This document shows, piece by piece, positions 1 to 64,000 of a stretch of DNA of 64,000 nt; positions within the stretch are counted from its first letter, which is position 1, and each line of letters starts with the position of its first letter. The notes below the pieces were generated by a model. It searched no databases. It worked only from the letters and a program-made list of their open reading frames with translations, and was not told where the DNA came from. The translations under genes and the position numbers were made by a program. The stretch is from contig OX597819.1 in assembly GCA_951406725.2 (NCBI GenBank), forward strand, positions 21,886,001 to 21,950,000. Reading direction: 5' to 3'. This DNA comes from Octopus vulgaris. Taxonomy: Eukaryota.

Positions 1-194
1 TTCAGCAACTAATTTGGAATTAATTAGTACGGGATTAAGATTTTGGCTGCCTCTTAACTTTTGATTATTTTGTGTAGTTCCAGTGGAATGTTTTCGTTTT
101 GAGATTTTGCCTTAATAATGAAGTAGTTTTATGGATAATGCTATACACTCCTCTGTAAGTTTGGCTGTGTCGTGTAGGGGAAACACATATCTAT

Positions 195-592
195 TTATTC
201 TTTAATTCTTTTATTCGTTCCAGTCATTTGAGTGCGGCCATGCTGGAGCACCGCTTTTAGTCGAACAAATCGACCCCAGGACTTATTCTTTGTAAGCCTA
301 GTACTTATTCTATCGGAATAAGTACTTAGGTTTCCGCTAAGTTACGATGACGTAAACACAACATCGTTGTCAAGCGATACTGAGGGGCAAACACACACAC
401 ACACACACACATGCATATATATATATACGACGGGCTTGTTTCGGTTTCCGCTTACCAAATCCACTAACATAGCTTTGGCCACCCCGAGGCTACAGTAGAA
501 AACACTTGCCCAAGTTGCCATGCATTGGGACTAAATCCGAAATCATGTTTTTGAGAAGCAAGCTTCCTACGACACAGGCAGTCCTCTACCTA
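195..592 (-). mobile_element. tRNA-type SINE, family B (internal microsatellite, tail ...GCTCCAGCATGGCCGCA...GAATAAAAGAA)
   Basis: The reverse complement matches the copies at 21725-22095, 26285-26665, 47016-47415 and 54625-54935. Shared parts are the head AGAAGCTTGCTTC, CTTGGGCAAGT, GTGGATTTGGTA and the tail GCTCCAGCATGGCC. Boundaries are approximate. Confidence 0.75.
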
Positions 593-621
593 TGTATATA
601 TATATAAATATACATATACAA

Positions 622-671
<50 letters not shown>

Positions 672-786
672 TATCATATCAAAAGGGAAATGGAATTTAA
701 TTAAATTTAAAATATTCAATCAAAATTTACATTTCCAGTGGTCTAACGTGCAAAAAAATTAGTCAAGAAGACGATATATTAGTTAT

Positions 787-1289
787 ACGATATAGTGTAT
801 ATTTATACATATAAGGAATCCACACTTAGGGTGAGATTCAACACATTAGATAACCAAAAAATAATAGATAAAATTCGAGAGGAATAAATTTGGAAATGAA
901 AAACAATTACCATTTAATACTACGGACCAAATTGGTTTCTGATCTTCCTTTAGTTGGCGGTTTATAGTAGCCAACGGTAGGACTGCGATTGCGCAGAAAA
1001 ATTTGAAAAGTTACTTCGTATAGACAGTAGACAGGTAGCAGTCCTTGTCTTCTGTCTTATATGTTTTAACCCCAGGTTAGACCTCGCCGAAGAAGATCAG
1101 ACCTTGCGAGTTCCCTCGACTTGCTAAAAGAAGACCAGAAACCAATTTAGTCCAGGGTATTAAATGGTGAATGTTTTTCATTTCCAAATTTATTCCTGTC
1201 GGATTTTATCTATTATTTTTGTGGTTATCTAATGTGTTGAATATCATCCTAAGTGTGGATTCCTTATGTGTATAAATATACACTATATC

Positions 1290-1291
<2 letters not shown>
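787..1291. repeat. Long imperfect inverted repeat (~167-bp arms, 787-953 / 1124-1291)
   Basis: ACGATATAGTGTATATTTATACATATAAGGAATCCACACTTAGG... recurs reverse-complemented as ...CCTAAGTGTGGATTCCTTATGTGTATAAATATACACTATATCGT. The match extends inward to AATTGGTTTCTG/CAGAAACCAATT. Confidence 0.85.
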
Positions 1292-1330
<39 letters not shown>

Positions 1331-1679
1331 ATCCAAACATGAACGCGAGAACGTGGTCCATCAGTTTCGACGATTATGACTCAGTTTCTTTTCATCACCT
1401 TCATTAATTACTTATGGAGTAGCTGAATATTCTGCACAAAACTTTGTCCTTAACCTAATACTTTTCGTTATACTGTGTGCGCTAATTTTGTGACACAATC
1501 TGTCACTATTGCAACTACAATCAGTTTGACGGCCTTATCGCAACATTTCTGAAACACAGTTTGCTCACAAATAGATCCGAGGTGATAGAAAATAACATTT
1601 GCCAAAGATGCTAGCAGTGGGATCGTTGCAGGTATGTCGAGGTTGCGAAGCGAAATCGGTAATTATTCGGCCACGCTCA

Positions 1680-2290
1680 CATACATACATAAATGCATAT
1701 ATATATACATACATACGTATATGCATACAAACATAAATGCTTACATACATACGTTCATACAAATATACATACATACACACATGCATAGTTACATACACAC
1801 ATTCATACATACATATATACATACATTGATGCATGCATATATTCATACATACGTACAAACATGCATACTTACATACATTTATGCAAATATACATTCATAC
1901 AAACACACATACATACATTCATACATACGTACATCCATTCACACATACATACATGCATTCATGCATATATACATTCATTCATACAAATATACATATATAC
2001 ATTCATTAATACATATATATACATTCATACATACATACAAACACACATAGATACATACATTCATACATGCATACAAACATACATACACACACACATACAT
2101 ACACACACATACATACATAATACATACATGCATGCATGCTTGCACTCTTGCATAAATACATACACATTCATACAAACATACATGCATGCATGCTTGCACG
2201 CTTGCATACATACATACATACATACATACATACATACATACATACATACATACATACATACAGATATAGCTATACATGCATGCATACATA
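1680..2290. repeat. Degenerate (CATA)n/(TACA)n microsatellite
   Basis: Seen directly; it is the source of the YIHT/MYVC ORFs. Confidence 0.95.
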
Positions 2291-3241
2291 TAGAAGTTCA
2301 TGCTTTAAGCAAGTCGAGTACTTTTTCGTTTCACTTGCGTTTCGGTTCGAAGTAGAAATGTTTTGTAAAAGTTGTTGAAATGCAAATATAACAATATGGC
2401 GGAACTGTTAGTGAAATTATATTCTGAGGAAACTCTTTAAAATGATTGCTGCCAGGTTTTGATGTTGCAATCCTGATTCCGGCAAAAATGTCGGTAAGAA
2501 TCGCAGAACTATCAGAGAGATAACACGGCTAAGAAGATTACCCTCAAGTCGTTTTCCTATCAAACATCCATTAATATGTCAAAGTGAATCATTTCAGCTG
2601 AGGAATTCCATCTTGCCGCCATTCTTTGATTGGTTGGCACAGATTGAAAATTGCACCAATGTTTGTTAGTTATGTTCAACACCCACCAACTAACTCTTCG
2701 AGAGTGTGCGTGCGTATGTGGGTTAATGCGTATATGTGTGTGAGTGTATATGCATATCTGTGCGTTTATTATTGCTTGTGTGTATGTGGTTTTAAACCTT
2801 ACACTTGCTATTATTGTTAACATTGTTGCTTCTGTTGTTGATGTTGTTTTGTTTTTCTTCCTCTTTTCTGCTTCATTCTGTTGCTTTTACTGGTTTTTAT
2901 TGTTGATGCTATCACTGTTGTTGCTAGCGTGGCTGCTATTTTTGGTGCAACTGTGGATAATTTTTGTTGTGCTATTTCGGGTTTTGTCAGTGATATTATC
3001 ATTGAAACAACTTATTCTAATTTAACCCAAGGCCAAGTCTTAAACGAAATTCATTCCAGCCAAAAGCGTCCCTTCATTATTTTAAAGACAAAGCATATAG
3101 AAGAATTTTGTGTCCTTTCTTTTTCTTTTGTTAAGTGTTTAGTGTGATGTGAGAGAAATTTGGCTGCTATTTCCAGCAGGCTGAACGAATCGTTGGCTCA
3201 TGCTGTTGTAAGGGATTTTCTCGCTTCTGATGCGTAGATGA

Positions 3242-3242
<1 letters not shown>

Positions 3243-3330
<88 letters not shown>
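3243..3330. repeat. (GATA)n microsatellite
   Basis: Pure TAGA run with no GGCA variant units. Confidence 0.95.
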
Positions 3331-3823
3331 CAGAAGGGAAAGAGATAATGGGAGGAAGAGAGAGTGAGAGAGACTGTGATGCCTACATACGTATATATTT
3401 TAAAGAATGTAGTTATATAAAGCTGGAACAAAACGAGAACGTAGAAAGTAAAGTACAAAGGAAAAGACAAAACAACGTTGCAGATTTACGTTTTGTTTCT
3501 ATATTTTGGGGTGAAGACCCCCCCTCCTCCTTCAGGACATTCGGAAAAGCAATAGCTGGAAAAGGTTGTTGCTCAGGTGTTTAGGGGAGTGCAGGGGATG
3601 AAGGAAGAAGCTGACATGCGTGGACTGCTGTTACTATAGCAGCCAGTCTCCTCCGTGTAGTTCCTTCCTGTTGTGAATGGCTGGTCTCAGTTTGTTTATA
3701 AAACGGGCTTCCATAATCCTGAGATTACTCCAGTTGCGTTGGGTTGATTTCATGAACAATGGAAGCCCATCTTATAAACAAAATGTTGTGTCCAGTGGAT
3801 TTAGCTAACTACCCAGTCGTGTC

Positions 3824-3868
<45 letters not shown>

Positions 3869-4765
3869 GTTTATATATTAGTTGTGCAAGATTTTTTATG
3901 TGAAGTCGTGTGTTGAAACAGATATTGTTGTATTTCAGAATGGCCATTTTGCCAGTTTAGCCAATAAAAGCACACGCATTATATATTTGATGTTATTTTG
4001 CTTCTGTGTGTTTTATTTTTTACATTAATCTTAATCTTATATATACTCAGATTTGTCAAGAACTGAACAACCAGTGACGATGTGGTCAACTGACACATCG
4101 TGCTGGTTACACATTCTATATTTCGTGTTAGTGTCTTTATACGTTATTTTGCTTCCATAAGTGTTCGTAGCGAGGCATTGGACTTGTGCAGTGAGAATCA
4201 GTCCTTCCGATTCAGCTTTTAGTCCAGAGCTTTTGAGGCATTATTGACTTTTACACAGGCTCACATCTCTGTTAAGCCTTGCAGGGTACTGGCCATGGAG
4301 AGATTTTCTCTATTTCTTCTTTACTATGTTTTGTACTTCTGTTTTCATGTTGCTTATTGTCTCTTTGACCATGGCCATGCAGGTAGGGCCCAGTTAGAAT
4401 TTTCTTCTGTTCGAATAACCCATCCTGCTCAAAAAGTCCCTGATTAAGGATTGTTTAAGGATGTTGAACGAAACACCCATGTTTCCAGAGGTGAATTATT
4501 CAAACCCCAAAGAATCCCTCTCAACACATGGCTATGATGCTACCCCATTACTCCTGCTCGTGATCAGAGATGCACATATCGTTAGCCATTAAGGGAAATG
4601 TTCAACCGATTAAGGTCAAACAACTAACAAACAAATCTGTGGTATTGAGCAGAATATTTGCTGCAGCCCATCTTTTATACCAAGACAAAGCAATGTACAT
4701 GATGACACTTCCAATCAGTTAAAATCCGCAGCCACGAGAACCACTGCCCGGTACTGCATCAGGGC

Positions 4766-4834
<69 letters not shown>

Positions 4835-5302
4835 TGATATCACTGATATCACTGATATTATTGCTTTTATGTGTAGTAGCAGCTGTGGTTGCAGCACAAC
4901 AGCAGTTGCCTGGGTGGGAGTAGTTGTAAGGGTGGTAGCTGGGCCTCAGATACCTGTGCTATCATAATAGTAGTAGTTGTAGTGTTAATTTAGTGTTAGT
5001 AGTATTTAGTATTAGCAACTGCAGCATATTATTATTATCACCACCACCACCACCATTGTTTTAGGGAAAAGTTGTGTAGCAATTTGATGAATACATCATA
5101 TATTCTACAGGTCTATAAATAGATTCGGCAGATGGTGGCGAGGTCAGCCATAGAGACAAAGAACTCTTCGCACCCTTCAGGTCAGCAGAGGTCAAGTGTG
5201 TTTACTTCTACCAGTGGTTACTGAGAGCGCTGCCTTGAAAAGAAGCAATTCAACCTGTTAGAAAAAAAACAATAATAATAATACACACACACACGTGCAA
5301 AT

Positions 5303-5336
<34 letters not shown>

Positions 5337-5404
5337 TCTGATATTCACGTCGTCGAATTTTTGAATTTCTGAATTCAATTGTGTTGTCGCAATAAAAGGT
5401 GTGT

Positions 5405-6128
5405 TTACGTATTTGGGTAGTATTTTAAAGTTTTCTTGAGATGTTCGTTTCTCTGTCCAGGTAAGCCTGATATCATTTTCAAATAGGTTTCAGTACCTTT
5501 TTTATCATTCCTAGAGATCCTACAATCACTTGTACTGTAGTCGCCTTGAGATGCCACATTTTTTTCAATTTCTATAAGCAAGTCTTTATATTTACTGATT
5601 TCGTCAAATCCTTTCGCCGCTATATTGTGATCGCAAGGAATACTCACGTCAGTTAATAAACACACCTTTTTTGTCTGATCTTTTATAATAATATCCGGTT
5701 GATTAGCTTTTATAGATTTGTCGGTATGTACGGATAAGTCCCATAGAATCGACACATTTTCTCCCTCAGTCACAGCTTCAGAATGGTATTTATTCCATTT
5801 GTCAGCGGTTTTGATTTTATAATGCCGGCATATTGTCTAGTGTAAATACTGGCCGACTCTGTCATGTCTTGCTTTATATTCTACAGGTACGAAGACTTTA
5901 CACAATGAGATTAGGTGGTCAATAGTTTCAATCACATCTTTACATAATCGGCATTTGTGTCAGCTCCATTTTTTTATCACATTGGCTTGGTAGTTTCGGG
6001 TTAATAAGCTTTGGTCTTGAGCAGCTAATATGAAACCTTCACTCTCTGCTTTTAGCCCTGAGCTTCGTAAACATTGATCCGAATTTTTCTGATCAACATC
6101 AGCTTGTTTGCTACGGGCCAAATTATTA

Positions 6129-6211
<83 letters not shown>

Positions 6212-6290
6212 TTGTCGGTATGTATGGGGAAAGTCCCAGAGAACCGACACATTTTCTCCCTCAGTCACAGCTTCATTTTCCAATTGAATT
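5405..6290 (-). pseudogene. Decayed RLE-type (R4/Dong-like) LINE C-terminus, interrupted by (ATT)n at ~6122-6210
   Basis: LKAESEGFILAAQDQSLLTRNY, CRLC..ETIDHL..C (CCHC), RHD, ILWDLSVHTDKSIKANQPDIIIKD...LLTDVSIP (PD-D nuclease). It carries stops and frameshifts. The LWDFPIHTDK segment appears again beyond the (ATT)n. Confidence 0.85.
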
Positions 6291-6339
6291 GCATTTTATT
6301 TCATCTTCTGATCTGGTCTCAGCCAGAAACCTAAGGCGC

Positions 6340-7225
6340 GTATATATTAGATGGATAGAAACTTCTTGAGAATGTGGGCATTTGATGTCAGAACAATTCT
6401 TTGAGTCTCATAGATTGTTGGGTTACAGGGATTCGGTCAACAAATTATTCAGTACCTTTCTTGATCATTCTCAGGGCACCTACAACAACAGGGATGGTCT
6501 TCGTTTTTAATTGTCACGTCCTAGATGTCTCAGTCTCAAGGTCCTCTTATTTCGACAGTTTTTCAAATTCCTTTGCTGAGATGTTCCAATCTGTAGGCAC
6601 TGTCATATCAATAAACAAGCTTGTTTTTCTTTTTTTAAGGTATTTGATGGCGATGTCTGGTCTTTTACATTTATTTGCCTGTATGTTTCCCACAATCCCA
6701 TAGGATGGTAACATTCTCTCGTTTAGTGACTGGCTCTAGCTGGTGTTCATGTCAGTTCTTAGGGTACAGGATATCATAGTGACGGCATACACCCCAGGGC
6801 AAGGACTGGCCGACTCAATCATTCTTGGTTTTATATTCTATCGGAGCAAGGACTGAGTAACCGGCAACAATGTGGTCAATACACTCAAGTTTGTCATTAC
6901 AGAGTCTACATTGTGTGCCTAACTGATTGTGCGTAACTTTAGCTTCATAGTTCCCAGTGAGGGGTCACTGATCTTGTGCCGCTCTTTCGGTTTCAAGCCA
7001 ATATTTTGCAGCCACTGATGGGTCCTTCTCATATTTCTATTAGCACTCCCAACCCGTTTTGGTTATTTGGCCATGCAATGGCCACTCTTGGCACAGTCTT
7101 AATATTTCCTTCAAACTTTCTTCTTTGGCTTTTGTCCTCATTGTCATCATCACAATCAGGCAAGTTAAGCTCTCGTCTGAATTAATATGCTCCCTCTGAA
7201 ATTGAATGCAGTTCCTTATACTGTT
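6340..7225 (-). pseudogene. Second decayed RLE-type LINE fragment
   Basis: Minus-strand remnants CRLCND..ECIDHIVAG, RPDIAIK..LFIDMTVP and VVGALRMIKKGTE parallel the 5405-6290 fragment. Confidence 0.7.
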
Positions 7226-7351
7226 CATGTTGCCTTAGTAGATGAATGAATCGTCCAGTCAAGGTCACGTTGGATGTACATTTGGGTTTCTATCGTGGTA
7301 GTTTTATAGCGCCAGATACGTGTATATTCACATACAGGTGCGTGTATGTAA

Positions 7352-7389
<38 letters not shown>

Positions 7390-7572
7390 GCGTGTGTGTA
7401 TAGTGTGAGCATGTGGGGGTATACATTGCATGTTTATATTCATACATGCGAATTTACATTTAAGTGCATGCATGTTTTGCATTTCTACATATATGCACAT
7501 CCATGTATATCCAAATATATGTAATTATATATATATATATAAATATATACATACATATATATACATATATAC

Positions 7573-7603
<31 letters not shown>

Positions 7604-7701
7604 CACGTATAGTAATATAATATATATTATATATATGTATGAAAGTACGTGCATATCCATATATATGCATTGTGTGTGTGTGTATATGCGTTTGTATGTG
7701 T

Positions 7702-7905
7702 GCGACGTGGCAGAAACGTTAGCACGCCGAGCGAAATGCTTAGAGATATTTCGTCTGTCTTTACGTTCTAAGTTCAAATTCCGGCGAGGTCGACTTTGTC
7801 CTTCATCATTTCGGGCTCGATAAATTAGGTATCAGTTGCATACTGTGGTCGATCCAATCGATTGCCTACCTCCAAAGTGTCAGGCCTAGTACCTAGAGTA
7901 GAAGA
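7702..7905 (+). mobile_element. tRNA-type SINE, family A with type-2 tail
   Basis: TGGCAGAAACGTTAG (A box), GTTCAAATTCC (B box), core GGTCGACTTTG.C.TTCATC, tail GGCCTAGTACCTAGAGTAGAA. Confidence 0.8.
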
Positions 7906-7922
7906 TAATATATATATATATG

Positions 7923-7954
<32 letters not shown>

Positions 7955-8069
7955 TGTATGTATGTATGTATTTATGTTGTATGAATGTATGTATATATAT
8001 ATATATATATATATATACATGAAAATATAAATATTAAAATAGCATAAATATCCAGCAAGAATATAGCAC

Positions 8070-8160
<91 letters not shown>

Positions 8161-8484
8161 ATGTATATGAATATAAACGTACACACATAGATACATACAT
8201 GCATGTACATAAATACATACACACACGAATATTTTATTTATTGTATTTCTTTATATATTTCATATATGTTGAGTTGAATTTAAAAGAGAAATCATGTTAA
8301 TGAATTTCCCATAATTCCCTGCTGTTTCTTTCTCGCAATGTCGATATCAAGTGACGTACGTTGCAATTGATTTCCGCCGATATTCTTCACGTTACCACTT
8401 ATACACCTACATACACGCTTACTCTCGCATCAAATCTTGTCCTACACGTTTCTGCTGCAACCACAGGCCACAGTACAGCTACAC

Positions 8485-8900
<416 letters not shown>

Positions 8901-9008
8901 GTATGTATATATATCCGTATACATACATAAACCGTCATTAGTTCAATATTAAAATAGCCATAACATCCCTTTCTTTTTTCCCCTCTTTTACTTTCTCTCT
9001 CTCTCTCT

Positions 9009-9107
<99 letters not shown>

Positions 9108-9574
9108 TATATTTCTCTCTTTAGTTCGCATTGTAGTCAATCCCTTCAATTCGATGTTATAATTATCGCTATCTTCATTATCCACATTGTTCTTGCTCGT
9201 GTTGTTGTTGTCGTCACCGTGTTTATCATCATCACCATCGTCTTCATCTTCATTCACCACCACTAAAGCCACCACAACCACCACTACCATCATCATCATC
9301 GTTGTCATCGTTATTCAACGTCACCACCTCCATCATCCTTGCCATCATTATATAACGGCATCATGGTATATCCGTCGTCCCTACCACCTTCGCCACATTC
9401 GTCCACATCATAGTCATCACTATTACAATCGAAATAATCATCGCTACCATCACCACGACAACCATCACCACCAACACCATTACATGCCACAACCACTACA
9501 ACTAACACCACTTCACCATCAGCATCACCTCTAACAGCAACACCACCTGCACAATCACGACCACATCTACAACC

Positions 9575-10172
9575 ATCATCATCATCAGCAGCAGCAGCAG
9601 CATCATGATCATGATCATCATCATCATCATCCTCATCCTCATCATCATCATTATCATCATCATCATCATCATCATTATCATCATCGTCATCGTCATCACC
9701 ATCGTTATCCTCCTCCTCCTCCTCCTCATCATCATCATCATCATCATCAATATCAACATAAACATCATCAGCATATTCATCTCCACCAACGGCTCCATCA
9801 TAATCTTCATTACCATAATTATCATCTTCATCATTGTTATTTTCACTGTCATCTCCGACATCAGATTTATTTTCAAAATTTATTACTGTTTTTTTATCAG
9901 CATCATCATCAGCATCAGCATCCACAATATCAACCTTTTCATCACTATCATCATTGGCTTCATCAACAGCCGCATCTCTTATTATTATCATATTTGTTGT
10001 TACAATTATCATGATTATAAACTTTTTATTTTTCTTATTGTTGTTGTTAATCTTATTGTTTTTATTAATAATTTTATTATTATACGTAAAATTCATCATA
10101 AATTATGAAAGTTTTTAGTAATGTTTTCATTATCTCACCATCATCCTCATGATAATAATAATAATAATAATG

Positions 10173-10246
<74 letters not shown>
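9575..10246. repeat. (CAT)n-rich low-complexity tract ending in (AAT)n
   Basis: Seen directly; it is the source of the poly-D, poly-M and poly-I ORFs. Confidence 0.9.
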
Positions 10247-10248
<2 letters not shown>

Positions 10249-10915
10249 ATAAATTTAAAAACCAGAACAAAGACAAGAAATGATCTCACTGGCAAGAGGA
10301 GAATTTGCATGGTAGATTACCAAAGATAATTGCAGCAAATAGTAGAAGCGAGACATGGGTATGTTTCCAGAAAGAAAGGCTTAACTGGGAGACAGAAAGT
10401 TTGGTAATAGCAGCACAGGATCAAGCATTAAAGACTAATTAGATAAAAGCCAAGATAGACAAAACTAAGCAGATTCCCAGTGTAGATTATGCAAGTTCGA
10501 AACAGGAATGCGTTACTCATATAGTAAGTGAATGTAGTATGCTGGCACAAAAATAATACAAGAAAAGACATGACAACCTAGAGGGAGTAATCCAATGGGA
10601 GCTATGTAGACAACTAGGATTTGACCATACAGATAAATGGTATGAACATAAACATAGTAAAGTATTAGAAAGTAAGAAATCCAAGATGTTGAGGAACTTT
10701 AACATTCAGAACGACAGAGCAACAGAAGCTCGAATGCCTGATTTAGCAGACAATAAATAGTCGTGAGACCCTGAATTTGTAGTAGATAAATTGTCATAAC
10801 ACCCAGTCTAGTACAACACCAGAAAACGATGTTATTAGAGAGAGTTTGGATATGTAGCAAAGTTTTTAGCATCTAAGGTTGCTTGCTGTAGCCCTTTGTT
10901 ATGAATCTGTTGTTC
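10247..10915 (+). pseudogene. Decayed RLE-type (R4/Dong-like) LINE 3' fragment between (AAT)n arrays
   Basis: ETESLVIAAQDQALKTN, CRLCKFE.ECVTHIVSEC, KRHDN, DKWYEH, NFNIQND and RMPD. (AAT)n lies at 10150-10246 and 10917-10957. Confidence 0.8.
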
Positions 10916-11169
10916 GTATAATAATAATAATAATAATTATACTAATAATAATAATAAGAAGAAGAAGATGAAGAAGAAGAAGAAGAAGACGAAGAAGAAG
11001 AAGACGAAGAAGAAGAAGACGAAGAAGAAGAACAACAGCAACAACAACAACAAACAGAGAGATTTCTAATTAAATTCCAAATACAATAAATTTCAGAATT
11101 AGAATTACTGGAGACGAACACAGAAAAAGCTAAGCGTATGAAAACCCGTGCTAAAACTGTTTTTTTTTT

Positions 11170-11690
11170 ATTTCGATATTCTTACTGATAAATAGCAAAA
11201 GAACACCTCTCAATGGTAAATACCAAGCAGAGCTGATAGTGCCGATGTTTACAAAGCCCTTATCCATCAAGGGTTAGTGTCTCTGGCTTAAAATCAGAAA
11301 CAGAAGCGTTTATCATAGCAGCAGGAGATCAATGCCTACCTACAAAGAACTACCTGGCCAACATATTAAAGAACGGCAATGGCCCACATGACGTGTATGT
11401 AAGCAACAAAATGAACCCATTGATCATGTTGTCTCCATTTGCAGTATTCTTCCGCCTACAGAGTATCACAACAGGCATGATAGAGCTGCACAATATATTT
11501 ACTGGATAATTTTGCAAAAGCTTGGACCTGCCCCATAATAAAAACTGGTGGGAACACAAACCATCTGCACTGCTTGAAAATGATTACATCTCAACCCTGT
11601 GAAACTTCACCATTCAAACTGACGGAAAGACAGGTGCTAATAGGCCAGACAGACTTCAGACAATAATCATGTCTCCACATTGATATGACT
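11170..11690 (+). pseudogene. Decayed RLE-type LINE fragment
   Basis: SGLKSETEAFIIAAGDQCLPTKNY, NRHDR, NWWEHKP, NFTIQTD, ANRPD and CLHIDMT. It is fused at ~11683-11692 to the opposite-strand Tx1 fossil. Confidence 0.8.
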
Positions 11691-13140
11691 GCTACCCTCC
11701 ACCCACTCTCGACAGACCACTTGATGAGAATATCTCATAGTCATCGAAAATGGTCGCTAGTTCTTGCACATTAGAAATCTTTGTCTCGCTAATTGGAACC
11801 ACATCTAAATTGAGTGACATGAAGTCCTTGACAAGTGACCTTGATTCCAAGCTGACCCCATGTCATGTACATCCACACAATCCACTCTGAAAACGAGCAC
11901 GTTTATCGGAGAAACATATGGAAGAAGGTGACTTACCTTGGATTTTGGTGCGGTTCGGTTGATTCAGTCGCCTCGTCTGGAGTATTATCATTGATGAAGG
12001 CCCTTCCCAAAGTCCTTTTGCCCGGCTTTAGCCTAAAGAGCCCAATGTCTTTTGGTTATTGTTTATGGTCTAGTTATGTGCTTGTGTCAGTTTTTATAAG
12101 TTGTCATGGGGAATTTTCAACAGAAGTTCGGTGAACCCTGCTCCTTTTGTATGAATATTCGTGTTGTTCACTACTTCCCGTATCAGCTCGCTGTTGCTTT
12201 TGCAAACGACTGTGAAGTTGATGAGGCTTTTGGCTACTGTGGTCACTTGTAAGGGTTGTTCTTGTGATTGTTGTTTCTCTTCGTGTATTTGTTTCGGTTT
12301 TGGTAGTTGAATGAATGTGCATTGCTTTTGTCGTTGGGATTTGGGTGAGTGTGTCGGTGTGGTTAGTGTAGCTGATGGATTAGGTGGAGTTTCCTCGTCC
12401 TATCTTTTCATTTTCAGTTTAGGATGGCCTATTTTTAAAACTATTTTTCCACTTTTCCCCAACACAAGACCTTCTGGGCGGATTCAATTCCTCCTCGTCA
12501 AATGATAAGGCTCCTGAATTGCCAGAGTCGTGAGTACATGGCGCATGAGTTGCCCGCGTGTAGAGATGGTCGGGCGTTTCTTATTTCCAGCGCTACAGTT
12601 GTTGGTGTCGCTGTTGTGATGAGATTCCTCCGTTGAAGACGGTGCTTTAATAGCTGTTGCTGCAAAGATTGTTGTTGCAGCTATTGGCCTTCTTGTGGTG
12701 GAGGCAGTGGTAGCAGAGCCGCCGTTCCTCTAGCTCCATTTTGTTGTTGTGGGTAGAAGCCCATCAAATGTGTTAGACCCACAAGTGAGGCACTTCGGCT
12801 TTCTGCCTTCCACCACGACCTAAAGTTATGATCGTTAGGCAGCTCGATAAAGTCAGGGAGCTTGTGCAGGGATTCCGGGTTTACCTGGATCAAACTCTCC
12901 AACCCGATCCCGGTCCATTCTTCTTTCGATATTTTCTTAATTTCTAGAAACAAATCTGGGCCTTCGACCTCGCCGCACGCAACCAACCACCAAATGATGA
13001 AGAAGAAGAAGAAGAAGAAGAAGAAGAAGAAGAAGAAGAAGAAGAAGAAGAAGAAGAAGAAGAAGAAGAAGAAGAAGAAGAAGAAGAAGAAGAAGAAGAA
13101 GAGTGACGCGAACACGAGTAGAAGGTGATGATGAGTAGAA
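11683..13140 (-). pseudogene. Decayed Tx1-clade LINE: ORF1 C-terminal half, spacer and N-terminus of the ORF2 APE domain
   Basis: ESLHKLPDFIELPND/VVVEGRKPKCLTCGS resembles the intact ORF1 IESLPDKIYLENG..VMAEGKKPRCYKCGS. FRVDCVDVHDMGSAWNQGHL..SLNLDVVPISETKIS..VGG resembles the intact ORF2 LKLGCVNARGLASAWKQGYL..SLDVDIVAISETRLS..GGG. It has frameshifts and an (AAG)n at 12999-13102. Confidence 0.85.
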
Positions 13141-13501
13141 GTATGAGAAAGATAATGAGGATTTTTGTTGTTTTTTTTGGCAAAACCTCATCAAAATGTG
13201 ACATGTGACAATTGCTTTTTTTTTTCTCTTCCTTTTTTGGTCTTACTGCTTCCTTTGTTCTAAAGTTGCTGCCACCTTTCAAAATTAAACGATTTTTCAG
13301 GTAAATTACTTGAAACCTTGTGCTGATGTCCATTTTAAGGATACTTTTAGAAAACGAAGGATTATTTCTCCTTATTTCCCTTCTTCTCCATTTCAGTTCT
13401 ACTCTTATTTCTACAATTGCGACAACTACAACATTTACTAATAATACTACTACTTCAACTACAACAACAACAACAACAACTACTACTACTACTACTACTA
13501 T

Positions 13502-13560
<59 letters not shown>

Positions 13561-13859
13561 CAACTCTACTACTACTACTACTACAATTATGTCTCCATCT
13601 ATTTCTGGTTGTTTTCTTTTTTTTTTTCATTTTCTCTCCAACGAATAAAGTAGAAAGAATTGTTTCTTCTCTGTCTGTCACTTTCTGATAAAATGAAAAC
13701 TACATCACAATCCTAGGATTTCAGTCAAATAAACACCATTTTGGAGTTATTTTGTGAAGAAGCACTTGATGTGATGTTTTTTTCGTTTCTGTAGAGAATG
13801 AAAAGTGCAGTCGAAGAAGAAATAATGCAACGAAGATGCTGTTTCAGTGAGGATTAAAA

Positions 13860-14165
13860 CTGGAACTGTTAAAATCTGTGAAACTTTCCAGAAGTTTATC
13901 ATTTAAATATATGTGGGCATGTCTAAATATGTAAGTATATGCATGGGAATACAGACATAAAAGAAAACATACGAATCTGGACGTATACCTATATACATAC
14001 ATGCGTATATGCATGCATACATACATACGTACATGCATACATACAAACATATCCTGTTGATGTTGAAATTCCAACGAAGGTGCCTTGGATCTAGGTTAGA
14101 AACCGACTCTTTCTCTGTTGGTAAGAAATCTTGAAATAAAACTGAACAATGACATACATACACAC
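13860..14165 (+). mobile_element. 3' end of an RLE-LINE family (same tail as 50305-50670)
   Basis: GTVKIC..FII* followed by a tail with internal (CATA)n, then GGATC.AGGTTAGAAACC...AAATAAAA.TGAA.AA.GACATACAT, also present at 50570-50665. Confidence 0.6.
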
Positions 14166-15871
14166 ATAATACATACATACACACATACCTTCGTACATAC
14201 ATACATACACACTCACTCAGAAAGAAGCGCAGAAATGCACACACACACACGCGCGCGTTGTTCTTTTAAACATAATTTCGGCTGAATCGCTTTGCAGTTA
14301 TTTTCAAGGGCTTTACTCTTATATACACACAGTCACACACGCTCCCTCGCATTTGCAAATGCACACACGCTCAAAAGGACACGGATCGAATACATATATT
14401 CATATGCATTGCATAATTATAGACACACTTTTGTTTTACACATATTTCAAATTCGGTTCATCCTCCAATCCTTTCACGTGCAATCTTCACGCGTATACAT
14501 TCTCACATACACCGCCGAACACAAAAGCTCACATACACAACCACATACAGACACACGCACGCATGCACACACACACACGCTCACACACGCACACACAAAC
14601 ACACTCACACATATTTTGCACTTCATTCGATCGGTCTTTTCCCCAATTGTCTTCAGGTGTCTCATTCCCATATATAAATATATCTCTAGGCTAGCTTTGT
14701 ACTCTTAATCATGTATTTCTAATGCAGAGATTTCTCCGACACTCTAAGCTACGCTTTAACCTCGCAACAACACTATGTTCTGCTCTCTTCTTGCATTCAC
14801 TCTCATAATCGACCCGAATACTGTGAGCTCTTCAATCGGTAAAGATAAAAATAAACAAACCTAATATTTATTTTGATTTTTCCTTCCCTTAAGGGGCTTC
14901 ACAGATATTGGCAAATATTTCTGTTTTGAATTTTACGTTGTTATTGTTGCTGTTGCGACTGTTATATTTGTTAATTCTACACATAAATAATCTTCCACCA
15001 ATATTTATTAAAAATAATACATAAGTAAAAACTCAAAATAAATATTAATAGAGCAATTTTTTTCTTAATTATAAACATTCAACCTCGATTCCAATTCCCG
15101 GATGTGAGATCTTTAGCCTCCATCTTTAGTCTGGAAAATTCCCGGAAGTCAGATCTTTAGCCTAGATTTCGGCCTCCACTATTCCCTGATGCGAAATATT
15201 TCTTGCCAAATTAGTGTATAAATATGATTATAATTAATTTGATCGGCGTTCGATTAGAATTCCTCTTCTGATATGTATAAAAAAAATCAAACACAAAATC
15301 GATTCTATATTTCCATAGCAGAAATAATTATTTTTATAAATACATGTATTGTATACCTTCAGAAATGATACTGGTGGTGGTGGTGGTGGTGGTGTGGTGG
15401 TGGTGTCGGCGGCGGCGGCGGTGGTGGTGAGGCGGCGGCGGTGGTGGTGGTGGTGAGGCGGCGGTAGTGGTGGTAGTGCTGGTTGTGGCGGCAGTGGTGG
15501 TGATGTCGGTGGTGGTGGTGGTGGTTGCGGTAGCAGTTGCGGTGGTGGGAGTGTAATACTGGTGGTGGCGGAGGTGTAGTTAGGGTGATGATGATTTTCA
15601 TAACACTTCTAGGAATGATATACGGCAACAGTACGAAGAGTAGCGATGTGTGTCCCAAATGATGGATGCATTTAGAAAGAGAGGAGGAGGATGTGAGGAG
15701 GGGCGGAGAAGGGGAGGAGGAGGATGTGAGGAGGGGCGGAGAAGGGGAGGAGGAGGATGTGAGGAGGAGGAGAAGAAGAAGGAGGAGGCGGAGATGCTGG
15801 TTAAACAAAGAACACAGATTGAGCGTGAGAGTGACAGGTTGAAATAGAGAGAATAAGATGTTAGTCTGTAA

Positions 15872-15872
15872 G

Positions 15873-15914
<42 letters not shown>

Positions 15915-16048
15915 AGAGATAGATAGATAGATAGATAAAGAGATACATAGATAGATAGATAAAGAGATAGATAGATAAAGAGATAGATAGATAGATAGAT
16001 AAAGAGATAGATGGATAGATAGATAAAGAGACAGATGGATAGATAGAT
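15872..16048. repeat. (GATA)n microsatellite with AAGA variants
   Basis: Seen directly. Confidence 0.95.
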
Positions 16049-16896
16049 ACTGACACACTTCCCCTCCGTTGTTTTTCTTTCTCCCATCTTTTTGTTACTT
16101 CTTATTTCTGTTTCTCTCCTGTTTTACTATCGCTAATCTCTCTTTAATACGCCTTCTCTTTCAATCTCCTACTCTCCCTCCCACTTTCACCCATTTACTC
16201 TCCATCCCTTTTTCACTAACTCTCCCTTTCATTCCGTTTCAGAATTTATCATATCTTATATACCCCACCATCACTACGAACACAGTTACCAACGCTTATT
16301 ATCACCAGGCATTCTCTCTCTTCAGATTTACGTTCCACTTTATCCCCCAACTCTATCACTCTATCTACGTATCATTTCAGCTATCCATCTATCTACATTT
16401 TATCGATCCGTCTCTCTTTATCTTTCTCAAACACACACATATCCTTCTTTCACTTTCTCACTTTCGCGCAATCTTGTTCACTGTTTCAATCTCTCTGACG
16501 AAAGCTGCAAAGAAATTATCAAATAGCTGTAAACAACCAAGTCACGAAGCCTTTTAACTATCTAACTCATATCGCATGAAATACCTGACAAATAGGAAAA
16601 AACTCCTCCGGCTATATTTATATATAGGGTTAATTCTCCTCTATTCCGATTCTGGAATAAATTGAGTTATTGCTTCAAGCGAATACATTAATTAGGCATT
16701 TTTAAAATATACTCCATGCTCTGCTGTGTGTGTATGTGTGAATCGCATGCACACCAGACGTGTGCATATTTCAGACATTCTATACACATGCATATACATA
16801 CACACAAATATATGTGCATCGCTGTGTAATACATATTTATATTGACAGATAAATAGATTCATAGATATAAATATATATACATATATATATATATAT

Positions 16897-16937
<41 letters not shown>

Positions 16938-16980
16938 TGGATATCCATATACATACACACACACATACATGTATATATAT

Positions 16981-17299
<319 letters not shown>

Positions 17300-17700
17300 G
17301 TGTGTGTGTATGTGTGTGTGTGTGTGTGTGTGTATGTGTGCGTGTATAATATATCTAAGTAGGTGGTTGTGGAATGTAGAGTCATTGCAATGTGTCCCAT
17401 CTTCTTTCATTGATTTCATTCTTTATGTATCATTATATACATACATTCTTGTGGTTATTTCCCTTTTGCATATGGATCTGTTCTCAAATGGCATTTGATA
17501 ATTGTGGCACATCGTCTATCGGCGGAGATGGTTTTTATAAGTTAGGAATTTATGTTGTATGGTATTTAATAATGTATCTGTATTTGTCTATGTTGTTCCA
17601 GTATGTACGTGAATAACATAGACACTAGCCAGTCTAAGGTATTTCTCTTAGCTCAGTGTTAATAAATTTATATAAATTACTTAGGCCGTAATTGTGTTGG

Positions 17701-18089
17701 ACTATCTCTCTCTATATAAACGGCAGTTTGTCTGTGCGTGTTTCTGTGTGTCTGTTTGCTTGTACCCTCACCCTGACCACGGCTTTCAACCGATTCTGAT
17801 GAAACTTGACACACACATAGCCCAATGTCATAATTCAAAACTAACGCAGCGAAAATTTTGAAAAGTTGCCCCAGTTCTGAAAAAAATCGATAAATTCGAC
17901 ATGGGGTCGAGAATCAGGAATACGAACCACAAACTGTCTAGGGGACGCAACTCTACCTTTTTTAAATCTCAAAAAAAAATTTACCATCATTTTTTCCATT
18001 TTTTTGCTATTTTTTGGCTATAACTCTCTAAAAATGCTTTATAGTTATTTCCCTTACAAACCTGAGCAACGCCGGGCGATACTGCTAGT
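17701..18089 (-). mobile_element. HINE/DINE-1-like non-autonomous Helentron-type element
   Basis: 5' end ACTAGCAGTATCGCCCGGCGTTGCTC. The first ~95 bp are shared with 18667-19085. It ends in a GACA-like microsatellite plus TTTATATAG. Confidence 0.6.
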
Positions 18090-18666
18090 TTTTGTATAAA
18101 TCTACATTTCTTAGCTGCTGGCGATCGGCCAATTATCATGCTGATGACGCCTGCTGAGGCAGAAATCTATATCAACGACTACTCTCTCCCCGGAGAAACC
18201 GTTATTCTTGAGATTATCTACCCTTCTCGAATGGAGCTGGTATTCGTTTGGTAATTAAAAAGATATCCTCCAGGTTTTATGTATCAACTGGCCCAGAAAT
18301 TATAATCTGCATCAGCTAGTTTCACCTCCTCCACGCACTCCTGACCTACACCCAATAACCTTTAATTTCTTGTTTGACAACTCGTTCTGTACCAGTCCTT
18401 CTTCGTCTCTACACTTGTAGGCTCCTCCGATCATTACCTTATCAGTGACTCCTCATGGAAAAGTTACATGCTGTGCAAGTACGTATCTGTTTCGTTTCAT
18501 ATCACTTTTCCTCGTCTCCCTCCCTGCCAGCTTCTCTCATCTCATTCACACACCCCGCCAACTGCTGTCACTCACAATTTTCCTGACGTCCACCCACCCC
18601 ACTCAAAATTGCCGGTTTAAAGCCTAAACTTGAAACACTCGACGTAATTTTTCTGTTTTATATTAA

Positions 18667-19051
18667 ACTAGCAGTATCGCCCGGCGTTGCTGGGATTTGT
18701 AAGGGAAATAACTATATAAGCATTTTTAGAGAGTTATAGCCAAAAAAATAACAAAAAAATGCATTCAAAATGGGAAAAAAATTATGGTAAATTTTTTTTT
18801 AAATCGTTGACTCATCGAAGACATTTTTAGAGAGTTACTTCCCTTATATAATAGTGAAAAAAATGCATTAAAATGGAAAAGCATTATGTTAATTTTTTTT
18901 TTTAATCGTAGACTCATCGTAGACGCGCGCTAATACCCAGAAGGGCTCGATATGAATCACGACTATAAGATACCCGGTTTTGGTTAAACTGCACCGCAAA
19001 ATGTGGGAGTAGTTAGGAATCTAAATCGTAGGAGACAGACACACAACTTCA

Positions 19052-19085
<34 letters not shown>
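18667..19085 (+). mobile_element. HINE/DINE-1-like non-autonomous Helentron-type element
   Basis: ACTAGCAGTATCGCCCGGCGTTGCT...GTGGGAGTAGTTAGG...GACAGACACAC...TTTTATATATAT. It is oriented divergently from the 17701-18089 copy. Confidence 0.6.
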
Positions 19086-19089
<4 letters not shown>

Positions 19090-19808
19090 TTCGTAAGTTT
19101 TTTCTATGGTTTATTTATTTATTGTTCAATTATTATTCTTTTTCATATTATTATTATTATTTAATATTATTTTATTTTATACATTATTATTTATTCTATG
19201 TATTTTTTATTTATGTTATATGTTATTATTATTATTAATTTTATTTTCCTTGTTTAGTTGTTTAATACTGAGTTTTATTCCAGCTTTGAGTGTTGTTGCT
19301 GTTTGTGTTTGAGGCTGTTCCTGGCTTTTATGAGGACGGGGTCTGTTCCTGATTTCACTCGTCATCAAGCAAACCATTTGGTCCTTTTCAAAGGCACTTT
19401 CACCTAAGCCATTCACTTTCTTTGTGCAGTTGGCTATTTAGGACTCCATCATTTGACGTGTTGGCTTACTTCTCTGTGAAAATTGTGACTTAAGTGAAAT
19501 TCAACAGCTATTTCTAACAGATTTAGTGAAAAAGTTATGTTGTTTTTTCTTTTCTTTTTTTTGTATTTTATGTTGCTTTCCCGAATTTATTTTTGAATAT
19601 GTCCGACATACTTATTACGCATGAACGCTACAGTGGTTGTGCTAATGGCGAATGTAAGTAATGTGCAACGCTGAATGGACAAGCCACAGTTTGTATGTTG
19701 GTGCATACGGTAATGTTGAATGTATCGGACTGTAGGTTTTACGTTAGTGATTGTTATACAGTGGAATGTGTGTAGTGATGTGTCTTGGACTGAATATTGG
19801 TTTCAAAT

Positions 19809-20207
19809 AAGGCGGCGAGCTGGCAGAATCGTTAGCACACCAGGCGAAATACTTGGCGGTATTTCGTCTGCCGCTACGTTCTGAGTTCAAATTCTTGCCG
19901 AGGTCGACTTTGCCTTTCATCCTTCGGGGTCGATTAAATAAGTACCAGTTACGCACTGGGGTCGATATAATTAACTTAATCCGTTTGTCTGTCCTTTTCT
20001 GTCCTCTGTGTTTAGCCCCTTGTGGATAGTAAATAAATAGGTATTTTGTCTCTCTTTATGTTCTGAGGTCGATTTTGCCTTTCATCCTTTCGGGGTCTAT
20101 TACATAAGTACCAGTTACGCACTGGGGTCGATGTAATCGACTTAGTCCCTTTGTCTGTCATTGTTTGTCGCCTGTATGTTTAGCCCCTTGTGGGCAATAA
20201 AGAATTA
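19809..20207 (+). mobile_element. Dimeric SINE family A with 16-bp TSD
   Basis: TSD AATATTGGTTTCAAAT at 19793-19808 and 20208-20223. Both monomers end TG.TTAGCCCCTTGTGG. It is inserted in the tail of an older antisense copy (~20224-20400). Confidence 0.9.
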
Positions 20208-20770
20208 AATATTGGTTTCAAATGTTGGCACAATGCTAGTAATTTTGAGGGAGGATTTAAGTCGAGTACATCAACCCTCGTGCTCAACTGGGACTCATTT
20301 TATCGATACCGAAAATAAGTAAAGCAAAGTCCACCTCGGCAGTGTAATTTGAGATCAGAACATAAAGTTGAACGAAATGCCGCTACGCATTTTGCTCGAC
20401 GAATGAATGTAATAATATTGAAACTATGTGTCTATGCTAGTAACCGCCGTAATACTGAAGATCTGCATCGTAGTGTACATTCTGGTGATTGTGGTAATGC
20501 TAAATGTATTGTACTGTAATATTTCCATCAGTGATTGCAGTAATGTTGGATGTAGCGTTATGTGGTGTCGATACTGAGGATCGTGTTTATTATGGTGATT
20601 GTATGCGATGATGTCTGCGGTTGTGCTGAATTATGCTAGATGGGTAAAGGTCATTAAGTACAAACCGTATGCACGTGCCTTTCAGTCTCCCTTCAGTTCT
20701 CTCATCTTGGATGTTCCAAAGGTCATAAGAGACGCGTCATAAGAGACGGATGTCTATATCTGCTTCCGCC

Positions 20771-21005
20771 AAGGCGGCGAGCTGGCAGTAACGTTAGCCC
20801 GCCGGGCGAAATGCGTAGCCGTATTTCATCTGTCGTTACGTTCCGAGTTCAATTTCCGCCGAGGTCGACTTTGCCTTTCATCCTTTCGGGTTCGATAAAT
20901 TAAGAACCAGTTACACACTGGGGACAATGTATTCGACTTAATCCCTTTGTCTGTCCTTGTTTGTCCCCTCTGTGTTTAGCCCCTTGTGGGTAGTAAAGAA
21001 ATATA
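20771..21005 (+). mobile_element. SINE family A monomer with 16-bp TSD
   Basis: TSD TATATCTGCTTCCGCC at 20755-20770 and 21006-21021. It has A/B boxes and the tail TCTGTGTTTAGCCCCTTGTGGGTAGTAAAGAAAT. Confidence 0.92.
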
Positions 21006-21724
21006 TATATCTGCTTCCGCCTACAGTGGCACCTAAAACAAACAACGAAAGAATAACAAATATTAATAAACTACAGCCACCGAACAGTAAAGTAGATATG
21101 ACTGTACTTTCTGGGGAAGGGTGGTTTATTTTCTTTTCTTTTTTTTTCTCTCCAGACCTTGTAGACCATGATATTGATGTGGAGTGCTGGAGGGCAGTGA
21201 GAGTGATTCTCTTTGTGGTGTTGAAATTATGTTAAGGGTGTGGAAGAACTTATCTAAGTTACAAAGGTCATAAGAGACGGGTGTCTATATCTGCTTCTGC
21301 CAAGGCGGCGAGCTGGCAGAACTTATCTGTCATAGATGACGGTCAATCATTTGCCATGCATGTGTGCCGTAGTATGTAGTGAGGTATTATGTAAGAATCT
21401 CGGGCAACTTTCTGTTACAATCGCCTTGAAAGACAAAGTGCATTGACGGAAACTGTACCGAAGCCTATTGGATTCTTTCTTCGTGGAATTCAAGGATAAA
21501 GTCTTGTCACGCTGTGTTTCTAGGTTTACTGAGAATTGCATTAAAGGTGTACATTTCAGTGGTATATTCATTCTTTTACACGCTAATTAAATGAGCAAGC
21601 AATTGAGTTAATGACTAATTGAATCCTCATCGTCAAAAACGACGGAGAACCATTTACTACTATTTTTTAATATGGTAAGTATGTATGTACGGTGTGCTAT
21701 AGAATTGTATATATGTGTAGTCTC

Positions 21725-22095
21725 CAGCCTGCCTACGCGGTTAGAAGTTTGTTTCCCAACCACATGGTTCAGGTTTCAGTCCCAGTCATGGAACCTTGGG
21801 TAAGAATCTTCTACCATAGCCACGGCCTGACCAAAGCCTTGGGAGTTGATTTGCTGGATGGAAACTGGAAGAAGCACGTCATGTGTGTGTGTGTGTGTGT
21901 GATCGTCCCCGTCCCCCACTGCTGTTTGAAAACCGTTGTTTGTGTATTTACGTCCTTGTAACAGTGGGTCGTCAAAAGAGACGATAGTATAAACACTGAG
22001 GTTGATTAATTTGACTAAAGCTGTTCAAGGCGGTGCTCCAGCATGGTCGTCGTCTAATGACTGAAACAAGGAAAAGATGAAAGACAAAAGGTAAA
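21725..22095 (+). mobile_element. SINE family B
   Basis: AGAAGTTTGTTTCCCAACCACATGGTTC...CCTTGGGTAAG...GGCGGTGCTCCAGCATGG...GACTGAAACAAG. Confidence 0.75.
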
Positions 22096-22309
22096 GATGC
22101 GTGTATAAATATGGGGCACGGTTGTCTGATAAATACGTGAATGTGTCTATGATGTGGTGGAGTGTGTTTTACACCAGTGTGTTTTACACCAGTGTGTCTG
22201 TGTGTGTGTGTGTGTGTGTGTGTATACATACACATGTACATACATATACAAATGCATCAATAACTTAACATTGATATTTTTTTCACCTTTTCACTGTTGC
22301 TATAACCAT

Positions 22310-23412
22310 CTGAAATGGAAGTGTCAAAGTGCGATAATCAAATAATTTTCTATTCAACTTCAAAAAAGGACAAAAAGCAGCTCAAACGGATCGCGATATC
22401 ACCGAAACTTTTTGGTGAGGAGATGACCAGTGAGTGGTCAGCTCGAAAGTGGTAAAAACGATTTGAAAGTGGTGACCTGAGCCTTGATGACCATGAGCGC
22501 TGTGGAGCCTCATCTGTCATCGATGACGGTCAATTAAAGATTTTCATTGAGAAAGATCCACGTAAAACCACTCAAGAACTGTCAAAAGAACAAGTTAGCC
22601 GGAAAACTGCCTGAAACCATTTGTAGGCGATCGGAAAATCAAAAAGGCTTCACAAATGTGTACCACACGATTTGAATAAAAATCAGAAAATGCGCAGATA
22701 TGAAATTTGCCCATCGCTTCTTCTCCGTAACCAGACCGATCCATTTCTCGACTGTATTGTAACCTGCGATGAAAAGTGGATTCTGTACAATAATAAAATA
22801 AAAAAGTTCTTCGCGGTGGTTGGACGAAAATGAAGCACCGAAAACCTTCCCTAAACCCGAGCTCTTCAAAAAGAAGGTTATGTTGACTGTTTGGTGCTGT
22901 ACTGCTGGACACATCCACTATAACTTCTTAAAACTCTGAAAACCATAACTGCAGGAACATATTGCAATGAAATTACCAAAATGAACGGAAAACTGCTACT
23001 CCTCCGTTCCAGACTCGTCAACAGATGAAGGCCAATCATTCTTCATGACAATGCTCGAAAACACGTTTCCCTAATGGCGCTCCAGAAGACGAGGGAACTT
23101 GGCTACGAAATACTTCCCCACCCAACTTATTCTCCAGACCTTTCTCCTACTACCACTTTGTCAAGCACCTTCATGGTTTCCTGCGAGATAAGTTCAAAAA
23201 TCAAACCGATGCTAAAAGTGCGTTCAAAGAGTTCATCAGCTCCAAAACTCCAAATTTTTATATTACCGGAATAAACAAACTTGTAACTCGTTGGCAGAAA
23301 ATGTGTTGATTATAATGGTACTTACTTTGATGGATAAAATTTCAGCATTGCTGAAATATATTGTGATGAATTTCACGTTTTAAAATTCTCCATATTTTTA
23401 TTCAACATGATA
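22310..23412 (+). pseudogene. Decayed mariner (DD34D) transposon
   Basis: PFLDCIVTCDEKWILYNN (22741), LHDNARKH (23041) and HPTYSPDLSP (~23119), with many stops and frameshifts. The left TIR is not recognisable. Confidence 0.9.
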
Positions 23413-23455
23413 TATATATGTGTGTTTTTGTCTGTGTGTGTGTATATGCATATAT

Positions 23456-23794
23456 AAGGGTAAAGACCCCTTTCGGTCATGAATGACCATGGGATTGCAC
23501 CTAGAAAGTTACCCTCCTAGACACAAGTCCGGGCAAGGTTGTTTATGGAATGCCAGCAGTCGCCCATGCATACCAGCCTCCTCTCTCCACGCCACCAGTG
23601 TTATCCAAGGGAAAGACAAAGGTCGATACAGCTTGGCACCAGTGACGTCGCAACTCATTTCTACAGCTGAGTGAACTGGAGCAACGTGAAATAAAGTGCC
23701 TTGCTCGAGAGGACAACACGCAGCCCGGTCCGGGATTCGAGCTCACAACCTCACGATCGTAAGCTCGACGCTCTAACCACTGAGCCATGCGCCT
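23456..23794 (-). mobile_element. tRNA-derived SINE, family C
   Basis: Head AGGCGCATGGCTCAGTGGTTAGAGCG...GAGCTCGAATCCC (A and B boxes) and CACTTTATTTCACGTTGCTCCAGTTCACTCAGC. Related heads occur at 56856 and 57125. Confidence 0.85.
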
Positions 23795-23917
23795 GGGGAG
23801 AGTCATTCTCATTTCGTGCCTTATTACTTAACACACTTACCGGTTAGTGTTAAGTAAAAAGATATGTTTCAACACACGAATTCACATCAAGAATCTTGCA
23901 AGATTAATACAGAAAAG

Positions 23918-23949
<32 letters not shown>

Positions 23950-24131
23950 TGCTGTTTATGGTAATACGTGTGTGTATGCATGTATAGGTAGTGTGATGTA
24001 GTATGATGTATATGTTTGTATGATATAGCATAGTATATGCGTATGTGCGTGTCTGTATTGTATAATATTCATGTATGTAAATGCACTATGATATTGTGCA
24101 TATGTGTATACACATGTGCTGTATAGTATAG

Positions 24132-24185
<54 letters not shown>

Positions 24186-24186
<1 letters not shown>

Positions 24187-24357
24187 TTTATTTAAAGCAG
24201 CAGAAAATTCAACAAAACCTGTTACTCTGAGTTTCACGTTGCCGTTCATCGGACAGTTTTTGCTAGTATCTAGTATCTAGCAAAAACTGTCCGATGAACG
24301 GCAACGTGAAACTCAGAGCAACAGGTTTTGTTGAATTTTCTGCTGCTTTGAATAAAG
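24186..24357. repeat. Near-perfect inverted repeat (81-bp arms), Penelope pseudo-LTR-like
   Basis: 24186-24266 is the reverse complement of 24277-24357 with 2 mismatches, across a 10-bp spacer. Confidence 0.93.
24214..24260 (-). ncRNA. Minimal type I hammerhead ribozyme (Penelope-type)
   Basis: AAAACUGU-CCGAUGA-ACG GCAA CGU-GAAA-CUC A GAG-UA-ACAGGUUUU, giving stems I, II and III and a GUA cleavage triplet. The core reads CCGAUGA rather than CUGAUGA. The plus-strand twin (24283-24329) has GCA at the cleavage site. Confidence 0.7.
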
Positions 24358-25528
24358 CATATTACTCTACCACTGGTATTTGAGAACTCTTTTTTCCACC
24401 TTGTTTCACATTTATGTGTTTACTCCGGTATATATATATATATATATATGCATATATGTATGTTTGTACATGTGTGTTGCGACATAGAATGGCGTGAGTA
24501 TGTACATGTATGTGCAGGAGTGTGTGTGTATGTAAATATATGTGTGTGTATTAGTGCTTGTGTGCCTATGTGTATACGTGTGTCGCTGTTACGTCTTCAA
24601 ACAGATTTATTTTTTCATATAAAAACAACCAACAAAAGTATAAAAATCAATTCAGGTTTCTTCTAGTCTCTGCTGTTGTTGTTTTTTGTAGTTGTTTCTG
24701 TCTGTCTCTCTCTCCCTCTCCCTCTTTCGTCTTTCTCTCCCTTTTTCTCTCTCCCTCATTCTCTCTCTCGTTTTCTCTCAAGTCAACTTTATTTTTCCAA
24801 TCATCAAATTAAATCTTGTGGTTGATGTTTTAATTAAAAATCTCCTCGTGTTCCTTAGCAATTTCATTCTGGTTAACATTATTATTGTTGTTGTTGTTGT
24901 TGTTGCTGCTGCTGTAGTAGCTACTTCTGCGCGTGTTGTTGTTGTTCTTCTTCTTCCTCTTCTACTTCTTCTTCCTCTCCTTCTTCTTCTTCTCCTCTTC
25001 CTCCTCCTCCTCCTCCTTCTTCTTCTTCTTCTTGCTGTTCACTCTTCTTTCTGCTTTCCACCGATATTGTTGTTGTTGTTGTTGTTGTTGCTAATTTTTC
25101 CATCGACTTCTGCTTTTGACAATGTTGTTGTTGCTCTTGTTGTTTCTGATGTCGTTGATGTTGGAGTTGCTGTGAAATTGTGATGATGATGACGATGATG
25201 ATGTGGCGCAGGGAACTGCACATGGTGATTGTAGTGGCAGTGGCGGTGGCGGTGGTGATGTTTGTTCAGTGGTGTTTGTGATGGTGGTGGTGGTGGTGGT
25301 GGTGGTCGTGATGGTGGTCTTGCGAATGAAGAAGAGGAGGACGGCGACAGTAATCAATAACATGACGACGATGAAAATGAGCAAAAAGATGAGGATGGTG
25401 ACAATGACCTCGATGCTGACGACGAAAACCACGGCGATGATGATGATGATTGTGATGATGACGATGATCCTCATTGCGTTTTTGCAATTACAAATCCTGC
25501 TAAAATGGTATTTACCTACTGCTACCGT

Positions 25529-25559
<31 letters not shown>

Positions 25560-26284
25560 ACTGCTAACTATTACTATCACTACTACTACCACTACTACAA
25601 GCACTGTCACCGCTACTCTTTCACTTTCTCTCTTTCCTTTTATCTCTCATTCTCGCTGTGTCTTTCTCTCACTTCCCCTTCTCTCTATCTTTCTCTCTAT
25701 ATCTACCGCTCTCTCCATATATATTTGGCCATTACAACCACATGTACTTTAGTTGAACTACAAATGACAGAAATTAGGTTACAGGAGTATCAGGAGTATG
25801 TCCTCCGGCAAAGTTGGCAACCAGAGTCAAGTGTTCTCTTCCGGGAGCATGTTCATGTCACATTTGCGCAGAGTTACAGCCTTTGGGTTTACCACTACAC
25901 TGAGACAACGGACAGACGTTTGTGTTTCGCAGATAAAAACGAGAATAGTGAACTAATTATAAACATAATAATACCTAATGTCTGGTGTGAACTGAAATCC
26001 CAAACAACGCGTCGAACATTTCATTTCGAAATAGACCAAGCGGAACTGTGTACAATTTTGTCTGAATAAGACATTGGCAGAATGGACAAAATTCGGATAT
26101 AAATGCTAAGGGGAAACAACCGTTCTCTGTAAAAGGAGTCTTTCAATTATAGGGTGCATGCGGTTGAAATTAAACAAGTAGAAACTCCGCTACAAATGAT
26201 GCAAGGTTTTACTGAATGAAACTCAGAATAGCTAAATGTTCCAAGGCAACCTTAAAATGAGCAAAATTAATTTAGAAGATTACA

Positions 26285-26665
26285 AGTTTGGTTATGTAGT
26301 TAAGGAGTTCGCGCTACAACTAACGTGGTTTCATGTTCAGTCTTACTGTGTGCTGCATCTTGAGCAAGTATCTTCTGTTATAGCCTTGGGGCGACCAATA
26401 CTTTGCGAGTAAATGTGGTTGACGAGAAAATGAGTGAAGGCCGTCGTGTATATTTATATGTGTGTGTGTGTATTGCATCTTAGTGTTTGAGTTTGTTTCC
26501 CACGAACGCTTGTCAACTGGTATTGGTTTGTCTACATCCCTGTAACTAATTGTTTCGGTAAATATGACAGCTACTTTGTCAGACGTAAAAGTAATAAATG
26601 GGACTGATTTTTTTTACTAAGTCCAGCATGGCCGCAGTTCAATGACTTAAAAGATAAAGATATAT
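26285..26665 (+). mobile_element. Diverged SINE family B
   Basis: CTTGAGCAAGTATCTTCTG..GCCTTGGG..GCCGTCGT..CCAGCATGGCCGCAG..AATGACT..AAAAGATAAA. Confidence 0.65.
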
Positions 26666-27899
26666 AAAGAGATGGTGGTGGTGGTAGTGGTGGTGGCGGC
26701 GGCTGCGGACGCGGTGGTGGTGGCGGTGGTGCCGGTGGTGCTGGTTTTGGTAGTGCTGGTGCTTGTCGTGGTGGTGGTGGTGGTGGTGATGCTGTTGGTG
26801 CTGGTGGTGTTGGTTTTGGTAGTGCTGGTGCTTGTCGTGGTGGTGGTGGTGGTGATGGTGGTGATGGTAGCGGCAGTGGGGGTGATGATAATGATGAAGA
26901 ATATCAACACCAACAACAGCGATAACAACAATGATTCAACGAAGCTGAAGATATTCCACACCTGACCAAACATTAATTTAGAAAAACAAAAACAAATGCA
27001 AAATGCCCAGACACCTTACTTACCAACAACTTACAAAGCTTTCCCATCCACCCTGTACAATCATTTCACTGACTGGCATCAAACAACTCCGTCAGTCATA
27101 TCCTGAGAAACTAAAATCAAACGATTCCTATAAAATCACTCATAAACATGATCCAGACTACAGTTTCTTTGCTACAGTTACTGTAATGGTCTTTTCCCCC
27201 AGGAGCTGGTTTCCTCTTGCCAGCTATTCTCAACTAGGTCTCCTCTAATCAGTTTTCTCTTGTCTATCCCGTCAGGTCCTGGACAAACAATTTTTCCAAG
27301 TCCTGTCTTCACTGCCACTCGCCACCCGCCAAAAAAACCTTCCCTGCTCATGTCTTTCCTGAAAGTGTCAACATGCCACAGTGTAAGAGAACTTTTTACA
27401 GCATTAATCTCACCGGCCTCAGAAGCCGTACATAGGACATGTGCGCTCTAAATTCAGCAAGTAAAACAACAAGCATTCTGCTCTCTCACCCAGAAAGTAA
27501 TAACGTATGACAAAAAGATCGAAAGGGATGTAAAGCTTTAAAAAGCTAAAAAGATAAAAGCAATAACATACAAACGAATGACTCGCGTCGTTATCGGTGA
27601 GTATTTTATCCTATACAACACTTTTAGAGAATGGAGACATTTTACATAGATGAAGCGATCTCAATACAAATAATATACAAACTATTCCAAAATGTAAAAC
27701 AACCATATTTCTACTCATCTTCCCAACTCAGTTAACTTGTAAAATAAAAGCACCAATTGTTATCAATGTTACATCATCAATCGCCTGACATTACAGCCTC
27801 AAGAACACAATGCCTCTTCGGGGAATCGAAACCGCGATCGTGTGATGGTGAATGCAACAACCTAACCAGGAGGCCACACACCTTCACTCTAGATGCTAC

Positions 27900-28350
27900 C
27901 AGGAAAAAAAAAAATGAAACTATAACCCATATCCTCAATATGGATGACTTAAAAGTAGTTATAACTGGTAATATCTCGCTGGGGAACTTATTAAAATGGC
28001 TTAAAATAAGATAGAAATAACTGTGGATTAAAGAAAGGCGCCGGCGTTAGTATGCAGAAAAGATGAATAGGTGAATTAATTCAAACTAGGAATATTAAAT
28101 TAGATACAGTGAGTGAATTAGATAAAACACATCTCTACAAATACTTAGATAAAGTAGATGAAACTAGAACGAATCAGCCTACAGAGAAATGAACGGGAAA
28201 ATGTGCAAAGTACAGAACAGTCGGATTAATATTCAAAAGTGAAATTCTTGCTAGGAATAATATAATGGATAAAGATAAAATATCGTTGTAGTTATAAAGC
28301 ACAGTTTCAACTTATTAAAATAGCATTTTAAGTGAACTGAGAAGCTGGGA
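27900..28350 (+). pseudogene. Very decayed RLE-type LINE RT fragment
   Basis: ITHILNMDDLK (compare R4-type INHLLYMDDLK) and a later YKYLD (compare YKYLG). Confidence 0.5.
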
Positions 28351-28494
28351 CTGAAACTATCCACAGCTTCCCTAAGCCACAGCTCCTGTTTCGATAAGAA
28401 TACAGTTATAGAGATAGGTAGAAAAGAAAAGCAATAAAAATGTAAAAAAAAAAAATGGATAAAATGAAATCAAAACGGAATTCTAAGATATATT

Positions 28495-29198
28495 CTTTTC
28501 TACACTTGCCACAAGGCTCGAAATTTTGAGGGAGAGGCCAGACGATTAGATCGACCCCAGTACGCCACTGGTATTTAATTTACCAACCCCGAAAGGCAAA
28601 GTTGACTTCGGATGAATTTGAACTCAGAACATAGCGGCAGACGAAATACCTATTTCTTTACTACCCACAAGGGACTAAACACAGAGAGGACAAACAAGGA
28701 CAGACAAAGGGATTAAGTCGATTACATCGACCCCAGTGCGTAACTGGTACTTAATTGATCGACCCCGAAAGAATGAAAAGCAAAGTCGACCTCGGCATAA
28801 TTTGAACTCAGAACATAAAGACACGAAATACCGCTAAACATTTTGAGGGAGAGGCCAGACGATTAGATCGACCCCAGTACGCCACTGGTATTTAATTTAC
28901 CAACCCCGAAAGGCAAAGTTGACTTCGGATGAATTTGAACTCAGAACATAGCGGCAGACGAAATACCTATTTCTTTACTACCCACAAGGGACTAAACACA
29001 GAGAGGACAAACAAGGACAGACAAAGGGATTAAGTCGATTACATCGACCCCAGTGCGTAACTGGTACTTAATTGATCGACCCCGAAAGAATGAAAAGCAA
29101 AGTCGACCTCGGCATAATTTGAACTCAGAACATAAAGACACGAAATACCGCTAAACATTTCACCCGTCGTACTAACGTTTCTGCCATCTCACCGCCTT
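28495..29198 (-). mobile_element. Dimeric SINE family A with an internal 317-bp tandem duplication and ~17-bp TSD
   Basis: TSD GAATTCTAAGATATATT (28478-28494) vs GAATTCTAGTATATATT (29199-29215). 28523-28839 is repeated at 28840-29156. Confidence 0.88.
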
Positions 29199-29519
29199 GA
29201 ATTCTAGTATATATTAAAGGGAAAATGTTTTCTTGCTTCGTCCACTAAGCAACAGCTAAATATTCTCATTTGCCTTTCCTCAGTTAAAGCAAGAAATAAG
29301 GTTCTATTATTCACTTCACGTCTCCTTTTGTTCTTTTTTCGCCTATTGAATTTCTCCCCTTCGTTCACGAACGTCAACTAAGTTACCTTCTTTATTGTTC
29401 GTTCTTAACCAAATCCTTCAGGCCATGGTGCAATAACTTTTAGCTGCATACTACATTCACGCCGTTCCTGGTGGGTTTATTCGCTTTTTTCATCTATATG
29501 ATGGCTAATGTCTAATACT

Positions 29520-29895
29520 TGTCTTTGGTTAACAATCGACAATGCATGCCTCGGTCACAAAAGGATCAATGTGAAAGAAGAAGAAAGAAATGAACGACCA
29601 TGACGATTTTAAGTGGGAAATACGAAGGTTGTGGTCAATGAGGAGAGGAGACGCGATATCATTAGCAATTGGCGCACTTGGAGGTATCGGTACTCAACTA
29701 CCAGCATGGCTAAAAAAAGATAAGTACACCTGCGAAGGTAGAACACCTAGAAAAATCAGCATTGCTTGGAACTGCAAGAATTCTTTGCAGGGTTCATGAA
29801 ATATGACCAGTAATCAAGTGTCACCTTGGTCTGCTGGCAGTAGACAGCTGACACTTTCCATCATACCCAGCAAAATAAGATATGAGTTATCACAT
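29520..29895 (+). pseudogene. 3' fragment of an RLE-type LINE followed by (CTA/CTG)n
   Basis: FKWEIRRLWSMRR...IGALG, LEKSALLGTARIL. The 3' UTR matches 31360-31440. Confidence 0.75.
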
Positions 29896-29924
29896 GCTAC
29901 TACTACTACTACTACTACTACTAA

Positions 29925-29968
<44 letters not shown>

Positions 29969-30007
29969 CTGCTGCTGCTACTGCTGCTGCCTCTGCTGCT
30001 GCTGCTG

Positions 30008-30069
<62 letters not shown>

Positions 30070-30088
30070 TCTGCTGCTGCTGCTGCTG

Positions 30089-30148
<60 letters not shown>

Positions 30149-30149
30149 A

Positions 30150-31445
30150 TATCAACGAGGTATTGGACAAGGAAATGAAAAAGGAACTCAGGATGAAGTA
30201 TTTCCGAAGACTGAGGTTGGTGTTGCGCTCAGAATTGTCTGGATGGGATAAAATCCAAGCAGTTAATACGTGGGTGATTGCATCACTTCGGTGTGGAGCG
30301 GGAATTATAAAATGGCAAAAGAGAGATGTGAAGATATTGGATACAAACACCAGAAAAATCTTCACAGTACATTGAGACTTCCACCCTAAGAGTGACACCG
30401 ATAGGCTGTACTTGTCCAGAAGAAAGGATAGGAGAGGTTTGATCAGTTGTCAGGACTGTATCGAAGCAGAGGAAAACAGCTTAGTGTAGTATATAATAAA
30501 TGCCGTGGAGTCATTATTAAAGCATACAAAGAAGGCCGGTGTCATAAACACTGAAAATTGTATAACTAAAGAAAACTTTAACCAAGAAATGAAAAAAAAA
30601 AGAAAAAGCACCGAAGGAAAAGAAAATGTATGGTTAGTTTGAAAGAGATGTGAACACCAAGAAGATATAGAGGGCCGGTGGCTTTGAATGAGGAAGAATG
30701 ACCTGCAGACAGAGACAGAAGCACTCATATGCGCAGCTCAAGAAGAAGCGTTAAGGACCAACTACATGAAGTGCAGAATAGACATCACTACCGATAGAAA
30801 CTATTGCCGAAATTGTGGTGAGAGGGGTGAAATAGTATGGCACATCGTTAGCGAATGTTCGAAATTGGCACAACGCAAATGCAAACGACGCCATGATAAT
30901 GTGGCAAGAATGATCCATTGGGTTCATTGTGGAAATCACATCCTAGAAAAATCAAAAACGTGGTATGAACAAACCCCAGAAGCAGTAACCGAAAATAAGA
31001 ACTGCAAAATCTTGTGGGGATCTAGTACGATCACCTGACCAGACAGCGGAAACCGAACATTGTTGTGGTGAATAAAAAAGAAAGGGCATGTGCAATAATC
31101 GACATAGGATACCCCTTTGACAACAGGATCAATGTGAAAGAAGGAAAAACCCAACAACTATGACGATTATAAGTGTAAAATACAAAGTTTGTGGTCAATG
31201 AGGAGAGTAGATGTGATGCGAATAGTAATTGGTGCACTTGGAAGTATCAGCGCTCAAGTTCCATCATGGTGGAAAAAAGGATTGCTGCAAGTGTGAAGGT
31301 AGAACACCAACAAAAACCAGTATTGCTTAGCACTGCTAGAATGCGTAGGGTTCTTGAAGCATGACCAGTAATCAAGTGTCACCTTAGTCTGCCGGATGTA
31401 GACAGCTGACACTTTCCATCATACCCAGTTAAATAAGTTATGATT
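30150..31445 (+). pseudogene. RLE-type (R4/Dong-like) LINE 3' half, decayed
   Basis: YFRRLRLVLRSELSG..KIQAVN, HPKSDTDRLYLSRRK..RGL, ETEALICAAQEEAL, CRNC..HIVSEC, RRHDN, ILW, KPNIVV, IIDI. Confidence 0.88.
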
Positions 31446-31449
31446 CATA

Positions 31450-32170
31450 TGATAACAATATCAAAGGCTAAACAACCTGATCTATTCAGCGACGGCTGTA
31501 GTGATATCCAGGGTATCTGGGCATGACCCTTACAAATATAAACCCCCGCCCAGACAAATCCTAAACCACAAAATAGAAAGTGAATATAATAAACAAAATT
31601 AAAAAGCAGAAGACTTCTCTCTAATTTGGGAATTCGAGAAAGAGAGATCAAAGATGGAAATTCAAAAGATCGATATGAAACATCAAAACAGCAGAAGAAA
31701 TAAAGAAGATACCTGAAAGTTTAAGAAAAAAATTTAATCAGTGCCGCATGCGATGGTATGAAAAACGCGAACGCTTCTTGCGAAAAAATGCAGAATTTAA
31801 AATAATTGTAAAAGATATTTTACAGAAACTGAGACAAAAATCAACAAACGAAGCAAAGCAAAAAAACCCCCACATATCAATAAGTGACATGCCAACAACA
31901 TCAGAAATTGAATCATACTGGGTAGGAATATAAAACAAACATGACCAACAGCACAACATTCTCAATGGCAAAATAGCGAAAATAAAGGGAAGAACAAAAT
32001 AGCACCACAGATATGGTCCACCATCACAAGCTAAAAGATCACGGACACATTGAGGACTACAAGTAACCAGAAAATGCTAGCGATAGACAAGGTCCCCGAC
32101 CGATAGAAAACACCTTAAAAGTCCTCATAGAGTGTGGCTTTTAAGCTAGTGAAGAATAAGTTCCAACAAT
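31450..32170 (+). pseudogene. N-terminal fragment of an RLE-type LINE
   Basis: RWYEKRERFLRKNAEFK...MPTTSEIESYW resembles the pre-RT region of R4-group ORFs. Confidence 0.5.
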
Positions 32171-33609
32171 AGCAATGTCATATAGAAACCTGTCTTTACG
32201 CATCTGGAAAGCTCCCCTCCAAGGCACAAGCCTGGATAAGAGATTTTATGGAAGACACTCTGTCGTCGTCCATGCATGAAGATCTGTTCTCTCTGCACCA
32301 CTGATGAAGTCTAATGGATAAACGAGACCAACACAGTTTGACACTAGCGTCATCGCAGGCATTGTTGCAGAAATACAGATAACTAAAATGAATACTGCAA
32401 GGACATCTAGACCCGTGCTCTACCATTTCCGTTAATCAACTGCTTTAGATATCGATCCCGAAAGAATGAGAGGCGAAGTTGACCTCGGAGTGCAAACATT
32501 AAAAGTTTTGATAATGAATATGAAAGTTTGTCATCTGAGGTCAGACTCCATTTCACTTTCAGATTAGAAATGCTAATATCAACTTCAGAATGCAAAGATG
32601 ATAATAATCGCATCTGAATGGAACAAAAATTGAGAGTTGATTATATGGGTCTCAGCTGGTTATTGTAGCTCCGCTAATAGTATCTAATGGTAGGGATTTC
32701 TAAATTGAATAAATATGGAGCTCAAAGCACTAAGTGGGGATGAAAATATTAAGTGAAGATGCGTAGATTAGTGGTTAGAGAGTATTTCACTGGTGATAGC
32801 AAATTATGGCTTCCATTGGCGAAGCTGGTGTTGTGTTCTGGAAGAAAAAAATTCATTACATGCTGCTGCAATCCATTCACTTTTAAATGAGTAACCTTGT
32901 AAGGGCCTGGTGTCCCGTTCATCGAGATTATTCTGCATGTGGTCACCTATGGAAACCGCATAACACATTCTGAGTCCTAGAACTCGAGAGAGTAGTATCC
33001 AGAGGACCTACTAAAAAATATTATTAAAAGTTACACTCACAATGAAAAGAATATAACGCACAAAGTGCAGATTAAAAACAAGCTTGTGTTTTAGAGAATA
33101 TTTGATGACATATATGCATATGTGTGTATGAGTATGTTTGAATGGTTGTGTTTAAATTACTGTTTGTCGAGAAAGCAGATTATAGCCGGTAATTTTGTTT
33201 ATTTTAATATCAATGGTCAGGAATTGTTTTTTTTTATTTTAACATAATATGGGAAGTTTGTTTAAGTAGAAGACAAAATCAGACGACAGTGAGCTGCTTC
33301 GCTGGTATGACAGTTATTAACAGCGAAGCCGTAAAAAGTGTTTTGAAGCCAGAGTCATGTAACAGAAGTATGAAGGTAGAACAATTTTGAGCAGACTAAC
33401 AACTGAAATGCTTTTAACTGGAGGGTAATGAATAAATGACTTGTTATTCTTCGGTCATCACTTCTGGAGCTTCTTCGATGTGAAAAGAAGTTGCTGTTGC
33501 TTTTGTATCGACGTTCGATTCGATCAGTTGAGAATATGATGGTTGTCACGTTGGTCGATGTTTAGGACGACAACTGAGGTGACGAAATGCGTTCTCAAAT
33601 CGTAGACTG

Positions 33610-34522
<913 letters not shown>

Positions 34523-34825
34523 CTTTTTATTGTAGCCACACAGGGCTAAACACAGAATAAAAATGGACGAAATACAATGTAGAATTTTTTCTTTTCGAGG
34601 TGGGATGGGTGGGGCAAGAAAAAAAAAAAAAAAAAAAAAAACGTTTGATCAATAGGGATCTGTGGGTTGTGTGGTGTATAAAAAAGCAATATATATATAT
34701 ATATAAGGTTCACAGTTTAGGTGTAGTCTTGGAAAGAAAAACCTACAAAAAAGACCAAGGTCACCTCAGGCAATTCGAAAAAGAACACATGAGTAAGTCG
34801 CCTTACTTCTCGTTGTCTCTTTTGG

Positions 34826-37800
34826 TTACAGATTTATGCTTAAAATAGTGTCGTCTTTCATACTGACCATTTTTGCCACTTTTACCCACTTTTTATTAAA
34901 ACATTCGTTCGACAAAGCCTTCCTCTCTATTCTCATCCTCCTTTTCAAGTGGTACTTGAAAAAGTTGACGAGAGACTGACCAGAGAGGAAGGTGTTTGTT
35001 TGCAGTCCTTTCAAACGCGTCCACCACACACATTCTTTCGCCATAGCCATCAGCGTAACGAAAACCGTTTTCCCTTCCCGTTTAAAGGAAGGTGGTGGAA
35101 CAATATTCACAATAGACTCGGCCGATAGGCGAGCCTGACCTACACGTGACAACAGCTGTTCGACGAAGGACCACAGCTCTGAAATATCTGGACACTGCAC
35201 GAGTGCGTGCAGAACGGTTTCGTCGCTCTGACCGCATCTCGGGCAGGTCGGTCCGGTGATGGTTTTCGAACCGTGTCTGTAGCTCTTCTCTCGAACAGGT
35301 AGTGCGTCTCGATAGCACTGCCAAGCCAGGGATTTCTGGAAGTTATCCATAGGCCCCGGCCCGAACGTCGTCCTGAACAGGCGGGTTAGGAATTCCTCGT
35401 CGACGCCCAGGTTTGCCCCGAGTGTGTCGTCGGACCTCCCCTCCACTAGTCCTCTATAGAACGCTTTAGTCGTTTGGAAGTTGCACAAGTTTGACCCCGG
35501 TCGGCAGAGCTGCTGTAGAGCTTGGCGACACTCTCGGTGCCAATCGCCCAGTTTCGGTCTCTTTTTGATCCACGTTTGCAGTTCGGTCAGTGAGACGAGC
35601 TGCGGGAAGTCGCGCCTCACAAACGGCGCCCACACCTGTTCACCGTCGTCGATGAATTTCCAGAGATGTCGCAGTCTCAGCGCATGCCTGCGCATCATCA
35701 ACCACGGCATGCCCAGTCCTCCATTCAACGGATGTTGACAGCAAATGGACTTCCTCACCATCGGAACGCCACCCTTCCACAGGAAGCGGAAGAGTATGCG
35801 TTCCAGTTTGGTGATGGTGGCGTCGGGACAAGGTACGACGGTCAGGCGGTAATCGATGACGGATGCGATGTACGCGTTCGCCACCTCCGCCCGGCCTTTT
35901 AGAGACAGCTTTCTCTCGGCCCATGTTTGGCTGAGAGCGACCACTCTACTCGTGATCTCGTCCCAGTTCTTATCCATTTGGAGGTCCGGACTGAACCAGA
36001 CCCCGAGCAATTTAACCGGTCCGTCCGTCCAGCGTCCCACTACTGAGCCGCAGTCGGACGGCATGGGCTTGCTTCTCCAGGTGCCGAGTAGCAAACCCAC
36101 TGACTTTTCCGGGTTAATCTTTGCTCCCGTCACCGTTTCATATTTTCTTAGTGTCTCGCCGACCAGCTCGATGTGCTGGTAGCTCGACACTATGACGGTG
36201 ACATCGTCCGCATATGCCGACACGCTCGTCCCGCAACCCAGTTCCCGTGGGATGCCCCTCAGTGTCGCCAGCTTCCGCAGTAGCGGCTCGAGAGTCAATA
36301 CATACAGAAGCGCCGACAGGGGACACCCCTGACGGACCGAACGCGTGATGTCAAACGGTTTAGACAGGTGACCGTTTACCCGAATCACCGATCGGATGCC
36401 GCTATACAAGGCAGCGATCCAACCGCGGAAGACGGGACCGAAGCCAGCCGCCCTGAGGACGGCCGCCAAGTACCGATGGTCGACCCTATCGAAGGCTTTA
36501 GACTGATCCAAATTTATCAGCGCCCCACCCATGCCAGGATCCTTAACTACCCTGTCCACAATGTAGCGCATCAGATGGAGGTTGTCATGTATGGTTCTGC
36601 CCGGCACGGCGCATGTTTGCGCCCTGTCGACCAGTTTACCAATGACAAGCGCCAACCTCTCGGCTATTACTTTGGCCAAAATTTTCAAATCTGCGTTGAG
36701 CAGAGTGATGGGCCTGAAATTATCTATAAAATTCCCCTTGTTTGAGTCTTTCTTCAGCAACGTCACTGCACCTCGGCTCACGAAACCGGGGATTCTCCCG
36801 TTTTGTTGCCAGTTGCAGTAGACTGATGCCAAGAGGTCGCCAAACAAGTCTGGCATTCGACAATACAGCTCGTAGGGTAAACCATCCAATCCAGGCGACT
36901 TATCCCTCGCGCAGCCCGCCATCGCATCCCACACGTCAGCGGCTGTGATGGGACTTTCACAACACTCCGCCTCTCTTGCCGAGAGCCGCGGCAGGTCGGT
37001 CAGGTAGGCACTGAAATCCATCCCTCGTTCCGACCCACCACTCGCACCAAACAGTCGAGCAAAGTGCTGTTGAAAGGCCTCACACATCCTTTCGGGTTCG
37101 AGTAAACTGCATCCCTGTTGATCTATTAGAGACCGAATGGTTGATCTGTTGCCACGCTGCGCCTCCGCTACCCGGGCCTCTCGCGCAGCTTCAATCCCTT
37201 CGTTCCTTAAGGCACGCATTTTAGCTCTGACGACGCAACCTTCGTGCTTGGCGTTGAGGTGTTGGTCGAGGGCCATCCTCGCAGCTAGCACGTTGGTTGC
37301 GCTGCCAGTGGTAAGTGCCTCTTCTAGTTTCTTAACTAAGTCTCCCTCTACTCTATTTCGTTCTATCGCTAATTCCTTGCTAAACCTAATTGATTCCGAT
37401 TTTATTGCCATTTTCAGGGCGTACCACCAGCGGTTGTTAACGACCGCTCCCGTCAGCGCCCTCTTAATTAACTCGCTAATCCGGTTCCTGTAAACCTGTC
37501 GCGCTAACAGCGACGTGTTCAGTTTCCAGTAACCGGGACCCTGCCTATGTGTTTTATCTAAGTCGAGCGTACACGTAACAAATTTGTGATCTGTGTAGCT
37601 GACTATTTTAAATTGTGGACATCCTACACTATCCCTATCCGCTGTCCTGCATAGAATTCTATCTAGATAAGATCTCGACGATCCGACGCGGTTTGTCCAA
37701 GTCCACGTTGGCACGTTCGGATGGTCGAGTCGGAACCTGTCAGACAAATGGAAACGTCTGAGCAGGTCTTTGAGGCTCTTACACCCCCTTCTATTCCTAT

Positions 37801-38275
37801 CCCTTCCCACATAATCTAGATGCGTGTCCAAGGTAGCGTTCCAATCCCCTACTAACAGTAAAGGTCTAGACGTACCCAGGAAAACCTCTAGACGTCTGAA
37901 GAAATCCGCCCGACCCGTTAAGGACGGTGCATAAACTGCCATCAGACGGAATGCACACCCATTTCTGCCATCCACGTCCAAGACAACCAGCCTACCCTCC
38001 GGGTCTAGGAATATTGCTCTTACTTTTACCTTTAGACTCTTTCGAAAAAGCACCGCAGTACCTCCACCACCCATGTTCGGCAGACAGGGAGAAAAATAAA
38101 TGTCAAATTGATTGCCAAACATGGACTCGAGGGCCCGCGGCTTACTGAGTCTGGTTTCGCTGATAGCTACTATATCCACGTCCAGTGACTTGATGTCGTT
38201 TAGAAGGTAACCTTGCTTCCAAGCCGACGCCAAGCCACGCGCATTCACACAACCTAATTTAAGCATACTTGACAA
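34826..38275 (-). CDS. Tx1-type ORF2: AP endonuclease, reverse transcriptase and C-terminal zinc finger (1149 aa from TTG; first ATG at 38266)
   Basis: APE motifs GCVNARG, ISETR, VYAP, VGDWN, YLDRI and TDH. RT motifs SPGLDG, FRPITLLNADLK, DQSKAFDRV, RQGCPLS and YADD. C-terminal CPRC..ETVLHALVQC. Confidence 0.97.
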   Translation of the reverse strand: MSSMLKLGCVNARGLASAWKQGYLLNDIKSLDVDIVAISETRLSKPRALESMFGNQFDIYFSPCLPNMGGGGTAVLFRKSLKVKVRAIFLDPEGRLVVLDVDGRNGCAFRLMAVYAPSLTGRADFFRRLEVFLGTSRPLLLVGDWNATLDTHLDYVGRDRNRRGCKSLKDLLRRFHLSDRFRLDHPNVPTWTWTNRVGSSRSYLDRILCRTADRDSVGCPQFKIVSYTDHKFVTCTLDLDKTHRQGPGYWKLNTSLLARQVYRNRISELIKRALTGAVVNNRWWYALKMAIKSESIRFSKELAIERNRVEGDLVKKLEEALTTGSATNVLAARMALDQHLNAKHEGCVVRAKMRALRNEGIEAAREARVAEAQRGNRSTIRSLIDQQGCSLLEPERMCEAFQQHFARLFGASGGSERGMDFSAYLTDLPRLSAREAECCESPITAADVWDAMAGCARDKSPGLDGLPYELYCRMPDLFGDLLASVYCNWQQNGRIPGFVSRGAVTLLKKDSNKGNFIDNFRPITLLNADLKILAKVIAERLALVIGKLVDRAQTCAVPGRTIHDNLHLMRYIVDRVVKDPGMGGALINLDQSKAFDRVDHRYLAAVLRAAGFGPVFRGWIAALYSGIRSVIRVNGHLSKPFDITRSVRQGCPLSALLYVLTLEPLLRKLATLRGIPRELGCGTSVSAYADDVTVIVSSYQHIELVGETLRKYETVTGAKINPEKSVGLLLGTWRSKPMPSDCGSVVGRWTDGPVKLLGVWFSPDLQMDKNWDEITSRVVALSQTWAERKLSLKGRAEVANAYIASVIDYRLTVVPCPDATITKLERILFRFLWKGGVPMVRKSICCQHPLNGGLGMPWLMMRRHALRLRHLWKFIDDGEQVWAPFVRRDFPQLVSLTELQTWIKKRPKLGDWHRECRQALQQLCRPGSNLCNFQTTKAFYRGLVEGRSDDTLGANLGVDEEFLTRLFRTTFGPGPMDNFQKSLAWQCYRDALPVREKSYRHGSKTITGPTCPRCGQSDETVLHALVQCPDISELWSFVEQLLSRVGQARLSAESIVNIVPPPSFKREGKTVFVTLMAMAKECVWWTRLKGLQTNTFLSGQSLVNFFKYHLKRRMRIERKALSNECFNKKWVKVAKMVSMKDDTILSINL

Positions 38276-38332
38276 TTACGAAAATTGTGTTTTACACACT
38301 ATATTAGAAGAGACAAGAGGCAAGAAGTGAGG

Positions 38333-40204
38333 TCACTTACTCATTTTAAAAGTTTCATTTTTTTCTTCTTCTTTTGTATCGTTTTTGATGAGGTGTTTGT
38401 ATAGTTTTTTCGACAGGTATCGTTGATACCCGCCTACCGCATTCGGAAATAATGTTTTCAGTATGTGGTGTTGTGCTTGTGTTATGTGTAAAATTCTGAT
38501 GTGTTTCGGTGGTGTGGTGTGCGGATGATTGTTTGTCTTAAAATCATCTTCACAGACGACCATGTTAGATTTGATGTAGTCCATTAATTCTTTATTGTCT
38601 GTGTCTATTGCAGTTAGTTGTGTGTGTGGTTTTACGGGTTCATTACTTTTTTGATTGTCTAGGGGAATGTTGTCCTGAGTGAGATATCTCCCTGCTTTAA
38701 TTCCTTGTTTGGTGGATTTTTTGGATCTTTTTCTTTTACCCCCTGTGGCTATTTGCCATTCCGTCGAACTTTCGTCGTCCGAGGTATCAGTATGGGGTAG
38801 AGGAAAAAGAACAGGATCACTATGTATGCTTGTATAAATTGTTGATGTTTTGTGCGGTGTTTGTGTTGTTGTGGTGTTAGGGGTAGCATTTGTCTTCTCG
38901 TCAGTGTTTTCTGTCTTTTTAATTGTCGTCCTGGGTGTGGGTGTGGGTCGATTTTTTGAAGATTCAACAAGTTTAATTGGTTGTGACGTCAACGGTGATT
39001 GTGTTGGTACTGTTTTTCTTGGTGATGTTGTTGGGGTTTGTTGTTTTTCTTGGCGTTGTTCCATAATTGAGTGTGTTGGTGTTGGTGTTGGCAACAAAGG
39101 GATTTTATTTGTTTTCTGAATTGTTCTTTCTTGTTTTTTCTGTACCAGATCGCACTTGGCAATCAAATGTTCGGGGCTGCCACATTTGTAGCATCTAGGC
39201 TTTTTGCCTTCTGCCATAACATATAGGCATTGCCCATTCTCCAAGTATATCTTGTCGGGTAGGCTCTCGATAGAGGCCCCCTCAATCTGGATGGTCACAA
39301 CTACTGTTTTTCCACCCCAATTGTCGTTTAGGTACACGGCTGTTTCTAGAATATTGATCTTTTTCAAGTGGTAACAGATTGCCCCTGTTATCCATTTGTT
39401 CGGCATATCGGGGGGTACATTTCTGATAGTAATTCTACTCACCCTCTGGTTTTTATAATAAGGGACCATGATGATTTCATCATTTCCCAGAGACTCAGTA
39501 GAGTGAGCTTTTGCCACTTCCTGGTTAGGGAAGCGGACCACTACTGTGTTAAACTGTGGACCCCAGTTTATATACTCTTTTTCTTTCATTATATTTTTTA
39601 AACATTTCTCCACATCAGTTTTTGTAATCTGTTCATTTGGTTTTTTGTTTTTTCTAATAATTTTATATACAATTGTCTTATTTTCAATTTCTTGTTTTAT
39701 ATGTTGAGGTGTATGCAGGACTAAATCTTGTCCACGGGTTGTAAAGAGAGCTCTTGTTTCTATGAGCTCTTCATTTGTGAATGTAACAATCTCCTTTTTC
39801 TGGCGAAGAATATCTGCGAAATTTACTGTTGTTGACTTTTTTGTATTGGCATCTTCACTATTAGATAGTTCATTTTTATTGTTGTTCTTGTTGTTGCTGT
39901 TGTTTTTGTCAATAGTTTTCGTTTCAGTTTTATTTTTATCATTTATGTTGGTCGTGGTAGTGGTGGTGGTGGTGGTGGAGGTGGTGGTGGTAGCAGTTGT
40001 TGTCTCGTGGTTGCTGTTGTTAGTGGTGGTGGTGGCGTTGGTGACAGGGCTGTTAACGCACGTGGTTGCAGCGTTCCTTTCACCGAATTTCACGTTGGCA
40101 TTTTCCGTGCGAACGTTCTTTTTTTTTTCTGTCGTTTCCAGACTAGGAAAATGTTGTTCCAAAAAAGAACGCGACCAGCGTTCAACAATAAAATTTCTAG
40201 ACAT
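38333..40204 (-). CDS. Retrotransposon ORF1 (gag-like nucleic-acid-binding protein), 623 aa
   Basis: Single CX2CX4HX4C knuckle CYKCGSPEHLIAKC (39152-39193) after an RRM-like region (RITIRNVP). It also has T/N- and T/P-rich linkers and a basic GGKRKRSKK. It is in the same frame as ORF2. Confidence 0.93.
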   Translation of the reverse strand: MSRNFIVERWSRSFLEQHFPSLETTEKKKNVRTENANVKFGERNAATTCVNSPVTNATTTTNNSNHETTTATTTTSTTTTTTTTTNINDKNKTETKTIDKNNSNNKNNNKNELSNSEDANTKKSTTVNFADILRQKKEIVTFTNEELIETRALFTTRGQDLVLHTPQHIKQEIENKTIVYKIIRKNKKPNEQITKTDVEKCLKNIMKEKEYINWGPQFNTVVVRFPNQEVAKAHSTESLGNDEIIMVPYYKNQRVSRITIRNVPPDMPNKWITGAICYHLKKINILETAVYLNDNWGGKTVVVTIQIEGASIESLPDKIYLENGQCLYVMAEGKKPRCYKCGSPEHLIAKCDLVQKKQERTIQKTNKIPLLPTPTPTHSIMEQRQEKQQTPTTSPRKTVPTQSPLTSQPIKLVESSKNRPTPTPRTTIKKTENTDEKTNATPNTTTTQTPHKTSTIYTSIHSDPVLFPLPHTDTSDDESSTEWQIATGGKRKRSKKSTKQGIKAGRYLTQDNIPLDNQKSNEPVKPHTQLTAIDTDNKELMDYIKSNMVVCEDDFKTNNHPHTTPPKHIRILHITQAQHHILKTLFPNAVGGYQRYLSKKLYKHLIKNDTKEEEKNETFKMSK

Positions 40205-40404
40205 TTTCTAATGTCGAGAAGAAAATAACAGAAATGAAATGGGGTCGAAACTGCCCCTAGGGGCGAATTCCTCCCTTGGAATGGCACTCAAATGAAAGTT
40301 GGTTGCCTTACACACCTTATTTGCAAAAATCTACACAAAAATTGGCCTATAAATAGTCAAAATAAATGATTACCTTCGGAGCTGAAACGACATCACATCC
40401 GTCA

Positions 40405-41058
<654 letters not shown>

Positions 41059-41391
41059 TTATTTATATTGATTAATAAAATAACTTTTACATAATTTGGT
41101 TTCTGTCACAGCAGTGAAATGGTAAGCAATAAGCCTTTAGTTGGGAACAACATTGGATTGCTAGAAACTGTAAACTCAGTGATATTCACAAACCTGTAAC
41201 TCGTTATCTGTGCTCTACTCCATATCTTCCTAATGAGATATGAAATTTTTTCTTATTATCTCAATTAATTCTCATTAATTAATGGAGTTAATTTTCACAA
41301 AACTCTTTAATTCCTAATTAATAAAACGCACTAAATGTTGCGCTTGATTTTAATCGTATGATGTATTTGTTTTTTTGTTCTCTCTCTCTCC

Positions 41392-41422
<31 letters not shown>

Positions 41423-43019
41423 AGTCGTTTCCTTTCGCATTATTTGTTTTATGTGGGTTTTGCTTCTAATAACAAAACAAAAATAATGTCGTCCAGTACA
41501 GAATTAGTTGAGGGAGAGGTTGTTGTTCTGCCAGCGTTTCCACTACAAAGACTTACGTTCTCATTGTTGTGCTTTTGTTCAACAATTCTACTCCATTGAA
41601 ATTTCTTCCTCGTCGGAAAGTCTGATGTAGAGTTCAATTTTTATGTTTACTTTTGTTCTTTATTGCTGGCTGACCAGGAAAAAAAAAGTTTTATTCGTAA
41701 AGTTTAATGAGATGGAATTTAAGACATCAAAAGTGAATATTAGCTTCGGAGTAAAGATAACACGCAAATGTCGTAATCGGGTCGGCCATTGTAACTGACC
41801 CGAACAAACTCCAAATATTAGCCTTAGGCTCGTTAACTTGGTTTAAAAACATCGCAACGTATTCCAACCCCAAGGCTATACACTGATCTCATTTAATCAC
41901 CAGATTTCCAAGAAAATTCTCATGCTCAACTTTTAGCAGTAGGCCATTTAGTACTGTTTATTTAATGCAAATATAAATTGTCTTTTTCCATAGCACTGCC
42001 ACAGCATGGCCACAGAAAAGAGACTACAACTAGTAAACGCGTAAAACTAAGAACACTAAAATGCTATGTTAATGAGGCTAAAACGTACACAGGAAATAAA
42101 GAAGCCACACACACACACACACACACACACTTATGCAATTTTGATAATGTCTCGTATCTCAGTAGAGTCATTTTACTAAAAATGAACACTGGCTCTATGC
42201 TGCTGTGTTTATTAGTCATTTGTCACTCGACTCGCTGTTTAACTAACTAATCGATTCTGTGATCAATTATTTGGTTAATCAATAAATCAGGTTTGTCAGT
42301 CCTTTAGTCGCTATTCGCGACCTCAGGAATAACATTCCGTCTCAATCCAGGTTTGCCTTAAGTCCTCTGTCTCTTTATAGGATCTATTGATTAGTTAACT
42401 GGTTAAGTAGTTAATCAAATGACAAATAAATAAAGAAATGAAATAGAACCGGTGAGTGTGTTTATTATCGATGTAATGTCCTTCACGATATACGACACAA
42501 CAAAACAAGTTTGAACACACGAGTTCACATCAAAAATTTTACAAACCAGATACAAAAACGAAAGAGAAAATATTTCTTGTAAAATTATTTAATAACACTT
42601 GAATACCATGAACTCAAAGTAGCTAAAGCTATGAATAATAGCATAGAAAGTTGAGTATAAAATCATGAAATTACATGTTCTATAAACATGTAATTTTTAG
42701 CCCAATGTCTTCCACCGTATTATTTGTAATTTTATCTACTTTCAAGTCCTACTGTAAAAATAATTTACTTCATATTTCTCTAAGTTGGTACATTCTTATA
42801 TTTTATAACGTTAGAAATCTTTAAACACCAATACAGAAATCAAAACACAATTTCATCTTTCAATCTTTCGTTATCACTCTTTTTTTTTATCCCGAGATCT
42901 CATCAGGTTGAATTCCCGGTTTCCATTGCGTATAAGCGACCGAGATCGGAATATTCCCACTGAACGGAGGATGCTTGTCCATTCCAGGGTCCAAGGCTAA
43001 TTACGTGTTGACGGGAAGA

Positions 43020-43190
43020 GACAAGTCGGTTACATCGACCCCAGTAGATGACTGGTACTTTGTTTTATCAACTTGTAGGGGTGAAATTCAAAGTTAATCT
43101 CGATGCGGATTTGAATTCGGGACGTAAATAACTGGAAGAAATACCACTAAGCATTTTGTTCAACGCGCTAACTATCTTGCCAGCTCATCA
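43020..43190 (-). mobile_element. Diverged SINE family A
   Basis: ACATCGACCCCAGT..ACTGGTACTT..GATTTGAA..GAAATACC..GCCAGCTC. Confidence 0.65.
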
Positions 43191-43489
43191 TAATTCCGAG
43201 AATGGAGGAGTTTAAATCTATAAGGAAACGAAACAACTCATCCTTTTGAAAGCCAACGCGCTATGATGGTTAATTGAAAATCTAGTTAGGTTTCGCTTTC
43301 CCTTTGTCACCGAACTAACACCGCCTACACGTATGCTCTTGACTGCGTCTTTTTAGAAAGATAACCTCAAGTATGTGCAACAATAATTAATATCGCTTTT
43401 GAAATGCTTGGTTACCTCCCCTTAGGAATGAAGCCAATGTTCATTTGCAGCTTTTCGGCCATTTTAATAGACTATACTAGCACACACAC

Positions 43490-43838
43490 ACACACACACA
43501 AACACACAAGCACACAAACACGTATACATGTACACACACACATACACACGCACACAAAAACAACACACATAAAATCAGACACACACATACAAGCACATGC
43601 ACATACAAGCATACGCACACACACACGCAAACACACAAACACGTATACATGTACACACAAATACACACGCACACAAAAACACACATACAATCAGACACAC
43701 ACACACATACAAGCACACGCACACACACACACACACGCACACACACACACACACAAACACACAAACACGAATACATGTACACACACACATACACACGCAC
43801 ACAAAAACACACATACAATCAGACACACACATACAAGC

Positions 43839-43869
<31 letters not shown>

Positions 43870-43900
43870 TACATATATATACATGAATGCATGTATGTAT
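43490..43900. repeat. CA-rich higher-order tandem repeat (about 3 units of ~120 bp)
   Basis: Recurrent ACACG.ATACATGTACACAC...AATCAGACACAC...ATACAAGCAC. Confidence 0.75.
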
Positions 43901-44316
43901 GTTCATGTATAAAAGCACATACACATACAGATACGCACACACAGATATATGTGTATGTGTGTGTTTGTACATACACAATCATATACAAGCATATAGAAAC
44001 GAAGAAGCAACATGAAACATTAATAGCTATACCTGTGTGTCTGTGTTTCACAGACAGACCACGTAAGACAAACACACACTCTGACACACACACACACATA
44101 CACACACACACACACATACACACACGCTGACACACACACACGCGCGCGCAGGCGCCCGCACACATGCAGGCATTGTTCAAGATGGACAAATGTCAGTTAT
44201 TATCGCTGACAGATCAAAAATATCTCCAATTGTCTGCAATTGTCAGCTTTCATTTCTTAATTCCATCTCGAGTATTTTTCTGACATAAATATTCTGTTTG
44301 TTCCATTTTTTAAGCT

Positions 44317-44317
<1 letters not shown>

Positions 44318-44365
<48 letters not shown>

Positions 44366-44372
44366 GTAGCAC

Positions 44373-44410
<38 letters not shown>

Positions 44411-44417
44411 GTAGCAC

Positions 44418-44458
<41 letters not shown>

Positions 44459-44571
44459 GTAGCACCAGCAACAGCACTACCGCCACCACCATCATCATCA
44501 TCATCATCATCATCAACAACAACAGCAATACCAACAACACCAGCAACAGCAGCAGCAACAGCAACAGAGCT

Positions 44572-44605
<34 letters not shown>

Positions 44606-44753
44606 CAACCACGTTATTGTCATCCTCACCGCCACCATCAGCAGCAGCGATAGTAGTAACCCCTTTATCACCATCATCACCATCATCATCCTCAACAACA
44701 TTTTCTGCTTCATCATCATCATCATCATCACCATCCACTTCATCGTTTTTATT

Positions 44754-44815
<62 letters not shown>

Positions 44816-45089
44816 TATCTTTTCCTTTTCCCTTTTCCATCATCATTAATTATACTTTTCATCCAGGGCTTTTGTTGTCTCTATTATTATTATTGTTGTT
44901 GTTGTTGCTATTGTTGTTGTTGTTAATATTATTATTATCATTATTATTATTATTATTATTATTGTTGTTGTTGTTGTTGTTGTTGTTGTTATTATCATCA
45001 TTATAATTATAATTGTTATTGTTATTAATATTATTGTTATCATTATTATTATTACTTATAATAATAAGACCAACAACAACAACAACAAC

Positions 45090-45184
<95 letters not shown>

Positions 45185-45185
45185 T
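44318..45185. repeat. (CAT)n, (TTA/TTG)n and (AAT)n microsatellite cluster
   Basis: Seen directly. Confidence 0.95.
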
Positions 45186-45270
45186 TGTCGTAGTTGTTCT
45201 TAATCGTGTTGATATTGCTATTAGCGTTGAGTACTTTCATGATGATACCGTCGCTGCAGTTGCAACTTCC

Positions 45271-45301
<31 letters not shown>

Positions 45302-45705
45302 ATGATGAGGATGATGATGACGATGATGATAATGATGGTGGTGGTGATCTTGTTATTGTTATTGTTGCTGTAAGCCAACTCCATGCCACATAATGGCTCC
45401 GAAATCAATTTATTTCTCGTTCAATGTCGCAAGAAACCGATTCTATTTATATGTGTGTGTCGATCTTGAACATTTAATCTGTCTGTCTGTCTGTCTGTAG
45501 GTTTTTTTTCTTCAACTTCCATTTTCTACATGCTTCCTCATCGGACTGCGGCCATTCTAGAGCATCGCCCTGAAGCGTTTTTTGTAGAACAAATTGACGC
45601 GTATTTACTTAAATCGGTGTCTTTACCGAGCCGCTAAGTTAGGTAAACAAACCAACGCCAATATCTAGCGGTTCCAGTGCTAGAGGACAAACATATCTAC
45701 AACTG

Positions 45706-45776
<71 letters not shown>

Positions 45777-45889
45777 ACACACACGCACATGTTTAAAAGT
45801 TTTAGCAAACAAATACTTAGGACAATATGTAAAGAAACATTTTTCTAAAGTTGTTACAAGAATGGGATTCTTTCAGTATCGAACCCAAT

Positions 45890-46232
45890 ATTCAGGTGAT
45901 AACTATTTTATCGATCCCGATAGAATGAAAGGCAAAGTTGGCCTCGGTGAGGTTTGAACGTAGAAGAGCCGGAATGAATGCTGCAAGGATTTGTTTCAAC
46001 GCCATAACGACTTTGCTAAACTTCCCTTCTACTAAAGGCGCAAGCCTCGAAATTTTGTCAATTGTCGATTAGATCGATCTCCAATGCTCAGCTGTTACTA
46101 ATGTTTTCGAACTCGAAAGATTGAAAGGCACAGGCAACTTTGGTGGAATTTAAACTGAAAATATAAATCGTGAAGAAATACTGCTAAACATTTTCTCCCA
46201 CGCTCAAACGGTTCTACCAGGTTGCCGCCTAT
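45890..46232 (-). mobile_element. Two diverged SINE family A copies in tandem
   Basis: GAATGAAAGGCAAAGTTGGCCTCGG and TTGAAAGGCAC..GGAATTTAAACT..GAAATACTGCTAAACATTT..GCCGCCTT. Confidence 0.6.
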
Positions 46233-46930
46233 TAGTTCGATCTAAAATGAATGAGAGTTATATCGCAACTAAAGGCAGATTAAACTGGAGTTGCTTGCTG
46301 TTTCCATATGTACAAGACTAAGCTCTGAACGGGCCATAAGTGAATTGTAGAATTAATCTCCGAGCTGCAGCTGGAACTCATTTTCGAATGAATAAACGTT
46401 ACATGAAATGAAATTCCTTCCTCAAATGAACGGTCCGAGAATGGAACGCACGATGCAAAGTTAATAGCTCTAACACCACCTAACCGATGGGCTACCTGCT
46501 TATTAAATACTCTCTCCCGTACTCCAAGTTTCATATCTCCAATTATAATTCTACTGTTTCTTCATGCACAAAACCGAAACGTGGATTTCGGTGCATTTCT
46601 CTGTAATTCAGAAAATTCTATCTATTTTTTCTCAGTATTTTTTTTTCTTTGTGAAACGAAGCTGAAAGAAAACACATTCTTGAATTTGTTAAGCTTCACT
46701 ATTTATTTCATTTCGCAGTTTACAATATTGAGAATCTAATTATAAACTCTCTCGCCTCTTTCTACTTTCATAACATTAAATTTTTTGGATGAGTATATAT
46801 ATTAAATTCTGGCACAAGGAACAGAAAAAACCATACGGAAATGCAGGAAGGTAAAACAGAAACACAATGGATGCGGACATGCTCAGTGTCCTTGGCAGTT
46901 AAACAAAAATATCCATATGTATTTCTTTTA

Positions 46931-47015
<85 letters not shown>

Positions 47016-47017
<2 letters not shown>

Positions 47018-47415
47018 GTGTGACAGTATGGTAAGAAGCTTTCTTCCCAACCACATGGTTCCGGATTCAGTCCCACTGCGTGGCACATTGGGCAAGTGTC
47101 TTCTACCATAGCCTCGGTTCAACCAAAGCATCCAGAGTGGATTTGGTAGAGGGAAACTGAATGAAGCCCATCGTAAATATAAATATATGTATATCTACGT
47201 GTGTGTCTTTGTATCTGTGTTTGTCCCCACCATCGCTTGACAACTGATGTTGGTGTGTTTAGATCCCCATAACATAGCGGTTCGCCAACAGGTAATATAG
47301 AATAAGTACTAGGTCTAGAAAATGAGTCCTTCAGTCGATTTGTTCAACTAAAACCCTTCAAAGTAGCACACCAGCATGGCCGCAGTCAAATGAGTGAAAC
47401 AAGTAACAGATAAGA
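47016..47415 (+). mobile_element. SINE family B
   Basis: GGTAAGAAGCTTTCTTCCCAACCACATGGTTCCGGATTCAGTCCC..TTGGGCAAGTGTCTTCTAC..CCAGCATGGCCGCAGTCAAATGA. Confidence 0.85.
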
Positions 47416-48589
47416 AACACTAAGTCAAAAAGATTCAAAAACAAGGAGAAGCGTGACACAGATGGATCTTGAAGTAGACAAAGCTATAAATAATAGCATG
47501 AACATATTGATCTTGAAAATCTCCTTGGAATGAAAGAGTGGAAGGCTTCTGTATAATTTCTATCAATTTCTCTTCTCGAGATATTGGTCGATCCCAGGAT
47601 ATGTTAGAAAACACTTCCTTATCTGGTGGCTTCGTGGGATCGAACTCAGAAACACGTAACTCCGAAATGATTGTTTTAACCACACAGTCATGTGTGCTAA
47701 GCACAACACACGCGCAAATACACACAAACACACACACATACACGCACACACACACGCACACACAAACACACACCCATGGATACATAGGGACACACACACA
47801 GCCAGCTGCATGTATGAGTATATAGGTGTATGGATATTTACGTTTATATAAAACTCGATGTTTATCTCTTTCATCAATTTTCGTTCTAGTTCTTTCCTTT
47901 TCTTACTGCGTTCTCCTCCTCCTCCTCCTCCTCCTCCTCATCCTCATCCTCCTCCTCCTCCCAATCCGTCTTTATTCTCTTTCTCGCCTCTTTCCTCGTT
48001 ATCTAATTCAAAAAAAAAAAAAAATAATAAAGTAAAACAAAAGGCATTTTTTTATAAACTAGTTCTTTCTTTTAAAAGTAAATAATGAAAGCAAAAAGAA
48101 ATCTCCCTAAGTGGATTGTTAAGGAAAGTCAATGTGATTTAGTGATTGTTAGTGAAAGTTGAAGCAGCTGAGAGATAAGATTGTCAGCTCGTTAACAACA
48201 AATGCCCATCGTCCTTCATTGATGCACTAATTCGAGGCTCTTGGCGCCCTTCATAAACCTACCGACATATAACCACCCTCCAGCCATAACTAATTCTCTT
48301 TATTTCGACGCCATTTTGCACATTTTTCTTCGTCTTCGTCAACCTTTATTGTTGTGTTCTTGCTGTTGTTGTTGTTGTTATTGTTGTTGGTCTTCTCCTT
48401 CTTCTTCTTCTTCTTCTCCTTCTTCTTCTTCTTCTTCTCCTTCTTCTTCTTCCTCTTCTTCTTCTTCTTCTTGTTCTTCTTGTTCTTCTTCTTGTTCTTC
48501 TTGTTCTTCTTCTTGTTCTTGTTCTTCTTGTTCTTGTTCTTGTTCTTCTTCTTCTTGTTCTTCTTCTTCTTCTTCTTCTTCTTCTTCTT

Positions 48590-48620
<31 letters not shown>

Positions 48621-48886
48621 GTTGTGTTCCCCGTCATCGTCGTCTTAATTTTGTCTTTTTTTTTTATTTCATTCTCCCTTTTCTTCTCTTTCTCTCTCCC
48701 ATCTCTGCCCTTTCTCTCTCTATTTTTTCTCTCCCCCTCTCTTTCTCCCTCTGGCTCTTTTCTACCAACGAATTTATCATCATTTAAACATTGTCTCATA
48801 TATTTGTATTTAGTGGTTCTTTCTCCTTGTGTATATCTAATATATATGTGTCTGTGTGTTTGTGTGTATGTAAAGATATATATATA

Positions 48887-48945
<59 letters not shown>

Positions 48946-49015
48946 ACCTATGTGTATATATGTAGATATGTTTATATATATATGTGTGTGTATCTCTCTC
49001 TCTCTCTCTCTCTCT

Positions 49016-49056
<41 letters not shown>

Positions 49057-49282
49057 TAAACACATACATGCATATGCATATATATACATGCATATATATA
49101 CAAATTCCCTTATTGAATTAGCTTCCTAATTTATCTCCCTTTAGTTGACTCTTTAATATTTCCGTCTCTCAATTTGAACCATAGAGACTCTATTCTAGGT
49201 CTTTTCTCTCCCAAACACTTTACTTCTCCTTCCGTCACCCACATTCCTCCTTTCTGTCTCGCCCTTTCTCTCCCTACCTACT

Positions 49283-49324
<42 letters not shown>

Positions 49325-49619
49325 CCTTTTTCTCTTGCATCTTCGAATTCAGCATTCCTTGTATATCTGTGTTGGTCTGTGTATGTGTGATTATATAAAT
49401 ATATAAATGCATGTATAAGTCCGTTTGTATACATACGTGTCTAAATATGTCTCCGTGTGTTCCTCCATGCATTTAACACTGGAAATAGAAATATGTTTTT
49501 AAAATGTACTATGTTGACACAAAAACAAAGAAACAAATACATTTGTATGTGTGCTTGTTTATAAAACAATACATATGCCTAAAAGCATATAAATACATAC
49601 ATACATACAAACATACATA

Positions 49620-50670
49620 AAATTCTGTACACCTTTCTATAAGTTTATCATTTAAGCATACATGATCAAGTTTGGATATACACGTATATTCATGAGAAGA
49701 TATACATAAAACAAAACATACAAATCTGAATTTATATATGCATACATGCATACACCATAGAGAACAACATGCACAGGAGTGTTTCTCGATGATTTCAAGA
49801 AGATAGTAAAATTGACATGAAGCGAAGCCTCTCTTGGGTTCGTGACCTCTCCATCATGATGTTGTAGTTAGGACAGTGTATAATGAGATCCGTTGCAGGG
49901 ATAACACCGAGGCAAAAGAAATAAGTTTCTTTATTGGCCACAGAAACCCACAGTATGTTAGAAGCCATATCCACCCATAATAAAGAAAAAAGTGCTTGTG
50001 GAATGGCAAAGTGAAAAACTGAATAAAATATAAATATAATAGACCTGACATAGTGACTTTGGATTGAGAAGTGAAACTGTGTACGGTGGTAGAAATCAGC
50101 TGCCCAGCGGATGTTAACATGAAGTTAGAGTTAAGCAAAACAGAAAATATCTACGCTGAACTATTTAGAAATCTAGAGTTAATCTATCCAGATTACAAAT
50201 TCAAGTTTATACCTGTATCACTGGGGCATTGAGATATGTAACACACTACCTTAGTATCAATCTTGAGAAATTAAGCTTCTCAACACCCGACAGATCCAAT
50301 CCATCACTGGGACTGTAAAGATTGTAAAAATAGGTTTATTATTTAAATGTATATGAGTATGTTTAGATTCGCAACTATATGCATAAGAAGACATACATAA
50401 AACCAAACATACAAATCTACGTATATACATACATACATACATATCTACATACATACATACATACATACATACATACATACATGCATACATACATGCATAC
50501 ATACATACATACATACATACATACATACATACATACATACATACATACGTACATACGTACAAAAAAATTCTGTTGACGGATCTATGGATCCAGGTTAGAA
50601 ACCGCATCTTTCTCTATTAGCAAAAAATCTTAAAATAAAAGTGAATAACGACATACATTCGTACATACAA
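49620..50670 (+). pseudogene. Decayed RLE-type LINE (PD..E nuclease) plus an upstream tail copy, associated with (CATA)n
   Basis: HHDVVVRTVYNEIR, NRPDIVTLD*EVKLCTVVEISCPADVN, YPDYKFKFIPV and GTVKI. The tail is shared with 13860-14165 and 49620-49745. Confidence 0.75.
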
Positions 50671-50959
50671 AATGGAGACCATTACTTTCGTCTCATGATA
50701 ACTGCCGAGAAGTCTTGGCATGTGAAAACAATGGTAGGGTTGTTAATCCACACACAAAGAATATTTATCCATCAATGTAGACTTGAGGTCTCATTTTCAC
50801 AGTTCAGTATTAGTGTTTGTATGTATAAGTGTTTGTGCGTATGTATATATATATATATATAGTTATATATATATATATAGTTTTATATATATATATAGTT
50901 TTATATATATAGTTATATATATATATATAGTTATATATATATATGTGTGTGTATGTATG

Positions 50960-50996
<37 letters not shown>

Positions 50997-51005
50997 ATGT
51001 ATATG

Positions 51006-51083
<78 letters not shown>

Positions 51084-51339
51084 TGAGAATGCGTGTATAT
51101 TCATATGTGTGTGGGTGTGTGTAAAACGAACATTTTTCCTTTTCTTTTCCTTTCTTCTTTTTTCTTCTGTTAACCTTCGCTCTCCTGTCAATATTCCTCT
51201 GATAAAGTTCAAATGATTCTGACAATGTTTGTCACATTGAACGACATAAATGCAAGGTTACCTCAAAAATAAAAAAAAAATGAAAATGCTGTAAATGTTA
51301 TTTTAACTATAATTAAACTATGACCATTCACTAGCAATG

Positions 51340-51973
51340 ATCAACTCCTAACTGTTAATTGTTGCTACCGAGTAACATGTGGAAACAGCCAAAAGAAACA
51401 TTTGACCCAGATTACCTTCTTCCAACTGTTAAACATGGAGAAGGATCTGTGATGATCGGTGGAGGGGGGGGCGAGGGATATCTTGGAAATCTGCTGGCCC
51501 AATGGTTTCCCTTCATGTCAGAATTAATAGTCAAGACTATTTAAGCATTTTATCTGATCAAATTCGTCCTTCGGTTGCGGAACTGTTTCCGGAGGGAAAA
51601 CGCAGTCTTTCAGGAAGATAATACACCGATTCACACGGCTAAAATTGTTACTGAATGGCATGAGGAACATTCTAGTGAAGGTGGACATCATATCTGGCCA
51701 CTACAGTCCCCAGATCTCAATATTATTGAACATTTATGGTGCATTTTAGAAAAACAAGTAAGGGATCGATATCCTCCACCATCATCACTACAAAAACTGG
51801 AGACTTTTTAACTGAAGAAGGGACAAATATTCCCTTGGAAATAATTCAGACTTTCTAAGAGCCCATACTTCATAGAATTCAAGCTGTAATTACTACCAAA
51901 GGCGGATCTACTCCGTATTAAAGTAAATTTGTTTGAAATTTTAAGTCGGCTCCATTATTTTGTCCAACCCCTG
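51340..51973 (+). pseudogene. 3' half of a Tc1-like (DD34E) transposon with right TIR
   Basis: PTVKHGEGSVMI, FQEDNTPIHTAK and WPLQSPDLNIIEHLW. The terminus TCCATTATTTTGTCCAACCCCTG is followed by TA. Confidence 0.9.
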
Positions 51974-51989
51974 TACATATATGTATATG

Positions 51990-52001
<12 letters not shown>

Positions 52002-52058
<57 letters not shown>

Positions 52059-52170
52059 ATGTGTGCGTGTGTGTGTGTATACATACATATGCATATATGT
52101 ATGTATATATATATATATGTATATACATATATGAATATATAAATGTATGAATATCTATGTATATATATAT

Positions 52171-52236
<66 letters not shown>

Positions 52237-52247
52237 GATATATAATA

Positions 52248-52314
<67 letters not shown>

Positions 52315-52397
52315 GATATTCATACATTTATATATTCATATATGTATATACATACATATATGCATATGTATGTATACACACACACACACGCACACAT

Positions 52398-52451
<54 letters not shown>
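52002..52451. repeat. Foldback inverted duplication of a compound microsatellite around a (TA)n spacer
   Basis: ATGAATATATAAATGTATGAATATCTATGT (ending 52160) is mirrored by ACATAGATATTCATACATTTATATATTCAT (starting 52310). The (GT)n with a GC variant is mirrored by (AC)n. Confidence 0.88.
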
Positions 52452-52453
<2 letters not shown>

Positions 52454-53311
52454 CACGCTAACAACATGGTTCACAATTTTTTCGGAATTTCGGTTACTAA
52501 CTTTTGATTTTGCCAGACTGTCAAATGAAAGCTTGAAAACTGAAAAACCGAAGTCAGAGTCTCCACAGTTCTTGTGAAAGTATAATCAATATATAATGTA
52601 CTCTATAAAATAAAAAATGTTGAGTAATTGTGCATAACGTTAAATTTTTACTTTATTATCACTCGAAATAACAACCGATCTTATATATATATATATATAT
52701 ATATATACATGCATGCATGCATATATATGTATATATATATACAGAGAGAGAGAAAGAGAGACAAGGAAAGGGAGAGATACATATATACATACATATATAT
52801 ATGTATATATATGTATATATATGTATGTATGTATATATGTATGTATGTATGTAGGTATGCATGTATGTATATCCACAGTGTGTATGTGTGAACGGTATAC
52901 ATATACGTACATATATGGGTACTCACATCTCTTGTATATTTTCCAATTTACTGACTCTAATTATAAAACTTCCAACTTGTTCAAGTGGACAATTTGATTT
53001 GAAATAAAGAGATGCAAAAAAATATAAAAAATCCTCACTTGCAGGTTATTAGCTCGTTTCTGTGTATCTCTCTGCGTTATGGCTCAGACTGTGTAGGTGT
53101 ATATGTGTGTCTACGTGAGTGTGAATGTATATGTGTGTGTGTGTGTGTGTGTGTGCGTTTGCGTGTGCGTTTGCGTGTGCGTGTGTGTGTGGGGGGAGGG
53201 TGTATGTGCATTATGGGTTTATATGTTATGTGTTAATTCGTATAGACACACTAATGTTAGGATTTATAAAAATAAATATATATATATATATATGCATATC
53301 TGCGTGTGTAT

Positions 53312-53377
<66 letters not shown>

Positions 53378-53444
53378 ATATGTATACATATATAAATATA
53401 TATATAGAGAGAGGAAGGGAGTTGGACAGAAAGATAGATATATA

Positions 53445-53455
53445 GATAGACAGAC

Positions 53456-53522
<67 letters not shown>

Positions 53523-53579
53523 CAGACATGCACGCAGGCAGACAGACAGACATACAGACAGACAGACAGACAGACAGAC

Positions 53580-53658
<79 letters not shown>

Positions 53659-53663
53659 CAGAC

Positions 53664-53755
<92 letters not shown>

Positions 53756-53795
53756 GATAGATAGATACATAGATAGATAGGTAGACAGATAGATA
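53445..53795. repeat. (GATA)n/(GACA)n microsatellite
   Basis: Seen directly. Confidence 0.95.
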
Positions 53796-54172
53796 CGCAT
53801 CTTTAAAAAATGTAAGAAGGAAGGCGGGGAGGAAGGAAAGAAAGAAAGAAGGAAGGAAGGAACAAACAAAGAGGCATGAAAACGAGAAAAACAAAGGAGA
53901 AGATGTGAAGGAACAATTAGTGGAAGAAGAGAGAGAGGGAGATAAGGGGGTACTTCATATGTAATCATGGTTGTATTTTTAGTAAGTGTGTTTATGTAGG
54001 TATATGTGTGTGTCTGTCATAAGCATAGTATGAGTGCGAATATGTAAATATATAAGTGCAAACATCACGCACGAGGCTTGTTTATTATGTACATTTCTAT
54101 ATGCAATTATATAGTCTTTATATGCATTTATATGTATGAGTCTCTCTCTCTCTCTCACTCTCTCTCTCTCTC

Positions 54173-54222
<50 letters not shown>

Positions 54223-54547
54223 GACAGGCAGAAACAAGGTAAATGCCCCTTGTATTTGAATACTATGCCAATATTCTTTTTAAATCTTTTCTTTTAATTT
54301 TTCCAAAATTTTATTGTTTTCCATACTTACAGTTGAAAAAGTCTCATTGACTGAAACCGGTACTGAAATGTTTTTTATAAAATTATTTTACCATTTTCTA
54401 CCTTTACTTTTTTTCCATACATAGCCGAAATTGCGAAGATGATCCGGTTCTTGACTGAAGATCGAAGGCTTCGAATATCCCGTCCGTGTTTTTTGTATCG
54501 TCTTCTAAATGTTTCACGTTCTTGTCCCAGTTTGTATTTTTTACATT

Positions 54548-54587
<40 letters not shown>

Positions 54588-54624
54588 TGTATGTATGTAT
54601 ATAAGTATGTATGTATATATGACC

Positions 54625-54935
54625 GTAGCCATGGCTGTGCACTAAGAAGCTTGCTTCCCAACCACATGGTCTCGGGTTCAGTCCGACTGGGTGGCCTCGT
54701 ACAGGCCAAAGCCTTGTGAAAGAAAGACTGTGTTTGTCCTCCGCTACAACTTAACAACCGGCGTTGGCATGTTTATGTCCTCGTATCTTAACGGTTCTTC
54801 ATATGCTCCGATAGAGTAAGTACCAGGTTTAGTGTAAGAATAACTAGTAGAGTGGATTTGTTCCACCAAATTCCTTCAAGATGTTGTCTCAGCATGGCTG
54901 CAATGTAACGACTTAAAAAAGTAAAAGATAAAAGA
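54625..54935 (+). mobile_element. SINE family B with internal deletion
   Basis: AAGAAGCTTGCTTCCCAACCACATGG..CCAAAGCCTTGTGA..CAGCATGGCTGCA..GTAAAAGATAAAAGA. Confidence 0.75.
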
Positions 54936-56855
54936 TATATATATCCGTGTTGTTAATATAAATATTTAATGTAGATTTTCATTTACTGTACTCCGTCAGT
55001 TCCGACGGCGAATCTTCCATTTGATTCTATCGCCACAACAGGTTGAATGTGCATCCAGTTGTGCCAAATAATTAAACCTGAGTTTATTCCCTGTTGACAA
55101 CTTCAATCCATTTCTGCTTTTTTTTATTAATGGTGCCTTGAGAGACATATCTAAAAAGTGGGCCTAAAATATTAAATGGCTCACTGAGTCATGTAAGGCA
55201 CAAGAGTGGCCACACTCGGTGCCTCAAATAAAAGTTGGGTATTATTGGTTTGTCGTTGGATTCACCATATCGTGAATGGTTGACTTTATACTTAACAAAA
55301 ACAGTAGAGAACTATTAAACATCAAATATTGACGACCAATGAAGACAAAGGTGGAAAAATAAAAGAAAATCATTCTGCAGGTGCTTCGTAAGCTGCAAAT
55401 ATTTTTCAGTTCTTTAAGAAATGACTTGCTTCAATAAATGTTTAATTTAGTTTAATGTGTGTGCTTTGCGTTATGCCATGCTGACGAGTTCAAGAAAGAA
55501 TGAAAAGGTGCTATACATGTTAACCTATGACTAGAAATTTTAAGACATTTTTAATGAGAAATACAAAAGAAAATAAAATGAAATGTGTATATTCTGAGCA
55601 TCTTCTTCGTTCTGTGATTTAAAATTCCAATTGCTAATCCCGACAAGATTCTGTTGTAAATCATTATTTTCCTTATAAAAACTGACGTGATAGGCTCTCT
55701 ATCACGTCACTTTAGAAAAATGTTTCGGAAAATAGAGAAGGGAAGCAAGCACTAATTTGTTAAAAATAAAAGAGTGTAATATTTGAGACAGACCATCGCT
55801 GAGAACATAGGAGAAACGCGTAGTAATTGAATAACAGAAGAAATTGCTACATTGAAATTTGTTAATACTACTAAAAGATTCCTGTGTCGTCTATGTGAAT
55901 AACAGGAGAAAAAGACGTGCTGCACTGTGTCCTCCGTTGCTGCTGCTGTATATCCCATTCCTTTTACTTTGTTCTCCATTGCTGCTGTATATCCCATTCC
56001 TTTTACTTTGTTCTCCATAGCTGCTGTCAAGTCCTCCCTTTCTGCTGCTGTGTACTCCATTGCTGCAGTTGTACCTCCGTTGCTGCTGCTCTATTCTCCA
56101 TTACTGCTGCTATGCCCACCCCATCCCATTGCTACTGCTGAGTACTCTGTTGCTGCTGCCGCTGGGTCACACAGCAGCTACTCCTTAAGAAAAAGATCGG
56201 TGTTTAACAAGCGGTCGTACAAGGGTTAAAGTTAAATTTACCATATCATATGACAGAGAACACCTGATTGTCATCGGCGCCGGTATCTGTTTTATGGTCG
56301 GTGGTAACCTGTTGTCTCCGGTATTTCTGTATTCATAGCAAAGTTGGGTTGAGATCACGGTAGAATTGTCCGATTAGAGAGACATAGATTCTGGCTACAT
56401 TATTTATAATCTTGTCTGTGTTGATGCCTTTCCTCTTTGCATGAGGGCCGTTGATATCGGTGGGATGCAAATTTTTAGATAGAATTTGAACCCAAATGCA
56501 AGTGTCCGAAGCAACTACGGCAAGAATCCAATCCGACGCTCTAGTAAATCCACTAATGCATTGCTCTTGATGGGTTATCGACCCTGAAAAGTACTCAGAG
56601 TACAAAGAACGAGATAACCACAAAGCACCCTGTTTCACATTCTAATGATACTTCCAGTTCGTCGCCTAAAAGTAAGTATAAATATATGTGTAAATACTTG
56701 AGTATATATATATATATATTTCTATATATCTGCGTTCCAGATAACGTATATATATATATACGCACACTGATCTACATATTTGTGTAAGGTTTTCAAATGT
56801 GGAAATATTTATATGTGGATAGATGTGAGTGTGTATATGTCTACTGTGAATGCGT

Positions 56856-57440
56856 GGAGGTGCGTGGCTTAGTGGTTTGGGCGTTGGACTAATGATCGTA
56901 AGACTGTGGCTTCGATTCCTGCAGCGGGCGACACGTTGTGGTCTTGAGCAAGCCACTTCATTTCACGTTGCTCCAATCCATTCAGCTAGCAAAAACGAGC
57001 ACACCGGCGACAGATCGGCGTCCCGTCCAGGTTAAGAATTTATACAACACTGAAACCGGGAAACCGGCTCTTATCAGTCAGTATGACTCAGACTTTTTAT
57101 GTTTTACTTTTGTTATACTGACGACACGTGGCTTAGTGGTTGGGAGGGTTACATTTCACGTCCGCAAGGTCGTGAGTTCGATTACTGAAAGTGCGTTGCG
57201 TCTTGGGTAGCATACTCCATTTCATACATTCCAGTCTACTCAGGAGGAAAAGATGAATAATACCTGTAATTCAAAAGGACCAAGCCTTGTCACGTTCTGT
57301 GTTACGCTGAATTTCCTTGGGAATTACGTTAAGGGTGACACATGTCTGTGGAGTTCTCAGCCACCCACATGTTACTTTCAGGAGCAGACCGCTCAGTTGA
57401 TTGCATAAACTGAATTCGTCGTCGCAACCGACGGAATGAA
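56856..57440 (+). mobile_element. Two tandem family-C-related tRNA SINEs
   Basis: GCGTGGCTTAGTGGTT..TTCGATTCC..CTTGAGCAAGCCACTTCATTTCACGTTGCTCCA, followed by a second head ACGTGGCTTAGTGGTT..GAGTTCGATT at ~57125. Confidence 0.7.
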
Positions 57441-58110
57441 CATTATATACGTGTATTTCTATATATGTAACGTTTGAAGGGGCATGGTTACACGTTCGCA
57501 TGGTTACATATGTGTATATGCACCTATGAGTATTGATGTGAGTGTGTGTATGGTGTTGAGGTATGTGTGTAGATAAATTCTACGCATGCGTTAGTGCATG
57601 CGTCCTCTGCTTCCTTTTCTGCTCTGTTTCCGTTTTACAGCTTTTAACAAAAAAAAAAAAATTATTCAGATTTTGAAAGTCGTTTCTCTTGTCCGATTTT
57701 TTTTCTCTCTTTTGGTTTTCTAATTCTTCATACTATTGTTATTTATAACGCTGATGATGATCAAGATACTGGTGGTCGTGGTGGTCGTGGTGGGAGAGGT
57801 GGCAGTTATGGTGCTACTGACGTTGCTATCGAAGATGGAATCCATTATTAAAAAGAATTGCTCAATTATGCAAAGAATTGTAGATATTGTCGTTAATGCT
57901 ATCGTTGTTGTTGTTGTTGCTATTACTGTTATTGTTCTTATATATACAATAGCGATATTAGTGGTATTTCTTATCTATGTCGCTGTTGTCGGTGGTGGTG
58001 GTAGAGGAGTGGGGAGTGTAGTATCTCGCACAGGAAGACAATCTTAACTACCTTTTGTGGCCAGCCGCCTCGAGCGACTCGTCCTTCGACTCGTCTATTG
58101 TTTACTCTCT

Positions 58111-58174
<64 letters not shown>

Positions 58175-58347
58175 AACATATACATATATATATACATATA
58201 TATACAGTATGTATATATATATATATCTATATCTATATATATATATGTATATATACACATATATATGTGCATATACGTACATACATATATATATATATAT
58301 ATGTATATATATACATATATATATATGTATATATATATACATATATA

Positions 58348-58420
<73 letters not shown>

Positions 58421-58434
58421 GTATATATATATAC

Positions 58435-58479
<45 letters not shown>

Positions 58480-58497
58480 CATACATACATACATACA

Positions 58498-58530
<33 letters not shown>

Positions 58531-58849
58531 GTATGTATGCATCCATACATAAATACACACCGATACGCCCGCTCACACACGCACACACACACACATATGT
58601 ACGATAACTATGCATGAGTATCGGCATGTTTGTGTGTGTGTCTGTGTTTGTGTGAGTGTGTGTATGTGTGTTTGTGTATGTTTGCAGTGGAAGAACGTCT
58701 ACGCTGTCGAGCACACTCAAAGTATAAATACCTCATTTATACAAATAAAGAAATTAATATATATATATATATATACCGCCAGTGCCACCATCTTTTCAGT
58801 GGCCATTTATATGCGATTCGTGAAGGAGGAAGTTTTTGGCTGCAATATA

Positions 58850-59760
58850 GGTTTATCTGGGACCTTGGGCAGCAGATCAAGTTATTTCTTGAAAACCTCT
58901 ATCCCGTCCTCTATGTAGATCCCTGAGATATTTTTGTACGAATTTAAAAAGGTTTGGACCCTTGAATCTAAAGATACTGCACTACGTGATCCTTATTCTA
59001 AGGGGATACCTAGGACCCTTGGAATAGAGCAATGACGTCCAGTTCGGGCGTCAATATAGCTCTTAATGCCAATGTTTGGTGCCAACCTCTCCAGCCGTAT
59101 ATCACCGCGTGTATTCCAAGTGTATATCACTGCATATTTCTCCTGTCTTTGCTCCAGAGAATACAGTCATTGCTCTTGCAATCTTTCCCTGTAGCTCAGC
59201 TGTTCAATTGATGCAGTTTTCTTGGTGTAGCACCACTGAACTGCTTCAAGTTCAGCTATCAATTTAACACTGTGCGGTGGCCACATTTGAGAACAGTAGT
59301 CCAGACAGCTGAGTACAAATATCTTCTGTAGAACCAGCATAGTTTCCTGGTCACTTGTTCGAAAAGTTCTCAGAATCGAGCCGGCCATTCGTTTGTACAT
59401 TGCCACTATCTCGGTGATATGTGCGTGAAACAAAGCGTTGTTATTCCGATCAGTCACCAGATTACACAATTCACTATGCCTATCCTCTTGGTCCAACGAA
59501 TTGTTGTTGTGGCATGTGAGCAGTGGCTAACTGATAGCGGAAGGCTTGGAATTTACCCGCATTATATTTGCTTGTTATTTTCTTCAGTACATTTACGTAT
59601 GGCATCTAGGTCTTTCTGTAAATTAAGATCGGAAGGTTTCTGGGCTGCTTATATCACTTTTGTGTCGTCGGCATAGCTAGTAAGTTTGGCTCTCTGCATA
59701 ACTGATGGCACGTCCGAGAGATCCACGATGAACAGTTGCGGTACCAATACAAGTTATGAT
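58850..59760 (-). pseudogene. Decayed CR1-group LINE RT fragment
   Basis: VLVPQLFIVDLSD, SYADDTKV and ILRTFRT..LDYCSQMWPPH..ELEAVQ..TK..LSYRERL. Confidence 0.8.
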
Positions 59761-60991
59761 CCGAGAGTATCGACAGCATCACCTTAACACGAGCGCCACA
59801 TTATTTGTGAGGCAGTGATCCAGGAAATTTTTCCACTTGTTGAAAGGAGCACTATTTGATCTATAAGAATCATGTTTGTGAGGTTGAACAAAGATTCTGC
59901 TACCCTCTGTTCTTGAAGGAGAGGAAGTGGTCCCCAGGACATTCGATATCAGGGAGGCTGAAGCCTCCTTGTGCTTTCATTTTCCAGAACCTTTGTCTTC
60001 AAAATATCGATTTCATTTTCCATTTGTTTCTGCGTCCATCTTGGGCCCAAATCCATTTTCAACTTGCCTGCTTGCTTGTGCCTTTTCATCTTTTCATCTT
60101 TGGCTCCTTTTGCTTCCCCGGCTGGACTTTTGCTTTGCTGCTGCTGTTGTTCTCCTTGGGCTCACGCTTGTCCAGAATGGTTACATTTTGTTTTCCGTAT
60201 TTTTGTTTTATCCCTTCCTCACAGCATCACCTTGACCCTTCTTAGATTCAACTAAGTCACTAATTTCTTTTTTGCCTTGTGTTTTCGTTTCGTTTTTTAG
60301 TATATTATCTACTAGATCCATATGGGGTTTAATGAGGGCATAGAAACGAATGGAGTCGTTCATTTTCTTTTTCATCTTGTGCCATGGTTTGGTTGAAAAC
60401 AAAGTTCTTAATGGTCTCCACTATCAAAGCGGCTTGGCGATGATCCTCCAGCCAAGTTCCATGCCAGGAGCATTGTTTTAATTTCTTCAAATAGCCAGTT
60501 TCTGTGCATTTTAAACATAAAATAGTCGGCTTCTGCTTAGGTCCATGCTACTGAGATAGGGAGAAAGACAGGGCAGGAAGAAATAAAGATGGATATGCAG
60601 AGAGAGGGGTTTGAGAGAGAGAGGCGATGTAAAGGTAATCAGGAAAGGCAAAGAGAGGGAGAGAGAAGGGAGAAGAAGGGGGTAAGCAGAGAGAAAGGGC
60701 GAGAGGAAAAGCGAGCAAAGAGACAGATAGACAGAGAAAGACAAAGACAAAGAGAGGTACAGGAAGAGAGCAAAGGATGAGAAAAACAGAAAATATATAA
60801 CTGAGGAGGTGTAAAAATGAAATAGGACGAGGAATTAGGTCGAAAGAATGAAAGACGTAGGGCGATGAAATATCTATAGAGGTAGATCAATATAAGATGG
60901 GGCTGAGAAATATAGAGAGTGAAAGATCAATATGAAGTAGAGATAGAAAAGGTATATGTGAAGAGGTGTAAAAATGGGGTTAAAACCACTG

Positions 60992-61154
60992 CACTGGCGT
61001 AGTTGGAGTATGTGCCGCCGGGGCGGGCCCTTCCGTTTGCTGTGCCCGGACCCCTCAAAAAATCTTTTATTGCCTATAGCAATAGACTACAACAGGATGA
61101 AAAGTGCTGCCAGGGGCGGAGCGCTCCTACTGCCTCACCCCAGCTACTCTTGTG
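60992..61154. mobile_element. Possible hAT-like MITE, diverged
   Basis: CACTGGCGTAGTTGG...CCAGCTACTCTTGTG imperfect termini with GC-rich subterminal GC.GCC..GGGGCGG motifs. Confidence 0.4.
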
Positions 61155-61252
61155 GTTGAGACTCTGAGCTGAAACTAGAGAAAAAGAAATAGAGGAGAGA
61201 GGGGGGAGAGACAGACAGACAGACAGAGAGTGAGAGAGAGAGAAAAAGAGAG

Positions 61253-61396
<144 letters not shown>

Positions 61397-63287
61397 GACA
61401 ATTACAATAAATATCGAGATGAATACATCTGCGTTTTTTTTTACTTCTACTTTCAATCATACCCAATATTTGATTTAAATGTGTCCGACGTCCGTTTCTG
61501 CTGCATAAACATCTTGTAACTACATTTGCACTCAAGTACTCTATTCTGTTTAGTAGTCTATGAAACTTTATTGAAGCTCCATCCACTGTCCTTGTTTTCG
61601 GTTGTGTTGTTCAAGCTAGCGTCATAGTCATACAATCGAAAGTATGGTTTTTAGTCTCCTTGTATCTCGACAAAAAACCAACAGGATATGTTAATGTGAA
61701 CAGACTATTCGTCTCTTACAATGTTGCAACTTTCTTTGCAATAAGGTTCCTTATATTCTTGTATTATACTTTCAGTAAGCTGAGCTTAACCGTTAAAAAT
61801 TATGTGTCTCGGTTGTAGGTTTACAAAACTGTAGATACAGGCGACTAAAACATAGTCTGGTTTTCTGGTTCCCCGTTGACTCGTCCTTCCATGTTTCTAA
61901 CTCTTTACGACAATTTTCAAGACCTTTCAGTAGTAAGATAAGAAATCTTGTGTATATGTTATCTCAAATATACTTTATCTCGAACATGTACATTGCTTTT
62001 GCATTTAAGTTTCTTTACAGAATTGCTCTAGAATTGGTTGTTAATCTTATTGGTGACAAGACCTCCGGACAACAGCATACAACCTGCTTCATCTAAAAGA
62101 GGTTGTTTAAATCTCTAGATTGTGATGGTTGCTCCTAATGTAGACACTATTATAGCTTCAAGGAACCTATCTCTCTCTCTCTTTCACTCTCACACACACA
62201 CTGCTGCGCGCACATACATACACACACACGCCCACACACATGCCTATTCATTTAAGCAAACTTAAAAACTTATTTCGTTTCTATTATCGACAAGAGTTTC
62301 CTGTTTTCTTCTTGCTCAGAATTGTTGCAGCCGTAACGATCTTTGTGATAACACGACCTCGGGAAAAACGGCAGATAATCTGCTCCGTTTTAGAAAACGT
62401 TGCTTAAAATCCTAACCTACTGATTAAGACAGAGATGCTCTAAAACTTATTTACGTTTATTGTCATTGAAAACAGCCGGCAAATATATGAAAGTCAACGT
62501 CTCTTAAGAATGTATGTGTGTGTGTGTAAACGGCAAACATGCATTGTTGTACTTGTAATACATATAGAAATATAGAAATATGATATGTTCCTAATTTTAT
62601 TTTCTCCTAAAAAAAAAGCACGATAACAGCTTAAAAATATTTTAAAAAAACACAAATATCAAACGTTTTGTTCATATTTTTCTTTCTCTCCCGATTGTTA
62701 ATATATAAAGAAATATTCTACTTTGTAAGGAACAAGTCTGCTCTCTCCTAACTAGATTAGTTTTCTCGTGGTTGATTCATCCCATATTTGAATAGTAACC
62801 CATATTTGGCGATATTCTATAATTATAACTAATAAATCTTCTATATTCACTCTATAATTTAGCCATCTGAAACTATATCGAGCGACATCATATACAGATT
62901 CGTCTTAACATATTTCCCTTTAGGTAACCCATCGCTCTTTATTCTCTCCAGACACTCTCAATCTAGTTTTTGTACAATCTTAGCTCATCATTTACTTTCA
63001 CTTTCGTTTTCAACAATCTTCTGGCTTCTATTATTCACCTTCCTTTACCCATCGCCATTTTCCATAGAAGTATTCTCTTTCTTCGTTTAGACATACATCT
63101 CTCTCCCTCTTTCTCTTTCTCTCTAATTTTTCGCTCTATTTATTTCTTTTATTTTGACATAGTACAATATCATAAAAATACACGTATAAATATATCTGTG
63201 TGTATGTATATGTGTTTGTATTCATCTACATATATATATATATATTGCGTATTTGTGTATATATTTACACATACATGCACATAGTTT

Positions 63288-63325
<38 letters not shown>

Positions 63326-63350
63326 TATACTGATAAATATGCATTCATAT

Positions 63351-63402
<52 letters not shown>

Positions 63403-63932
63403 GCATATGTATACGACTTCACCTATACATAGAAATACACATGCATGCCTACATATATACATAGTTACTTACATAGATATGTTGATATCTACGCATATAG
63501 GTACACAACTATTTATCCTTTATTATCTGCAGTCTCAAAGCCTCTTCTTTGCTCCTACCCGACCAACACCACATTGCCACCACAGTCAACGACACAACCC
63601 CTCTTACCTCCGCCACCGACAACACCACAGACATCGCCACCTCAACCACGGCTGCCACCACCGCCATTACAATCACTAGCACAAACCCCATCTGTAACTA
63701 TCGAGACATGGCAGTAATTATATTATTCCACTTTGCTAAGCAACTTCGCTCAACAGAAATAGTAATTGTCAATAACGACGATGCAAGATTCAAATAGAGA
63801 GCGTCTGCTTTTTAAGGCAAAAACCTTAGCTTTGCAAAATATCACTGTAACTTTATTTCTAACATCTACGCACAAAACACCATTGATTGGTTAAGCAGAT
63901 AGACACGCGCACGTGTGTTTATGTGTATATAC

Positions 63933-64000
<68 letters not shown>

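Follow-up and report, generated by a model that had tools for sequence, protein, structure and literature searches.

LINEs of the Tx1 clade have a target preference for microsatellites or for multicopy RNA genes. Among the families that insert into microsatellites, Koshi targets (TTC)n, Kibi targets (TC)n, and crocodilian Tx1 elements target (TTCC)n or (TTTC)n (PMC4494074). In Octopus vulgaris, 13 recently active L1-Tx1 families with 421 insertions have been described (PMC13282606). Human L1 splices from donors in its 5'UTR, which removes promoter or ORF1 sequence and yields the forms known as SpORF2 (PMC2896524) and SpIREs (PMC5860796); for TART, the part of the description used here mentions introns only in antisense RNA (PMC1636488). 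The L1-like element Zorro3 requires the ATG of its ORF2 (PMC1965478). Among Ty1/copia elements, Arabidopsis EVD produces a spliced subgenomic mRNA for Gag alone (PMC5580714) and Drosophila copia a spliced 2.1-kb Gag RNA (bioRxiv 2023.05.27.542554). In the Tx1 literature, we found no description of a splice signal at the end of ORF1, and the main text of PMC9115989 contains 0 occurrences of 'splic' and of 'Tx1'. A search of titles and abstracts, with subscription journals and Repbase mostly outside its scope, returned neither a report of a donor conserved at the ORF1 stop of a LINE nor one of a spliced ORF1-ORF2 fusion.

We analysed a 64-kb stretch of O. vulgaris DNA (contig OX597819.1), referred to as the window, in which a preliminary description had proposed a 50-nt mini-intron (11887..11936, minus strand) joining ORF1 to ORF2 of a fossil Tx1-like element. 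Our results suggest that this segment, in a dead Tx1-like LINE, is probably an ordinary junction of ORF1, spacer and ORF2, and that the 50-nt 'intron' is no fusion device.

Fossil and intact LINE copies in the window

The fossil is a decayed copy of a two-ORF LINE that spans approximately 11690-13010 on the minus strand. What is left of it begins within ORF1 and comprises the zinc-knuckle region, the C-terminal domain of ORF1 and approximately 70 residues of the endonuclease. The ORF1 remnant (11929..13010, minus) carries the zinc-knuckle region at ~12775-12995 and the C-terminal domain at ~12000-12230, interrupted by several stops and frameshifts. The ORF2 remnant (11695..11900, minus) corresponds to the N-terminal ~70 residues of the APE endonuclease; its frame is shifted once, and several conserved positions are substituted. 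A GTG (11898..11900, minus) stands where ORF2 relatives have their start Met, at the same spacing to the conserved Asn position as in P0004, and is probably the decayed start codon of ORF2. Directly 5' of the fossil lies a (TTC)n array (13020..13100, minus); TTC-like repeats also occur near 11000-11035. The 3' end is missing, and the copy is truncated by a decayed LINE fragment in antisense orientation (11200..11690, plus), which is unrelated to it, had no Pfam match and has motifs that we take to resemble a Dong/R4-type C-terminus. Truncated at both ends and carrying many stops, the fossil copy does nothing now.

The fossil is homologous to an intact two-ORF Tx1-like LINE at 34521..40404 on the minus strand (ORF2 start, tblastn E 3e-7). 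The intact element lies within a (CTAT)n array, with flanks of ~0.65 kb and 0.9 kb, and carries an AATAAA at 34531 near its 3' end. Its ORF1 (38333..40204, minus) encodes 623 aa with a CCHC zinc knuckle and ends AGT AAG TGA; its ORF2 (34826..38266, minus) encodes 1146 aa and has its own ATG. Pfam profiles matched ORF2 as Exo_endo_phos (E 1e-16), RVT_1 (E 5e-30) and zf-RVT (E 8e-6), and the best PDB matches were to the L1 endonuclease. The intact copy thus shows the L1/Tx1-type ORF2 architecture of APE endonuclease, reverse transcriptase and C-terminal zinc-binding domain. It also has a separate upstream ORF1 of the CCHC type, in which Pfam found the zinc knuckle only (zf-CCHC E 0.002, slightly below the curated cut-off); the fossil matches this zinc-knuckle region. 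The Atlas neighbours of ORF1 were CCHC proteins, the two best being commonest in Mollusca, and one ORF1 relative was an O. vulgaris predicted protein with 80% identity over 18% of the query. Following a long low-complexity linker, ORF1 contains a conserved C-terminal domain of ~75 residues (38336-38630, minus), which is also present in P0014, P0019, P0023, P0025, P0028, P0030 and P0092. The G+C content of the intact element is 50-56% in ORF2 and 38-41% in ORF1. A donor-like AAG/GTAATC (40368-40376, minus) lies ~30 nt into the 5'UTR; joined to the AG at 38268, it would give an ORF2-only RNA like human SpORF2.

Both intact ORFs are fully open, and the copy is possibly a recent, microsatellite-targeted insertion. 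The designation Tx1-like refers to architecture and apparent target preference. The intact copy is flanked by (CTAT)n on both sides and the fossil lies beside (TTC)n, one copy each, and in a window so rich in microsatellites (AT, CATA, CTAT and TTC arrays) single copies cannot show target specificity. Tblastn with 156 proteins and blastn found no further DNA copies in the 64-kb window; a weak tblastn match at 57338-57430 (minus) to part of P0070 (E 0.001) probably does not concern its LINE portion. A scan of bacterial and archaeal genomes gave a single irrelevant Mucilaginibacter locus. No recognisable host coding exon was found in the window: 37 longer ORFs had no convincing Pfam match, and the one hit above its curated cut-off, to Synaptobrevin (27.2 vs 26.4 bits), is probably a hydrophobic repeat.

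The proposed intron and the frame of ORF1

The letters CCAAG/GTAAGT…TTTTCAG/AGTGG are present exactly at 11936-11887 on the minus strand and bound 50 nt, with GT-AG ends, a consensus donor AG/GTAAGT (11936) and TTTTCAG (11887). That they lie at the ORF1-ORF2 junction of a Tx1-like fossil was borne out by the homology to the intact LINE. The 50 nt are better read as the last codons of ORF1, a pyrimidine-rich spacer of ~28 nt and the first four to five codons of ORF2, and the ORF2 frame is open through their whole length.

That the intact element reaches the same in-frame outcome had been taken to argue against chance. The intron as a whole did not exceed chance: the pattern GTAAGT-N30-60-YYYYYAG occurred three times in the window vs 1.86 expected, and 29 of 100 shuffles reached three. 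The octamer AGGTAAGT occurred once (2.23 expected). For 14,211 positions drawn at random outside repeats, an AG of the required phase lay 40-100 nt downstream in 68% of cases, a YAG in 42% and a YAG with a short pyrimidine run in 10%; being in frame therefore carries little weight. Nor does the intact element supply a separate case of the same outcome. The DNA of the two copies aligns across the junction with the GTAAGT hexamers in register (score 361; 200 shuffles gave a mean of 112 and a best of 194), which makes the junctions homologues and the motif one inherited trait, with no independent evidence from the intact element. If the donors are homologous, a difference in phase between them is a warning sign, not support.

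The ORF1 frame at the fossil donor decides whether the 50-nt splice leads into the endonuclease. Direct alignment of the intact ORF1 tail with the fossil scored 38 (shuffled mean 35). This was no better than shuffled and could not fix the frame; hence, 143 ORF1 relatives were collected, nine of which extend past the conserved C-terminal motif. A profile search for more ORF1 C-termini returned only two proteins that were already known (the profile, of length 400, was dominated by its first row). The closest relative of the fossil domain was P0025 (local score 81, over a stretch without the tail), and the fossil grouped with P0025 and P0030 in the tree (95/95; tail included). P0025 and P0030 end in Q-G-K and E-G-K-S. 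Without any frameshift after its last conserved motif, K-G-L-W-E-G, translation of the fossil runs into …Q-G-K-S over the donor. The intact ORF1 ends S-K-stop with its donor in phase 1, and its TGA aligns with TCA in the fossil. When P0025 was forced to end near the donor, the score was 76 in phase 1 vs 68 in phase 2; of the other relatives, P0092 gave phase 1, P0028 weakly gave phase 2 and the rest were uninformative.

These results suggest that the fossil donor (11931..11936, minus) is most likely in phase 1, in the codons Q-G-K. Phase 1 is favoured, not proven, because the last 100 nt of the fossil ORF1 contain at least one indel, P0028 points weakly to phase 2, and the DNA alignment to the intact element puts part of the fossil tail in the phase-2 frame. 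Both the closest relatives and the intact homologue thus speak against the phase-2 ORF1 frame of the preliminary description, and its TAA stop inside the donor was not confirmed. The phase-2 join does yield …QNPR-VDCVDV… in the endonuclease frame, as had been stated, but with the acceptor in phase 2 and the donor most likely in phase 1, the phases in the fossil are unequal and a 50-nt splice leaves that frame. The only nearby in-frame option for a phase-1 donor is a GAG two bases beyond the CAG (52 nt), which scored 4.1 vs 9.1 for the CAG. Two frames are open across the fossil junction (11863-12029, minus): that of ORF1 in phase 1 stays open until ~11863, and that of ORF2 is open from 11963 onwards; an overlapping-ORF arrangement is therefore possible in the family of the fossil.

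The acceptor side was assessed with a home-made heuristic score, devised after the 3'UTR site described below had been seen, on which the fossil TTTTCAG (11887..11893, minus) would rank 9 among the 243 AGs of the intact element. It lies in the Phe-Arg codons of the endonuclease N-terminus, in ORF2 phase 2, and its CAG follows just after the GTG at the position of the relatives' start Met; it is probably an incidental AG in endonuclease codons. Three AGs follow the donor closely in the intact element (all minus strand). The one at 38299, 42 nt from the donor, ranks 2/243, is in frame and meets a stop that precedes the ORF2 ATG by 9 nt. The second, at 38268 (73 nt), ranks 11/243, is out of frame and directly precedes the ORF2 ATG. 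The third, at 38254 (87 nt), lies inside the codons K-L-G and ranks 82/243. It is the only one giving a full fusion, and splicing would have to pass over the two better AGs, both of which lead to stops. The fossil CAG and the intact TAG are at different codons, both within ORF2 coding sequence, and the fossil has GTGG where the intact element has TTAG, thus no AG at the intact acceptor site. The pyrimidine tract (70% and 80% over 30 nt in the two copies) adjoins the donor, not the acceptor.

We also searched for fused proteins. No endonuclease start was present in the 143 ORF1 relatives (best E 0.88), nor did ORF1 match any of 3,434 long candidates; since most entries of the library are predictions from DNA, both negatives are weak. 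Of 12 ORF2 matches one, P0005 from a sister lineage, has a 466-aa ORF1-like extension running into the endonuclease, with a likeness to P0103 by eye. P0005 keeps the ORF2 Met, and its likeness to ORF1 is lost ~35 residues before; it looks more like a frameshifted copy or gene model. A Met stands just before the endonuclease domain in nine of the ten ORF2 relatives viewed (predicted starts). P0027, which by eye seemed to carry an endonuclease start, had no score against the endonuclease profile, and P0049 and P0071, which join pieces of ORF1 to late pieces of ORF2, have no bearing on the junction.

Readings of the donor-like motif

Unlike the intron as a whole, the position of the donor exceeds chance. 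Each element has exactly one sense GTAAGT, and in both it lies at the end of ORF1: at 11931..11936 in the fossil and at 38335..38340 (minus, phase 1, overlapping the ORF1 stop) in the intact copy. The motif had been singled out as noteworthy, and this much we can support. GTAAGT occurs 22 times in 128 kb (both strands of the window), so that one is expected within 30 nt of a given stop in ~0.5% of cases. The C-terminal ORF1 domains of the two elements share 17% identity, and both use a T-ending Ser or Gly codon followed by AAG at the donor; in the intact ORF1 these are minority codons (AAG, 13 of 70 Lys; AGT, 7 of 35 Ser). The identity between the two donors is marginal, with 6/6 positions at p ~0.06 and 10/12 at p ~0.11 against a background of ~62% in gapped alignments. 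Among the protein relatives, [SCRG]K ends were found in 2/9 that reach past the conserved C-terminal motif vs 2/134 other matches (Fisher p=0.02), and in 3/9 vs 6/134 with one extra residue allowed (p=0.012), for a pattern picked after inspecting the protein ends and with the 134 including P0042, P0052, P0101 and P0103, distant ORF1s with a diverged C-terminal domain and without [S/G]K. Such [S/G]K-type ends lie on both sides of the deepest split in the tree, and six of the nine relatives have neither a terminal [S/G]K nor [S/G]K-x; the ORF1 relatives are linked by common descent and may represent gene models or decayed copies. Taken together, the GTAAGT at the end of ORF1 appears to be an inherited motif, present in two DNA copies and suggested for other elements by their protein ends. 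We lean towards the view that it is under selection at the RNA level.

The highest-scoring acceptor of the intact element is in its 3'UTR (34743..34770, minus), 83 nt after the ORF2 stop, and consists of TGAC, a pyrimidine tract and TAG/G. It ranked first of the 243 AGs of the element and in the top 0.06% of 7,239 AGs in the window, and 4.5% of 2,000 dinucleotide shuffles of the 3'UTR, which is 39% T, reached its score. This site is known from the intact element alone, as the 3' end of the fossil is missing. On paper, an RNA joined from the donor to 34743 lacks ORF2, retains the poly(A) signal at 34531 and adds a few new residues to ORF1 before a stop. We tentatively regard it as a possible partner of the donor.

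Our best explanation, to which we give a probability of about 0.4, combines an ordinary dead junction and the absence of any fusion with a role of the donor in producing an ORF1-only mRNA. In the live family, as in other L1-like elements, the unspliced bicistronic RNA is most likely the message from which ORF2 is made, starting at its own AUG. The GTAAGT would be a real 5' splice donor working with the distant acceptor in the 3'UTR; its use would remove ORF2 and leave a short mRNA with the ORF1 stop in the last exon, from which an excess of ORF1 protein could be made, while the unspliced RNA would supply both ORF2 and the template.

A fusion of ORF1 to ORF2 would require a short intron that removes the ORF1 stop (of 87 nt in the intact family and of 50 or 52 nt in that of the fossil) and would give a single ORF1-endonuclease-reverse transcriptase protein. 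On paper, in-frame products do exist for the 50-nt splice in phase 2, for the 52-nt splice to GAG in phase 1 and for the 87-nt splice; the intact ORF1 tail F-K-M happens to resemble the L-K-L that it would replace, and P0005 offers one extended protein. These points are outweighed by the favoured phase 1, which puts the 50-nt product out of frame, by the poor standing of the GAG and of the AG at 38254 behind better AGs, and by the non-homologous acceptor positions with the pyrimidine tract at the donor side. Moreover, alignment to the L1 endonuclease places the acceptors in the residues just before the conserved Asn, which we take to be the first strand of the enzyme and for which the tails of P0023, P0025 and P0030 would be no substitute. 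Considering also the 68% chance of an in-phase AG, the doubtful nature of P0005 and the lack of fused relatives, weak as the latter is, we consider a fusion in either family improbable, and the 50-nt in-frame fusion is very probably not real.

It is also possible, at a strength that we would still call doubtful, that the motif has no role in splicing. ORF1 would then end in [S/G]-K-stop, or in a stop-rich context for termination and reinitiation, with GTAAGT as an inherited by-product, incidental acceptors and an ordinary bicistronic spacer. This fits the chance level of the whole-intron pattern, the marginal conservation between the two DNA copies and the lack of a terminal [S/G]K in most C-terminal relatives, and one would expect full-length RNA to be lost if its sense strand carried a strong donor (PMC5860796). 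It fits less well with a motif that is unique in each element and sited at the ORF1 stop, or with the use of minority codons in two families that are 17% identical in the adjacent domain. Alternatively, the motif may bind U1 snRNP without productive splicing, or be spliced rarely to a near acceptor in the spacer (in the intact copy, 42 or 73 nt away). This could guard a long A-rich RNA from premature polyadenylation, control export, or bring the ORF1 stop beside the ORF2 AUG and tune reinitiation. Such a role, which we judge unlikely, would account for conservation of the donor but not of the acceptor. In addition to its terminal AATAAA, the intact element contains six internal ones, but four of these lie upstream of the donor. 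The 42-nt splice, with its well-ranked acceptor, would set a stop 9 nt before the ORF2 ATG, but a metazoan intron probably has to be longer than 42 nt, and the fossil has no counterpart of this acceptor; for the minimum intron size in octopus, nothing was found in the literature at title level.

If the ORF1-only reading is true, splicing from a conserved donor at the end of ORF1, a route known from LTR copia, would be a further means of setting the ORF1:ORF2 ratio in LINEs; the excess of ORF1 over ORF2 protein in LINEs is usually ascribed to inefficient reinitiation. Precise ORF2-less copies would then be expected in octopus genomes, as would strong exon-trapping donors at many insertions. In a wider form, which we put forward with reserve, a cephalopod Tx1-like lineage may have kept the donor in its ORF1 end as a spliceosome-dependent expression switch, mainly for an ORF1-only mRNA and possibly with low-rate fusion through a near acceptor. 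Should ORF1-only splicing fail, an ordinary fossil junction is left. The conserved donor-like motif is a modest lead.

Comparison with known elements

Like the microsatellite-targeting Tx1 LINEs (PMC4494074), the octopus elements have two ORFs, with CCHC in ORF1 and APE, RT and zf-RVT in ORF2, and they adjoin (TTC)n (fossil) or lie inside (CTAT)n (intact). They differ from Koshi, Kibi and crocodilian Tx1 in their mollusc host and in the repeat that holds the intact copy, and they are placed by architecture and target preference. With human L1 they share a LINE RNA that has potentially usable donors and acceptors, and spliced forms of L1 can express one ORF and be retrotransposed; the parts of the SpORF2 and SpIRE descriptions used here (PMC2896524, PMC5860796) contain neither a donor at the ORF1 stop nor an ORF1-ORF2 fusion. 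As in Zorro3, the ORFs do not overlap, the spacer is short and compositionally biased, and ORF2 has its own ATG. In Zorro3 that spacer is poly-A, whereas here it is pyrimidine-rich and opens with a perfect donor consensus.

The closest parallel for the proposed role of the donor is the Gag mRNA of Ty1/copia elements. Copia is an LTR element with a single gag-pol ORF and its splicing is experimentally proven, whereas the octopus elements are bicistronic, non-LTR and known here from motifs alone. In both arrangements, a single splicing event close to the end of the structural gene yields, or in octopus would yield, a short mRNA for an excess of the structural protein, and the unspliced RNA provides the enzymes.

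Follow-up and report, generated by a model that had tools for sequence, protein, structure and literature searches.

Introduction

The closest described relatives of the element reported here are the Tx1-clade LINEs Kibi, Koshi and the crocodilian microsatellite-targeting Tx1, which carry two ORFs, encode an APE endonuclease and a reverse transcriptase (RT), and insert into (TC)n, (TTC)n, (TTCC)n or (TTTC)n microsatellites; the available portion of their description makes no mention of pairing between the ORF2 start and stop (PMC4494074). The questions of how ORF2 of a LINE is translated from a bicistronic RNA, kept scarce and used on the RNA that encodes it are long-standing. In SART1 and mammalian L1, ORF2 is reached after termination on ORF1. 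According to the accessible sections of a review, SART1 coupling needs a structure downstream of the restart site, the L1 spacer measures 63 nt, the mechanism of L1 ORF2 translation was left open, and pairing with the end of ORF2 is given for neither element (PMC5972666). Further precedents, as far as the excerpts at hand describe them, come from RNA viruses and LTR elements. In the Min Jou interaction of phage MS2, long-distance pairing occludes the start of the polymerase gene through a 7-nt partner in the upstream coat gene, ~300 nt away, and ribosomes on the upstream gene release it (PMC11339067). In tombusviruses, the PRTE-DRTE interaction connects the region of the first stop to the 3' end over 3.5 kb, competes with local structure and is required for polymerase synthesis by in-frame readthrough, with roles in quality control and cis preference having been proposed (PMC3234231). 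Finally, the LTR elements EVADE and BARE1 produce a short Gag RNA by demonstrated splicing (PMC12786077).

Here, we analysed a window of Octopus vulgaris DNA, the whole stretch spanning 64,000 nucleotides, and describe a LINE whose sense RNA very probably closes ORF2 into a 3.4-kb ring, a property that appears to extend across its clade. Like Kibi, Koshi and the crocodilian elements, it has two ORFs, APE and RT, and a microsatellite insertion site, its target being (GATA)n rather than the pyrimidine repeats listed above. As in SART1 and L1, the RNA is bicistronic, with a spacer of 66 nt in the studied copy against 63 nt in L1, and unlike SART1 this copy lacks an overlapping stop-start. As in MS2, a long-distance helix covers the polymerase gene start, here judged from prediction and covariation; unlike in MS2, this start pairs with the end of the putatively gated ORF itself, 3.4 kb downstream, through 10–17 bp supplemented by an outer helix, and the mRNA is eukaryotic. 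The outer helix resembles the tombusvirus interaction in joining a first-stop region to the 3' end over ~3.5 kb and, in family G, in facing a competing local structure; in contrast to the viral case, ORF2 has its own ATG and no conserved frame. As with EVADE and BARE1, a putative donor late in the structural-protein ORF could yield excess ORF1p, but here we found neither a clade-wide acceptor nor a spliced product. Literature searches, whose scope did not extend to Repbase-type family descriptions and subscription papers, returned no such start-to-stop structure in LINEs; RNA viruses are known to have long-range switches of comparable length, and none was found for a LINE.

Results

The element occupies 34523..40404 on the minus strand, inside a (GATA)n array, and represents a full-length young LINE of the Tx1 type (L1 group). 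ORF1 (38333..40204, minus strand) comprises 623 aa counted from the first ATG and carries a weak CCHC knuckle, whereas ORF2 (34826..38266, minus strand; 1146 aa) encodes an APE endonuclease, a reverse transcriptase and a C-terminal zf-RVT. Pfam searches matched ORF2 to Exo_endo_phos (N-terminal APE, E 1e-16) and RVT_1 (E 5e-30); zf-CCHC in ORF1 (E 0.002) and zf-RVT in ORF2 (E 7e-6) both fell slightly below the curated cut-offs, and the two zinc motifs are visible by eye in the translations. The nearest named homolog is labelled "Transposon TX1 149 kDa protein" (33% identity), homologs P0004-P0011 lie at 38–45%, and our quick tree was built without a curated Tx1/L1 reference set and with family A2 left out. 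ORF1 terminates at a TGA (38335-38333) and ORF2 runs from the ATG at 38266 to a TAA at 34826, the 66-nt spacer containing a second in-frame stop. Between the 5' strands of the two helices described below lies a small hairpin (38286..38298, minus strand), the UGUGU-AAA-ACACA stem that a sequence-only reading of this DNA had pointed out; a hairpin occupies the equivalent position in family C, and the feature is not general across families. In the 3' UTR, a second hairpin with a pyrimidine-rich loop and an invariant GTAGG (34719..34766, minus strand) is predicted in families A-E only; it is weak in the studied copy (z +0.54), folds differently in family B and holds an acceptor-like AG (34744-34743) in its loop. 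The element ends in a terminal hairpin with AATAAA (34526..34546, minus strand), without a poly(A) tail. Near-identical copies occur elsewhere in the genome, at least 262 copies sharing one exact 21-nt 3' UTR motif (family A), and (ATCT)n directly follows 30 of 30 copies, reflecting a target-sequence preference. An Rfam search of the element gave a single chance-level match (E 0.81).

The sequence-only reading had proposed that complementary arms bracket ORF2. Both arms are present, matching at 29 of 33 aligned bases with one 4-nt gap, and they proved larger than first described. In the resulting Helix 1, the final ORF1 codons, the ORF1 stop and the pyrimidine-rich spacer (38308..38344, minus strand) pair with the proximal 3' UTR (34789..34821, minus strand). 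The single copy proves nothing, because 27 of 150 block shuffles equalled its alignment score under an element-wide null. When the comparison was confined to fixed windows, one at the ORF1/ORF2 junction and one in the proximal 3' UTR, none of 300 shuffles matched the duplex energy. The same comparison gave 0/300 in families A, B, C, D and F and 3/300 in G, and was unconvincing in E (43/300). Among 20 held-out loci, two had no mappable end; 12 of the remaining 18 were reached by at most 4 of 150 shuffles and the other six were unconvincing, five 5'-truncated loci (L048, L176-L179) having been left out of this analysis. In distant elements, namely the 21 of 80 metagenome loci with intact ORF2 and both flanks, z ranged from -2.4 to +2.4. 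The outer partner varies by family, and the cognate partner was row-best in only 4/7. The antisense duplex was stronger than the sense duplex in A, B, E and G.

In register with Helix 1, we detected a second helix, absent from the earlier description, in which the opening codons of ORF2 pair with its closing codons and stop codon. The core of Helix 2 combines the start codon and following codons (38258..38267, minus strand; predicted to extend, with bulges, to ~38241) with the final ORF2 codons (34835..34844, minus strand; predicted to extend to ~34863). In a window that was widened post hoc, after 12 of 18 held-out loci had failed the first one, at most 1 of 200 shuffles matched Helix 2 in 13 of 15 family representatives, the unconvincing cases being F (64/200) and J (9/200); none of 20 outgroup elements, drawn from the same 80 loci by the same requirements, reached this level (best 28/200). 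Altogether, the 20–21 distant Tx1/L1-like elements lack start-to-stop pairing. The cognate 3' end ranked first in 13 of the 15 representatives and was otherwise outranked by close sisters only. An earlier caveat held that pairing might favour the antisense strand: this applies to the studied copy (sense -44.7 vs antisense -46.1 kcal/mol), whereas across families the sense strand is favoured, with a better sense duplex for Helix 2 in 14 of 15 representatives. In the core from -1 to +8, five collinear representatives had 49 of 50 cells paired, including two G-U and no A-C, and four columns with two-sided change. The representatives are related, and counts across them, here and above, do not stand for independent events. 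Against a synonymous-codon null, Helix 2 was matched in 0–9 of 500 cases in A, A2, C, D, E and G and in 26 of 500 in B.

Pairing is retained with different letters in sister families down to 55% ORF2 identity; at 55–58% the arm sequences are unrelated and the pairing is kept. This was the check proposed beforehand, and complementarity withstood it, persisting despite sequence turnover and with compensatory changes. A captured inverted fragment, considered earlier as an origin of the arms, is unlikely, since pairing persists through this turnover. Within family A, one pair runs through C-G, C.A and U-A and a second mismatch turns into A-U; single pairs appear weakly constrained, because the commonest haplotype (23 of 47) has the mismatch. 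Comparison of aligned families thus demonstrates complementarity, its conservation through turnover, two-sided changes and a sense-strand preference, and modelling predicts that both helices form in the full RNA, the minimum free energy structure of the single 3.7-kb molecule including both in A and H1. Co-fold probabilities, which leave out the cost of closing a 3.4-kb loop, place pairing of ORF2 nt +4..+15 at 0.70–1.00 in 15 of 15 representatives, a constant feature that comes at a cost to both protein termini. The whole AUG is predicted to be paired in 7 of the 15, the studied copy included, and its A to be unpaired in the other eight, with the entire AUG unpaired in J. The proposal that ORF2 is looped out with its stop beside its start thus finds support in a more literal form, the region of the start codon itself pairing with the last ORF2 codons.

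The ORF1-ORF2 spacers measure 66, 37–39, 50, -4, 42, 16 and 9 nt across families, and stop and start overlap in family D only. Because these lengths show no conserved frame, we rejected readthrough or frameshifting into ORF2. A spacer mini-intron fusing ORF1 to ORF2 was likewise rejected, given a stop before the ATG and the missing AG in F and some B copies. At the end of ORF1, the element has its sole sense copy of GTAAGT (38335..38340, minus strand), a 5' splice-site (U1) consensus and putative donor. GTAAGT or GTAGGT is found 7–74 nt upstream of the ORF2 ATG in 14 of 15 representatives, family E being the exception, and GTAAGT in 0 of 20 outgroups. The site is unique or almost so within each element and is kept although its coding context takes three forms: xGT-AAG-stop, a different frame in D, and a position past the stop in G. 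In the G-side families it reads AAG|GTAAGT or CAG|GTAAGT. The suggestion that the 3' arm masks this donor fits part of the clade: it is predicted to be fully paired in A, A2, C and D and mostly so in G3 and I, about half paired in B, F, H1-H3 and J, and mostly free in G and G2, with pairing ranging from 0.14 to 1.0, so that masking is not general.

Donor and acceptor are not co-conserved. In their 3' UTR, families A-E retain the invariant GTAGG, preceded by a pyrimidine tract, E having this acceptor-like site without a donor and F and G-J a donor without it; we found no clade-wide acceptor, and no acceptor-like column within ORF2 was common to more than 7 of 13 families. In searches for spliced or ORF2-less retrocopies, 29 of 30 copies could be parsed and each of these was unspliced; 60 older copies included none, and there was no spliced genomic copy in B, C/D/E, H or alongside the at least 262 intact copies of A, an absence that bounds only spliced RNA that was retrotransposed. 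Several search patterns returned nothing; the others matched copies with point changes or small indels, a single 5'-truncated copy, and unrelated DNA. The idea that the ORF1-only families of this genome derive from splicing at the putative donor gained no support from these searches, which covered copies of families A, B, C/D/E and H. Logan contigs from six RNA runs (X1, X5, X7, X8, X9 and X18) contained no 38341/34742 joint. Because 34560-34713 was passed over as repetitive, only 29 nt of the putative 3' exon remained for matching, and such contigs drop rare forms, so that this result weighs neither for nor against splicing. One X5 contig starts exactly at 38340, which a variant bubble explains equally well.

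Discussion

We consider the chances about even that the stem of the ring, as modelled, buries the ORF2 start and gates reinitiation after ORF1. Only some of the ribosomes leaving ORF1 would then reinitiate at ORF2. A ribosome completing ORF1 would melt Helix 1, while Helix 2, which covers the AUG or the codons just after it with 10–17 bp, would stay in place as a barrier and keep ORF2p scarce relative to ORF1p. A ribosome completing ORF2 would traverse the 3' strands, which lie next to the start and close to the tail, and could reopen the ring and release ORF2p beside its own template. Gating does not account for the conserved U1 site, which is a further element. A tentative extension, which we hold to be possible yet somewhat short of even odds, is a two-state ring with the U1 site at its clasp: closed, it would silence ORF2 and hold the RNA unspliced and ready to serve as template; opened by ribosomes, it would allow single bursts of ORF2p by its own tail.

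The ring might instead serve the U1 site, governing donor use for a spliced ORF1-only mRNA or, independently of splicing, for the binding of U1 as a means of suppressing polyadenylation, whether early or terminal. The near-universal placement of the site before the ORF2 ATG, its absence from outgroups, its retention in three coding contexts, the extended donor match on the G side, the GTAGG of A-E and the spliced short Gag RNA of LTR elements (PMC12786077, in the part available) all speak for this idea. Against it, acceptors are not co-conserved with donors and share no ORF2 column across the clade, no spliced genomic copy was found in A, B, C/D/E or H, masking varies among families, and bridging splice sites needs no pairing within ORF2 codons; we regard it as unlikely.

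Less likely still is a ring that activates, although the ring could, by analogy with tombusviruses, have a positive effect. Only full-length RNA with a 3' end would form the ring, which would pass ribosomes from stop to start or hold post-termination ribosomes and so enforce cis preference. The geometry does set the ORF2 stop beside the start, in eight representatives the helix is predicted to begin just behind a free A of the AUG, and the excerpts on tombusviruses (PMC3234231) and SART1 (PMC5972666) describe required structures of this general kind. However, the seven fully paired AUGs, that of the studied copy among them, should hinder start recognition, and readthrough is excluded by the spacers.

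It is improbable that the ring serves purely in packaging or template selection, whether for the ribonucleoprotein or in target-primed reverse transcription, and leaves translation unaffected. Conserved hairpins of the 3' UTR lie next to the 3' strands, and the outer partner differs among families, as expected of a generic clamp; such a clamp need not centre on a start codon, and no copies were found in which the reverse transcriptase had skipped across the stem base (0 of 60 in one set). Chance, or a captured fragment without function, is the least credible reading and largely refuted: the studied copy does not by itself exceed the element-wide null, its antisense duplex is slightly stronger and the spacers are low-complexity pyrimidine tracts, but pairing is cognate-specific and kept with unrelated arms, with two-sided changes within codons, G-U on the sense strand and outgroups that lack it.

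Returning to the gated ring, what links the start and the stop of ORF2 in this clade of young, intact elements is a short, covarying structure that synonymous changes can break and restore. Natural variants separate its parts, with E lacking the donor, G and G2 exposing it and F having a weak inner helix. If true, the two-state ring would be a structural and directly testable mechanism by which a LINE sets its ORF1p:ORF2p ratio as well as achieving cis preference.

Results

The window carries a single full-length LINE (34523-40404, minus strand) within a (GATA)n array, encoding ORF1 (38333-40204, minus strand) with a weak CCHC knuckle and the 1146-aa ORF2 (34826-38266, minus strand) with APE, RT and zf-RVT domains. 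Many chromosomes carry near-identical copies of this element (family A); one exact 3' UTR motif is present in at least 262 of them, and (ATCT)n follows the element in 30/30 copies examined. The nearest named homolog, at 33% identity, carries a Tx1 label, and the element was filed as Tx1-type on architecture and targeting.

A sequence-only reading had proposed that complementary arms bracket ORF2, loop it out and mask a GTAAGT donor-like site (38335-38340). The arms, formed by the ORF1 end with spacer (38308-38344) and the proximal 3' UTR (34789-34821) and together termed helix 1, proved to be as described, with 29/33 bases matched and one 4-nt gap, and the accompanying caveat also held, the antisense duplex of this copy being slightly stronger than the sense duplex. 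Because 27/150 shuffles reached an equal alignment score anywhere in the element, one copy by itself is weak proof, and the question must be settled by comparison with related elements.

Protein searches of the same genome yielded sister families with ORF2 identities to the window copy of 72% (B), 81-82% (C and D), 81% (E), 60% (F) and 57% (G); in a quick tree, families A-G form one clade. Using test windows fixed at 90 nt upstream of the ATG and 80 nt downstream of the stop, the sense duplex energy of helix 1 was reached by 0/300 shuffles in A, B, C, D and F, 3/300 in G and 43/300 in E. Arm sequences are unrelated between major groups: B uses purine/pyrimidine tracts, C forms a 20-bp helix that includes two G-U pairs, F has 17 bp, and the helix of G is GC-rich and lies within the end of ORF1. 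Two results count against helix 1: only 4/7 rows had the cognate partner as their best match, and in A, B, E and G the antisense duplex was at least as favourable as the sense duplex. Of 18 evaluable held-out loci (55-58% identical to the window copy), 12 gave at most 4/150 and six failed, and z ranged from -2.4 to +2.4 in 21 distant metagenome elements (from 80 loci). In family G (loci L164, L167 and L283), the 3' strand can alternatively fold as a local GC-rich, mutually exclusive hairpin; this alternative is the most obvious candidate for a genuine switch. A C/D-type copy (L048, a single case) has a 5' truncation point that falls precisely inside the donor, where the 5' arm begins, and one locus (L279) has three copies of a 17-nt unit in the 3' arm region, compared to one in L281 and L290.

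The history of helix 1 within family A was followed through a subfamily at 88% and 60 older copies, the order of states resting on identity to the window copy rather than on a tree. One pair goes from C-G via C.A to U-A, a second mismatch becomes A-U in the youngest copies, and energies along the series are -41.1, -34.5, -33.4, -37.6 and -39.3. Since the mismatched state is commonest (23/47), a pair was lost through one change and several variants of subfamily A2 upstream of the donor are uncompensated, single pairs are weakly constrained.

Co-folding revealed that the stem runs further inward than the sequence-only reading had noted, joining the ORF2 start region to the last ORF2 codons (helix 2). 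Its core (38258-38267 with 34835-34844, minus strand) is paired in 49/50 cells of five collinear representatives, with two-sided change in four columns, two G-U and no A-C, where cells count sequences and not independent events. Against a synonymous-codon null, the counts were 0-9/500 in six representatives, 26/500 in B and 281/500 in F. In the first test window, six of the 18 held-out loci passed (0/150) and 12 failed because helix 2 straddles the stop codon there. The test window was widened after these failures and applied alike to all sequences, including 15 representatives (eight earlier families or subfamilies, with G from a new locus, and seven further new loci). Thirteen of the 15 then gave at most 1/200 shuffles, J gave 9/200 and F 64/200, while the best of 20 outgroup elements reached 28/200. 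In 13/15 the cognate 3' end was the top-ranked partner, and 14/15 showed a preference for the sense strand. Both helices were present in the single-molecule MFE folds (3.7 kb) of A and H1, the only two folded. The resulting ring, a loop of ~3.4 kb, is very probably a selected sense-RNA structure.

GTAAGT (GTAGGT in one) lies 7-74 nt upstream of the ORF2 ATG in 14/15 representatives; GTAAGT is present in 0/20 outgroup elements, although the looser GTRAG occurs in 5/21. Having three coding contexts and being unique or nearly so per element, the site is kept as a nucleotide signal, which we take to match U1. Masking did not generalize: predicted donor pairing varies from 0.14 to 1.0 and is thus not the constant. 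The start-to-stop RNA clasp around ORF2 with its conserved U1 site is very probably real and clade-wide.

The 5' UTR contains a donor-like site ~30 nt from the element 5' end (40372, minus strand) and a pyrimidine tract with TAG 3 bases upstream of the ORF1 ATG (40208, minus strand). Similar sites occur in families C, D, E and F, and a search for copies spliced at them found none. In all families shown, the 3' terminus consists of a small hairpin or similar stretch together with AATAAA and lacks poly(A). A short CATTCGA-core motif recurs among the 3' UTRs of families F-J (L169, L271-L290).

The sister families do not share one target. In B the element ends in (ATT)n, and the seven family F copies (L165, L166, L169-L173) all stop at one identical base of an abundant short repeat that is likely a SINE head. 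Head-to-tail arrays occur in families B and H, where the periods are ~5.87 and ~5.27 kb (chromosomes or contigs C4:93.80-93.83 Mb, C47, C50, C27:32.97 Mb, C30:10.44 Mb and C22:14.2 Mb). The 3' flank of L289 resembles ORF1-type coding sequence, perhaps placing this element in or before another element's ORF1. The window also holds a short, decayed piece of the N-terminal part of a related ORF2 (11695-11894, 39% identity), a stretch of repeat sequence duplicated exactly in tandem (317 bp, 28523-29160) and an older duplication (29531-29890 and 31094-31448; ~1.56 kb spacing, 78-88% identity).

Discussion

The constant feature is predicted pairing over the first ORF2 codons, at cost to both protein termini. 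We consider it an evenly balanced prospect that the ring would gate ORF2 reinitiation. Ribosomes terminating at the ORF1 end would melt the outer helix 1, the inner helix 2 would restrict restart at ORF2, and a ribosome terminating ORF2 would traverse 3' strands adjoining start and tail. Repression is the preferred direction, since the whole AUG is predicted paired in 7/15 representatives, including this copy. Published work argues that ORF2p levels have to stay low (PMC3894237), and a review leaves the L1 reinitiation mechanism open and describes SART1 as relying on downstream structure (PMC5972666).

U1 or splice control as the ring's role seems unlikely, given the variable predicted donor pairing and the lack of spliced genomic copies in our search, which bounds retrotransposed spliced RNA only. 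ORF2 as an intron ending at an invariant 3' UTR GTAGG is likewise weakened: donor and acceptor are not conserved together (E has an acceptor-like site without donor, F and G-J the reverse), and no ORF2-internal acceptor-like column is common to more than 7/13 families. LTR elements are known to produce a spliced Gag RNA (PMC12786077). One candidate role of the site would be an effect of U1 on polyadenylation that does not involve splicing. That the ring would instead activate ORF2, with cis preference, fits the predicted free A of the AUG in 8/15 representatives and is less probable still; a packaging or template role would be improbable, and chance very improbable.

Compared to known systems, the proposed reinitiation gating by the ring would come closest in mode of action to the MS2 Min Jou interaction (PMC11339067), from which it is set apart in that the start region pairs with the end of the very ORF being gated. 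A 3.5-kb tombusvirus interaction (PMC3234231) has the same geometry, but spacer lengths here exclude readthrough and place the ring outside that system. Searches of the openly accessible literature found no start-to-stop ring in LINEs. In an element class with none found described, the ring would be a novel form of long-range translational switch.

Follow-up and report, generated by a model that had tools for sequence, protein, structure and literature searches.

A splice donor-like motif conserved at the ORF1 stop of an octopus LINE, and its possible use in an ORF1-only mRNA

An intact LINE in a (TATC)n microsatellite

The window analysed here, the whole 64,000-nucleotide stretch of Octopus vulgaris DNA, contains an intact LINE on the minus strand (~40404-34521), flanked by (TATC)n on both sides as one insertion. 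It carries the features of the Tx1/L1 type, namely an ORF2 with an APE endonuclease, a reverse transcriptase and a C-terminal zinc-binding domain, and a separate ORF1 with a zinc knuckle; we call it a putative Tx1 element. The ORF1 zinc knuckle is weak (Pfam zf-CCHC, E 0.002, below the curated cut-off), and the zf-RVT match in ORF2, at 27.0 bits, lies slightly under the cut-off of 27.5. ORF1 and ORF2 share one frame, and 66 nt with a second in-frame stop separate the ORF1 stop from the ORF2 ATG. The features are listed below; D0, D1 and D2 denote the donor-like sites in the 5' UTR, at the ORF1 stop and near the ORF2 stop, and a slash marks the putative exon end.

34521..40404, minus strand: full-length Tx1/L1-like LINE, within the (TATC)n microsatellite
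40368..40376, minus strand: D0, donor-like AAG/GTAATC in the 5' UTR
40208..40244, minus strand: acceptor-like stretch, a pyrimidine tract with a TAG, 3 nt upstream of the ORF1 ATG
38333..40204, minus strand: ORF1, 623 aa, with zinc knuckle; homologous to ORF1 of the array relatives described below
38335..38340, minus strand: D1, GTAAGT donor-like motif overlapping the ORF1 stop, its GT starting at 38340
38299..38331, minus strand: branch-like CTCAC, pyrimidine tract and first AG (38299), a natural-looking acceptor before ORF2, only 42 nt from D1
38273..38278, minus strand: in-frame TAA with TTG after it; with the commoner allele at 38275 the sequence is TAA ATG
38254..38269, minus strand: two more AGs, 38268 lying out of frame and 38254 being the in-frame site of the proposed fusion
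34826..38266, minus strand: ORF2, 1146 aa, with APE endonuclease, reverse transcriptase and zf-RVT, and its own ATG
34743..34806, minus strand: D2-like GAA/GTAAGG, 19 nt past the ORF2 stop, and pyrimidine tract with TAG at 34743, 64 nt apart
34789..34798, minus strand: 10 nt of 3' UTR perfectly reverse-complementary to 38344-38335 (D1), pairing also with the nearby D2 in a hairpin
11695..12950, minus strand: related decayed (fossil) copy, with ORF1 remnant, AAG/GTAAGT at 11936, pyrimidine tract, TTTTCAG at 11887 and ORF2 start

In addition, frames at 29800-30450 of the window resemble what is presumably a fragment of another non-LTR reverse transcriptase region, broken by a trinucleotide repeat.

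The end of ORF1 reads AAA ATG AGT AAG TGA on the minus strand. The original prediction had described a splice donor on this stop that could fuse ORF1 to ORF2, and its coordinates for the GTAAGT are right. The donor does sit on the TGA in the sense that the last base of GTAAGT overlaps the ORF1 stop, whereas the TGA that precedes the GT is out of frame. The same arrangement had been claimed for the fossil copy and is found there, the TAA lying inside the AAG/GTAAGT at 11936, with the first AG (11887, 50 nt on) in frame. Resampling of local codons, with the stop kept, yields a GTRAGT within -10..+5 of the stop by chance in 1.0% of cases for the window element, 2.2% for the fossil and 4.0% for one of the array relatives (L071). 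Judged from these sequences and those of the relatives, a donor at the ORF1 stop exceeds chance and is truly conserved. On an ad hoc U1 score, D1 of the window ranks 3rd of 320 GT sites, its exon side being weak. An AGG/GTGAGT inside ORF1 (minus strand, 39245 area; element position 964, about 39442) outscores D1 on the same score.

Downstream of D1, the CTCAC and the pyrimidine tract are present as predicted, the tract being pyrimidine at 23 of 27 nt and lying directly before 38299, not before 38254. Joining D1 to the AG at 38299 would remove 42 nt in frame and give a product of 628 aa; the AG at 38268 (73 nt) is out of frame and would give 625 aa; and the AG at 38254 (87 nt) is in frame and would give a 1763-aa fusion in which FKMS is joined to CVNARG. 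The 87-nt and 42-nt distances, the phases and the 1763-aa product agree with the original prediction. Its choice of 38254 as the acceptor does not hold up as well, since this is the third AG and the tract points to 38299.

ORF2 has its own ATG at 38266, on the minus strand, as had been proposed. Upstream of it, according to the 40 variants listed of 267, the TAA ATG allele at 38275 accounts for 10967 of 11869 in depth in the sequence set X20, 24.1 of 24.1 in X5 and 15 of 33 in X1. This commoner allele, which places an in-frame ATG directly after the TAA, suits reinitiation.

At the other end of the element, the window D2 is weak and located in a hairpin, and the 3' UTR has no special RNA fold (z 0.17). 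Joining D1 to the candidate distal acceptor at 34743 would yield an ORF1 of 629 aa. The 3' UTR complement at 34798-34789 could mask D1 or D2, or be a chance match, at a few percent.

Donor-like motifs at both stops in related elements

A contig scan of genomes located relatives with 41-42% ORF2 identity as tandem arrays in one MAG (G001, 67 matches); filed under a bacterial MAG, these arrays are evidently eukaryotic host DNA. They occupy about 17 contigs (C3-C19, loci L064-L106), mostly as head-to-tail arrays of intact 6.4-6.9 kb LINEs, and look like a self-targeting family. The window ORF2 and the array relatives form one clade (SH-aLRT 100 in a quick tree), ~1.7 changes per column apart, and their ORF1 proteins are homologous. 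No Rfam match was obtained in four array loci, which therefore do not lie in snRNA arrays. A word-based ORF1 search and a viral contig scan gave no match, the ORF1 alignment was too variable to serve a locus scan, and 37 ORF1 homologues, mostly fragmentary at the C-terminus, gave no information there.

The junction set comprised 15 distinct sequences from 76 occurrences in 41 overlapping loci. D1 is present in 14 of the 15, as a TAA followed by (A)G/GTAAGT and then 7 nt to the ATG, so that the donor comes after the ORF1 stop and 13 nt before the ORF2 ATG; in none of the 15 is there an AG between the donor and that ATG. Among 25 distant LINEs examined, one of them without a clear ORF1, a GTRAG lies near the ORF1 stop in 1 of 24, a rate close to the 1-4% expected by chance per locus. 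The conservation of GTAAGT at ORF1 ends, which the original prediction had named as a check, is borne out in relatives. The single distant case (L015:1925-1940) has GG/GTGAGT on the ORF1 stop, by chance or convergence.

In the L097 lineage, the exception within the arrays, D1 is replaced by a TAATG in which stop and start overlap (L097:990-1010), and a perfect CAG/GTAAGT is kept 40 nt past the ORF2 stop. In decayed copies from a second MAG, the D1 motif is kept in L153 and in L152 (the latter likely with a deletion) and shows one change in L150; L153 represents a decayed subfamily of ~70% nucleotide identity in which D1 is kept while its flanks are different. The main array subfamilies being 84-100% alike, the independent lineages bearing D1 number about three, against one without. 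In these lineages D1 falls within the last codons, across the stop or after the stop, and because its phase differs in this way the constraint acts on nucleotides.

A second motif, D2 (GTAAGT or GTGAGT, the variants matching the donor consensus), is found at each of the 38 ORF2 stops that were read (10 different contexts), at -4, +14 or +40, in relatives whose 3' UTR is ~700 nt long; L150, L152 and L153 also carry it. On the ad hoc U1 score, D1 and D2 take the top two places among the GT sites of L064 (376 sites), L071 (389) and L077 (366). Donor-like sites near the 5' end are present in the 11 main array units aligned and absent from L097. Regarding acceptors, no single conserved one could be assigned to these donors in the 3' UTRs, because these are pyrimidine-rich with many AGs. 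An acceptor shared across the clade before ORF1 was considered and rejected, since an AG is missing ahead of the ORF1 ATG in one subfamily (17 occurrences).

Some array units lack their 5' part and are joined at one common 3' end, and therefore copies appear to pass through RNA with their donors intact. No ORF2-less retrocopy was found in the 41 array loci.

Search for spliced RNA, intronless copies and fused proteins

Contigs of three sequence sets presumed to be RNA (X1, X5 and X9) and of one that is probably DNA (X20, 76% of it read) were placed on positions 37000-40405. Such contigs drop rare forms and show neither the strand nor whether an RNA starts in the element, and because the comparison covered this interval a joint from D1 to the 3' UTR would be visible only as a loose end. 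No joint at 38340 occurs among the 15 joints listed of 17, no loose end at 38341 among the 24 listed of 310, and no intronless copy is listed in the contigs of the four sets over this interval.

The spacer is spanned unspliced in X5, by one contig of 1787 nt at depth 24, and in X1, by a contig of 308 nt; the 5' UTR contigs of X1 and X9 are unspliced as well. All 14 differences of the X5 contig from the window are listed and only that at 38275 lies in the spacer, the contig being identical to the window at the donor and at all AGs. In X9 the cover is thin at ~38275-38352 (bin depth 3.95), where a spliced path could be hidden or a filter could have left a gap. X9 also has a loose end at window position 38847, where ORF2 sequence follows in reversed orientation, which suggests a copy that is inverted or rearranged. 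In X20, rare deletions are seen at depths of 14-56, against ~33,000 in the spacer bin, and none of them is at D1.

At the protein level, no fused ORF1-ORF2 protein was found among 68 ORF2 matches; in two of the 68, neither of them a close relative, over 100 additional residues precede the best alignment. No reverse transcriptase domain was found in the 11 longer ORF1 matches scanned, of 150 listed.

A possible ORF1-only mRNA and its alternatives

The excess of ORF1 over ORF2 protein that LINEs produce from one RNA is usually ascribed to inefficient reinitiation. For the element described here we infer an additional use of splicing, with a probability of about 0.4, in which splicing itself, the choice of acceptor and the role of U1 are all conjectural: D1 would be a selected U1 site through which ORF2 is spliced out to give an ORF1-only mRNA, and it may also protect the unspliced genomic RNA. 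As a 5' splice site bound by the U1 snRNP and fixed at the end of ORF1, D1 would be spliced to a remote acceptor beyond the ORF2 start, probably one within the 3' UTR. The ORF1-only mRNA would supply excess ORF1 protein, the unspliced RNA would serve as the transposition template and give ORF2 protein by reinitiation at ORF2's own ATG, and U1 at D1 may suppress premature polyadenylation of the full-length RNA. Splicing from D1 would, in the relatives, take out the ORF2 ATG that lies 13 nt further on. Because an ORF1-only RNA encodes no reverse transcriptase, it would not be copied in cis and the donor would never be lost. The paradox of intron retention raised by the original prediction would likewise be removed, because a spliced RNA lacking the reverse transcriptase would not replace the unspliced template. 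The position of D2, at -4 to +40 of the ORF2 stop, fits junctions that escape nonsense-mediated decay under the 50-55 nt rule, which may not be the host's.

A wider form of this proposal, which we consider possible and rather doubtful, is that of a deep LINE clade programmed by splicing, with ORFs bounded by splice signals, an ORF1-only mRNA and transposition of the unspliced RNA only; in the host lineage an ORF2-only or fused mRNA would possibly be made too. Fixed donors at both stops throughout a deep clade would reveal splicing or U1 binding as a second route, of a kind so far described for LTR elements. If true, a splicing-programmed LINE would be a counterpart of copia and of retroviral subgenomic RNAs. 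Such donors could, in addition, interfere with host genes in which the element is inserted in sense.

U1 might instead bind D0, D1 and D2 without any splicing, guarding an intronless RNA from premature cleavage and polyadenylation or aiding its processing, with the donors sitting at the stops only because these are non-coding stretches. The fallback offered by the original prediction, a U1-binding site, was of this kind and fits the data. Binding without splicing we consider unlikely. The donors are conserved and the acceptors are not, the subfamily without an AG before the ORF1 ATG could not use one there, the contigs seen are all unspliced, and U1 is described as playing such a role in the plant element EVD (PMC5580714). 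ORF1 is also A-rich, with four AATAAA in the window element, the nearest 263 nt upstream of the stop; however, in the three array units that were checked ORF2 contains no AATAAA that U1 could suppress, and binding alone does not account for D2 being kept no more than 40 nt from the stop when the UTR extends for 700 nt.

Quite unlikely, and compatible with an ORF1-only mRNA, is the use of the tract and AG at 38299 as an acceptor for a 5' UTR donor, which would produce an ORF2-only mRNA like human SpORF2, the precedent for it (PMC2896524). ORF1 and ORF2 would then be mutually exclusive cassettes, because D1 and 38299 are too close to join; a literature search gave no figure for the shortest intron that the host can splice. 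Of the three internal tracts with 23 or more pyrimidines in 27 nt, two do lie just before the AGs at 40208 (ORF1) and 38299 (ORF2), but T-rich spacers also occur in distant LINEs that have no donor (L001, L008 and L009). Moreover, the array relatives lack an acceptor before ORF2, no joint 40374/38298 is among the joints listed, and the X1 and X9 contigs read through the 5' UTR.

The fusion of ORF1 to ORF2 by a local intron (87 nt in the window element, 50 nt in the fossil) is improbable even for the host lineage, to which it would be limited. As a conserved function it lacks support, being impossible in the array relatives because their donor follows the stop and no acceptor precedes the ORF2 ATG. 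It stays viable in the host lineage because both window copies would be joined in frame; this in-frame agreement is not beyond chance, with expectations of ~0.56 for the window element (two candidate AGs) and 0.33 for the fossil, jointly ~0.19. FKMS resembles LKLG, the first strand, with the conserved Asn kept, and the fossil spacer has no in-frame ATG; yet full-length ORF2 proteins of the clade begin with their own Met just before that strand. A CTAAT at 38306 could act as a branch point and bypass 38299, and, TAG being preferred to AAG as an acceptor, the TAG may beat the AAG at 38268. Against these stand the absence of a joint at these sites among the 15 listed of 17, the contigs of X5 and X1 across the spacer, the lack of a deletion at D1 in X20 despite rare deletions elsewhere, and cis preference, which should erase such an intron. 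Spliced copies are given as ~2% of full-length human L1 events in the relevant section of PMC5860796.

There is, finally, a slim chance that the motif is unrelated to U1, acting instead in protein binding, structure or reinitiation, or that it arises in part from the stop codon contained in G-TAA-G: in human L1 a RUNX3 site is described as containing a conserved donor (PMC5860796), the motif also occurs in one of 24 distant LINEs (L015), and the 10-nt complement lies in the window 3' UTR, but the full AG/GTAAGT match, the A/G alternation at +3, the frame independence and the recurrence at both stops speak against it, as do the lack of a GTRAGT complement on the L071 sense strand and of a special fold at the junction (z 0.91).

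The closest parallel to an ORF1-only mRNA is found in EVD and other plant Ty1/copia elements, where a conserved U1 site splices a GAG-only RNA and blocks premature termination (PMC5580714). Arabidopsis EVD shGAG, and Drosophila copia as described in the same paper, likewise have a U1 site close to where the structural ORF ends; in EVD the spliced RNA serves for structural protein and the unspliced RNA as template, and by analogy the window element would work in the same way. These are LTR elements with one gag-pol frame and, in the account given there, demonstrated splicing, whereas the window element is a bicistronic LINE with predicted splicing, its donor on an existing stop and a second donor after ORF2. 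Human L1 also keeps splice signals in an active LINE, with ORFs in one frame, two in-frame stops and a ~60 nt spacer, and yields SpORF2 (PMC2896524) and rare spliced retrocopies, SpIREs (PMC5860796); there, however, the donors are in the 5' UTR and remove ORF1, and the relevant parts of these two papers describe none at the ORF1 stop.

Spliceosomal introns are reported in Penelope-like elements (PMC4209133) and antisense introns in TART (PMC1636488), so that intron retention is not in itself paradoxical. Those cases concern another element order or antisense RNA and, as described there, have no tie to ORF1/ORF2 expression. The domain layout and the insertion in a microsatellite are shared with the Tx1 families Kibi, (TC)n, Koshi, (TTC)n, and the crocodilian elements, (TTCC)n/(TTTC)n (PMC4494074, PMC3812793), but the target here is (TATC)n, seen once, and the passages on those families report no splice signals. 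A 2026 paper on octopus repeats lists L1-Tx1 families, the words 'splic' and 'intron' being absent from its main text (PMC13282606). No report of the donor-on-ORF1-stop layout was found in a literature search with most subscription journals and Repbase outside its range.

Other features of the array elements were observed in passing. In L071, L072, L087 and L092 the 5' UTR has a donor-like CTCG/GTAAGA in an inverted repeat, followed ~190 nt later by a TTTTCAG or TTTTTAG acceptor, and a 5' UTR intron is possible in this subgroup. Within L064-L106, ORF1 is 66-76% identical between subfamilies, and ORF2 together with the 3' end of ORF1 is >90% identical, with a sharp boundary ~300 nt before ORF2 that suggests ORF1 swapping. 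Other MAGs, G002 (contig C16) and G003, contain long eukaryotic stretches with decayed or intact LINEs (43 and 77 matches, respectively).
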